From: a virus
Lineage: Duplodnaviria; Heunggongvirae; Uroviricota; Caudoviricetes
Virus record (IMG/VR): IMGVR_UViG_3300010409_000003
Length of the DNA stretch: 64,000 nucleotides
Direction: 5' to 3' (one strand)
Below the pieces are notes generated by a model that worked only from the letters and a program-made list of their open reading frames with translations, did no database searches and was not told where the DNA came from. Both the position numbers and the translations under genes were made by a program. Below are positions 1 through 64,000 of this stretch, one piece after another; positions within the stretch are counted from its first letter, which is position 1, and the number at the start of each line of letters is the position of its first letter.

Positions 1-9118: not shown

Positions 9119-9511
9119 ATGGATAACAAGAAAGCTAAAGCTTTGATAGAAAGATTAACACCTACTAACGAGTGGGGATGCCAAGGTTTACCTTGGGGGG
9201 ATGATGAAAATTGGTTAGGTAATCATATTAATTTTAATAAAGATAAACGTATTATGCGTAAAGTTAAAAAGTTACTATCAGATAGCTATTATAAGGACGT
9301 AATAAGCTACATTAAAGATTGCGAAGGTGGTTTTAACTTTGATATTACTTTTAAATACTCAGGTGATGAGTACTCTGAGGATTGCTATGAATTTAAGAAA
9401 GCGTATGTAGACCAGTACACTAATGGTGGTTATAGTGGGGATGAATTTGCAGGTCAAGTGTGGCTACCTATAACCCCTAAACGATACTTAACTTTCCATT
9501 ATGCTATGTAG
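9119..9511 (+). CDS. hypothetical protein
   Basis: 130-aa ORF. Confidence 0.5.
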   Translation: MDNKKAKALIERLTPTNEWGCQGLPWGDDENWLGNHINFNKDKRIMRKVKKLLSDSYYKDVISYIKDCEGGFNFDITFKYSGDEYSEDCYEFKKAYVDQYTNGGYSGDEFAGQVWLPITPKRYLTFHYAM

Positions 9512-9530
9512 ATTACAAGGAGAAGATTAG

Positions 9531-9722
9531 ATGAGAGTAATGTTAAATTTTAAATGCACAAATAATGAATGTAATCACATTGAAGAAAAGTTCGTAGATA
9601 GTAAAACTAAGGAAGTTTCGTGTACAGTTTGTAATAGTGTAGCTAATAAGATGCTGTGTGCTCCTAAAGTTAAGGGGAATACTACAGGTAGTAGTCCTAG
9701 TTATTCTAAGTTTAAATATTAA
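9531..9722 (+). CDS. hypothetical Zn-ribbon protein
   Basis: 63 aa. CTNNEC...CTVCNS. SD ACAAGGAGAAGATTAGATG. Confidence 0.5.
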   Translation: MRVMLNFKCTNNECNHIEEKFVDSKTKEVSCTVCNSVANKMLCAPKVKGNTTGSSPSYSKFKY

Positions 9723-9737
9723 ATAAGGAAATCTTCA

Positions 9738-9932
9738 ATGAATAAACAAGAATTTAAAGCATTAAATAACAAAATGCTCGCAGCATTAAAGAAACACCCT
9801 AATATTGTTGAAGCAGGTGTAGAGGTCTCACATCATCCTCATCCTTTCTATGGTGATATATTTAGAATTGGAAATGAAGTATATGCATTAAGTAATGATG
9901 GTGATGTTGCAGAATGGAAGAGGGTACAATAA
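9738..9932 (+). CDS. hypothetical protein
   Basis: 64-aa ORF. Confidence 0.45.
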   Translation: MNKQEFKALNNKMLAALKKHPNIVEAGVEVSHHPHPFYGDIFRIGNEVYALSNDGDVAEWKRVQ

Positions 9933-9933
9933 T

Positions 9934-10113
9934 ATGTGGTATACATTTTCAGATAAGAGTTATGTGCACGCCTCTTGTAAGTGGTGGCAGGTAGTTAATT
10001 TTGTATGTGTTTATGACTCAAGGGGTGGAGTACAACCTATAACTACATATAAGGTTTTGTGTGTAAGGTTATGGAACCTAGAAGTTTTACGTGTAGTAGT
10101 TGAGGAATATTAA
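9934..10113 (+). CDS. hypothetical protein (trimmed from ORF 9895..10113)
   Basis: The Met at 9934 is preceded by GAAGAGGG. The longer ORF would overlap the upstream gene. Confidence 0.35.
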   Translation: MWYTFSDKSYVHASCKWWQVVNFVCVYDSRGGVQPITTYKVLCVRLWNLEVLRVVVEEY

Positions 10114-10115
10114 AT

Positions 10116-10550
10116 ATGAAAACAGTTAAAGGTAACTTAGTATCAGCAGTCCTAAATGGTGATGTTGATATGATAATGCATGTATGCAATTGTCAAGGTG
10201 TGATGGGCAGTGGTATCGCTAAGGAAATAAAAGAGAGAATGCCAGAGGCATATAAAGTGTATACTAGTTGGCCTATAAACTTAGGTGGCTATAGTAGTAG
10301 TAAAACCGTTATAAACTTGTATGCACAAGATAACTATGGCTATGGTAAACGCCAACTAAACTATGGAGCACTAAGTTTATCACTACAAGACGCATTCGAT
10401 GATTTAGATGAATCAGGTTTCAGAGGTACAATAGGTATACCTTATAAAATGGGTTCAGATAGGGCAGGCGGTGACTGGGAGATTGTACTAGAAATAGTAG
10501 AAGAATTAGCGGAGTATTATGGTATTGAAGTTGTTATCTACAAACTATAA
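10116..10550 (+). CDS. macro-domain protein (ADP-ribose binding/processing family)
   Basis: 144 aa. VDMIMHVCNCQGVMGSGIAKEIKERMPEAY corresponds to the macro-domain block (DAIVNAAN..GGGV..AI) including the Gly-rich phosphate-binding loop. Confidence 0.55.
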   Translation: MKTVKGNLVSAVLNGDVDMIMHVCNCQGVMGSGIAKEIKERMPEAYKVYTSWPINLGGYSSSKTVINLYAQDNYGYGKRQLNYGALSLSLQDAFDDLDESGFRGTIGIPYKMGSDRAGGDWEIVLEIVEELAEYYGIEVVIYKL

Positions 10551-10559
10551 GGATTAAAT

Positions 10560-10742
10560 ATGAAATTCGTCAAAGTTAAAGGTAAACAAGAGTGGCAATT
10601 TGAATTAAAAGGTGTTATAGTTAGGGTCACTAAGAAGAAGTATGAGGATGTTTACAAATTATATGTAGGCAACAATTGGTTTAGTTCTGACTTAGATAAG
10701 AATGTATTATTTGAGAGGGCTTATGAAATGTTTGATAACTAA
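10560..10742 (+). CDS. hypothetical protein
   Basis: 60-aa ORF. Confidence 0.4.
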   Translation: MKFVKVKGKQEWQFELKGVIVRVTKKKYEDVYKLYVGNNWFSSDLDKNVLFERAYEMFDN

Positions 10743-10753
10743 AGGAAATTACT

Positions 10754-11005
10754 ATGTATAACTACAGCGGTATTGAAGTTGCTAATATAGAATACCAAGA
10801 CTATACTTCTTGTAACCGATGTTCAGCTACTAATGAGATAACCTCTGTAGAAACTTTAAATGGTAGCTGTATCTCAAGTTGTGAAACGGTATGTACTGTA
10901 TGTGGTTTTGAAGATTCTTGGAGTTGTGGTTGGTATGCGAGTTCAGGGTACATAGATAGTAGATGTAATACCTATACGGTAGGTAATAACAAAATTAAGA
11001 GGTAA
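10754..11005 (+). CDS. hypothetical Cys-rich protein
   Basis: 83 aa with multiple CxxC pairs. Confidence 0.45.
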   Translation: MYNYSGIEVANIEYQDYTSCNRCSATNEITSVETLNGSCISSCETVCTVCGFEDSWSCGWYASSGYIDSRCNTYTVGNNKIKR

Positions 11006-11008
11006 TAC

Positions 11009-11215
11009 ATGAAAGGTTACTTAATATCAGTGTTTATAGTTTTCATATTATTTAGTATTCTAGGTAAATACTTGGAAGAAGATGGAGATAACAAATATGA
11101 CTATATATGGGGGTTATTCCTAAGTGTTCTGTGGCCTTTTGTAGTATTAGGAGTTATTTTCAGTAGTTTAATAGAGTTTATAGTAAATAAATTAAAGGAG
11201 AAAATTAATGAATAA
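11009..11215 (+). CDS. hypothetical membrane protein
   Basis: 68 aa with two transmembrane segments. Confidence 0.45.
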   Translation: MKGYLISVFIVFILFSILGKYLEEDGDNKYDYIWGLFLSVLWPFVVLGVIFSSLIEFIVNKLKEKINE

Positions 11216-11429
11216 ATATGAACAATTTAAAAAGTGTACCAACACTACATTTGATGGTGATTCATGGGATATTGAATGTAAATTAGGTTTATGGAGTGTA
11301 AATGGTGTCTGTGAACATCAAGTACAAGACGAAGCCTTACATTATTTCTTACAGTATTTATCTGATGGAGAGTACTTTGAGTTTGTTGGTGGTAAGAGTC
11401 CTACTGAGGTGTTGATGGAGAAGTTATGA
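11208..11429 (+). CDS. hypothetical protein
   Basis: 73 aa. SD AAAGGAGAAAATTAATG. Confidence 0.5.
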   Translation: MNKYEQFKKCTNTTFDGDSWDIECKLGLWSVNGVCEHQVQDEALHYFLQYLSDGEYFEFVGGKSPTEVLMEKL

Positions 11430-11599
11430 TGCTTACTGTAATAAAATTTATACTAATCTTACTAGGTTTGTTATTTGTATACCAATCAGGTGTTTGTCTG
11501 TTTGACTCTACAAGAATAAATGAACATTCAAGCGCTTGGTTTGCTATGGGTCTTGGAGCTGTTAGTATAATGTTAGGTATTTTTACACCTAATTATTGA
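11426..11599 (+). CDS. hypothetical small membrane protein (57 aa)
   Basis: Manual find: MMLTVIKFILILLGLLFVYQ... It has a start/stop overlap with the upstream gene. Confidence 0.35.
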   Translation: MMLTVIKFILILLGLLFVYQSGVCLFDSTRINEHSSAWFAMGLGAVSIMLGIFTPNY

Positions 11600-11793
11600 A
11601 TAAAGGAGGGTACACAATGAGTAAACAACAAAGTGATTTTTTAGCATCTGCTGCTGAGGAACTTAAAGTTATGATTGATTTAGCTAATGAACAATTAAAG
11701 AAAGAAGTTAGTTGTAATTCATTAGATCCACCAGATTATTATGATTATCAAACTTGTTATGAGTTGATGTGCCTATCTAGAGACCTATCCTGA
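11596..11793 (+). CDS. hypothetical protein
   Basis: 65 aa. SD AAAGGAGGGTACACAATG. Confidence 0.5.
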   Translation: MNKGGYTMSKQQSDFLASAAEELKVMIDLANEQLKKEVSCNSLDPPDYYDYQTCYELMCLSRDLS

Positions 11794-11925
11794 CACCTAA
11801 CAATACCTTTCTAAGCCTCTCAGAGCCATTCTAAGAGGTTTTCTCTCTCTTACCTAAGCTACCCTACCACTTAACTATTTAAACCTCTTAAATCGATTGT
11901 TTATAATTAATATTTACCTTAGTTC

Positions 11926-12045
11926 TAAATAGAAAAATCCTCGTAGCAAACTCTAAATTCACCTAAGAACTAAATAGAAAAATCTTCATATAGAAATACA
12001 AATTCTTTGTAAGCCTAAAGGACTAAATAGGAAAATCTTCGTAGA
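11926..12045. repeat. three direct about 22-bp iteron-like repeats CTAAATAG(A/G)AAAATC(C/T)TC(G/A)TAGA
   Basis: Copies at about 11926, 11968 and 12021 inside a 500-bp ORF-free gap. Confidence 0.6.
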
Positions 12046-12318
12046 GAATCTGAAAATCCTTTAGGTCGGTATAATTTTATATAGAATAATGACTTTTATT
12101 TAAAGCAGTAAGTAGTTAATGCACTATATAAGAAGCAATAAAATAATATTAAAAATAATTAAAATAAAACTAGACAAGGTTAATTAATGGGTATAATATA
12201 GCTACAACTTAAACAGAGAACCACAAACAAAAGGCGTTAACAATGATCAATCAAACAGAACAATCAAGCGTGTTAAGTTGGTGTATAATTATTGTGGCAG
12301 TATTACTATCGTGTTTAG

Positions 12319-12639
12319 TTGAAAATATCTAAAGGGGTGTTTAATATGATTACTAAGTTAAGCTTAGACTATTACAGACAAAGAAAAGTAAAAAATAATT
12401 TTAATGTGAAAGAAGACCAAATAAGCATACATAAGGTTATAAATTCCCAATGTGGCTACGATCCACACAATATGAAGAAGTTTGGGACTAGACGACATAA
12501 TAGCTTGTCACTTTTAAGGTCTTATTATAATCGATATACTAAAGGAGGTATAACACTAGACGAATTTATAAGATTGTTAACTACTAGGAAAGACCTTAAT
12601 AAATATTCAAAAAGATTCAAAAAAAAAAAATTAAAATAA
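12319..12639 (+). CDS. hypothetical basic protein
   Basis: 106 aa, Lys/Arg-rich, ends KRFKKKKLK. Confidence 0.45.
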   Translation: MKISKGVFNMITKLSLDYYRQRKVKNNFNVKEDQISIHKVINSQCGYDPHNMKKFGTRRHNSLSLLRSYYNRYTKGGITLDEFIRLLTTRKDLNKYSKRFKKKKLK

Positions 12640-12738
12640 ACTATTGACACCAACAATAAACAATGTAAAATAGCATTCAGAAGTTAAGCAATACATCTTT
12701 GACTAGGCAATTAAGCCAACCATTAATTTATAATATAA

Positions 12739-13413
12739 GTGAGAAATACAATGACTACATCTATCTTTTTAAATAACAACAATGAAGCAGCAACAATTAA
12801 TATTGAAACAGGGCATCCAGAAGGGCATGATCATTTTGTAGTAAGTAAAACGTGGGAACAACTAACAGATAGTAATAAACAAGATATTGCTAGCCAATGG
12901 ATTAAAGACAATGTTTATTGTAATGTAAATCAAGTAATGGAGTTGTTATCTTGTTGTGATACACAAGAAGACTACGAAACGTACTTATCTATTGCAGAAT
13001 ACCAAGATTTTGAGTATGCAAGTACTGACCATATTAATGATTTAAGTATTGAAGAGTTGTTAGAATTAATTGAAGAATATAACCTTGATTTAGTAACATT
13101 AGAAGAGAATGAAGGTAATTCACTTAGTTGTATTACTCATCAGGCTATGACTAATTATATTATCAACAATATTAACCTAGAACAATATGGACAAGACAAC
13201 AACTTAGAGCCAGAGTATCAACAAGCTTATGAATTTTGGAACGTATCCGACCACTTTGTTAGCATGTTACAAGATACGGAGCAATGCAGTAATGATATAC
13301 TAGGTTTATCAGTTTGGGCTAGATACTGTACAGGTCAATCAATTTGTTTAGACACAGCAATACAAAAGGCAGCTTTTAAAGTGTTGAGTGATACTAGTAT
13401 TAATAACTATTAG
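12739..13413 (+). CDS. hypothetical acidic protein
   Basis: 224 aa, strongly acidic. SD AGTGAGAAATACAATG. Confidence 0.5.
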   Translation: MRNTMTTSIFLNNNNEAATINIETGHPEGHDHFVVSKTWEQLTDSNKQDIASQWIKDNVYCNVNQVMELLSCCDTQEDYETYLSIAEYQDFEYASTDHINDLSIEELLELIEEYNLDLVTLEENEGNSLSCITHQAMTNYIINNINLEQYGQDNNLEPEYQQAYEFWNVSDHFVSMLQDTEQCSNDILGLSVWARYCTGQSICLDTAIQKAAFKVLSDTSINNY

Positions 13414-13478
13414 TAAACAATATTTTTATAGCTTATTAAATGTAGTAAGCTATTAGAGATAAATTTTATTAAGTGTAA
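13414..13478 (+). terminator. repeated terminator-plus-promoter module (copy 1; second copy at 14824..14884)
   Basis: tatttttatagcttattaaatgtagtaagctattagagataaattttattaa. Hairpin ATAGCTTATTA/TAGTAAGCTAT followed by a T-rich tract. It is about 90 percent identical to 14824-14884. Confidence 0.5.
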
Positions 13479-13484
13479 ATAAAG

Positions 13485-13694
13485 GTGATGCACATGTTAA
13501 CAATTAAACAAGTAAAAGAAAATGCTTATGTATTTGCAGTAATTATGGAAAGAAACGTAAGTATTAAACAAGCAGTTTCAAGTATTAATAATATATGTAA
13601 TTTAGACATTACTGAGGGTGATTTAAAGTGTTTGATTAGGTTACGAGTACATTACTTTAATATAGATAAAATATTCTCACAATACGAGGTTTAA
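13485..13694 (+). CDS. hypothetical protein
   Basis: 69-aa ORF. Confidence 0.45.
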   Translation: MMHMLTIKQVKENAYVFAVIMERNVSIKQAVSSINNICNLDITEGDLKCLIRLRVHYFNIDKIFSQYEV

Positions 13695-13697
13695 AAC

Positions 13698-13937
13698 ATG
13701 GCGGCATTTTTTTGGAGTAGTACAAGTACAAAAGAACGTATACAACGTTGTAATCAAAAGCTAGCAGATGCAGAGATAAAAGCTCATTTAGCCTTTGCTA
13801 AGTATTCAACTAATGCAAGACGACAGATAGCAGAAATAGAAATCGCTAACTTAATGCAAGAATATGATATAACACATGCTAGCGGTAGTGGTGTGCAAGT
13901 TGAAAATATTGGTAATGGTGTTAAGTTTAAATATTAA
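13698..13937 (+). CDS. hypothetical protein
   Basis: 79-aa ORF. Confidence 0.45.
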   Translation: MAAFFWSSTSTKERIQRCNQKLADAEIKAHLAFAKYSTNARRQIAEIEIANLMQEYDITHASGSGVQVENIGNGVKFKY

Positions 13938-14043
13938 TAAATTAATTTAAAATAAATGATAATAAAGTATTGACATACTAAACCAGAAGAGTAAAATACT
14001 TACATCAACTAAGCAATGGTGCATTAGTTAACAACAAAGAGAT

Positions 14044-14439
14044 ATGATTATGAGTAGTTCAATTGAAATTTTACAGATAAAGTTAGAAGAACTTAAAAGT
14101 AAATTAGATGACGTAAAAGTTAACCTTCTAGATAAACAAAGTGATTTAGAATCTATTGAATTGTGCCCCGATGATTTTATAACGGAGTATGAAGACTGTT
14201 TGAATGAATGTAACGGTGCGTTTATGGGAATGGATGCTAGTTATATACTAAAGCAGCTTGATAATACAGCGTACAGATGCGGGTTGATGGATTATGTTGA
14301 TACTAAAGACGTTACCGAGTGTGAAGAGTACAAAGAGTTAGAACAAGAAATTGAAGAACTTGAAAGTGATATAGAAGATTTAGAAAACGAAATATATGAA
14401 ATTCAAGAAGAATTAGAAGAATTGGAAAATGAAGAATAA
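14044..14439 (+). CDS. hypothetical highly acidic coiled-coil protein
   Basis: 131 aa. The C-terminus ELEQEIEELESDIEDLENEIYEIQEELEELENEE is extremely acidic. Confidence 0.5.
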   Translation: MIMSSSIEILQIKLEELKSKLDDVKVNLLDKQSDLESIELCPDDFITEYEDCLNECNGAFMGMDASYILKQLDNTAYRCGLMDYVDTKDVTECEEYKELEQEIEELESDIEDLENEIYEIQEELEELENEE

Positions 14440-14473
14440 CATTTAATTTAAACAACCATAGGAAACAACACAA

Positions 14474-14620
14474 TGTTAAATAATGCTAAAGTACAAAAGA
14501 TTAAAAACAAGAAGCTTAGAAAAGGTACACAATTCGATAGTGACCAAACATTTAAAATTGAACGTAAACTAGCTAGACAGAGTAAACAGTTTAATCAATG
14601 CCAGTGTATAGGGGGTTAGT
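14474..14620 (+). CDS. hypothetical small basic protein (48 aa)
   Basis: Manual find: MLNNAKVQKIKNKKLRKGTQ... Confidence 0.3.
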
Positions 14621-14824
14621 ATGAATGTATTATATGTAAATCCTATCGGGGGAGTAGATATTAAAGAGAACACTAGTATACTACCACGTGTAGGTGATAG
14701 TGTAGACTTGTACTACAACCCCTATCCTAAAGTGTCCGCAGTTTTATTACACCCTACTAGTGATACTCTAGGGAAGTTAGGTCTAGTGAATATAAGTATT
14801 GATGCAATAGTTACTATTAAATAA
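14621..14824 (+). CDS. hypothetical protein
   Basis: 67-aa ORF. Confidence 0.4.
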   Translation: MNVLYVNPIGGVDIKENTSILPRVGDSVDLYYNPYPKVSAVLLHPTSDTLGKLGLVNISIDAIVTIK

Positions 14825-14884
14825 TAAACACTATTTTTATAGCTTATTAGTTTAGTAAGCTATTAGAGATAAATTTTATTAACA
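14824..14884 (+). terminator. repeated terminator-plus-promoter module (copy 2)
   Basis: ctatttttatagcttattagtttagtaagctattagagataaattttattaa, near-identical to 13414-13478. Confidence 0.5.
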
Positions 14885-14902
14885 ATGAAAAGGAATAGAA
14901 CA

Positions 14903-15223
14903 ATGAATAAAACAATATTAGGATTTATAAAGCGTTCTGATGAGTATAAACTACTCTCTGAGGTGTTAGGACGTAAAGAGGCGTTAAAACAGCTTAAAAT
15001 AGTTGTACGTGCTAATAAAGGCCAATTAGAGGGGTATGACTCAGCTGAAACTGGTAGAGGCTTAAAAGTAAGGTTTGGTTATAATGGAAAACATCTCTGT
15101 TTAATGTCTTTTGTTGGTTGGAGACGCACACCGCAAGGGTTTAAATACTGGGATAATCTGAATGATAAGTTAGTATTAAAGATTAAAAATTATTGCCCAT
15201 CAAAAGATTACACATTTTATTAA
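14903..15223 (+). CDS. hypothetical protein (start trimmed to the Met with AAGGAA SD)
   Basis: ORF track 14885..15223. The Met at 14903 has the better RBS. Confidence 0.45.
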   Translation: MNKTILGFIKRSDEYKLLSEVLGRKEALKQLKIVVRANKGQLEGYDSAETGRGLKVRFGYNGKHLCLMSFVGWRRTPQGFKYWDNLNDKLVLKIKNYCPSKDYTFY

Positions 15224-15240
15224 AATAAATTAATAAAATG

Positions 15241-15300
15241 TGTTGACGTTTATATATAAATCCTTATAATAGGTTTCAAGAGTTAGGAAATGAGTTCCTA
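15241..15300 (+). promoter_or_regulatory. early promoter / 5'-leader module (one of three related copies)
   Basis: TGTTGACGtttatatataaatccTTATAATaggtttcaagagttaggaaatgagttcctaac. TTGACG-17-TATAAT is followed by the hairpin GTTAGGAA-atgag-TTCCTAAC. Confidence 0.5.
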
Positions 15301-15328
15301 ACAGATTATAAATTTTAGAGGTGTTACC

Positions 15329-15835
15329 ATGTCATTATTAAAAACTGACCATTTAGTAAATTTAGGCTCTTGGAAAAACTTTGCAGCAGGTACAGTTGAA
15401 GGGGTGTACCCTAATCCCGTAGAAGCAAATACAATTGCGGATTTAGTCTTATTTGAAAATAGTAGTCATGGTTACAATAGAGTATCGATTACGTTATGTA
15501 ATAGCTTTAATAGCGGTTACATCGGTGATAACATGGAATATAAGAAAGCTACTTTAAATAAGGCTATTAACGAAGACGATTTCAAGTCTAGTACTTTTAG
15601 CGACGATCAAACTATAAAGGATAGTGAATGTGATACAGGTTCTTTTTGTGAATATAACTTTGCTTTAACTCGAAAATATAGCTCAGATAATATTTATCAA
15701 ACTAAAGCTAATACATTAAGCGAACTACTATTACAAATGGCTAAAGATGGCTTGAAAGGTACAGTTACATTTCATTTTACACCGTTCTTTAGAGGTTCTA
15801 TATATGAACCTCTTACGTTAAGAATAGTATTATAA
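15329..15835 (+). CDS. hypothetical protein
   Basis: 168-aa ORF. SD AGAGGTGTTACCATG. Confidence 0.5.
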   Translation: MSLLKTDHLVNLGSWKNFAAGTVEGVYPNPVEANTIADLVLFENSSHGYNRVSITLCNSFNSGYIGDNMEYKKATLNKAINEDDFKSSTFSDDQTIKDSECDTGSFCEYNFALTRKYSSDNIYQTKANTLSELLLQMAKDGLKGTVTFHFTPFFRGSIYEPLTLRIVL

Positions 15836-15849
15836 GGTTAATAAACATA

Positions 15850-15872
15850 AGCCCTATTCAGGGCTTTTACTA
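15850..15872 (+). terminator. rho-independent terminator
   Basis: AAGCCCTattcAGGGCTTTTA. Confidence 0.6.
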
Positions 15873-15889
15873 AACAGGAGAATACAATA

Positions 15890-16279
15890 ATGACTACATA
15901 TATAAATAAATCACCTTACACGTTAGGTCAATTTGGTGAACAGTTAGAAACTATGACATCTCAAGACGTATTTAATATAGCGGCTGAACATTTAGTATTA
16001 CAAGGTGTTAAGAGTGTTGATGTAATGAATTTATGTGCTTATAATGGCGTACACGAAGGTGTAAAAGTGTGTTGTGCTGCTGCCCCTTTTATTAAGGATT
16101 ATGAAGAAGGTATGGAGAATTTACCTTTCAAGGATTTATACAATGTCAAAGATAATGTAGACTTAGTTCAAGAATTACAAATAATACATGACGGTAGTGA
16201 ACCTTTAGAATGGAAAGAAGAGTTAAGAGACTTAGCAGCTAACGAAGGTTTAGAATTACCTGAAATATTGGGAGATTAA
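15890..16279 (+). CDS. hypothetical protein
   Basis: 129 aa. SD AACAGGAGAATACAATAATG. Confidence 0.5.
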   Translation: MTTYINKSPYTLGQFGEQLETMTSQDVFNIAAEHLVLQGVKSVDVMNLCAYNGVHEGVKVCCAAAPFIKDYEEGMENLPFKDLYNVKDNVDLVQELQIIHDGSEPLEWKEELRDLAANEGLELPEILGD

Positions 16280-16300
16280 TTTAGAATAAATGCAAATTAG

Positions 16301-16370
16301 TTGTTGACTACTTAAATTAATCAATGTTAAGATAGCTTCAAGAGTTAGGAAACAAGTTGATAACAACACT
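16301..16370 (+). promoter_or_regulatory. early promoter / 5'-leader module (copy 2)
   Basis: gttgactacttaaattaatcaatgttaagatagcttcaagagttaggaaacaagttg, near-identical to 17021-17090. Confidence 0.5.
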
Positions 16371-16388
16371 AAATAGAGAGTAAATAAA

Positions 16389-17000
16389 ATGCAAATATTA
16401 AATAGATACACAAATGAAGTTATTATAGAAAGTTTAGAAGTTAAGACTATTAAAGAATTAGTAGAATTAGCTGTTAAAGAAGACGCAAACTTAAGAGACG
16501 CAAACTTAAGAGATGCAGACTTAAGAGATGCAGACTTAAGAGGTGCAAACTTAAGAGGTGCAAACTTAGTAAGAGCAAACTTAGTAAGAGCAAACTTAGT
16601 AAGAGCAAACTTAGAAGATGCAAACTTAGTAAGAGCAAACTTAGAAGATGCAAACTTACCTAATTTTTTAATAACCCCTGAAACAGGATCTTTTCAAGCG
16701 TACAAGAAATTAAGACATAATATAATAGTTAAGATTTTAATACCAGATGATGCTAAGAGAACTAATAGCTTAATAGGTCGTAAATGTAGGACTAATGAGT
16801 TCACTATTACAGAAGTTATGCAGAACCCTGCTAACATTAGTTTCAGTGAACACAAACCTTTACAATCTACACATTATGCATCAGAAGGATACTATCTAGG
16901 GGGTACTTTCAAAGAGCCTGCGTACGATGATGATATCCGTTTAGAGTGTACTAAAGGTTTGCATTTCTTTATGACATTAAAAGAAGCCCAAGATTGGTAA
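16389..17000 (+). CDS. pentapeptide-repeat protein (N-terminal A(N/D)LR(D/G/V) repeat array, about 18 repeats, plus a C-terminal globular domain)
   Basis: Reads [58 protein letters not shown], the hallmark of the Qnr/MfpA-type right-handed quadrilateral beta-helix. Confidence 0.7.
16483..16665 (+). repeat. tandem 15-bp DNA repeats (gcaaacttaagagat-like) encoding the pentapeptide array
   Basis: About 12 head-to-tail copies with minor variation. Confidence 0.7.
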
Positions 17001-17020
17001 TTAATTTAAAATAAAGTGTT

Positions 17021-17090
17021 GACTATCTAAATTAATCAATGTTAAGATAGCTTCAAGAGTTAGCAAACAAGTTGCTAGTAATAACTTAGG
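17021..17090 (+). promoter_or_regulatory. early promoter / 5'-leader module (copy 3)
   Basis: gttgactatctaaattaatcaatgttaagatagcttcaagagttagcaaacaagttgcta. The hairpin TAGCAA-acaag-TTGCTA shows a compensatory change relative to the 15271 copy. Confidence 0.5.
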
Positions 17091-17101
17091 GTTATAGGTT
17101 T

Positions 17102-17371
17102 ATGAATAAAATTAAGATAACATTACAAGAATCAGGTTGGTGTACTGACCTACGTATTAACGGACGGGATTTAGACGCAGGTTACAAAGTTAATTATAGT
17201 CTAAATGGTAAGTTAAAAAGTAATAAGGTGTATATGCATAATAGCGGTAGGAGCATAACCTTATACATAAAAATAAAAGGTAAAAGAGTAATGCTACAAA
17301 ATGAGGAAGTTATATATAATGTATCTCCCTACTCACTAGGTATCTATAAGAAGTGGTACATTGAGGTGTAG
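17102..17371 (+). CDS. hypothetical protein
   Basis: 89-aa ORF. Confidence 0.5.
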   Translation: MNKIKITLQESGWCTDLRINGRDLDAGYKVNYSLNGKLKSNKVYMHNSGRSITLYIKIKGKRVMLQNEEVIYNVSPYSLGIYKKWYIEV

Positions 17372-17387
17372 TAAGTAGTTCACAGAT

Positions 17388-17415
17388 AGCCCACTTTAAC
17401 AGTGGGCTTTTTATT
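17388..17415 (+). terminator. rho-independent terminator closing the rightward early block
   Basis: AGCCCACTttaacAGTGGGCTTTTTATT. Confidence 0.7.
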
Positions 17416-17419
17416 GCCT

Positions 17420-19233
17420 AGAATTTACCAATCAAGGTAGGCAGACAGGTACACTTAAACAGGACAAAACTAGGTAGTACACCTCAGTATAAAGACTACA
17501 GATTGCTACTGTTGTATACAAACCCTTAGTTGTTGGTATAAGGCACACTATAAGCTTGCAATACTAAGCTGTAAGAGATAGTAGGAGGCTAGTATAAGTG
17601 TTGTTATAAGGGGGTTAACTAAGTATCAACTAAGTAGCTACTGTTTCTATATGACTGTGTTGTATACTAGAGGATGCTATTTAGTGTTGTGTTCTAGTGT
17701 TATAACCTAGTATGTCAAGTATAAGTGGTAGTATAAGGAGAGACTAAACTAGTTAGTGTAATTAGTTTATACAACTTTAGTTACTACTGTTTACAGTGAC
17801 CTATTGTATATAGAATATAAGTAGTTAATATAAGATAGATAAATATAAGGTACGGTATAAGTTAGTATACTTAGTTGGTCTAACTAGGTTGCTACTGTTG
17901 TATAAGGCTTAAGATAGTTTATATAAGTTATTCTAATGATAGTTGTAAGTATTTAAGTTTTACTAATATAAGCTATTAACCTAGTAGGTGTTTAACAATT
18001 CCCAATTTCCCTTATAAACTACTATAAATTCCCCCATATAAAGCACATCCTACTCTTTACCCTCCATTTTCCCCTATTAAATACTCCCTATTTAGCCTTT
18101 TAATACTATACCCTACCCATTACCTTAGTTTTATCTAAAGTCCTCTTAGAATGGCTCCTAGTGGCTCCTACTCTATGTTGTAGCTATAAACTATACCAAT
18201 ATAAACTTGTCCTATAAGGGGGTAATATAAGTTGAGGCTAATTAGGAGGTGAACTAGGCATAAATATAAGTTTTGTACTATAAGCTTGTATAATATAAAT
18301 AAGCCAATATAAGGCTATTAAATAGGAAAGTGTACCTAGGGTATAGCTAACTAGTTTAAGTGGCTTAGAATGGCTAATATAAGCTTAGAATAGTATAAGT
18401 AGGTTAAGTATAAGAGGTATAATATAAGAGGGCTATACTGATATTTTAGAATTACTAGAGGAATATAAAGAGGGGGAGTGGAGTGGTTAAACACCTCAAT
18501 TATAAAATACCTTAAATATAACTAAAGGTAGTCTACTCTTCCCTCAATACAACAGTAGCAACCTTAGTAGTCAACTAGTTAGTATAATATAAATTACAAT
18601 TATAAATTAGTCACTTAAGTCTACCTACCATAGTAGTCCTCTATAAACTTGCATCTATAAATCTAACACTATTTACATACAACAGTAGCAACTAAGGTAG
18701 TAAACTATAGTAGTCAATCTGTCATGCTAACAGAGTATAATCAGAGACAGTCTATAAGAAGTTTATCTTAATTCTAGTATACAATTTGTTACCTATAACG
18801 TATCATTTTGTCTACCTAATTAGTGTTGTAATAGTTCGGAACGAACAGTGGCAAATTGAGGCTATAAATATAAAATATTACCTCTATAAACTTGTTCATC
18901 ATGTCTTGATATTTTAGTATATAAGCTGTATTAATAATCTTATGAAAACAGGCTGTTCATATACAAATTTAGTTGAAATGGATATTAACTGATATTTGTA
19001 CTATATGTCTATTAAGAATAGTGGGTAAGAATACACTGATATTTTAGTATATAAGAATGGCTCTATAAGGCTTTATATCTAGGTAGGCATACATTTGTAT
19101 GTATAATTGATTTAAGTTGATTAGAGAGCTTCTGAGGAGGTTTGAGGGTATATTTGAAGGTAATTTATCTATAAACAGGAAAGTATATAAATAGATATAG
19201 AAATTGGGCATTATTGAATAGAGGGTATAAGAA
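17420..19233. other. 1.8-kb ORF-free repeat-dense region (candidate replication origin, genome terminus or ncRNA locus)
   Basis: No ORF of 60 aa or more on either strand. The iteron GTTGCTACTGTTGTAT occurs at about 17503 and 17890 (plus) and 18550 and 18682 (minus). There are about 20 (A)ATATAAG(G) elements between 17547 and 18430. The stretch 18000-18130 has almost no G and 18180-18480 has almost no C. CTGATATTTTAGTATATAAG occurs three times (18441, 18907, 19036). Confidence 0.6.
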
Positions 19234-19267
19234 AAGACACTAATATTTAATGTAGTGTCTTTATATT
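19234..19267. terminator. bidirectional hairpin terminator at the end of the leftward block
   Basis: AAGACACTAatatttaatgTAGTGTCTT with T/A-rich flanks on both strands. Confidence 0.55.
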
Positions 19268-19277
19268 AAATTAATCA

Positions 19278-19869
19278 TTAAGAATACTCATGATTCTCTG
19301 GTAATGTTATTCTTGCAAACACTCTATGTATATCTCTGCCTACAGGTAATGACTCATGTATAAAATGGTTGTTGCCGTAGTAAACCTTATTAGCTTTTAG
19401 TAGATGTGGCGTATCTAATTTAATATGCCTACAATCACCACCTACTTTAGGTAAGCCCTTATATTCACCTTGCCAACCTAAACAGCTGGCGTAATTAGTA
19501 GCTAATATAATGCCACCTTTAGGATTCACATACTGCCTATTATGTTCATCAGTATTTATTGCTGCACCATTCTCACCTACCTTCCAACCATTTCCACCGC
19601 CCCCCTCCAAACGACATATTTACGGGTTCATAGTTCCCGTCTGTATGTGGGGAAGGTCTTCTTAGGGTGTTACCACTTTTAAGTGTCTTTCCATGTATAG
19701 TAAAGAATGCCGTACCTTTACCTATTACACCTTGTAACATAGTACTCACAGTTTCTACGAATTCGCTAGGTAGACCTTCTAGTGTTTCTAAGTCAAAAGG
19801 TAACATACTTAACTCCTTATTGATGAACGGTAACTCTATATCATTAGTTTCTTTAAATGTACTAATCAT
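19278..19869 (-). pseudogene. AlkB-like Fe(II)/2-oxoglutarate dioxygenase split into two frames at a G6 homopolymer (frameshift, sequencing error or recoding)
   Basis: ORFs 19573..19869 and 19278..19610 overlap at ...FGGGRW / (L)EGGGGNGW on the run GGAGGGGGGCGG (minus strand, about 19593-19604). Deleting one G gives one protein of about 197 aa with HTDG (HxD) ... HFIHESLPVGRDIHRVFARIT, which aligns to AlkB YHGIQPL...RYNLTFR. Confidence 0.5.
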
Positions 19870-19883
19870 TAATCTCCTCCCTA

Positions 19884-20234
19884 TTAAATTCCAAATTCAT
19901 TATCAATAATCTCATAACCATTTGTAAATATATTATCTAGAATACGGTACATTCCTGCTACAGTATCAAGTAAATCACCTACATAATATTTCTGTGTAGG
20001 TAATCGGCAACTATTAGGGTAGTACTTTAGTAGTTCATTATAGTCCTCCATACTATCTAAGTCTTCTATTGGGGTGCAATCAAAACATAATGCAAATATC
20101 TTATTATCTTCTAAATATTGTGGTGTGTACCTATCTAGTAGAAATTTATTAGTTTTAAATACTACTACTTTTGGTAAGTAAGATCTATTATAATCTGAGT
20201 TGTCTACTACAACCTTCTCTATAGTTGGTAGCAT
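19884..20234 (-). CDS. hypothetical protein
   Basis: 116-aa ORF. Confidence 0.45.
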   Translation of the reverse strand: MLPTIEKVVVDNSDYNRSYLPKVVVFKTNKFLLDRYTPQYLEDNKIFALCFDCTPIEDLDSMEDYNELLKYYPNSCRLPTQKYYVGDLLDTVAGMYRILDNIFTNGYEIIDNEFGI

Positions 20235-20246
20235 TATACACCCTCT

Positions 20247-20525
20247 TTAATTAATATTAATAATGAGCTTATCATCAATAGTTAGACGTACTATACAACT
20301 TTGTGATAAGCTACTAATACTTTCTTCATAGTCAAAGGTATAAGCACCAAAATAGTCTTCTAGTATTTCACACCTCACAACACTCCCTTTGAACTCACCA
20401 CGATAAAATAACTTACCTTTCTCCATACTACTAAATTGTAATATTGTATCTTGTAATTCACTATTACCATGTTCCATAAACTCTTGCCAACTTTTATGTA
20501 CTGTCATTATCCTCTCCCTTATCAA
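20247..20525 (-). CDS. hypothetical protein
   Basis: 92-aa ORF. Confidence 0.45.
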   Translation of the reverse strand: MIRERIMTVHKSWQEFMEHGNSELQDTILQFSSMEKGKLFYRGEFKGSVVRCEILEDYFGAYTFDYEESISSLSQSCIVRLTIDDKLIININ

Positions 20526-20832
20526 AATCTGGTATATAGTGTTCAGCTATAAATTTATATACTGCCAACACTCTACAGTTTTCTTCTACGTATCCATCTT
20601 TACCTTCAACACTAACTTTATGAGTTGCCTGTTCGTCTTCACCTTCTATATATTCTACATTAAGGTTGTAACGTCTAATAAATGCATCACACATATAAGG
20701 CTTAATACAAGCACCTATACGTTCTAGTATGTGATGGTATGTACTTATCTCAAAACTATTAAGCTCTCTGTGTAGAGTGTGTATATAGTGGTTAGCTTCT
20801 GCTTGGTTAACTAGTTTGTTCATTAGATACAC
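20494..20832 (-). CDS. hypothetical protein (paralog of 22522..22830)
   Basis: 112 aa. Shares the N-terminal QAEAN.Y motif and a C-terminal VY.F.A.H motif with the 22522 ORF. Confidence 0.45.
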   Translation of the reverse strand: MYLMNKLVNQAEANHYIHTLHRELNSFEISTYHHILERIGACIKPYMCDAFIRRYNLNVEYIEGEDEQATHKVSVEGKDGYVEENCRVLAVYKFIAEHYIPDFDKGEDNDST

Positions 20833-21941
20833 TCACTATTTAATTTATCTAAGTAATACTGTCTAGCTAAGTCAGAGACCTTCTTACCTACATCTTTCAT
20901 TGTTAACTTAGACTCTTCTAGGGTATCTCCCTCTTCTTTATTTATATCACGATTAACCCAACCAATATAATTACCTATGTTTTTCTGGTCTAACCCTACT
21001 TCATCAACACCTTGTTGTAACCTATTATCAGTCACAGCGTAATCTACAAAAGATTTAATACTATTTAATTTCTCAGGACATACAGCAGCTACAGATTTAA
21101 CTTTAGATACTGAGTGCTTCTTACCTTTAGTCTTAAACCAATTACCACTGTCATAGTAGTACTCTTGTGATAAAGGTGTCCACACTAAACCTTCTCCTAA
21201 GAGTTGCCCCACACCTTCTCCATCTTTTAGGTTTAGTGCTTTGGATACAGGGCAACAGTTTTCTACTTCTTCTGTCAAGCCAACTAGCTTATTTTGAGAA
21301 TACTCAGGTTTGTTAAAGTCTATATTTAATTCTTGATATGGAAAATCTGTAATAGCGTATATACCTGCTTCCTGTGTTAATTCACAAGTTAACTTAGAGC
21401 AAAGTAAAGTATTTAACCAACCTGTTTTATCATCTTGATTAGTCTCTCCTGACTTGATACCAAATATGAAGAATGCCTTATTAGGTAGATAAGAAATACC
21501 TACACCTTTCTGAATACCTTGTCCACACCATTCACCTGAAATCTTAATAGGGAATTTCACATCCCCATAGGATTCCTTAATTTCTTTGTAAGCTCTGTCT
21601 AATATAACTTTGACGTTATCTAGTTTACGAATCATAGATTGTGCAAATTCAGCATTATCTTTATGTACCATTGAGTTATCAAATTCATCTACTTCAGCTA
21701 GTAAATTATTCTTACTATGAAAGGTAATACTCATATCTTCATGTAAAATAATACTCCCATTAGTCCCATGTAACTTAGTTGTACCTATGTAAGTCACTGT
21801 AGGTGCTTTTTTAGATAAGTCAAAAATAGGTTTCTGTGTTACTTCATCATACCCTATATAACGAGAAGAATGTCGTATATTCTTAACTACGTTACGAAAT
21901 TGACCTGTACTATGAAATTTAATATTTTTATCTGTCATCAT
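20823..21941 (-). CDS. RNA ligase, Rnl2-like nucleotidyltransferase
   Basis: 372 aa. IGTTKLHGTNGS matches the Rnl2-family motif I KxHGTN (lysine adenylation site). Downstream EGLVWTP is motif-IV-like. Confidence 0.6.
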   Translation of the reverse strand: MMTDKNIKFHSTGQFRNVVKNIRHSSRYIGYDEVTQKPIFDLSKKAPTVTYIGTTKLHGTNGSIILHEDMSITFHSKNNLLAEVDEFDNSMVHKDNAEFAQSMIRKLDNVKVILDRAYKEIKESYGDVKFPIKISGEWCGQGIQKGVGISYLPNKAFFIFGIKSGETNQDDKTGWLNTLLCSKLTCELTQEAGIYAITDFPYQELNIDFNKPEYSQNKLVGLTEEVENCCPVSKALNLKDGEGVGQLLGEGLVWTPLSQEYYYDSGNWFKTKGKKHSVSKVKSVAAVCPEKLNSIKSFVDYAVTDNRLQQGVDEVGLDQKNIGNYIGWVNRDINKEEGDTLEESKLTMKDVGKKVSDLARQYYLDKLNSECI

Positions 21942-21978
21942 TTATTCTCCTTTAATTTACGTTATAACGATCTACTGA

Positions 21979-22209
21979 CTATCGACGAGAACTGCTTTCA
22001 TCTTTCTCTGTTTGAATCCCTTTATAGAACGCCTCTTTAATCGCGTAAGAGAAAAGCTTTCTCATATTATCTATTTCGGCACATATTCTTTGGTCTGGCT
22101 CATTCAATGCTTGATATTTTATTTTTACGCATAAATCTCGCATTTTATCAAATTGGTCTTTATCCATCACAGGGTTATATTTAACCTCTACCGATCTGTT
22201 GATTTCCAT
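21979..22209 (-). CDS. hypothetical protein
   Basis: 76-aa ORF. Confidence 0.4.
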   Translation of the reverse strand: MEINRSVEVKYNPVMDKDQFDKMRDLCVKIKYQALNEPDQRICAEIDNMRKLFSYAIKEAFYKGIQTEKDESSSRR

Positions 22210-22216
22210 AATTACC

Positions 22217-22522
22217 TCACTTATATTTATTGTAAACTAACTTAGTAAAACATCTGTGTCCTTCAATTCTTTCTACCTCACTAAAACCTAATGCAGTTAG
22301 CATCTTATGTCCTTCTGACCAGTACGTTGACTCTTCCTGTGAGCATAAATATAGAGCTTTCACATATATACTTAGATTACGTTCACCTAGTTGATTCAAA
22401 TCTTCATCAGGTATCTTGTAAAGTTCATAGCTACGTAGAATACGGTTAAGTTGTACGGGCAGTATAACTATCCCATATGTAAGGCATCTTTTTATTAAGC
22501 ATGGTAAGTCATTCTCTGTCAT
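22217..22522 (-). CDS. hypothetical protein
   Basis: 101-aa ORF. Confidence 0.45.
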   Translation of the reverse strand: MTENDLPCLIKRCLTYGIVILPVQLNRILRSYELYKIPDEDLNQLGERNLSIYVKALYLCSQEESTYWSEGHKMLTALGFSEVERIEGHRCFTKLVYNKYK

Positions 22523-22830
22523 TATAATTCTTCCTTACAGTGAGTAGCAACAAATTCATAAACTGTTTGCTCTAAACACTCACCAATTATAATCTCACCT
22601 ACCCTACTTACCACAATTTTCCCTGTGTTTTCACAGTGGTTTATATTTAGTTTATATTCTTCTATAAAGGTTAACACTCTAGTGAATTCTGTATTGTTTA
22701 CTAGAGTTCCATTTAGTATATCATCATAGACACCTTTATAGAAACCTTCTACCTTACAACCTACTTTCTTTTTACAATATACATAATAGTTAGCTTCTGC
22801 TTGTCTAATTGTGTTACTTACATCTGTCAT
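22522..22830 (-). CDS. hypothetical protein (paralog of 20494..20832)
   Basis: 102 aa. The conserved SD context TAAATTAAAGGAGAATAAATG is shared with 21941 and 36866. Confidence 0.45.
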   Translation of the reverse strand: MTDVSNTIRQAEANYYVYCKKKVGCKVEGFYKGVYDDILNGTLVNNTEFTRVLTFIEEYKLNINHCENTGKIVVSRVGEIIIGECLEQTVYEFVATHCKEEL

Positions 22831-22941
22831 TATTTATTCTCCTTTAATTTATTAAGTGTAGCTACTATACAGGCCTTCAAAACAGAAGTCAACACTTAAT
22901 TAGCCAAATTAAGCTAATTATTTAATATTAGCCATAATAGG

Positions 22942-23298
22942 CTAACAACAATTATCTTTATACCACTTATCAACATTAGTACTAACTATTTCGTGTGAAC
23001 ATACATTGGCTACTACATCAGCATCAACCCCTCCATAGTAGTCTTTGTAATATGATATTTCTATGTTAATTACAGTTTTGTAAACTAAACCCCCTTTATA
23101 GTCAGTGTCGTAAGACTGTATATCACTAAAAGCCTCTAGGGTTAAATAACAATTTACATCATCACTAAAGTCATAAGTAGTCTTTGGTTTATATTGTATT
23201 TCTATTTGTAAATCCTCTAAGCTCTCGTCATCTAACTTATGATGCCAGAGTATAAAACTAAACTCATAAGTATCAGTTTCGTTATTATTATTAAACAT
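22942..23298 (-). CDS. hypothetical protein
   Basis: 118-aa ORF. Confidence 0.45.
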   Translation of the reverse strand: MFNNNNETDTYEFSFILWHHKLDDESLEDLQIEIQYKPKTTYDFSDDVNCYLTLEAFSDIQSYDTDYKGGLVYKTVINIEISYYKDYYGGVDADVVANVCSHEIVSTNVDKWYKDNCC

Positions 23299-23311
23299 TG
23301 TTTACCTCCTG

Positions 23312-23590
23312 CTAAAACAATTCTGGATTAGTCTTCATTACAGCCTCTTTCAAACCTGCTATACCACATAATGAAAACCCTGTACTTCCATCCCAATCTT
23401 TAAACCACCTGTCATACCTAATATCAAACTTATATCCATGTTCCTCTTGTAGTTGCTTTAATTCAGCAGCCCAAGCATCCCACTGACCATCATTGATAAC
23501 TGTATGCCCTAATATGTAATAAATATAGCTATGATGTGCTAACATTATCCTAAGTTGTTGTACTCTTTCGGTTATAGGTTTAGTTACCAT
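23312..23590 (-). CDS. small protein resembling domain Ia (N-terminal NAD/NMN-binding helical domain) of NAD-dependent DNA ligase LigA
   Basis: 92 aa. ITERVQQLRIMLAHHSYIYYILGHTVINDGQWDAWAAELKQLQEEHG parallels LigA [49 protein letters not shown]. No adenylation domain follows. Confidence 0.4.
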   Translation of the reverse strand: MVTKPITERVQQLRIMLAHHSYIYYILGHTVINDGQWDAWAAELKQLQEEHGYKFDIRYDRWFKDWDGSTGFSLCGIAGLKEAVMKTNPELF

Positions 23591-23888
23591 TTAAAGCTTC
23601 CTCTAAAGCCTTTTTAAAATAAAATCTACTGTTATTATACTTTAATTCAAATTGGTAACTACCATCACCTTCTTTAGTGGCAGTAAATACGTCATCATTA
23701 ATGTACAAGTGTTCTTTCTCTATAGTGTAAACATAACCGTCTACGGCTACAACATTAGGACAATGAGTGTCAAAATAGTCAGTAATATCCTCTATCAAAC
23801 TCCTGTAGTAATCATTAATATCAATATAATCTTCTATTGTTTTACCTGTAGGTATTAATTTACCTTTAACGTGTTCTATGTTATTCAT
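23580..23888 (-). CDS. hypothetical protein (tandem paralog of 24081..24401)
   Basis: 102 aa. H(V/I)(K/R)GKL(I/R)PTGKTIE(D/E)Y and C-terminal ALEEAL are shared with the 24081 ORF. Confidence 0.5.
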   Translation of the reverse strand: MNNIEHVKGKLIPTGKTIEDYIDINDYYRSLIEDITDYFDTHCPNVVAVDGYVYTIEKEHLYINDDVFTATKEGDGSYQFELKYNNSRFYFKKALEEALNGN

Positions 23889-23907
23889 TAGTAGTCTCCT
23901 TTATTTG

Positions 23908-24099
23908 TTATAACTCATTATCAATAAAATAGTCAAGTAATTCTTCTAAATCTTCAGATTCTTCACTAGTCATGCTACCTTGCTCAATTAGGTATAGTAC
24001 AAACAAAGTAGCACCTTGTACTTTTAAACTTTTATCTCTAACTTCTCTGTTACAAGTAGTGCCGCAACATATTTCATCAATCATGTACACTCCTTGCAA
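23908..24099 (-). CDS. hypothetical protein
   Basis: 63-aa ORF between the two paralogs. Confidence 0.35.
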   Translation of the reverse strand: MQGVYMIDEICCGTTCNREVRDKSLKVQGATLFVLYLIEQGSMTSEESEDLEELLDYFIDNEL

Positions 24100-24401
24100 T
24101 TTTCTAGTGCTTCTTCTAATGCTTCCTCAAAACCACAACCTCCATTGTAATATTTAATTTCAAAGGTATAACTTCCGTCCTCTCCTTTAATAGAATTAAA
24201 TATATCCCCATAAGGTTCTATATTTTCACTTACTATAGTGTAAACTAACCCCTCAACTTCTGTAGCAACTCTATAAAAGTTTTCTCTAAAGTACTCATCT
24301 ATAGTACTATATGGGTAAGATAATTCAATATCCCCTACATACTCTTCTATAGTTTTACCCGTAGGTCTTAATTTACCTCTGATATGCTCTACTTCACTCA
24401 T
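24081..24401 (-). CDS. hypothetical protein (tandem paralog of 23580..23888)
   Basis: 106-aa ORF. Confidence 0.5.
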   Translation of the reverse strand: MSEVEHIRGKLRPTGKTIEEYVGDIELSYPYSTIDEYFRENFYRVATEVEGLVYTIVSENIEPYGDIFNSIKGEDGSYTFEIKYYNGGCGFEEALEEALENCKECT

Positions 24402-24404
24402 AAC

Positions 24405-25637
24405 CTACTCCTCCAAAATTTCATAAAATTTCTGTACTTCTTTCTTAATAATAATATTACGCTTAGTTATCTTCCTAACCACACGTAATCGTCTTAAATC
24501 TCTTAATCTAGATAATGCCACATATAATTGCCCATGTCCAAAACAACCTTTGCCAATATCCAAAGCAACATCGTCTAGTGTGGCTCCTTGTACTTTATGT
24601 ATTGTAGTGGCGTACCCTAACATCAGAGGTACTTGTGTAAATGTAGCTGTTGTTTTCTTAGACACACCTACTATAGCTTTCTGGTATTTAAAAGATTCCC
24701 ATTTGTGTTCTTCAACTTCAACTACACCTCCTTTATCTAATTGTACCTTAACTGGGTATGAGGTATCTAGTACAACTCCTGTGGAGCCATTTACATAGCC
24801 ATCACCATTAGCACATATAACAACTCTACACCCTACTTTAATATTAAGGGATGCTTCTACAGGAGGTTGTGGGAACTCAGAGGCTTTACCGTCAATAGTA
24901 GCTTCGTAAGTGTGTTCTCTTCCTTCTAGTTTAGAATACCAATAGTTATTAATCCTGTTAGTATCTTTCTTAAATGTACAAATATGTAGTATATTATTAT
25001 CATTAGAGCTATAAGGTAAAGATTCTTCTTGTATCAAGTTAAGAGCTTTCATTGCCTTATCTGTACCTCTTCTGATTGCATTAAGCATAGCTACTTGACG
25101 TTTATCATCTTGTCTCCATACTTTCTTTAATTGTACAACTTCGAAGTCCCAACAATTAGATTTAAAACAGAATGGACTATCGTAGTAATCATAATATAAA
25201 TCTTCTTCCTCTTGTGTAACTACAGGTTCAATTTGAAAGAAGTCACCTAGTACAATTACTTGTAGTCCCCCGAATGGCAATGTATTACCTTTAACAAGTT
25301 GTAACTTAGTGTCAATCAAGTCTAAAGTATCAGCACGACACATCCCTATTTCATCAAGTACCACCTTAGTAGGTGGATTGTTACCTTTGAATAAGTTAGC
25401 TAAGTTAACGCTAACACTTTCACAATCCTTAGCTGTGGGAAAACCATGTGGTAATCCAAATAGAGCATGAAATGTCATACCACCTATATTTAAAGCTGCC
25501 GCACCTGTTGGCGCTGCTAATAGTGTTCTATCATCTACAATTTCTTTAATGAAAGTTGACTTACCTGTTCCACCACCTCCAAGAATACATACATTCTCTC
25601 CTGCTGCAACTAGTTCTTTAGCTATTTCGATTGACAT
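24405..25637 (-). CDS. SF1B DNA helicase, Dda/RecD/Pif1-like
   Basis: 410 aa. Walker A ILGGGGTGKST, APTGAAALNIGGMTFHALFGL and C-terminal ATTIHKVQGATLDDVAL are the Dda/RecD-type helicase motifs. Confidence 0.75.
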   Translation of the reverse strand: MSIEIAKELVAAGENVCILGGGGTGKSTFIKEIVDDRTLLAAPTGAAALNIGGMTFHALFGLPHGFPTAKDCESVSVNLANLFKGNNPPTKVVLDEIGMCRADTLDLIDTKLQLVKGNTLPFGGLQVIVLGDFFQIEPVVTQEEEDLYYDYYDSPFCFKSNCWDFEVVQLKKVWRQDDKRQVAMLNAIRRGTDKAMKALNLIQEESLPYSSNDNNILHICTFKKDTNRINNYWYSKLEGREHTYEATIDGKASEFPQPPVEASLNIKVGCRVVICANGDGYVNGSTGVVLDTSYPVKVQLDKGGVVEVEEHKWESFKYQKAIVGVSKKTTATFTQVPLMLGYATTIHKVQGATLDDVALDIGKGCFGHGQLYVALSRLRDLRRLRVVRKITKRNIIIKKEVQKFYEILEE

Positions 25638-25646
25638 TAGTTCTCC

Positions 25647-25820
25647 TTATTCTACGTTAAAGCTTAAAGCTGTGATGCATAGTTCTAACTTTTGTGTACC
25701 ATTAATAGCTTCCATTTGAGTTAACTTACCATAAGATGTACTGCTATATTTATTAATAAAATCTAGGAAAGCTTTTTCTATCTCCCCTTCACTTAACGTA
25801 ACCCTACTTTGTATTTCCAT
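25647..25820 (-). CDS. hypothetical small protein (about 57 aa)
   Basis: Manual find on the minus strand: MEIQSRVTLSEGEIEKAF... It fills the gap between the helicase and the 25820 ORF. Coordinates are approximate. Confidence 0.25.
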   Translation of the reverse strand: MEIQSRVTLSEGEIEKAFLDFINKYSSTSYGKLTQMEAINGTQKLELCITALSFNVE

Positions 25821-26116
25821 TACTCACTCTCCTCTACTATTTCCCATGTAACACCTAAAGCTTCTAACATCGCACCTACATAAGTATTTACTTCTTCATA
25901 ATCATCTAAGTGTTCTGGTATATGATAACCTAAATAATCATAAATCTCAATAGGTATATCATTTATATCAGATACACTACCAGATTGCTTGGCTATAGAT
26001 TCATCTTCAAAGTTATAGTATGTGTAATCTTGATTATCACAGCAGTCGCACCCAATATTGTACCAAGCTGAATGTTCATATAATCTAAAATGTTTAATCA
26101 TTATTGTTCTCCTCAA
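25820..26116 (-). CDS. hypothetical protein
   Basis: 98-aa ORF. Confidence 0.45.
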   Translation of the reverse strand: MRRTIMIKHFRLYEHSAWYNIGCDCCDNQDYTYYNFEDESIAKQSGSVSDINDIPIEIYDYLGYHIPEHLDDYEEVNTYVGAMLEALGVTWEIVEESE

Positions 26117-26229
26117 AGTTTAGTATTAGCTTTTCAATCATTACATTAAGCTGTGAATAAGGTAGTTCACCTTTATTATATAAGTCAATATAGTCTTGTA
26201 TTGTCATTGTAAACTACCTCTTATTTAGA

Positions 26230-26511
26230 TTACTTAACTAACCAAGTTAATTTCTTAATAGTTACAGGTTCTAATTTAACTTCACTACCTGTACGCTCTA
26301 AAATACCTTTGTTATTAAATTTAACACGTTTAATATTGTGCTCTGCTATCATACCTTTGATATCATTTTCTACAATCAAAGATTGAATAGTAATTGCATT
26401 ATCATCACTAGTTACTATGCCCTTAAATTCTGCTACCACTGATTCTTCAGTAGGTAAATTAGTATCTTGGTCTAGTAAGTAAAAGTCTTGTACTGTAATT
26501 GTGTTGCTCAT
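26230..26511 (-). CDS. hypothetical protein
   Basis: 93-aa ORF. Confidence 0.45.
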   Translation of the reverse strand: MSNTITVQDFYLLDQDTNLPTEESVVAEFKGIVTSDDNAITIQSLIVENDIKGMIAEHNIKRVKFNNKGILERTGSEVKLEPVTIKKLTWLVK

Positions 26512-26530
26512 AATTATTCTCCTATTTAGT

Positions 26531-27610
26531 TTAAATTAAGTTTTCTAGTGTAGTTAACATTTCTTGGTAAGCCCCTGCCAAGTCAGCATTCATATTGTAT
26601 TCATTAGTTTCAAAGAAGTCAACAAGAATATCCATAGGTTTTACATTATTTATGTAATCACTAGGTTGTTTGTAGTTGTCAGCTTGACGTATAACCGCTA
26701 TTAATGACTCATTACTAATGTACTTAGCTTTATAACCTGAGCGAATAACCTCATGATATTCATCGTGGTCGTCTGTAACTATAGTATCTTCTTCTAAGTC
26801 TTCGTACACTTTAGCTATTGCCTTATTAGCTAATTCTTTACTAGGTGTGTTATAGTCTCCTAGATAAGTAGTATCATTGTTATTACTAGTTAAAGCTGAG
26901 ACTACTATATCCAAATTCTCATCTTCATTAACATACTTCCATAATTCTTTAGTTTGCCATGATATATCGAAAGTGCTTACTGTTTTTCTATCTCTATCTA
27001 ATTTAAGCACATCAGTGTTGAAGTTATAACCATAGTCAAAGGTCTTATCCTCACATACCCACACTCCTCCACAGAATATCTGACCTTTCATATTAGAGTC
27101 TTTAAGTATATCACCATTCGGTGTTTCTATTAAGTCTAGGTTATCATGGAAGCATAAGTTTTTAGCTCTAACTTCTTCTATCACATCCTCAGAGAGCTTA
27201 CTTAACTCAAAGAGAACTTCATTGTCATATTCATCTTCATATTTTTCTATACTTAAATGTAAACAATCTATACCAAAAATCTGTGAGGTGGCTATATAAG
27301 GTGTCCACATATCATTACCATTAAATATATTACAATTTGTATTCTCTCTTGCAAGTATCAACAATGCTAATTTCAAACCTTCGTTGAATTGTCCTATCGT
27401 ATCTGTATCTTCTGTCTTACTACCACTGCCTAATAGTAAGTGCTCAATTGGTATAGCACCACTAGTAGTTAAGATACTTAGTGTGTCACCTTGGATAGTA
27501 ACCTTAGCACTCCCTGTATCCAATGCATTTGCAATTAGTTCTCTTATAGCATCTACTATTGTCCACTGTGGTACATAGTTTTTTGCTAATGATAATTCTA
27601 TAGTTCTCAT
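26531..27610 (-). CDS. GHKL-superfamily ATPase-like protein (Bergerat fold, Hsp90/MutL/MORC-like N-terminal domain)
   Basis: 359 aa. AIRELIANALDTGS is an N-box (E-x3-N-x2-D). IGQFNEGLKLA resembles the Hsp90/MutL G2-box region IGQFGVGFYS. The C-terminal half is unassigned. Confidence 0.5.
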   Translation of the reverse strand: MRTIELSLAKNYVPQWTIVDAIRELIANALDTGSAKVTIQGDTLSILTTSGAIPIEHLLLGSGSKTEDTDTIGQFNEGLKLALLILARENTNCNIFNGNDMWTPYIATSQIFGIDCLHLSIEKYEDEYDNEVLFELSKLSEDVIEEVRAKNLCFHDNLDLIETPNGDILKDSNMKGQIFCGGVWVCEDKTFDYGYNFNTDVLKLDRDRKTVSTFDISWQTKELWKYVNEDENLDIVVSALTSNNNDTTYLGDYNTPSKELANKAIAKVYEDLEEDTIVTDDHDEYHEVIRSGYKAKYISNESLIAVIRQADNYKQPSDYINNVKPMDILVDFFETNEYNMNADLAGAYQEMLTTLENLI

Positions 27611-28443
27611 TCTTTACCTCCTAAATAAACTGCCACAACTTCTTCAACTTTCTTTCTACCACCACCGTCACATGAGATAGTTCTTTGAACTTCAAAAGTA
27701 TACAACTCATCTGCATCTTTGTAAAGCTCTTTTGTGAAATCTGTCCAATGATTACTAATAATAGATGTATGTTTACTATTTTTAGATAATTCTTTCAACT
27801 TAATGTGGTCTTCTTTATTAAAACCTTTAACTGAATATTTAAATTCTGTGGTCAAAGGTACATATGGCGAGTCAGAATATATAAGACAGTTATCTAATTC
27901 TTCGACATGTTCAAATACTTCCTCGTAACTCTTACACATTAAAGCTGTGTTATTCTTATGTCGTTTATGTAATAAGTTGATACTGTCTGTGGGTATGTTA
28001 GGTAAATTCTTTTTAACATTCCCTATTGGTACATTGAATTCACCTTTTAGATTATACCTAGCCAACCCATTGTACCCAAATTTATTAAGATATTGAAATA
28101 TAGCACATTTAGTAAGAGTTCCGAGGTCTTCTTGATTAAAAGACCTACGTAACTCATAGTAATCATTATACCCACTATTAAAAAGTACCTTACAAATATT
28201 TATATAGTGTGACACGTCCTCTGTTTTGACTAAAAGTTTGTAGGTATTAATTAAGTCTTCATTTATATCATTCCAAATGTACTTATCTGTGTCAAAGTTT
28301 AGTGATATATTAGCTGCACCTATAAACGGCTCTACTAAGGTTCTCTGCTTATGTTTCTCTAATATAGGTAATACATGTTTTAGTGCCTTACCTTTGCCTC
28401 CTGCCCATTTGAATAAGCTCTTATTATATTTAGTGTTAGTCAT
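27607..28443 (-). CDS. dam: DNA adenine methyltransferase (Dam-like, N6-adenine, D12 class)
   Basis: 278 aa. N-terminal LFKWAGGKGK (SAM-binding motif) and catalytic DPPY-type motif SDSPY. It overlaps the upstream GHKL gene by 4 nt. Confidence 0.8.
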   Translation of the reverse strand: MTNTKYNKSLFKWAGGKGKALKHVLPILEKHKQRTLVEPFIGAANISLNFDTDKYIWNDINEDLINTYKLLVKTEDVSHYINICKVLFNSGYNDYYELRRSFNQEDLGTLTKCAIFQYLNKFGYNGLARYNLKGEFNVPIGNVKKNLPNIPTDSINLLHKRHKNNTALMCKSYEEVFEHVEELDNCLIYSDSPYVPLTTEFKYSVKGFNKEDHIKLKELSKNSKHTSIISNHWTDFTKELYKDADELYTFEVQRTISCDGGGRKKVEEVVAVYLGGKE

Positions 28444-28642
28444 TAACTGTCTCCTTTAATTTATCAATTATCTTAATATCACATATTACATCTCTAACGC
28501 CTAAAGTAAGTCCGTTATTTAGTACTACAGGTCTCATACCGGCGTCTTCACATTCTTTAACTGCATCTATAGTTTCTTTCCTAGTCATATCAGAGCAGCC
28601 TGTCAGTAATATACATGTAATTATTAATAATATTTTAATCAT
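28436..28642 (-). CDS. small lipoprotein
   Basis: 68 aa. Signal peptide MIKILLIITCILLTGCSD with an LTGC lipobox. Confidence 0.5.
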   Translation of the reverse strand: MIKILLIITCILLTGCSDMTRKETIDAVKECEDAGMRPVVLNNGLTLGVRDVICDIKIIDKLKETVND

Positions 28643-28647
28643 TTGTG

Positions 28648-28869
28648 TTAACCTCCTTTAATATACGTTAAATCTTCAACCTTAGCATCACGCCAAGTAG
28701 TTATAATCTTATTTTCATCCCAACTAGGGGGTGCTAAGTCGTCCCCGTTATGGTCTATATAAGCACCTAGTTTACTTTCTTCACCTATTTGCAATACTAG
28801 TACGCTAGTCCTAAATAAACGTTTATGTTCTCTGTACCTAGCTTTACCTGTTAAAATAGTATCACTCAT
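28648..28869 (-). CDS. hypothetical protein
   Basis: 73-aa ORF. Confidence 0.4.
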   Translation of the reverse strand: MSDTILTGKARYREHKRLFRTSVLVLQIGEESKLGAYIDHNGDDLAPPSWDENKIITTWRDAKVEDLTYIKGG

Positions 28870-29344
28870 AAGTACTCCTTATACCTAATTCTTCTTCTAC
28901 CTTACACCAAACGTCTGCTCTATCTTGTGGTTTATAACAATATACTAAGTAGCTACCAAGGCTTCTAGTAACTTCGTACTTAAATAAATCCCACTCATAT
29001 TTACCCTTCCAATGGTACAGTAGCAGATCTCTAGCAATACTCCAAGCTTTTAATTCTTTAGCAAATAAGTACTCTAATTTACCTTCATCTTCATCATTAC
29101 CAAACACACTACCAATATCCAACAAATGTCCTATCTCATGTGCAAGAACTATGTACCAACTCTTATGGTATCTAGGCGATAGTGACATATGTATAGTACA
29201 TCTACTTGACCCTATTATAGGTTCTTTTATACTATTATGGTACTCATAATAGTGTCTAAATTGACAGAAATCTTTAAATGTTAATCTAACTCCATATTTA
29301 AACTTAAAGCTTTGTTTGTAGAAGAACCATAATTTACTTAACAT
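28862..29344 (-). CDS. putative zinc metallopeptidase (HExxH)
   Basis: 160 aa with VLAHEIGHLLD (HExxH motif). Confidence 0.5.
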   Translation of the reverse strand: MLSKLWFFYKQSFKFKYGVRLTFKDFCQFRHYYEYHNSIKEPIIGSSRCTIHMSLSPRYHKSWYIVLAHEIGHLLDIGSVFGNDEDEGKLEYLFAKELKAWSIARDLLLYHWKGKYEWDLFKYEVTRSLGSYLVYCYKPQDRADVWCKVEEELGIRSTYE

Positions 29345-29525
29345 GCTTACCTCCTAGTATTTTACAATCATAACCTACATAATCTAGTGTAGTTTGTCTA
29401 TATTTATACTTACCACAAACTACTGTGAATGAATCTTTGTGTTCTAACTTTTTAAACCTAAAATCCGCTATAACTAAGTGCCAAGCATCACTAATAAGTA
29501 AACATACAATTATTACTTTCCACAT
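29334..29525 (-). CDS. hypothetical small membrane protein
   Basis: 63 aa with an N-terminal transmembrane segment. Confidence 0.4.
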   Translation of the reverse strand: MWKVIIVCLLISDAWHLVIADFRFKKLEHKDSFTVVCGKYKYRQTTLDYVGYDCKILGGKHVK

Positions 29526-29682
29526 AAAATAAAACCCTCCTTAATTAATAATAACGTTATGTTACCTTAGTCGAAGAGGGTTGTCAAATGTTTATTTAGA
29601 TTATTAACAATAAACTTAAAAGGACAAACAGAAGTTTGCTTCTTAGTCCTGAATTATAAATCTTTACTCTTAATCTCTTCCT

Positions 29683-29898
29683 TTGTTATCATCTAATTCC
29701 ACAAATATAAATAAGGAAATTAAAAATATGTCAGATAATGTTATACCTAAGTGTCCAAACACATCCTGTAGTTCCACTAAATTTAAGGTCGAGTTAAATA
29801 AAAATCTAGGTGATGTAAATGATGACATCTTTCAGTTTGTATACTGTAGTTCTTGTGGTACTACGGTAGGAGTTCTTCCGTATTCTCCCGTAGAATAG
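29683..29898 (+). CDS. hypothetical Zn-ribbon protein (opposite-strand island)
   Basis: 71 aa. CPNTSC...CSSCG. SD TAAGGAAATTAAAAATATG. Confidence 0.45.
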   Translation: MLSSNSTNINKEIKNMSDNVIPKCPNTSCSSTKFKVELNKNLGDVNDDIFQFVYCSSCGTTVGVLPYSPVE

Positions 29899-30046
29899 AA
29901 TCTTTTAAAAATTCTTTAATATCTATCGAGGTTTTTGCTATATCAAATCCATTATTTTCTTTGTGGAAGTTAATAGCATCTACCTCATTTTCAAATATTA
30001 CAGTTGGACTACTAAAAGCTTTTCCATGTTTACATATTAAGTACAT
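29861..30046 (-). CDS. hypothetical protein
   Basis: 61 aa. Minus-strand SD GAAGGAAAATATAAAATG. Preferred over the low-complexity plus ORF 29853..30074. Confidence 0.35.
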   Translation of the reverse strand: MYLICKHGKAFSSPTVIFENEVDAINFHKENNGFDIAKTSIDIKEFLKDSILRENTEELLP

Positions 30047-30100
30047 TTTATATTTTCCTTCTATTAGTTTTTAATTAATCTTGTTACAAACAATTTATAA

Positions 30101-30195
30101 CAAGGAGTTTAAGTAGGACTAAAAACAGTTGGTTAATTAGTAATCCTACTAGGTTTGTGTTAAGTTTTTAGCCTCTTAACTAGGCGTTAAGCTAA
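30101..30195 (+). repeat. about 90-bp direct repeat, copy 1 (copy 2 at 31091..31170)
   Basis: caag.agtttaagtagga..aaaacagttgg ... cctcttaactaggcgtta is shared by both copies. Confidence 0.6.
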
Positions 30196-30210
30196 TACTC
30201 TATTTTCTAT

Positions 30211-30243
30211 ACTTATAACTACTTATAACTACTTATAATAGTT
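30211..30243 (+). repeat. short tandem repeat (ACTTATA)n-like
   Basis: tataactacttataactacttataat. Confidence 0.5.
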
Positions 30244-30376
30244 ATTCTAAATCTATGTAGCTACCTAAATTAGCTACATTTCATTCAGCCACCAAGGATA
30301 AGGAGGGCAAGCACTCAATATACTTCTGACTATACACCGCAGTAATAACGGTGGTAAAAACTGCTCATCATAAGGA

Positions 30377-30532
30377 AACTTATCTATGAGTATTGATCTA
30401 TTAGTAAATGTCAGCTTACAGTTTACATTTAACCTAGATTCAATTGCTCAGATTATCTCTGGGATGACTTCTGAAGATTTCAAAAATATCTGCTTTGGTA
30501 TTGCTGCTATCATAAAGTTATCAAAAAGAAAA
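30377..30532 (+). CDS. hypothetical small hydrophobic protein (51 aa)
   Basis: Manual find: MSIDLLVNVSLQFTFNLDSIAQIISGMTSEDFKNICFGIAAIIKLSKRKSA. A terminator hairpin follows. Confidence 0.3.
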
Positions 30533-30555
30533 TCTGCTTAAGCAGTTAAAACCCT

Positions 30556-30580
30556 AGCCCTCATAAATAGGGCTTCTTCG
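30556..30580 (+). terminator. putative hairpin terminator
   Basis: AGCCCTcataaatAGGGCT followed by TCTTCG. The T-tract is weak. Confidence 0.35.
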
Positions 30581-30727
30581 TACGTAGCTATGCGTTAAAT
30601 AGCCTTAAAATAAATATAAAATTAGCAGCGTCTTATCCTTATTTGAGTTAAGTTTGGCGCTCGTAATTCACCTCCTATAATTTTTATGTTAATGTTTACC
30701 TTTATTAATTAAAACAAGGAATGTTGT

Positions 30728-30946
30728 ATGTCTAGTGAAATTAAATACCCAGAAACTATAATTAATCTTATTAACGTCCACCTAAGAAATCATAGTGATT
30801 TTGAAGATGGTATGAAAATTGATTCTGTTAAAAAGATTAATAATGGTTTCTTTATTAAAGGTAATCTTAACTACAGCCCAACGAATCTGACACGTGATAA
30901 AATTGAGGCTGTTTACTCTGCAACGGTAAAAGATTTTCAACCTTAA
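30728..30946 (+). CDS. hypothetical protein
   Basis: 72-aa ORF. A competing minus-strand ORF of about 55 aa with a good SD at 31027 overlaps it. Confidence 0.35.
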   Translation: MSSEIKYPETIINLINVHLRNHSDFEDGMKIDSVKKINNGFFIKGNLNYSPTNLTRDKIEAVYSATVKDFQP

Positions 30947-31090
30947 GTTGCTGTACTAATTTATCTGGTAGTTTCAATTGTAGTACCCCACCTTCTGTTT
31001 CTGCTAGGTAATAATAAGTTTCCATAATTCTTTTCTCCTATTTTAATTTAGTATTATTGTTGCTAATCTTTGTACTTAAATTAGCTTAAC

Positions 31091-31170
31091 AAGTAGTTAA
31101 AGTAGGAAATTAACAGTTGGCTACAAAGAGATGTAGCTACTTATTAATTCCTCTTAACTAGGCGTTATCA
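31091..31170 (+). repeat. about 90-bp direct repeat, copy 2
   Basis: caagtagttaaagtaggaaattaacagttggc ... cctcttaactaggcgttatc. Confidence 0.6.
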
Positions 31171-31205
31171 TGTTACATATCTAATTTAATAAGTCAAATG
31201 TTTAT

Positions 31206-31523
31206 TTAATGTACTTCCAAATTACTACTCAACATCACACTTTTTAAGTCTTCTTCTTTATTTTCATAGCTAGCTAAAGTAGTTATATGTAGTAGTATGC
31301 CTATATCTTCATAACCCTCTGTATCAGATATAATTTCTGGAATAAAGTATACACCCCATATACCAAATACATTTAATTCCTCTAAGTTGTCTGATAAAAC
31401 GTTTATCAACTCTTGTTCAGCCTCTTCTAAACTTAATGCTTGTTTTAGTTCAGGGTTATTAGAGTTATTAATTGCTACAGCTTTTTGTAGATGGCCTTCA
31501 TTGTAAAATAATGTTATGTTCAT
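31206..31523 (-). CDS. hypothetical acidic protein
   Basis: 105-aa ORF. Confidence 0.45.
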   Translation of the reverse strand: MNITLFYNEGHLQKAVAINNSNNPELKQALSLEEAEQELINVLSDNLEELNVFGIWGVYFIPEIISDTEGYEDIGILLHITTLASYENKEEDLKSVMLSSNLEVH

Positions 31524-31532
31524 TTATTCTCC

Positions 31533-32453
31533 TTACTTAGTTTGCCCCATACGAGTATTAATATAATCTGGTTTCTGTCCTACAGGGTAGTAAATAACTG
31601 AATTACCATTTTTACTAGCTGCTTCTGCCATTTTCATATCAACTTTTAATCTTAATTCCTCTAGTTCCATCTTACGGTATTCGAGTAACATAGGATTCAA
31701 ACCTTTAGATGTAGATAAGTTCTCTAGTCGTATAGTTTCAGCTTTAGCTAATCGTACACGTTGGTCGATAGCAATAGTAACTTCTTCCTGTTCAAGGCTA
31801 GCACGTTTAGCTAATTCTTCCGCTGTCTTAAGCTCAATACCCATTTCCATATCCTTAATCTCATTTGCCTTGTTGATATAAGTTTTTGGGTAAGTAACTT
31901 TGTTAATAGTCGCAGTGTACAACACTAGAGGTGTACTCTTAAAACGTGTTGAGATAATATCCTCAATAGTGTCATTAATATCTTTACGATTCTCTTGAAA
32001 TGATTCTAAGGTATGAGGTGTAACTACTTCTACTAGAGTACGTCTTACTAAATCCTCTCCTAGCTTACTATAAATAAGTGTTAATGGTATTTTAAGCTCG
32101 TCACTACCTGTATTCACAGGTGTAATCATAGTAAACATACTATCAATAGTGTTTTCATCTTCTAAGTTTAATTGTGTCTTAACTAAAAGCTCAATACCTA
32201 TTGTTTGGTTATCTGATAGTCTTATTGGTAGATTAAATGGTATAATCTCTACTGATTGGTCTAGTAATACAAGTTTTTTAGTGTACTTCCACGCCCAACC
32301 AATATCCCTTGTACCTGCTTGGTACGTTTCCTTACTTACCCCTGAGTTATCCACTACTTTACCTACAGTAGATACAGGAATTGTACGGTAGTCTGTACAG
32401 GCAGTTGCTAGTACTATTAGTAAACCTGTTGTAATCTTCTTAATTAAATTCAT
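31533..32453 (-). CDS. SPFH/Band-7 (stomatin/HflC-like) lipoprotein
   Basis: 306 aa. Signal peptide with lipobox (LLIVLATAC). Central band-7-like region and a C-terminal Ala/Glu-rich coiled coil typical of SPFH proteins. Confidence 0.45.
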   Translation of the reverse strand: MNLIKKITTGLLIVLATACTDYRTIPVSTVGKVVDNSGVSKETYQAGTRDIGWAWKYTKKLVLLDQSVEIIPFNLPIRLSDNQTIGIELLVKTQLNLEDENTIDSMFTMITPVNTGSDELKIPLTLIYSKLGEDLVRRTLVEVVTPHTLESFQENRKDINDTIEDIISTRFKSTPLVLYTATINKVTYPKTYINKANEIKDMEMGIELKTAEELAKRASLEQEEVTIAIDQRVRLAKAETIRLENLSTSKGLNPMLLEYRKMELEELRLKVDMKMAEAASKNGNSVIYYPVGQKPDYINTRMGQTK

Positions 32454-32455
32454 AT

Positions 32456-32821
32456 TTATTCTCCTTTATTTTCTATTTGAATTGCTAACTCTTTTGACTT
32501 AGCCTGTTGTTCTTCTAATAATTTTCTTGTAGAATCTTTAGTAGTTATCTCCTCCTTTGGTTTGTTATTACTTAAGTAGGTATCTAAGGTGTGATTCTTA
32601 GATGGCCTACTTAAAAGGTTACGCTGTGTTTGTATAATATCTGATTTCTCTGTTAATGTAAAGAACTGTTTATAACTTAAACCTGACACTATTAGTGTAC
32701 CTATTAAGAAGTAACTCCAAGAGTATTTAATTACTTCTCGTTTCTTAAGTTGGTAGTATACTATAGCTAGTACTAATATGTAAACTATAAATTTAATAGT
32801 ATTTAATATTTCAAATTGCAT
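32456..32821 (-). CDS. membrane protein, i-spanin- or holin-like (N-terminal transmembrane segment plus charged coiled-coil tail)
   Basis: 121 aa. Two hydrophobic segments, then a basic/acidic tail LLEEQQAKSKELAIQIENKGE. It sits immediately downstream of the lysozyme. Confidence 0.4.
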   Translation of the reverse strand: MQFEILNTIKFIVYILVLAIVYYQLKKREVIKYSWSYFLIGTLIVSGLSYKQFFTLTEKSDIIQTQRNLLSRPSKNHTLDTYLSNNKPKEEITTKDSTRKLLEEQQAKSKELAIQIENKGE

Positions 32822-32824
32822 TAT

Positions 32825-33325
32825 TTACTTCCCTCCATAATATTTATCTCGCCAATCATCAGGTAGCTTATCTATAATATAATCTGTAGTATTACCTCTA
32901 AATAAGTTTTCTTCACTAATTCGTCTTCTACATAAACCCTTAACAACTTCCCCATTATCCTTACGCCACCATTTAAACTGTTCAGCACAACCCTCGAAGT
33001 TACCCCAATTTAGTTCTTTCAGTAGTGTAGAGTCTTCAAAGTTACTCATACCAATATTGTAAGCTAAACTAACTAAAGCTGCTTCCTCATAGTCTGTGAT
33101 TGGAACATTAACTAATTCTAGTACACCTTCAGTGAAATACTTTAAGTCTTCCTCAAACTCTTTATCAGCTTGTTCTTGAGTAATAGTATCACATATCTTG
33201 ACCATAGAGCCATCTGAGTAATATGCATTACCCCAACCCACGGTAGCTACCCCTCCACCATCTAAGTATGCTTGTAGTCTACACTGTTCAAAGTAGTGTA
33301 GTATGTCTGTTTTGTAGTTGCTCAT
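32825..33325 (-). CDS. endolysin, GH24 lysozyme (T4 E / lambda R family)
   Basis: 166 aa. FEQCRLQAYLDGGGVATVGWG carries the catalytic E-x8-D-x5-T triad arrangement of phage lysozymes. Confidence 0.7.
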   Translation of the reverse strand: MSNYKTDILHYFEQCRLQAYLDGGGVATVGWGNAYYSDGSMVKICDTITQEQADKEFEEDLKYFTEGVLELVNVPITDYEEAALVSLAYNIGMSNFEDSTLLKELNWGNFEGCAEQFKWWRKDNGEVVKGLCRRRISEENLFRGNTTDYIIDKLPDDWRDKYYGGK

Positions 33326-33344
33326 TTTATACCCTATTAGTAAT

Positions 33345-33536
33345 TTAACATTGTCTTATTTGAGTTATTATATCAAGTATATAATTTGGTGTTGTATTCT
33401 TAATTTCCTGCTCAATCTCGTACTTTAAGCTATCCCAACTTTCACTTATCTCTGAGTTCCCACACTCACCTAACTCCCTACGTAAGTCGTGTTGTTGTTT
33501 TAAGTGTTTTAATATTATATCTACTTCAATTTTCAT
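33345..33536 (-). CDS. hypothetical protein
   Basis: 63-aa ORF. Confidence 0.4.
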   Translation of the reverse strand: MKIEVDIILKHLKQQHDLRRELGECGNSEISESWDSLKYEIEQEIKNTTPNYILDIITQIRQC

Positions 33537-33739
33537 CTTTTACCTCCTTTATAACCTTCTAATTCATTTCCAGTTAGTATTTCAATAGTATTATTATCTT
33601 TATCTTTCATAGTAGCTGAAAACCTAGTATTCATTTTACCTTTTAGTATTAGCATTTCACCGAGAGCAACCAAGTTATCAGGCTCCCCTAAGATTACTAC
33701 CGATGTATTATCCTTCCTGTAGATGTAAGGTATGCTCAT
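33533..33739 (-). CDS. hypothetical protein
   Basis: 68-aa ORF. Confidence 0.4.
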   Translation of the reverse strand: MSIPYIYRKDNTSVVILGEPDNLVALGEMLILKGKMNTRFSATMKDKDNNTIEILTGNELEGYKGGKR

Positions 33740-33740
33740 A

Positions 33741-33950
33741 TTATATATCCCATACTGGTTGATAATCTTTGTTACTGTTAATATCTTCTTTAGTAAGTAC
33801 TAGTACAGCTCCATTTGAAAACTTATATTTAATACCCCCACAACCTTCTGAGGGGGCTTTATACTCCGTACCTTTATTATTTAGCCTAATACCTTCTATA
33901 ATTTTAAACATACTATTATGTTCTATAAATAGCCTCATATTATATGTCAT
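33741..33950 (-). CDS. hypothetical protein
   Basis: 69-aa ORF. Confidence 0.4.
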   Translation of the reverse strand: MTYNMRLFIEHNSMFKIIEGIRLNNKGTEYKAPSEGCGGIKYKFSNGAVLVLTKEDINSNKDYQPVWDI

Positions 33951-33960
33951 TAGTGACCTC

Positions 33961-34146
33961 CTATTTAATTATTGTTAATATTTCAACACTCAAACTAATT
34001 CTGTACCAAGTGTAACATAAAACTCCACACCATACAACATATAAAAACTTATTTACTGTATTAGTTTTAGTACATATAAATGTGATAAATGTAGCTATTG
34101 TTATTACTAGTAGTATTAGTATAATAACTGAGTACCATAGTTCCAA
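33961..34146 (-). CDS. hypothetical membrane protein (holin candidate)
   Basis: 61 aa with two transmembrane segments. Confidence 0.35.
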   Translation of the reverse strand: MELWYSVIILILLVITIATFITFICTKTNTVNKFLYVVWCGVLCYTWYRISLSVEILTIIK

Positions 34147-34316
34147 TGTAGCACCTCCTTAGTCATTCTCTTCTCCTAGTGAACCCTCTAAGAATAATAG
34201 TACTTGTTCAATATCATCAGTCCACAACACATCATCGTGACCATGTACTAAGTATTTAGCTTGTGCAAATTCGTCATCTGATGAATATATTTCAACATCT
34301 AGTAGTCTAATCATAT

Positions 34317-34547
34317 TTAGTCCTCTATTAACTTAAATTCTACTTTGTGTTTAAAGAAATCCCCATCACCACTTGCATGTATTTCATACTTATCTCCTCG
34401 ACAATTAACACCCTCTGCATACGTACCATCTAAATAAGTGATGTCTAGCATATTGTGATAATATAAGTAGTCATCCATTACACAAGTATTATCACTTAGT
34501 TGTTCATCTGTAGTCCAGTAAATAGTGTTCATAATTCCTCCCAACAA
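34317..34547 (-). CDS. hypothetical protein
   Basis: 76-aa ORF. Confidence 0.4.
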   Translation of the reverse strand: MLGGIMNTIYWTTDEQLSDNTCVMDDYLYYHNMLDITYLDGTYAEGVNCRGDKYEIHASGDGDFFKHKVEFKLIED

Positions 34548-34837
34548 TAAACTGTACGTTGTTTATGTTCACATTTAACCCAAGGGTAGAGGTTAATACA
34601 CTCTGATAGGCTTTTATATATTAAATCACAAGGGTAACTCATCATCCAAAAACCTACGTATTCAGTAGGAACTACTATGTCTTCACCTTCTTCGTCCCAA
34701 TATGTACTTCCTTCTACTACCTCAAATACATATTTAGTCTGTGATACGCCTTTTCTGTTTTCTACATGAAATTCTTCTACTTCTTGGGCTACTTGATTCA
34801 ATATGCCTACTTCTTCTTCATTAAAATCTCTACTCAT
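34529..34837 (-). CDS. hypothetical protein
   Basis: 102-aa ORF. Confidence 0.45.
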   Translation of the reverse strand: MSRDFNEEEVGILNQVAQEVEEFHVENRKGVSQTKYVFEVVEGSTYWDEEGEDIVVPTEYVGFWMMSYPCDLIYKSLSECINLYPWVKCEHKQRTVYCWEEL

Positions 34838-35115
34838 AATTCCTCCTCTTGTGGTTGCTTTAAATCTAACATTAACTCTTCAAATGACATATCACTAGAT
34901 TCATCAGGTTTTACTAGTTTTAGGTCACTTTCTGCTGACCAGAGGTATCCAGTATAGTTACACGTACTAACTATATCCGTCCTATATGCAGGTTTTCGTC
35001 CTGTCTCCCTTAGAACTAAGTCACGTCCGTAATCGCTTACAATAAATCTGTAACCCTCATTACCACGGTAACTCTTAGTTATTTCAACTAAGTCACCTCT
35101 TTTAAATTTTCTCAT
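34834..35115 (-). CDS. hypothetical protein
   Basis: 93-aa ORF. Confidence 0.45.
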   Translation of the reverse strand: MRKFKRGDLVEITKSYRGNEGYRFIVSDYGRDLVLRETGRKPAYRTDIVSTCNYTGYLWSAESDLKLVKPDESSDMSFEELMLDLKQPQEEEL

Positions 35116-35312
35116 AGTCCCTCCAATTGTGTTCCAACTTTAATCATGTGTTCTACATTATACTTGTTCTCTGTTAGTCATGCAAGCATTATTTAAAATT
35201 TAACATCGCCATCAGGGCAGCTACTCCAAAGTTTAAAGCTTTCATATTCATCTTTTAAGTACTCTAAATCTTGGTGGATAGTTTTAATAGTTTTGATTTT
35301 ATCAACACTGTT

Positions 35313-35567
35313 TTATTGAGTGGCATTATACTCTCCTAGTTTGTAAGTGGACATACTATAGCATACTATAAAAATAGCCGCAATTAAAGGGCAATACCAT
35401 TCTAATGAATAGGGTTCATTTAAAAATACTAATAACGAGCATAGTAAACTCAATAATGACATCTGTAAACTTTGCTTATTACAACTAGATTCTAGTAGTT
35501 TAATTATTTCCGAATACTCTACAGTACCTATGTTCATACACACACCCAATCCTATATTAATTTCCAT
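35313..35567 (-). CDS. hypothetical membrane protein
   Basis: 84-aa ORF. Confidence 0.4.
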   Translation of the reverse strand: MEINIGLGVCMNIGTVEYSEIIKLLESSCNKQSLQMSLLSLLCSLLVFLNEPYSLEWYCPLIAAIFIVCYSMSTYKLGEYNATQ

Positions 35568-35828
35568 TTAAAGCCTCCTAAGAAGCTCTCTAATCAACTT
35601 TCTTACTATAACCTAAGCTACCCTACTAAGTAACTATTTAAACCTCTTAAAATGCTTCCTAGAGCCTCTTAGCATATTAATCACAATTCATATTAAAGTC
35701 TATTGGTAAATTATCAATTGGATTATTAGTACTACACATTTCAACATCTTCATTTTGAACATAGATGTAAGCTTCCTCAAAGGAATACCCTGCATCTTGC
35801 AACATAAGAATCTTATTACCACGTAAAC

Positions 35829-45406: not shown

Positions 45407-46987
45407 ATGTCTACAGAAACAACTAATGAGGTTCTAAATGAGCCTCTTCAAAAAGCTGAATCGTACAAACCAGTACCCAAACCTTTTGGTAATGAAAGAG
45501 GTCAACCCCATTTATTATTACAATCAGGGTTCATACAAGATGCTAAGAAAAGCGACTTACGTATACCTAATAGGTTATGTACTTTCGATAGAATGCTGAC
45601 AGATGATGCTGTATTTAACTCTGTAGACAATACTAATCTACATGTAGTTAATGCACTAGCTAACGGTGCAGCAGAAGGTAAGACAGTTAAAGGTAAAATA
45701 GCGGCTGACTTTATCAATTACAACTTACATAATATGAGTTACGGTACTTGGCGTGATGCTGTGCAGAATGCAGCTACCGACTTAGTATATGGTTTCGCTA
45801 TCCTTAATATTGTAACTGAGGTTAGAACCTACGGTAAATATAAAGGTAACACTGTACTACGTAAGCTAAGTCCTAGAGACCAGAAGAGTATTAGTGGTTG
45901 GGTATTTGATAAGTATAATCGTGAGTTGCAAGGTATTGTCCAGAAGCCTCTTGTAGAAAGAGGTAAGTTTAGTAATACGGCTAAGTACAATGGTTATATT
46001 AACTCTTATACACATCAACAGCAAGCTTTAGACTACACGTATATGAAGCGTGATAATGTATTGTTATTCTCGTTTAACGCTACTAATAGCAACCCTCAAG
46101 GTGATAGCCCTTTGATGCATTGTTACGATGCTTGGGCTGAAAAGAAAGTTGTAGAGAAGCTTGAGATGATTGGTATCTCTAAAGACTTAGGTGGTGTAGT
46201 TGTTATTAAAGTACCACAGAAGTTAATAGAACAAGCTAATCAACCTAGTATTTATCCTGATGCAGCTTTAGCTTATAGTCAATTACAAGATGATGTAGCT
46301 CGTATACAGAATGGTGAGTCTACTTACATAGTTCAAGTATCCGATGTAGACGAAGTTACTAAAGCACCTCTGTATGATTTTAAGATGCAAGGTATTGAAG
46401 GTAGTGGGGGTAAGCAGTATAAAACCTCTGATGTTATCGACCAGAAACGTAAATCTATTTATAACACGTTTGGTGCAGGGCACCTACTTTTAGGTCAAGA
46501 TAGTGTTGGTAGTTACTCAATGTCAACCAATGCTATCAGCACTCACGGCTACTACGTAGAACGTTCAGTACAACAGAAAGTTGATGTTATTAATAGTCAA
46601 CTAATACCTCGTTTATTAGCAGCTAACAATATCTACTTAGACTACGAAGATATGCCTAAGTTTGTAGCAGCAGACCCAACAGAATACTCTCATGATGAAC
46701 TTAGTAAAGTCACACAACGTATGAAGTCAGTAGGTGGTTTAACTCCTAATGCTTTAGAGTACTTGTATAAGAAAGCTAAGTTACCAACAGAAGGTATTGA
46801 GGACTTAAACTTCGATGATGGTGATACATCTAGAGGTGGAGAGTCTCAAGGTAGTTCTGGCACAGGCTCTACTCAATCAGGCGGCTCTAATAGTGCTACT
46901 AATGTTGAGAATAAGGGTTTATTCAAGACTGATGAATTCGGTACAACAATTTTTGACGATAAGGAAGAGGATGACAGCTCTAATTAA
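45407..46987 (+). CDS. portal protein
   Basis: 526 aa, immediately downstream of the terminase. Size and position are typical. Acidic/Gly-Ser-rich C-terminal tail. Confidence 0.6.
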   Translation: MSTETTNEVLNEPLQKAESYKPVPKPFGNERGQPHLLLQSGFIQDAKKSDLRIPNRLCTFDRMLTDDAVFNSVDNTNLHVVNALANGAAEGKTVKGKIAADFINYNLHNMSYGTWRDAVQNAATDLVYGFAILNIVTEVRTYGKYKGNTVLRKLSPRDQKSISGWVFDKYNRELQGIVQKPLVERGKFSNTAKYNGYINSYTHQQQALDYTYMKRDNVLLFSFNATNSNPQGDSPLMHCYDAWAEKKVVEKLEMIGISKDLGGVVVIKVPQKLIEQANQPSIYPDAALAYSQLQDDVARIQNGESTYIVQVSDVDEVTKAPLYDFKMQGIEGSGGKQYKTSDVIDQKRKSIYNTFGAGHLLLGQDSVGSYSMSTNAISTHGYYVERSVQQKVDVINSQLIPRLLAANNIYLDYEDMPKFVAADPTEYSHDELSKVTQRMKSVGGLTPNALEYLYKKAKLPTEGIEDLNFDDGDTSRGGESQGSSGTGSTQSGGSNSATNVENKGLFKTDEFGTTIFDDKEEDDSSN

Positions 46988-47705
46988 GAACACAAATAAT
47001 GATAAACGAGAGCTTCTATTTAAAGCCTTACGTAATCATACTAAAGATAACTACAATGGTGACTACACCTACCTCATAGACTTTGATGATATTTATGCTT
47101 ACTTTGACAGAGAGAGTTATCATGAAGGTAAGCATTCTAACTTAACTTATAAAATATCTTACTCTATAACAGACATAGTTAATGTAAGCTTCTCAGGTGA
47201 AGCTCAGAGAGTTGAAAGACTTACAGAGTACAAAGACACTAATATAGATGAAGAGGTGTCTAAAGGCTTCCTAGATAGCGTTATCAAAGGTTTGGATAAA
47301 CACTTCGGAGGTTCTACTAAGGACTCCTTAGCAGTTATCAAACAATTCAATGATGAAGAGATGATAGCTGTAGAAGCTCTCTATATAACCCCTGATACAG
47401 TAGACTTACATGGGGATACAATAGATTTAGAAGAGACACATAACTTAGTCAAGAGCTTCAATGAAGCTAACCAAGATGGTACTTTACAATCATCTTTATT
47501 CCACGGACATAAATCACAAGCATTTAAAGTAAACAAAGCTTGGGTTAATCCTTATGAATGTATGATTGGTGAATCTTTAGTACCTGAAGGACAGCCTCTA
47601 TGTGAAATCCAGTTCTCTAATAAGAAAGCTTGGGAGTTACGTAAGAGTGGTAAGTTAATGGGTTTATCAATAGGAGCACAAGCTTCTGATGTAGAGGAAT
47701 TATAA
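46968..47705 (+). CDS. putative head maturation protease or minor head protein (start trimmed to the Met after SD GAAGAGG)
   Basis: ORF track 46815..47705. The first 51 codons overlap the portal gene, so the start at 46968 is preferred. No protease motifs were recognised. Assignment is by gene order only. Confidence 0.35.
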   Translation, partial: RMTALIKNTNNDKRELLFKALRNHTKDNYNGDYTYLIDFDDIYAYFDRESYHEGKHSNLTYKISYSITDIVNVSFSGEAQRVERLTEYKDTNIDEEVSKGFLDSVIKGLDKHFGGSTKDSLAVIKQFNDEEMIAVEALYITPDTVDLHGDTIDLEETHNLVKSFNEANQDGTLQSSLFHGHKSQAFKVNKAWVNPYECMIGESLVPEGQPLCEIQFSNKKAWELRKSGKLMGLSIGAQASDVEEL

Positions 47706-48397
47706 TGTCTGAGTTATCAGAAATACAAACAGAGCCAAAAGCTAAACGAAAGCTTAAAGGTGTTAACTTCCAATTCAAAGGAGCACATATAGCTTATACA
47801 AGTGCTTCAGATGGGGGAGCCGCTTCAGATTTAAATGAAGCTATACTTTTTAAGTCAGAGAATTTAAATAAAGCATTAACACAATCTCAGAAGGATATTC
47901 TAGAAGAGATTGGAGAAGAATTTACTCCGTTAGATAAAAGTCTAACAGTAGATACCCACACCCCATCTTCCGCTACGGTTGACTCAGGGGAAGATAACCA
48001 AAACGATAAAGGAAATGACATCATGGCAGATAATGCTGAGATTTTGAAAAAACTAGAACAACTAGAACAAGACAATAAAATTCTTAAAGCTGAAAAAGCT
48101 ATCGCAGCTTATGAGTTTGATTCTGAATTAAGTGTAGGTGTTGCTTCTGCAATTGCTAACTTAGACGAAGCACAAGTAGCTTTCATCACTAAAGCTTTTG
48201 ACGGCTTAATAGCAGATAAAGTCGAAGCTGTTACTAAAGCTAAAGAAGCTGTAGTGATGACAGAAGAAACTGAATTATCTAAGTCATTAGGTAAAGAGCA
48301 AGGTAATGATTCTGTAGAAGAAGAAGTTGCTGAACTAACAATGGCTGAGCAAATTATCAAAAGCCGTAATGAAATCGAAAACAAAGGAGCTAAATAA
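47705..48397 (+). CDS. scaffolding protein
   Basis: 230 aa, acidic, helical with coiled-coil heptads (LKKLEQLEQDNKILKAEKAIAAYE). Located between portal and capsid. Confidence 0.55.
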   Translation: MSELSEIQTEPKAKRKLKGVNFQFKGAHIAYTSASDGGAASDLNEAILFKSENLNKALTQSQKDILEEIGEEFTPLDKSLTVDTHTPSSATVDSGEDNQNDKGNDIMADNAEILKKLEQLEQDNKILKAEKAIAAYEFDSELSVGVASAIANLDEAQVAFITKAFDGLIADKVEAVTKAKEAVVMTEETELSKSLGKEQGNDSVEEEVAELTMAEQIIKSRNEIENKGAK

Positions 48398-48873
48398 TGC
48401 CAGTAGTAGAAACTAGCCGTAAACAATTATCAGAAGTCGTTAAAGGCTTAAACCAGTTCACTAACAGTGCAGGCACTAACTACTGTTATGCTGTAGTAGA
48501 TGTTAAAGGCTCTACAACAATTGAGCCTATTGGTACTCCTGTTGTATGGGATGATACTGATGCTTTTGAACCATTAGACGCACAAACTATCGCTAGTGTA
48601 GGTGATTCAGTATTACCTAACGGTGCTAAAGTAGCTCTTACTGTAGGTACGTTACAATCTGGTGTTGGTACTAACCGTGCTGATGTGGATTTAACTGCCA
48701 CCGCTACTAAAATGATTGTACTTTATCGTACAGCAGAAGTAGATAAAGGTGGTATCGAGGTAGGTACTATTACAGAACCTAACTTAGCTTTATTCTTAAC
48801 AGAATTAGAGAAACAAGGTGTAGCGGTTTACGATGCTGCAACTAATGTAATCCCATCTTACGTAAAAGCTTAA
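48397..48873 (+). CDS. putative head decoration / minor capsid protein
   Basis: 158 aa, Gly/Thr/Val-rich beta-type sequence directly upstream of the major capsid gene. Confidence 0.35.
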   Translation: MPVVETSRKQLSEVVKGLNQFTNSAGTNYCYAVVDVKGSTTIEPIGTPVVWDDTDAFEPLDAQTIASVGDSVLPNGAKVALTVGTLQSGVGTNRADVDLTATATKMIVLYRTAEVDKGGIEVGTITEPNLALFLTELEKQGVAVYDAATNVIPSYVKA

Positions 48874-48894
48874 TTTAAAGGAATTTAGAATATA

Positions 48895-49977
48895 ATGAAA
48901 ATTACAGAAACAGTCTTAGACAAGGCACTAGGTCAATCGTTATCAGGCGGCTTTCACTTAACAGATATTACAGCAGGTACTCAACGTACTTACGTAAAAC
49001 CTCGTTTACTTACAGCGATGTTTGGTACAGAGTTGACAAATGAGTACTTAACTACTACTAACTTTAAGTATGACGAGACTACAAGCTCCGTAGCATTACC
49101 TGATGGTAAACAGTATCAAGATTTAGGCTCTAACCTAACTAAAGACCGAGCTAAAGCTTTCCACTACGATGTACCTAGTTTTGGTTTACAGTTTAATGCT
49201 GCACCTCAAGATGTGTCAGGCCGCCGTAAGCCTAACTCAATGGAGGCACTAGAGACTTCTGATGTGTTAGCAGAAATGACTATCAAAGCCGAAGCTTCAT
49301 GGTCTAACTTTGATGAGCTAGGTCTAGCACAGTTAATTACTACTGACACTAACATTGTTCGTGGCTCAGGTGCAGAAGAGTATAACTTCTACACAGACCA
49401 AGTAGGTACTACACGTCCCGCAGCTATCGATATGAATTTAGGTACAGCAGCAGACTTTACAACTACTATACAAGCTTTTATGAAGCAACGTAAGTTAAAT
49501 GCACAAGAGATTGCCCGTGGTGGTGAGAGTGCTACAGCACAAGTAGTTATTTGTGGTGATAACTTCTTCAACAAACGTTATGCACAAGAAGTACAAGAGA
49601 CTCTAGCTCGTCCTATGCGTTCTGCTGTTGATTTAGCTTCTATGGCTATCCCAACTACTTCTGATGGTAATTTCAACTACGATAACTTTAAATCACATGA
49701 TGGTTTATGGTATATCAACTATGGTGCTGATATTATCGCAGGTACTAACTTAATTGGTGATAACGATGCTTATATCGTACCAGTTGGTTTAGCTAATGGT
49801 TTAGGTAAGAAGTATTCACCTGCTCAAACTATGGGTAACGTTAATACTCAAGCATTTAGTAAGTATGCTAGCTACTGGACAGATGACCGTACTGGTGTAA
49901 CTGTTGCAGAGGAATCTAACGTATTATTCTTCAATGGTAATCCACGAGCTATTACTCACTTAACTACTACTACTTAG
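48895..49977 (+). CDS. major capsid protein
   Basis: 360 aa. Strong SD TTAAAGGAATTTAGAATATAATG. It follows the scaffold and is followed by a strong terminator. Confidence 0.6.
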   Translation: MKITETVLDKALGQSLSGGFHLTDITAGTQRTYVKPRLLTAMFGTELTNEYLTTTNFKYDETTSSVALPDGKQYQDLGSNLTKDRAKAFHYDVPSFGLQFNAAPQDVSGRRKPNSMEALETSDVLAEMTIKAEASWSNFDELGLAQLITTDTNIVRGSGAEEYNFYTDQVGTTRPAAIDMNLGTAADFTTTIQAFMKQRKLNAQEIARGGESATAQVVICGDNFFNKRYAQEVQETLARPMRSAVDLASMAIPTTSDGNFNYDNFKSHDGLWYINYGADIIAGTNLIGDNDAYIVPVGLANGLGKKYSPAQTMGNVNTQAFSKYASYWTDDRTGVTVAEESNVLFFNGNPRAITHLTTTT

Positions 49978-50003
49978 TACAAGATAGTTATTAGAGTTTA
50001 TGA

Positions 50004-50027
50004 GGGGCTTCGCCCCTCTTTTTTATC
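50004..50027 (+). terminator. rho-independent terminator after the major capsid gene
   Basis: GAGGGGCttcGCCCCTCTTTTTTAT. Confidence 0.8.
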
Positions 50028-50036
50028 GGAGTTAAG

Positions 50037-50465
50037 ATGGCATTAACATCACCAGAAAATCAAAATAAGTTATTAAAGGATGTTATGTTCTGGCTACCAG
50101 AAAGTAATACTCTTGATGATGATGAAATACTAATACTCATAGGATTAACTATTAATCAAGTTGGAGATGACGATAGTAAGTATGCAGAGGTGGCGTGTAA
50201 ATCATTAAAGCTGTGTGCTATTAAGAATCAATCAGCTTACTACGTAGATACTTCTAGTATTAAGAAAGAGAAAACAGGTGACGTTGAATTAGAACGTTTT
50301 GAAGGTAGTGGATCAGACCCTTGGAAAGAGTACATTAAGTCAGTTAATGATGAAATATGCCCTCTTCTTGGTTACAGCTTACCTACTAGTATTGGTCTCT
50401 TTGTTAACAGTAAACCAGTTGAAGTAGATACATCCTGTGGGTGTGGTACAGATTATACACTTTGA
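50037..50465 (+). CDS. putative head-tail connector / head completion protein
   Basis: 142 aa. Assignment by gene order. Confidence 0.35.
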   Translation: MALTSPENQNKLLKDVMFWLPESNTLDDDEILILIGLTINQVGDDDSKYAEVACKSLKLCAIKNQSAYYVDTSSIKKEKTGDVELERFEGSGSDPWKEYIKSVNDEICPLLGYSLPTSIGLFVNSKPVEVDTSCGCGTDYTL

Positions 50466-50472
50466 GGTTAGA

Positions 50473-50667
50473 ATGAAAGTAACAATTTTAAAATCTTTCA
50501 AGTTCGCTAAAGTTGAATATAAAGCAGGACAAACAGCACCAAGTAAACGGTATCCTGAAGTCCCTTTCAATAGTATTCAATTAGGTGTACTTAAAGATTT
50601 AGGCAACATCAGTATTGTAGAAGAAGTTAAAGCAGTTAAAGTCTCTAAGGCTAAGGACTCTAAGTAA
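50473..50667 (+). CDS. hypothetical small protein (start trimmed to MKVTIL)
   Basis: ORF track 50437..50667. SD GAGG before 50473. Confidence 0.35.
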   Translation: MKVTILKSFKFAKVEYKAGQTAPSKRYPEVPFNSIQLGVLKDLGNISIVEEVKAVKVSKAKDSK

Positions 50668-51194
50668 TGGCTATCAGTGTTAAAGCTACCCTCCAAACTA
50701 ATAAAGGTTTTAAAGAGCTTGCTAAGTTTAAGAAGGACTTTAACAATTTAGCCTCACAATGGGTACAAGTTGGTTTTGATGCTTCTCAAACTCATCATAA
50801 GAATGAACGTGGTAAACGAGAAGTAGTCAATATGGCTGAATTAGCTATATGGCTACACGAAGGTACAGAAGACGGACGTATACCTCCTAGACCATTCCTA
50901 GAAGGAACGCTACAGCAAATGGTAGATAGGTCTAAGAGTGCTAGGTTAAAACCTCTAGTTGCAGATTTGTATAAAGGTTTTGCTAAAGGTAAGAACTTAG
51001 ATAAGCATACTAGTAGGTTCTTAGATAGACTAGGTGAAGTGTTGAGAGATGATGTTAAAGATAACTTCGGTATTGAAAACACCATTGGTCTAGAAGATAA
51101 CGCCCCAACTACTATTAGAGACAAAGGCCGTAATGACCCACTCGTAGATACGTCTAAACTTAAAAACTCTATGTTAATTAAAACAAGTAAGTAG
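50667..51194 (+). CDS. virion morphogenesis protein (Mu G-like family)
   Basis: 175 aa. The motif GRIPPRPFLEG is typical of Mu G-type late morphogenesis proteins. Confidence 0.45.
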   Translation: MAISVKATLQTNKGFKELAKFKKDFNNLASQWVQVGFDASQTHHKNERGKREVVNMAELAIWLHEGTEDGRIPPRPFLEGTLQQMVDRSKSARLKPLVADLYKGFAKGKNLDKHTSRFLDRLGEVLRDDVKDNFGIENTIGLEDNAPTTIRDKGRNDPLVDTSKLKNSMLIKTSK

Positions 51195-51200
51195 GTATTA

Positions 51201-51563
51201 ATGCAATTATTAAATACAGATAGTTTCTTAATACTAAGAGCTTCTAGAGGCCATGAAGGTTATGACGATGGCAATGGAAACTGGGTAGGTGCTAATGATA
51301 GTACCAATCGTATTAAAGCCAAAGGTAGTATACAGCCTGTCACAGGTGATGACTTATCTAAGCTACCTGAGGCATTTAAGAATGTAGAAGCTTTAAAGGT
51401 TTATACTAAGTCTTGTGTACGTACAGTAGATGACAGTGAGAACCAAGAACCAGATATATTATTAATAGATGGTAAAAGGTTCCAAGTAGACGTAGTAGAG
51501 AAATGGAGACAGCTTTCCACTAATCATTATAAAGCTTATGTCAGGTTAGAGGAGAAACTTTAA
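51201..51563 (+). CDS. putative tail completion / neck protein
   Basis: 120 aa. Assignment by gene order. Confidence 0.35.
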   Translation: MQLLNTDSFLILRASRGHEGYDDGNGNWVGANDSTNRIKAKGSIQPVTGDDLSKLPEAFKNVEALKVYTKSCVRTVDDSENQEPDILLIDGKRFQVDVVEKWRQLSTNHYKAYVRLEEKL

Positions 51564-52147
51564 TGCTAGACTATGAACTTATGTATAAAGGCTTAATAGA
51601 TACTACTAAAACTGTTGTAGGCCATAGATTAAGTACTACACCTTTAGCTACAGGTACTACTCCTTCTGTTAGTAAAGCACGTACAGGTAGACCTCAAGTA
51701 AATACGCCTTATATAACGATTGATTTAGGAGCCACAATACAACCTCTAGGGGAAACACTAGATAGTTACTTAGATTGTGATACAGGGCTTCCTACCTATG
51801 AAATACTATACGAGGTATTCTTTACTTGGCGTTGTTATGGAGAGAATGCTGAGTCAATACTACAAGAGTTTAGGTCTAGTTTAATAACACCTTACACTTT
51901 AAATAACATACTTAATACTACAGGTGGTTTAGCTGTTAGAAATAAGGGAACTGTTTCTTCTTCACCTAGCCTGTTATCTACTAGATATAGAGAAGGTAGC
52001 GTACTCAGATGTAGTTTTTACATAGTAGACAAAATAACCGACCCTTATCAACAAGGCGATTACTTAACCACTCTGAAAGGAGATGGTAAACTTATTACAG
52101 GGGTAAACGGTGATATACCAGTCCCTATTGATGTAACCAAACCATAA
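51563..52147 (+). CDS. putative tail completion / sheath-stabiliser protein
   Basis: 194 aa. Assignment by gene order. Confidence 0.35.
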   Translation: MLDYELMYKGLIDTTKTVVGHRLSTTPLATGTTPSVSKARTGRPQVNTPYITIDLGATIQPLGETLDSYLDCDTGLPTYEILYEVFFTWRCYGENAESILQEFRSSLITPYTLNNILNTTGGLAVRNKGTVSSSPSLLSTRYREGSVLRCSFYIVDKITDPYQQGDYLTTLKGDGKLITGVNGDIPVPIDVTKP

Positions 52148-52168
52148 CAACAACGAAAGGATATTATA

Positions 52169-53275
52169 ATGGGACTACCCGTAATAATTAAAACAAACAT
52201 TACAAAGAATACGAGTTCTGTACAACGTGCAGAGTTTAATATTCCTTTGTTCTTATATGATGCAGGAGACTCTAGCGCCCCTGATGTCGATTTTGGAGGT
52301 CGTGTAAGAGTCTATTCTACTTTAGATTCAGTATTAGATGACTTCGCACTTACAGAAGCCCCTTACTTAGCAGTAGCAGCATACCTTAGTCAAAACCCTG
52401 CTGTTAGTCAAGTAATTATAGGTCAGTATTATAGTGCAGGTACACCAGATGCTTCTTATACAGCAGCAGCAGTGGCTTGTAGTTTAGAGAATGATACTTG
52501 GTATCAAATAGGTATGGAAGACCACACTGAATCCGAAGTATTAACTATGGCGGCTTACGTAGAGGCTAAACAACGTTTATTCTTTACATCAAACAATGTA
52601 GCAGCTTCGGTAGATACTACTTACAATGCAGGTGCAGCAGTAGCAGGGGATATACTAGGCCAACTAGCAGACTCTAACTACGAACGTACAGCAGTATTGT
52701 GGCACCACGAAGCAGATACAGCGTTCCCTGAATGTGCATTTGCAGGGCGTAATTTACCATTTAGAGCAGGAACAGCTAACTGGGCGCACTTAGCATTAAG
52801 TGGTGTTGGTGCTTCTCAGAACGCATTAGGTAATGTACTTAATGATACTCAGATTACAAATTTAACAGCACGTAATGGTAACTTCATTTATTCTCAGCGT
52901 GGTCAGTTCCGTACATGGCAAGGTCAAGTTGTTAATGGTGAGTGGTTAGATATTGTTCGTGGAGTTGATGGTTTACGTGAAGACATTGATGCAACCCTAT
53001 TAGAAATGTTAGATAATCAAGCAGGTAGCGGCATTAGGATGACAGATGCAGGTTTAGCTCAAATTGAGAACACTTTAGACTCTGTGTTAACACGTTGGGT
53101 AGACTACGGCTTTATTCAAGCTAACTACACAATCACAATGCCTAAAGCAATTGATATTCCTTTTGCAGACAAAGCAGCACGTATTATCCGAGATATTAAG
53201 TTTGAAGCATTCTTAGCAGGTTTTGTTAATGCAATCAATCCAATATCAGGTAATGTAACTTACGAAGTATCTTAA
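52169..53275 (+). CDS. tail sheath protein
   Basis: 368 aa. N-terminus MGLPVIIKTNI. It lies upstream of two tube-sized genes, a chaperone pair and the tape-measure gene (Mu L/M/Y-like order). Confidence 0.5.
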   Translation: MGLPVIIKTNITKNTSSVQRAEFNIPLFLYDAGDSSAPDVDFGGRVRVYSTLDSVLDDFALTEAPYLAVAAYLSQNPAVSQVIIGQYYSAGTPDASYTAAAVACSLENDTWYQIGMEDHTESEVLTMAAYVEAKQRLFFTSNNVAASVDTTYNAGAAVAGDILGQLADSNYERTAVLWHHEADTAFPECAFAGRNLPFRAGTANWAHLALSGVGASQNALGNVLNDTQITNLTARNGNFIYSQRGQFRTWQGQVVNGEWLDIVRGVDGLREDIDATLLEMLDNQAGSGIRMTDAGLAQIENTLDSVLTRWVDYGFIQANYTITMPKAIDIPFADKAARIIRDIKFEAFLAGFVNAINPISGNVTYEVS

Positions 53276-53288
53276 GGAGATATTATAA

Positions 53289-53726
53289 ATGAGTGATATG
53301 ATGAAAACGTACATGCTTGCTAATTGCCAGTTTGTATGGAATGGCATTGATATGTCAAGTGGTGTAGGTAGTGACTCAGTTCTGACAGCTACACGTACAC
53401 ATGACCTAATCACAACTAGTGGTAATGCTAGAGGTGATAATGCTAACTCTAAGAATATTAACAAGCATGCTACTATCGAGTTTACCTTGATGAAAAATAG
53501 TTCTGTTAATAAAGCCCTTATACTAGCTTATGTGGCACAAGAAAATATACAAGAAGATTACTGGAGTAATTTCACTGTAATTGACCCAAGCGACCCTATG
53601 CAAATGACAGCTATTAATTGTTGGTTTACTAAACTACCAGATATGACTAAGGCTAATGAAGCAGGTGAAGTTACATGGATGTTTGGTTGTCACCAGTTAG
53701 AGTTGATACCTACCTTAGATATCTAA
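53289..53726 (+). CDS. tail tube protein
   Basis: 145 aa, directly after the sheath gene. Confidence 0.5.
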   Translation: MSDMMKTYMLANCQFVWNGIDMSSGVGSDSVLTATRTHDLITTSGNARGDNANSKNINKHATIEFTLMKNSSVNKALILAYVAQENIQEDYWSNFTVIDPSDPMQMTAINCWFTKLPDMTKANEAGEVTWMFGCHQLELIPTLDI

Positions 53727-53742
53727 GTAGTCAGGAGTCTAT

Positions 53743-54195
53743 ATGAGCTATATAAATAATTTTCTAGAGACATATAGACCTCAAGAGGTTTCTTTTGTTT
53801 TTAACGGATTAGACCTGACAACTGGACTAGACCCAACATCTCATGTAGTGGTACGTAGGAATACTAAAAAATATTCTTATGTACCTGATATAGGTGGTGA
53901 GGGTAGAGGTGCTAGATTATTAAATTCAGATAACAGTGCAACTATTACAGTAAAACTCTTTAGTACTTCACAGGTACATAAGTTCTTATACGAATTATAT
54001 AAAGAAGATGATGGGACTAATCCTAATAGTATTAGTTCTTTTACTTTTAATGATGAACGTAATAATGGTATGGCTTATCAGAAAGCTACAAATGTATGGA
54101 TATCTGACCAACAGGAAGTTGATTATAGTGATACAGTAGGTTCTATAGCATGGGAATTTACAGCTAGTGACTTACAACCTATATTTGTAGAGTAG
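53743..54195 (+). CDS. tail tube-like / tail protein
   Basis: 150-aa ORF. Confidence 0.4.
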   Translation: MSYINNFLETYRPQEVSFVFNGLDLTTGLDPTSHVVVRRNTKKYSYVPDIGGEGRGARLLNSDNSATITVKLFSTSQVHKFLYELYKEDDGTNPNSISSFTFNDERNNGMAYQKATNVWISDQQEVDYSDTVGSIAWEFTASDLQPIFVE

Positions 54196-54254
54196 TGTAC
54201 TAGGAGTAGCTAGTTATAGTTACTCCTTTAATTTATAACAATTAAGGAGGTTCT

Positions 54255-54638
54255 ATGAGTTTTGAACATAGACAGAAAACAACAGAGATTAATGGTAAGA
54301 CTTACACATTGATTACATTTGGTGCTAAGAAGAGTTTTGGTGTAATCCCTCAGATTATAACAATGTTAGGTGAGAACTCTAGTGACTTTGGTGAAATGGC
54401 AATGTCTGTATTAGGACATAAAGATGGTTTAAAGTTGATAGAAACATTACTATCAGATATGTCTTGTGACGGCAGAGCTATTAATTCTTTTGACGACCAT
54501 TTTGCAGAATACCGAGGTGATTTACTCCCATGTGTAGCCTTTAGCTTAGCGGAGAATGTACTGCCTTTTTTAGGAAGCGATTCACTAGCGAGCATGGCAA
54601 CGATAGTGGAAACAGCAATGCAAGGCTTAACCAAGTAG
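54255..54638 (+). CDS. tail assembly chaperone (G-like product)
   Basis: 127 aa, located just upstream of the tape-measure gene. Confidence 0.6.
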   Translation: MSFEHRQKTTEINGKTYTLITFGAKKSFGVIPQIITMLGENSSDFGEMAMSVLGHKDGLKLIETLLSDMSCDGRAINSFDDHFAEYRGDLLPCVAFSLAENVLPFLGSDSLASMATIVETAMQGLTK

Positions 54639-54835
54639 TACGAAGGATTGATAAAGAATCATCATTATCTCCTTTTACTTCAATGGCAATGAGGGTAGCA
54701 ACCTCTGGTAAGTTCAATGATAGCTATTTAGATATATGCCATGTTTGGACAGCAGAGGATTTATTCCAAGCTTTAGAAATGTTAGATATTATGTCTGAGG
54801 TTGAAAGAGCTTCTATGCCAGAATCAAACAACTAG
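54255..54835 (+). CDS. tail assembly chaperone frameshift product (GT-like) via -1 slip at T_TTT_TTA (54566..54572)
   Basis: The -1 frame is open from 54545 to a TAG at 54833. The slippery heptamer U UUU UUA sits in the zero frame at 54566-54572. The extension reads RKRFTSEHGNDSGNS...SMPESNN. Confidence 0.6.
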
Positions 54836-54843
54836 GATATATA

Positions 54844-57177
54844 ATGTCAGGATTTTCAATAGCAGACTTCTTTGCTCAGTTAAGTATAAAAGCTGATACT
54901 AAAGAAGTTAAGAAAATAGAAGACTCATTGAATAAGATTAATAAATCTTTGAAGATGATAGGAGTTACTAGTGTAGCTCAAGCTAAGAAAGTAGATACTG
55001 TTTTTAAAGGGGAAGCCTTACGTAGACAACACTTACAAGTGAAAGGTCTACATGATGAACTAGAAAAAATGGGTAGCTCTTTAGTTGGCTTTAAGAACAG
55101 ACTAGTTGGTATCGATAAGCAATCTGAATTCGTTAAGATTAAGAATGACATTAAAGAAGCTAAACTAGAAGCTCAACGGTTTAAGAATGAACTTAAACTA
55201 AAGCATAACACTAATAGCATACTAGGTAAAGATAACATCTTTAAGAAGCCGGATGCTTTTAATGGTGCTAATGATAAAGGTAATAATGCTACTAGGATGT
55301 TCCAAGGAGGCGATGACTTCTGGGAAAGATCTGATAAAGGTAGACGTTTACTACATGACCTCAGTGAAGACCAAGTTGACCAATTAAGAGCATTAGCTGC
55401 CGAACAAGTTAAGATGAAGAAGTCGGTAACTGACGCTAATTTAGCTTTAAATACACAAGCTAAGAAGTTTAGGAAAATCAACGATACTATCCCTAAAGTT
55501 AATGCACAAATAACCTCATTAACTAGAGCACAGAATAGGCTAAAAGAATCAGCTAGGCAACTTGCATTATCAATGGTAGGTGCTTTCGCGGTATTCGAAG
55601 GTGTTAAGAGTATCAACAGAGTTGGTCAAGACTTTGAAGGTATGGAAGCTGCAATGTTGGCTTCTTCAGGTAGTTCTAAGTTAGCAGCTAAAGACTTAGC
55701 TTTTGTAGATGAACAAGCTGTACGATTAGGTTTAGACCTACGAGAGACCACAGATGCTTACTCTAAGTTGCAATTTGCAGCTAAAGGTAAAATGAGTAAA
55801 GGACAAACTAAAGAATTATTTACAGGTTTTAGTGAGTTTGCTACAGCCTTGAAAGTTAGTCCAGAACAACAGAAATCAGGGTTAAGAGCCTTGCAACAAA
55901 TGCTCAATAAAACTACGGTTATGAGCGAAGAATTAAAACAACAACTCGCTTAATGTTGGGCGCTTAGGGTAGGAAACTCCCTTAGAAGAATCTATTTAAT
56001 TGCTGGGACAACTTGTTAAGCTTAGTATACAATACTACATAGTGATATAGTAGCGACCTGTAAAAATTACTAGGATAGAGTTAATCAGCCTCCAATCTCC
56101 TTTAGAGGAGCAGGATCAACGACTAGAGGGCAACCTCGTACACTACAAGCTATTGGTAGTGGAAACAATAGACACCTAAACAAGTGATGTTGTAGGTGAT
56201 GATATAGTCTATTCTTACATGAGAATGTAAGCAGTTCATAAGGTTACTACCTTTGAGAACGAGTAACTTAGTAGCGTAAGTTATTGAATGCTAAGGAACA
56301 AGTACCCGGAAGTATACAAATATTCGCCAACGCTTTAAATGTTTCTGAAAAAGAATTATTTAAAATGATGGAACAAGGTACAATAGTATCCTCAGAGGTA
56401 CTACCTAAAGTAGCTAAAGAATTTGCCAAAGCCGCTAGAAGCGGTGGTGCATTAGCGGAAGCTTTGAATACAGTTAGGGTACAACAAGGTAGATTTCTAA
56501 CAGATACACAGAAAGCACAGAATACTATATTCACTAATGGTTTTGGAGAGGGGCTAGCTTCTGCTTACAAAACATTAAGTCAAGTATTGAAAGACTTAGA
56601 ACCAGTGTTGAAAGGTATAGGTCAAGGTTTTGGATTCTTATTCAGAACTTTAGCCGCAGGTATTAATATGATAACTGCACCTCTAAGATCTATAAAATTA
56701 CTTACAGACTTACTAATAGACTTAGATGAAGTGTCTAATACTTTCGCAGAGAATACCGTACCTAGAATGGTAGCCGCAGGTGCTTTATTGTTAACTGCTT
56801 GGGGGAGAGTACTAGCTAAGTTTTTAGCAGTAAAAGCAGTACTAGAGGAATTAGTAGCTCTTAGTTCTAAGAATATAGTAGGCCAAGTAGAACGTGATAT
56901 AGGAAGGGACATAGGTTTTGACTTAGGTGTAGGTGAAAGCACTAGGAGTGGTGATAACCCTTCTCTCAATAAAGAAGCCACTAGCTTTGATAATTACCTT
57001 CAATTTTATAACAGCGAAGATAGGTTTAGTGCTATGGATTGGTTAAAGGATAATGTACTAAATAGTATGGGTTCGGAGATAGTAATAAATCAACAACCTA
57101 CTATAGATGAATACGGCAGTGTCCATATTGAGAATACTGTACAACGTTCTATAGTCAATGGTCAAGCTCAGAGGTAA
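54844..57177 (+). CDS. tape measure protein, two exons (54844..55953 and about 56275..57177) separated by a putative group I intron
   Basis: Both ORFs are in the same reading frame. The first is Lys/Gln/Ala-rich helical. The second begins (L)NAKEQ...VSEKELFKMMEQGTIVSSEVLPKVAKEFAKAA, typical of a tape-measure interior. Confidence 0.6.
55954..56274 (+). ncRNA. putative ORF-less group I self-splicing intron in the tape-measure gene
   Basis: It starts UAAUGUUGGGCG immediately after an exon-terminal U (compare the T4 td intron, which starts UAAUUGAGGCC). The IGS GGCG can pair with exon CGCU. R-like UCAACGACUAGAGGG is at 56119. S-like GAUAUAGUCUAU is at 56204. It ends in G before an in-frame continuation. 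The 3' boundary is 56274 or 56280. Confidence 0.5.
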
Positions 57178-57179
57178 CA

Positions 57180-57749
57180 ATGGCAACTAAACATATATTA
57201 ACACTCGCTAATGGATTAATATTAGCTATTGATGCGACACAGGAGTTGACTGAAACTTTTAAATCCCAAGCTACAGATTTACCTACAGCTAATAGGGAAT
57301 CTGTTTCAGACCATTTTATAAAGAAAAATCCTACTTTTAACTTTTCAGGAGTTATTAGTGGTGTTTATAATCCAAGGTCTCCTAGTCTAAATACATCATC
57401 TATCCTCTCCCAGAATTTTAGAAATGTAGTACAACAAGGTAATATACTTACTTTCTATTCTGGTGACAGATCTTTTGATAATTGTCATGTAGATTCTGTA
57501 GTCCTTAAAAGAGATGTAGAAGTTGGTAAACTAGGTTGGCGTATAGCAGTAACTCTAACTCAGATTAAGATAGCTACGGGAGGTAGCGAGTCTGTAGTAG
57601 CCGTTAACTCTAATGTAACTGACCAAGCTTCTGATAAAAAGAATGTAGGCTCTAGTAGTACAAAAGATGTCAACCCTATTATAGAGTTAGAAGGTTTTGG
57701 TGTCTTTGGTGGTAAGAATGCTTACGGGTCTATTAGCGGTACAGGTTAA
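57180..57749 (+). CDS. putative tail/baseplate protein (DNA-circulation-protein position)
   Basis: 189 aa. Assignment by gene order. Confidence 0.35.
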   Translation: MATKHILTLANGLILAIDATQELTETFKSQATDLPTANRESVSDHFIKKNPTFNFSGVISGVYNPRSPSLNTSSILSQNFRNVVQQGNILTFYSGDRSFDNCHVDSVVLKRDVEVGKLGWRIAVTLTQIKIATGGSESVVAVNSNVTDQASDKKNVGSSSTKDVNPIIELEGFGVFGGKNAYGSISGTG

Positions 57750-57759
57750 GGATAATTAA

Positions 57760-58098
57760 ATGGCAATAGAAATTAGAACACCACAATCTGCTTGGACTTC
57801 TCAACAACTTACTATAGGTGGTGTAACACTTAACTTTGAGCTACGTTGGATGACTAGGGAAGAGGTTTGGGTAGCGGATATATTTGATACTAATGGTAAC
57901 TCAATACTAACAGGTATCGCCCTTACTATTAATCAATCTATAAACTTAAGTTACTATAGACCTCAATTACCAGAAGGAGACTTTTGGGTACTAAGGTTTG
58001 AAACTAAAGCTGATGATATTGATAGAGATAACTTAGGTACAGCCTTTAAGATTGTATTCCTCACAGAAGCGGAGAGTATTGATGCAGGTCTTAGGTAG
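57760..58098 (+). CDS. hypothetical tail protein
   Basis: 112-aa ORF. Confidence 0.4.
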   Translation: MAIEIRTPQSAWTSQQLTIGGVTLNFELRWMTREEVWVADIFDTNGNSILTGIALTINQSINLSYYRPQLPEGDFWVLRFETKADDIDRDNLGTAFKIVFLTEAESIDAGLR

Positions 58099-59149
58099 AA
58101 TATATGAGTTAGTTATTACTAATGCTACTAAGCAAACTGTGATTGAAGTCCCTGAGTTACTAGCACCCACTGATGACACAGAAACATTAGGTTCTTTTGG
58201 ATTATCATTACTATCTCCAACTGAGTCACAAGGTATAAGTGTTTATAGTACTTCCCCTCCTGATTCTAGAACTATACCCTTAGCAGATAAAACTAAGAGT
58301 AGAGTTTGGAATGGAGATTTAAAGTTACGAGCAACTGTAGAAAAGAATAACACTAATAGTAACACTAATAATGTGGAAATAGAATTATATAACCCGTCTA
58401 AAGAAGATTTATCTTTTGTCACAACTAAAGCTGATAAACGTTATATCTCGTTAAGAGGTGGTTATAAAACACTTAAAGATGGTGCTTTAGTTGATGAGTT
58501 TGATGCATTGCCTGAGATATTCACAGGGGATGTTATTGACATACGTAGTGAGAGACAGGGTGTTAATCTTGTTATGACTGTCGTAGCTAAAGATAGTGCA
58601 GCCTCTATACGTAAAGGTACGGTTAGTAAAAACTTCCCTAAAGGTACAGATAAGAAGACAGCTATAGAAGATATTGTAGGTTCTTGGGATGGTATTATAT
58701 TTACTAATAACTCTATTAGTCCAGAAGTAGAATTTACCTCAAGTAGTTTTACATCTTCATTTACTGCTTATGGGAACATAGGCTCTGTCTTAGATGAACT
58801 AACTAGAGATGAAGATATCGTATGGCATATAACTAACAACATATTCTACATGATAAGTAAATCAGAGCCTAAGCTAGCTAGACAGGTTACATTAAAACCT
58901 GAGAATATAATTAATGATATTAACAATATTCAACAATCTAACTTAAATGGTAAAACACCTCAAGGCTTAAAGTTTAGGACTTTCTTAGATGGCCTAATCA
59001 GTACCGACACTAAAATAGTCTTAAAAGACTTTGATACACTAGACCCCCAGAACCCCATAGATGGAGATTACAATGTTAGAACTATTAAACATGTTATGGA
59101 TACACATGGAGTTCCTTGGTATACAGAGTGTACGGTGGAGGCTAGATAA
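58082..59149 (+). CDS. putative baseplate hub / tail protein (Mu P / P2 D-like position); start trimmed to MQVLGR
   Basis: ORF track 58052..59149. Internal Met at 58082. Confidence 0.4.
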   Translation: MQVLGRIYELVITNATKQTVIEVPELLAPTDDTETLGSFGLSLLSPTESQGISVYSTSPPDSRTIPLADKTKSRVWNGDLKLRATVEKNNTNSNTNNVEIELYNPSKEDLSFVTTKADKRYISLRGGYKTLKDGALVDEFDALPEIFTGDVIDIRSERQGVNLVMTVVAKDSAASIRKGTVSKNFPKGTDKKTAIEDIVGSWDGIIFTNNSISPEVEFTSSSFTSSFTAYGNIGSVLDELTRDEDIVWHITNNIFYMISKSEPKLARQVTLKPENIINDINNIQQSNLNGKTPQGLKFRTFLDGLISTDTKIVLKDFDTLDPQNPIDGDYNVRTIKHVMDTHGVPWYTECTVEAR

Positions 59150-59802
59150 TGGCTTATGAATTTGACTTGTATGATATTACTAAGTCTCATGTGGATAAAC
59201 TAACTGACCAATTGTATACATCATTACCTGCTACTGTAACGGCATATTATGCTAAAAAACAGGCCGTAGACGTTACAATAGATATTAGGCAACCAAGTAC
59301 CTTAGATAGAGATGAAATGCCCTCTATGAGCCTTACAGAGGTTCCTGTAATCTTTCCTAGTGGGGGTAAAGGTATACTGAGCTTCCCCATCACGGCAGGA
59401 GATAAAGTGTTCTTATGCTTCTCTATGATGAGTCTTGATAAGTGGAAAGCTAATGGTGAAGGTGTATGTGGTGATAACCGTATGCACAGTAACAATGATG
59501 CGGTAGCTATAGCAGGTTTATTTAATTTAAGTAGTAACTTAGAACCTAACCCCGACGATGTAGAACTTAAGGCTTTTGGTTCAAAGGTTACATTAAAGAA
59601 ATCAGGGGATATAGAAGTAGTACCTTCAGGTAAGACAATTATAGATAGTGACGTAGAGATAACAGGTAACTTAGCCGTAGCAGGTAATACTGAATCTGAG
59701 GGTACATTAAAAGGTAATGTGGTTACTGATACTTCTACCGGTAATAAAGTAGGTACTCATGTACATCCAACTAACGGTGCTCCACCAACAGCAGGTACAT
59801 AA
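59149..59802 (+). CDS. baseplate spike protein (gpV-like)
   Basis: 217 aa located before gpW-like and gpJ-like genes. Confidence 0.45.
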   Translation: MAYEFDLYDITKSHVDKLTDQLYTSLPATVTAYYAKKQAVDVTIDIRQPSTLDRDEMPSMSLTEVPVIFPSGGKGILSFPITAGDKVFLCFSMMSLDKWKANGEGVCGDNRMHSNNDAVAIAGLFNLSSNLEPNPDDVELKAFGSKVTLKKSGDIEVVPSGKTIIDSDVEITGNLAVAGNTESEGTLKGNVVTDTSTGNKVGTHVHPTNGAPPTAGT

Positions 59803-60158
59803 TGGGCGATATATACTTAGATCCCTCAACAGGGGATATAGATTTTTCAACTAAGCAGCCAGTATTGATAACTGATAATGCAACTGCTGTTAGGCAGAGG
59901 TTACATATAAGACTAAACACTTTCCAAGGTGAGTGGTTCTATAACTCTGCTACAGGTGTTCCTTATTTCCAAGATATACTAGGTCAGCAGTTTGACCAAG
60001 ACATAATAGATAACACAATGAGGCGAACAATAATAGAAACAGAAGGTGTAGTTGAATTAACTTCCTACGAACCTTCATTCTCACGTTTAGCCAGAACTTA
60101 CAATATAACATTTACAGTAACTACCGAACAAGGTGATATTGTAACTGTAACTACTTAG
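59802..60158 (+). CDS. baseplate wedge protein (gpW / T4 gp25-like)
   Basis: 118 aa. GDIYLDPSTGDIDFS...LHIRLNTFQGEWFYNSATGVPYFQDILG matches the conserved gpW/gp25 family pattern. Confidence 0.65.
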   Translation: MGDIYLDPSTGDIDFSTKQPVLITDNATAVRQRLHIRLNTFQGEWFYNSATGVPYFQDILGQQFDQDIIDNTMRRTIIETEGVVELTSYEPSFSRLARTYNITFTVTTEQGDIVTVTT

Positions 60159-60166
60159 GATAACTA

Positions 60167-61738
60167 ATGGCAGGAGTAGACGAGAATGGCCTTACTATAA
60201 AGAGGCTTCCTGATATACTTAGTGAGTTCCAAGCAGCTATCAAAGCACAGTACGGGAATGATACTCCTGTAGATGCTAATAGTTTCTTCGGAATATTTAA
60301 TACTATTTACGGAGCTAGTGATGCTGAGGTATGGGAATTACTACAAACTTTAAACAATCAGTTTAGTCCTAACACAGCTTATGACAAGTGGTTAGACGAC
60401 ATAGCGGCTTACCTAAAAATAACAAGGTTACAACCTACAGCGAGTAAGGGTGAGTTATCTTTATTTGGCAATAGTGGTACTGTAATACCTGTTGGTACGG
60501 AATTTAGTGATTTAAATGGCGCTGTGTACCAATCAACAACAGAAGGCATCTTAGATACGGGTACTTCTAGAACGCCTATTGCTATCGGAACTACAAATGG
60601 GACAGGGATTACAGGGGAATCCTCTACCTTATATACTATCACTATCAACGGTGATACTTACAATGCCCAAACTTACTGGCCTAATGTACAATTAGAAGAT
60701 GTAGCTTTATCCTTTAAGAATTCTATAGGAGACCAACCTAATTATTATGTAGAGAGTTATACAGAACTTAATCCTGAATTTATTATAGGTGATAATCCTC
60801 CTGATGGAGGTAATAAAGGTACTATACTTAATATTATAAATAAGAATGCAGTAATCCCTATTACCATTACAACGGCAGTTACACAATCACCTATACCAGA
60901 ACATTACCAGTTTTCTATAGCATCTATACTTAAAAGTAACACTATTTCAACTTTCAGTGACTTTATAGAAGTAGAAGCAACCTTAGTAGGGTCTATAGAC
61001 ACACCTGTTAATACTCTAACTGCTATTGAAACTCCTGTAGTTGGCTTAGATTCTGTGTACAATCAAAACTCTATGGTAATAGGTCGTGACTTAGAAACAG
61101 ATGAAGAACTACGTGAAAGAATGAAGCAAGATGGGGCTATTAATAGTTACGCCACTGAACCTGCTATAAAAGCTAATCTTAGACAAGTAGAGGGCGTATC
61201 TTTTGTAGATATACAGGTTAATAAGAGTTATGTTACTGATACTGAAGGTAGACCTCCGAATAGCTATGAGTGTGTCGTTATAGGCGGTGACGAAGAAGAT
61301 ATTGCTAAGACTATATTAAATAGAGGTGCAGCAGGGATAGAGCCTCATGGTAACACCTCAGTTACTATAGATGACGATGATGGTAATCCACAAGTTATAA
61401 AGTTTTCTAGAGCAGTAGAAGAGTATATATGGTTGAAGTTGTATTACACTAAGAATACTGAGGAGGTTTTCCCTGACAATGGTACAGAACTTATGACTAC
61501 CTCAGCATTAGAATACGGAGAAGACCTCAACATAGGAGCTGATGTAATACCTAAGAGGTTCTTCGGTAGTGTTTACAGCTCTACTACAGGTATAGAAGAT
61601 CTAGTAATAAAAGTAGCTAAGTCGTCCGACCCAGTGGTAGAACCTGCTATAAGCGAATTTAGTGTAGAAAAAATAAGTATTCCTAGTGATAGTGTCTCTA
61701 GTTTTGCTGATTATAGGATAGAAGTGATAGAGGACTAA
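60167..61738 (+). CDS. baseplate protein J-like
   Basis: 523 aa, directly after the gpW-like gene. Confidence 0.5.
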   Translation: MAGVDENGLTIKRLPDILSEFQAAIKAQYGNDTPVDANSFFGIFNTIYGASDAEVWELLQTLNNQFSPNTAYDKWLDDIAAYLKITRLQPTASKGELSLFGNSGTVIPVGTEFSDLNGAVYQSTTEGILDTGTSRTPIAIGTTNGTGITGESSTLYTITINGDTYNAQTYWPNVQLEDVALSFKNSIGDQPNYYVESYTELNPEFIIGDNPPDGGNKGTILNIINKNAVIPITITTAVTQSPIPEHYQFSIASILKSNTISTFSDFIEVEATLVGSIDTPVNTLTAIETPVVGLDSVYNQNSMVIGRDLETDEELRERMKQDGAINSYATEPAIKANLRQVEGVSFVDIQVNKSYVTDTEGRPPNSYECVVIGGDEEDIAKTILNRGAAGIEPHGNTSVTIDDDDGNPQVIKFSRAVEEYIWLKLYYTKNTEEVFPDNGTELMTTSALEYGEDLNIGADVIPKRFFGSVYSSTTGIEDLVIKVAKSSDPVVEPAISEFSVEKISIPSDSVSSFADYRIEVIED

Positions 61739-61740
61739 TA

Positions 61741-62277
61741 ATGACAAAACCGACTAAACATGCAGAGTGGGCGCTTTTAGATAACACAGGTGCAGTAGAA
61801 GGACTCCCTAATAAAGAAGAGCCTGCCATTAACTACAAGAATTATGGTCAAGATGAGTATCAGATACTCCCACGACAATACATAAATTATATCCTCAGAC
61901 TTAATGACCAATGGAACAAATACTTTGAAGGTGAAATTGATACCCTTAATGATTTTAAAGATAAGAAAGGTTTTCTAGACGTTAGTGAAGTTTCTGTATT
62001 AACCCTTACAAAAGATTTATCTAATCGCTACTATATCTTTACAGGCACAGTAGTAACGCTAGGTAACGTAGTGTCTGTAGGTGGAGGTTCAGAAGAAATA
62101 GGTAGTACTATTAAAGTGAGAACTTCATCAGCCACTACAATATCTTTAGATGCAGGGGCTACATTAGTAGGATATTCAGGAAGCATACCTGCTGATAGGA
62201 CAGCAACATTCACCATAGAAGATATACCTAGTGGTACAGGAACTCAGTGGTCTTGTAGCATAAGTGCAGGAGCTTAA
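61741..62277 (+). CDS. baseplate / tail protein I-like
   Basis: 178 aa. Size and position match P2 gpI-like proteins. Confidence 0.4.
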   Translation: MTKPTKHAEWALLDNTGAVEGLPNKEEPAINYKNYGQDEYQILPRQYINYILRLNDQWNKYFEGEIDTLNDFKDKKGFLDVSEVSVLTLTKDLSNRYYIFTGTVVTLGNVVSVGGGSEEIGSTIKVRTSSATTISLDAGATLVGYSGSIPADRTATFTIEDIPSGTGTQWSCSISAGA

Positions 62278-62279
62278 TA

Positions 62280-62792
62280 ATGGATTTAGATTTCTTTTTT
62301 GAAGATGAAGAACAAACAATTTACAAAGTTAGACCTAACGATTACAAGATGCCAGAAGCAATACACGAAGTAGGTGAAGGTCTTATAAGCCTCCTAGAAG
62401 CCTCTGATAAGGTTTTTTCTTGTCGTATGTGGCAATGGTATGACATATACAAACAATGGCTTAAAAATGGTTCTGAGGGAGATATGTTTGAACAACCTAC
62501 CTTACAGGAAGCTACTGTAGAATTATCAAACCACTTTAGACAGTTATTTAAAGCTGTACGTACTGACTTAGTTCAAAACTCTACTGTAGAGATCGATGGT
62601 AAGACTTATGATGCAGATGAAGATAGTCAGCGAAGATTAATGGCAGCTATACTTTCAGCAGTGGACGACGAAGAGACAACTGTGTGGGTGTTACATGATA
62701 ATACCACTACGTATCTTAATAGACCACAACTTAAGTCAGTACTAAGAGCTTGTACGCTACAGATGTCTAGTATTTGGGTTCCAGAGGAGTAG
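62280..62792 (+). CDS. hypothetical tail protein (possible fibre assembly factor)
   Basis: 170-aa ORF. Confidence 0.35.
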   Translation: MDLDFFFEDEEQTIYKVRPNDYKMPEAIHEVGEGLISLLEASDKVFSCRMWQWYDIYKQWLKNGSEGDMFEQPTLQEATVELSNHFRQLFKAVRTDLVQNSTVEIDGKTYDADEDSQRRLMAAILSAVDDEETTVWVLHDNTTTYLNRPQLKSVLRACTLQMSSIWVPEE

Positions 62793-62797
62793 TAGAT

Positions 62798-64000
62798 GAC
62801 ACCTGTTATGGTTAACCATAAGCAACAAGGTTATAATAGATTGTTAGATATATTTAAAGATAGACCTAATATTAAATCTATGTTAGAAATATATCTAAAA
62901 CAGAATGATGATTTAGAGAGTGCTATATTTCAATTATTAGACTCTAGGCATTTATCCGACCTAGAATCTGTAGTAGGAGAACAATTAGATACTATAGGTT
63001 CTATAGTAGGTCAAGAAAGGATGGGACAGTTAGACGAGGATTATAGGAAGTCTATTTTGTTTAAGATAGGGGTTAATAACTCACAAGCTACTCCTAAATA
63101 CTTAACTACCCTACTTAAAGAAACTACAGAATCTACAGAAGTTAAATATTTTCCCCACTACCCTGCATCTTACATAGCAGAATTTAATGGTAACGAGATA
63201 CCTAATGACTTTTTATTAGAATTTCAAAAGGCCACAGCAGCAGGTGTTAACGCAGGTTTTATCCACAATAAGGATGATAATGGTTGGGTATGTTGTGAGG
63301 TAGGTAGTACATTACCAATAGCAGATAAAAGTATCTTACCTGAATATACAGCTATAGATGGTATAAGTGCTAGTGAAATATATATGGAGAATGTTAACCC
63401 TCCTGAAAGGGTGCCTACTCATGTTAAAGGTAGTAAATTAAGACAAGCATTTTCTATTACCTCCTACACGGGGAACAGCAGTGTTCCTCTAGAAATAGAC
63501 GTAGGTTTAGATTTAGAATCTACAGAGAGTATGCTGTTATGGTGGAGTGGTCAGAGTATAGGGTACGTAAATAACTACTCACCCCTATTTCCTATAGTAG
63601 GTAGTGGTACTGGGAGTTTTAGGAGATGGTATGGAGGTAACAGGATTCAAAGCTCTACAGACCTAACCTCTACGGGATTCTCAGAGCCAAGTAACGTCCC
63701 AGTCACATTCATAAACCAAACAGGTCAAGAATACTATGTAAACTCTTTAAAGTCTACCTCAGAAGTGTTGGAGATATTTGAGTATACAGGAGATGGGACT
63801 CTGTCTCAAACAGTAAGCCACAATCTCAATAAGAAACCACTTTATATGGCTATACAGCGAAAGAACCTAGATGGAGTAGTCTATTGGTTTAAAGGTATGG
63901 GTACTGATGAAGTATTCAACGATAGGTTTGATGTAACCGTAGGAGCTGTATTAGGAGGAACCTTACCAACATCAACTACTATAACTGTAGGAGATATTGG
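62798..64000 (+). CDS. tail fibre-like protein, partial (runs off the right edge)
   Basis: Manual find: ATG at 62798 after CCAGAGGAG, open to the window end (over 400 codons). It is absent from the ORF track because it has no stop. Confidence 0.5.

Follow-up and report, generated by a model that had tools for sequence, protein, structure and literature searches.

A probable self-splicing group I intron of IA2 type, without an open reading frame, in the tape-measure gene of a tailed phage

The tape-measure gene in the 64,000-nt stretch of phage DNA analysed here (the window) is very probably split by a self-splicing group I intron at positions 55951-56295, where the splicing chemistry itself is what we infer. 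Rfam model RF00028 matches 55942-56231 with 77.7 bits (gathering threshold 50, E 5e-18), along model positions 1-253 of 253. The insert opens with UAAUGUUGGGCG directly 3' of the exon-terminal U55950, and the two tape-measure ORFs in the ORF list (54844-55953 and 56284-57177) are both in frame 1; on these two points the preliminary description of this DNA was correct. Exon 1 alone matches positions 2-115 of the Pfam TMP_3 profile and exon 2 matches positions 116-167, beginning exactly at its first Glu, and the predicted spliced product gives a single continuous TMP_3 match spanning the junction. The Rfam match, the restored TMP_3 domain, the uninterrupted homologs and the covariation of P1 to P9.2 together bear out the earlier proposal of a group I intron in the tape-measure gene. 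It had been placed at 55954-56280, which is approximately the gap between the two ORFs and gives the 5' end 3 nt late.

Excision of 55951-56295 would join GCU/GAA (the slash marks the junction) and give ...EELKQQLA/EQVPGSIQIF..., which is gap-free against uninterrupted tape-measure proteins. The predicted ligated exon junction is CAACUCGCU followed by GAACAAGUACCC, and the predicted peptides across Ala369-Glu370 are QQLAEQVPGSIQ and QQLAEQVPGSIQIFANALNVSEK. Given a 5' site after U55950, G56295 is the only G that keeps both the frame and the gap-free homolog motif QLAE(Q/S/H)(V/L)PG. The same motif runs without a gap in PT11-V22 (QLAESLPGAIQIF) and in the relative L125 (QLAEHLPGAIQIF), both uninterrupted at this site, and in L128 and L130 after their other introns were spliced in silico (QQLAEQVPGSIQIF). 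Intron-bearing alleles have CTC GCT before the site, while intron-less alleles have CTT GCA, in the target sequence CAACAACTTGCAGAACAAGTTCC (CTT GCA GAA CAA); the CTC GCT form thus supplies the U required for the U-G wobble at the 5' splice site. Since the intron starts at 55951, its first three nucleotides are the UAA in frame with exon 1, and such an early in-frame stop is often seen in the group I introns of phages and bacteria (PMC3984707). An intein or another insertion at the protein level was ruled out, as the insert opens with this in-frame UAA and contains more stops in the host frame. The features are collected in Table 1.

Table 1. Predicted exons, splice sites and RNA helices of the interrupted tape-measure gene (window coordinates)
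Feature	Position	Strand	Basis or remark
Tape-measure exon 1	54844..55950	+	369 codons, ends ...EELKQQLA, last codon GCU; ORF list and translation
Group I intron, IA2-type, ORF-less, 345 nt (predicted)	55951..56295	+	Rfam RF00028; homolog alignment, Pfam junction scores, covariation
UAA stop, in frame with exon 1, first three intron nt	55951..55953	+	sequence
P1 hairpin	55947..55962	+	exon CGCU and U55951 pair with internal guide GGGCG 55958-55962
P10 guide segment UGUU (putative)	55954..55957	+	complements exon-2 AACA 56297-56300; read from sequence
P2 hairpin	55963..55985	+	MFE fold
P3 5' strand UCUAUU	55991..55996	+	pairs with 56167-56172 AAUAGA (P3 3' strand)
P4	56002-06/56085-89	+	encloses P5, P5a, P5b, P5c (domain 56002..56089)
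P5	56010-14/56078-82	+	
P5a	56021-27/56068-74	+	7/7 pairs in five introns, five different sequences
P5b	56028-31/56059-62	+	
P5c	56035-41/56046-53	+	
P6 (56091-93/56113-15) and P6a (56097-101/56106-110)	56091..56115	+	loop region holding HNH ORF in relatives
P7 5' strand GACUA, within R-like element	56121..56125	+	pairs with UAGUC 56205-56209 in S-like element; Rfam alignment
P7.1 (56126-29/56134-37), GUA linker (56138-40), P7.2 (56141-46/56156-61)	56126..56161	+	
P3 3' strand AAUAGA	56167..56172	+	covariation
P8 hairpin	56173..56198	+	7/10 pairs with both-side changes
J8/7 and P7 3' strand, GAUAUAGUCUAU (S-like element)	56201..56212	+	Rfam alignment
P9 hairpin (CUUACAU GAGA AUGUAAG)	56214..56231	+	
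P9.1 hairpin	56234..56260	+	fold and covariation
P9.2 hairpin, conserved GUAGCG loop 56271-76	56262..56285	+	both sides changed in 8/9 pairs, 12 tails
Terminal (omega) G, 3' splice site	56295	+	homolog motif, frame, Pfam scores
Tape-measure exon 2	56296..57177	+	starts GAA CAA GUA = EQV...; stop codon 57175-57177

The helices were mapped by hand and then checked by covariation, with P3 and P7 crossing in a pseudoknot. Across the core of seven related introns 79.4% of the cells are paired, against 35-43% with slid partners, and 58 pairs are changed on both sides, against 15-23 with slid partners; the observed values were reached by none of 500 shuffles. The 3' domain behaves similarly in 12 tails (82.7% paired against 34-47% in the controls, both sides changed in 16 of 20 pairs), and within it P9 is 100% paired with both sides changed in five of its seven pairs. 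The pairing of GGCG with exon CGCU proposed earlier was recovered (exon 55947-55950 with 55959-55962), including the U55950-G55959 wobble that marks the 5' splice site; all seven related introns form the five P1 pairs with their respective exons and retain the U-G wobble without change. P3 covaries to CCUAUU/GGUAGG, CCCAUC/GGUGGG and CCUGUU/GGCAGG in relatives, and P7 to GAUCA/UGAUC in Pseudoalteromonas phage PH357 and in intron B of L130. The R-like and S-like elements recognised in the preliminary description, UCAACGACUAGAGGG at 56116 and GAUAUAGUCUAU at 56201, lie at the spacing of P7, and the pattern TCAACGACTA-N60-90-GATATAGTC is found once in the window and in none of 100 shuffles. A P1-P9 core, whose failure to fold had been named in advance as a ground for rejecting the intron, is present through P9.2 and is supported by covariation. 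P2 is conserved in intron 2 of the relative L126, and is poorly aligned and not conserved in more distant relatives. The putative P10 is short (4 bp) and opens with a G-G mismatch, and the identical exon of the same-site relatives offers no covariation for it. The MFE z-score of the insert is -1.35, with 8 of 100 shuffles folding equally well, so thermodynamics gives no independent support; an unremarkable value is expected, since the ribozyme is pseudoknotted.

Between the 5' strand of P7 and the 3' strand of P3 lies a P7.1-GUA-P7.2 arrangement (GAGG-GCAA-CCUC, GUA, CACUAC-...-GUAGUG), which is the IA2 criterion (PMC3428280). In intron 2 of L126 both helices are kept with other letters (P7.1 GAGG/CCUC to GAGC/GCUC, P7.2 CACUAC/GUAGUG to CUUCAC/GUGAGG). 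The intron is therefore called IA2-type, an assignment made on the P7.1/P7.2 architecture rather than on a curated subgroup model. The description of it as a minimal intron does not hold: as predicted it is a normal-sized, ORF-less IA2-type intron, since it has 345 nt and the full peripheral set of P2, P5a-c, P6a, P7.1, P7.2, P9.1 and P9.2. No further intron was found in the 64-kb window with Rfam at E up to 1 or by BLAST with 12 related introns.

The splicing pathway that we propose is the standard group I pathway, and the identity, boundaries, fold and family context of the intron are shown by the present analysis. Ribosomes moving along exon 1 of the late transcript of the tail operon would stop at the UAA formed by the first three intron bases and leave the ribozyme free to fold. 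Exon CGCU and guide GGCG would form P1, in which the U55950-G55959 wobble defines the 5' splice site. P7 would bind a free guanosine, which would attack after U55950. The terminal G56295 would next take the place of this guanosine in P7 while exon-2 AACA pairs with UGUU in P10, and attack of the 3'-OH of exon 1 after G56295 would ligate the exons (Ala369-Glu370) into a message for one tape-measure protein of 662 residues.

It is very unlikely that the insert is instead a decayed, non-splicing relic or the gene plainly split, with the two ORFs making separate tape-measure polypeptides that assemble non-covalently. The catalytic core fits the Rfam consensus across the full model, every helix still pairs through compensatory changes in the relatives, and each guide fits its own exon, which implies ongoing selection for splicing. 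Gene callers do annotate two ORFs at this locus, here and likewise in the relatives, and such a reading can also point to the non-significant MFE z-score and to the purely sequence-based case for splicing of the window intron. However, ORF 2 would need a TTG start that lies inside P9.2 and has no Shine-Dalgarno-like sequence, or other ribosome-binding site, upstream of it, which makes separate translation of exon 2 unlikely. In addition, the break cuts through the middle of a single Pfam domain, and the homologous locus of Vibrio phage ICP1 is spliced in vivo (PMC10448857).

If the insert is a group I intron, its 3' site could in principle be G56280 or G56274, both of which are G and keep the frame with a 5' site after U55950, and the protein would then have five to seven extra residues (LLNAK or RKLLNAK). 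We regard this as extremely improbable, as the TMP_3 score falls from 77.0 bits with exon 2 starting at 56296 to 66.5 with a start at 56281 and 64.6 with a start at 56275 (losses of 10.5 and 12.4 bits, respectively), and such an insertion is absent from all homologs compared. The preliminary description had rightly noted that the insert ends in a G, but the G56280 that it chose belongs to the 3' strand of P9.2 (56277-56285); G56274 lies in the GUAGCG loop of the same hairpin, which is backed by covariation. Intron 2 of L126, which occupies the same site and is 78.7% identical to the window intron, ends in ...UUG/GAACAAG, a context identical to that of G56295, and the P10 complementarity AACA/UGUU exists only with an exon start at 56296. 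The evidence thus favours the intron with the boundaries given in Table 1.

This intron contains no plus-strand ORF of at least 40 aa within 55951-56295, in agreement with the earlier statement that it has no homing endonuclease ORF, and so it cannot move by itself. Most likely it would be an ORF-less derivative or a hitch-hiker, inherited vertically or co-converted with the nuclease of a co-infecting relative, because in relatives an HNH_3 ORF lies in an intron of this very site, or in another intron inserted 16 nt upstream. At the same site and with the same GGCG guide, L167 has an intron of 1003 nt whose 227-aa ORF matches HNH_3 with 36.9 bits; in this intron, and in intron 1 of L126 located 16 nt upstream of the window site, the HNH_3 ORF is placed in P6. 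It is somewhat unlikely, although consistent with these neighbours, that the intron is still mobile because a nuclease encoded elsewhere (free-standing in the genome beyond the window, by collaborative homing, or inside a nearby intron that a co-infecting relative brings in) cuts intron-less alleles, at or near this site, into which the intron is then copied. The patchy distribution of the intron among close relatives would fit such mobility, as would the mosaic modules (the 5' part is 86% identical to an intron in the portal gene of Pseudoalteromonas phage H101, the 3' part 87% to L151) and the collaborative homing documented in other phages (PMC3984707, PMC10448857). Against it, homologs of the relatives' three intron ORFs are absent from the 64-kb window, which covers part of a contig of about 91 kb (tblastn, best E 2.2), and no free-standing homing endonuclease domain is present in the approximately 30 window ORFs scanned with Pfam. 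Nor is there an adjacent free-standing endonuclease among the nine predicted proteins of 52169-61738, which are of the tail and baseplate, one being without a Pfam match. As the 64 kb contain no endonuclease related to the intron ORFs of the relatives, the mobility history is inferred. Continued mobility concerns movement only, and is compatible with the self-splicing intron as the best explanation of identity and splicing. The sole nuclease-type Pfam match among the scanned window ORFs is the LAGLIDADG domain of a probable TerL intein.

The relatives have group I introns at no fewer than seven sites (a0, a, b, c, d', d, e) within about 25 codons of this motif, some of them merely 5 nt apart, and the window intron is at site d. 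A single tape-measure gene has up to three introns, with internal exons down to 12-16 nt; some of the introns encode HNH homing endonucleases, and one such intron occupies precisely the site of the window intron. Introns at different sites share near-identical modules (a P7.2 27-mer and the GUAGCG loop of P9.2), with guides retuned to their own exons. It is tempting to speculate, and we hold it as a tentative but serious possibility, that the stretch of about 75 nt encoding ALQQMLNKTTVMSEELKQQLAEQVPGS in this tape-measure family of marine myophages serves a single recombining lineage of IA2 introns as a landing pad with several sites. If so, introns would hop between neighbouring sites through a change of guide and reverse splicing, or through exchange of modules in endonuclease-driven repair, and ORF-less copies such as that of the window would persist by destroying nuclease target sites.

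The closest comparison is with ICP1, the tape-measure gene of which has three introns; RNA-seq and RT-PCR confirmed that they splice (Barth, Dunham & Seed 2023, PMC10448857). ICP1 and the window share the host gene and its Pfam domain, and a marine gammaproteobacterial myophage setting; as in the window's family, its group I introns lie close together within the same short and conserved stretch (the TMP_3 motif), ORF-less introns stand beside one with an HNH-3 gene, and very short internal exons lie between them. Intron 1 of ICP1 is 76% identical to the window intron over 80 nt. It lies after ...QVMA (near site b) and intron 2 after GAACU/A (site c), whereas the window intron is at site d; the junctions of the third ICP1 intron are not derivable from its sequence alone. 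ICP1 differs also in having three introns against one in the window, and the exon proteins are approximately 32-38% identical. In Bacillus cereus-group prophages the tape-measure genes have group I introns at three positions, IVS1-3 (Tourasse & Kolsto 2008, PMC2504315), which is similar in offering several alternative positions within the gene and different in the Gram-positive siphovirus hosts and tape-measure proteins of more than 1200 aa, the likeness being one of description. The tape-measure gene has been termed a 'frequently interrupted gene' in the literature, and the known introns in ICP1 (PMC10448857) and the B. cereus-group prophages (PMC2504315) contradict the earlier view of it as an unusual intron host.

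The IA2 introns of other phages (T4 td, nrdB and nrdD, SPO1 DNA polymerase, Twort orf142 and nrdE) have the R/S core UCAACGACUA ... GAUAUAGUCU in common with the window intron, as well as P7.1-GUA-P7.2, the U-G wobble of P1 and a stop codon in frame close to the 5' splice site. They lie in other host genes, and the window intron is set apart by its elaborate P5a-c and by a P9.1/P9.2 tail with the conserved GUAGCG loop. Segments of the window intron match 116 Staphylococcus phage records by BLAST, and no record covers 80% or more of the intron. Landthaler and Shub are reported to have described, in 1999, three closely spaced introns in orf142 of Staphylococcus phage Twort, a precedent for clustering. 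A near-identical genome was not found: when 24 kb of the window were compared by megablast with 50,697 phage records, the sole match was an intron segment of 96 nt in Pseudoalteromonas phage H101. When IMG/VR was scanned for the P5c motif, H101 and a single contig were the only matches, and the metagenome collection yielded nothing for the exon-intron junction GCTTAATGTTNGGCGCTTA. For the portal intron of H101 no frame-consistent pair of splice sites was found. For the lysin intron of Streptococcus thermophilus phages, ORF-less deletion derivatives are reported (Foley et al. 2000, cited in PMC8541194); the two systems are alike in that a late gene of a phage has, at a single site, endonuclease-bearing and ORF-less versions of one intron, and they differ in gene and phage lineage, and for the window intron both loss and gain of the ORF are possible.

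The window intron is not a new kind of element, but an ordinary new example, since introns of this sort have been described before in the tape-measure genes of related marine phages. For annotation, the two half ORFs, called tape-measure or 'hypothetical', should be replaced by a single protein of 662 residues, join(54844..55950,56296..57177); because the length of the tape measure sets the length of the tail, a mis-annotated tape measure misleads structural predictions. The same correction is needed for the deposited genomes of Pseudoalteromonas phages PH357, in the tape measure, and H101, in a portal-like gene, both of which have unannotated introns. The window adds one case to the published theme that essential late genes, the tape measure among them, are where introns and homing endonucleases accumulate (Barth 2023), and its relatives extend the three-intron locus of ICP1 to at least seven sites with micro-exons in uncultured marine phages. 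The locus is thus a convenient natural system for intron site-hopping, for splicing across exons of 12-16 nt and for the competition between endonucleases and introns.

The insert in the tail tape-measure gene is a group I intron. It matches Rfam RF00028 over the full length of the model (55942-56231, 77.7 bits, E 5e-18, gathering threshold 50 bits), no other family scored above threshold in the 64 kb, and searching the same 64 kb at E up to 1 gave no other credible match. The preliminary description, which had placed such an intron at 55954-56280, was right about its identity, while both boundaries are corrected here. As described there, the insert begins with UAAUGUUGGGCG immediately 3' of an exon-terminal U, exon CGCU pairs with a GGCG guide, R-like and S-like elements are present, and the ORF list has no ORF within it. 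The last exon base is in U-G wobble with the guide. The window has a single instance of the joint pattern TCAACGACTA-N60-90-GATATAGTC, against none in 100 shuffles. The UAA stop of ORF 1 is formed by the first three bases of the intron, and its terminal G is G56295.

The ORFs on either side are two halves of one tail tape-measure protein. They share a reading frame, as had been noted, and the joined exons encode 662 aa with a single Pfam TMP_3 (PF20155) match, residues 256-416, which spans the junction. The surrounding genes form a myovirus tail module by Pfam, with a sheath-like DUF3383 protein, two tube proteins and a tail assembly chaperone, and further a Dit-like protein, a Pam3 gp18-like plug and baseplate J.

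Coordinates of the features discussed (window positions unless a locus is named; L numbers are loci from related phages or contigs; codons follow the window protein; a slash within a codon marks the insertion point)
Feature	Position	Remarks
ORF 1	54844-55953	369 aa
ORF 2	56284-57177	297 aa
Exons	54844-55950, 56296-57177	
Intron	55951-56295	predicted; 345 nt, 115 codons
Guide / exon pairing	55959-62 / 55947-50	GGCG / CGCU
R-like, S-like elements	from 56116, from 56201	
P1	55947-51 / 55958-62	
P2	55963-85	
P3	55991-96 / 56167-72	
P4	56002-06 / 56085-89	
P5, P5a, P5b, P5c	within 56010-56082	
P6 / P6a	56091-56115	
P7	56121-25 / 56205-09	
P7.1	56126-37	
GUA linker	56138-40	
P7.2	56141-61	
P8	56173-98	
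P9	56214-31	
P9.1	56234-60	
P9.2	56262-85	
GUAGCG copies	56271-56276, 56050-56055	P9.2 hexaloop; 3' side of P5c
27-mer	56138-56164	TACACTACAAGCTATTGGTAGTGGAAA
Site a0	near codon 349	L125 (Rfam 87.6 bits)
Site a	AU/G of Met352	L128 intron 1, L130 intron A
Site b	after codon 360	Pseudoalteromonas phage PH357; ICP1 intron 1 nearby
Site c	CU/A of Leu364	with HNH_3 ORF: L126 intron 1 (27.9 bits), L128 intron 2 (26.2 bits); ORF-less: L130 intron B
Site d'	U/UA of Leu368	L165 (complete); probably L127, L131
Site d	after Ala369	window, L126 intron 2, L129, L167/L148
Site e	after Pro373	L129, L130
L126 motif	2550-4003	predicted internal exon 16 nt
L129 motif	1-448	predicted internal exon 12 nt
L130 motif	1-1014	predicted internal exon 28 nt
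L128 motif	728-2151	predicted internal exon 33 nt
Terminase, large subunit	42557-45088 (+)	TTG start
Probable terminase intein	about 42677-43663	329 aa
In-frame TGA	42587-42589	ten codons past the TTG
Promoter-like sequence	41853-41881	TTGACA-N17-TATACT
Pentapeptide-repeat ORF	16389-17000 (+)	

The helices were mapped by hand, and the P1-P9 core fold foreseen in the preliminary description is borne out by covariation in relatives. Seven related introns were aligned with MAFFT and P7 was entered as a pseudoknot; on this alignment, standard pairs fill 79.4% of the core cells versus 35-43% with partners slid by 1-3 columns, and 58 pairs have changes on both sides versus 15-23; the observed values were reached by none of 500 shuffles. 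Compensatory variants are found in P3 (UCUAUU/AAUAGA, CCUAUU/GGUAGG, CCCAUC/GGUGGG), P7 (GACUA/UAGUC vs GAUCA/UGAUC) and P7.2 (CACUAC/GUAGUG vs CUUCAC/GUGAGG), and P5a is fully paired in five different 7-bp sequences. Downstream of the Rfam match, P9 is 100% paired across 12 related tails, and changes on both sides affect 16 of the 20 pairs that make up P9, P9.1 and P9.2. Unconstrained folds also give the local hairpins, and the MFE z-score (-1.35) adds no support for the fold. P7.1 and P7.2 are joined by GUA, a literature criterion for subgroup IA2 (PMC3428280). The P9.2 hexaloop GUAGCG is kept in many family members, its stem covarying freely, and is replaced by UAACGA or UAGCGA in others. 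A second copy of GUAGCG lies in UAGUAGCGACC, and the hexamer may serve in a tertiary contact.

Three in-frame exon-2 starts were scored on the TMP_3 profile, giving 77.0 bits for 56296, 66.5 for 56281 and 64.6 for 56275. Exon 1 by itself covers profile positions 2-115 and ORF 2 positions 116-167, with the match starting at ORF-2 residue 5, the Glu at 56296. Homologs carry the same motif, gap-free, at this point, namely the uninterrupted Alteromonas phage PT11-V22 (EELRLQLAESLPGAIQIF), IMG/VR contig L125, uninterrupted at site d (EELKSQLAEHLPGAIQIF), and L128 and L130 with their other introns removed in silico (EELKQQLAEQVPGSIQIF). These scores, coverages and motifs together lead us to place the intron at 55951-56295. 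A 3' end at 56280, as previously described, or at 56274 is disfavoured, with its lower profile score; both ends are also disfavoured by the homolog sequences and by P9.2 covariation, G56280 lying within the 3' strand of that helix, and the L126 ortholog points elsewhere. The insert might instead be a non-splicing relic, with the tape measure made as two polypeptides. This is unlikely, since compensatory changes accompany the conservation of the intron core, the guide varies along with the exon, no ribosome-binding site precedes ORF 2, and a single domain spans the split.

By the standard group I pathway, exon-1 translation would stop at UAA 55951-53, and P1 would form with the U55950-G55959 wobble as the 5' splice site. 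Exogenous guanosine, held in P7, would attack after U55950; G56295 would take its place, P10 would pair exon-2 AACA (56297-300) with UGUU (55954-57), and the ligated junction would read GCU/GAA. An early in-frame stop is a recognised intron feature, thought to aid folding (PMC3984707).

The intron has a mosaic sequence: its positions 31-139 share 86.5% identity with an intron in a portal-like gene of Pseudoalteromonas phage H101, and its positions 167-292 share 86.7% identity with an intron of an unrelated gene in contig L151. The latter (Ga0075464_10215730, 230-1035) is of the same lineage with a different intron ORF, at the junction ...YESLYVLPSTNTMKA / WGDFAQFFKELMQQK... of its host gene. 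In H101 (KR534323.1, 2948-3246) the group I intron is unannotated (Rfam 77.1 bits), between two 'hypothetical protein' CDSs closely 3' of the large terminase; the shared part is its P3-P5 region, and its host is probably the portal gene, a search for a frame-consistent splice-site pair having found none. The 27-mer TACACTACAAGCTATTGGTAGTGGAAA, comprising the last two GUA-linker bases, P7.2 and the following GAAA, is exact in 28 metagenome contigs and in 6 from IMG/VR (L134-L167) from varied environments, one human gut assembly included; the introns bearing it lie in different host genes and have diverged around it. The R...S core pattern occurs in >119 IMG/VR contigs.

The L167 intron at site d, 1003 nt long, shares the GGCG guide and has in P6 a 227-aa ORF with an HNH_3 match (36.9 bits); once the ORF is taken out, the core of this intron shows 72.7% identity to the window intron. 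The intron ORFs of relatives have no homolog in the 64 kb, and Pfam found no free-standing HEG domain among about 30 predicted window proteins, the sole nuclease-type match being the LAGLIDADG domain of a probable TerL intein. The window copy is probably an ORF-less derivative or a hitch-hiker, served by nucleases in trans if it moves at all.

That intein, a second selfish element in the late region of the intron, sits in the Walker A motif of the terminase (GGAAGSGK/ALKHGMPVLT...FIVTHN/SHLML), contains a LAGLIDADG_3 domain (41.8 bits), and starts with Ala, not Cys/Ser; once the insert is taken out, the extein gives continuous alignments with hundreds of phage terminases. The terminase TTG follows a strong TAAGGAGGTG ribosome-binding site, and from the in-frame TGA to the Walker A motif there is no other start codon. 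Where the TGA falls, homologs show a gap of two residues. An assembly error, a natural nonsense variant or stop-codon readthrough could account for the TGA. A near-consensus sigma-70-like promoter lies within the 285-nt non-coding gap 5' of ORF 42131-42517 and the terminase gene. Elsewhere, one ORF matches pentapeptide repeats (65.5 bits) and DUF5758 (69.2 bits); since pentapeptide-repeat proteins are in many cases DNA mimics, its product may be an anti-host factor.

The tape-measure gene had been considered an unusual intron host. This does not hold: tape-measure genes are established hosts, and the window intron is a new sequence in one already documented. For Barth, Dunham & Seed 2023, TMP is a 'frequently interrupted gene', and in Vibrio phage ICP1 RNA-seq and RT-PCR gave a tape-measure transcript having four exons with three introns, the middle one usually with an HNH-3 gene (PMC10448857). 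The ICP1 locus has sequence in common with the window intron; by Rfam its intron 1 scores 77.9 bits, and further matches score 38.9 and 28.9 bits, both below threshold. In B. cereus-group prophages, group I introns occupy three positions of tape-measure genes (Tourasse & Kolsto 2008; PMC2504315), and other phage structural genes are likewise known to carry introns (PMC3706429; PMC4124061).

Isolate genomes include none close to the window, and tape-measure loci of relatives were obtained from uncultured phages by protein and DNA searches. They have group I introns at at least seven sites spanning about 25 codons, and in-silico splicing at all listed sites gives one continuous, identical protein motif every time. 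At site d, L126 intron 2 is 78.7% identical to the window intron (Rfam 88 bits), and intron-bearing alleles read CTC GCT vs CTT GCA in empty ones. In Pseudoalteromonas phage PH357 (KX822733.1, 3229-3570) an unannotated group I intron of about 342 nt lies at ...KGKIMA/EELKNQL..., not the site of the window intron, and in the annotation as deposited the tape measure is divided between a 'putative tail tape measure protein' and a 'hypothetical protein'; Rfam at E up to 0.01 gave no match for this insert, in which P3-P8 pair and P7 covaries (GAUCA/UGAUC). The guide sequence of every intron fits its own exon. Four loci from close relatives carry two or three introns per motif, and the sites at which splicing restores the motif imply internal exons of 12-33 nt, which must provide the P1 of the downstream intron and the P10 of the upstream one from nearly identical nucleotides. 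This multi-site hot spot with micro-exons in the relatives is a by-product more interesting than the window intron itself.
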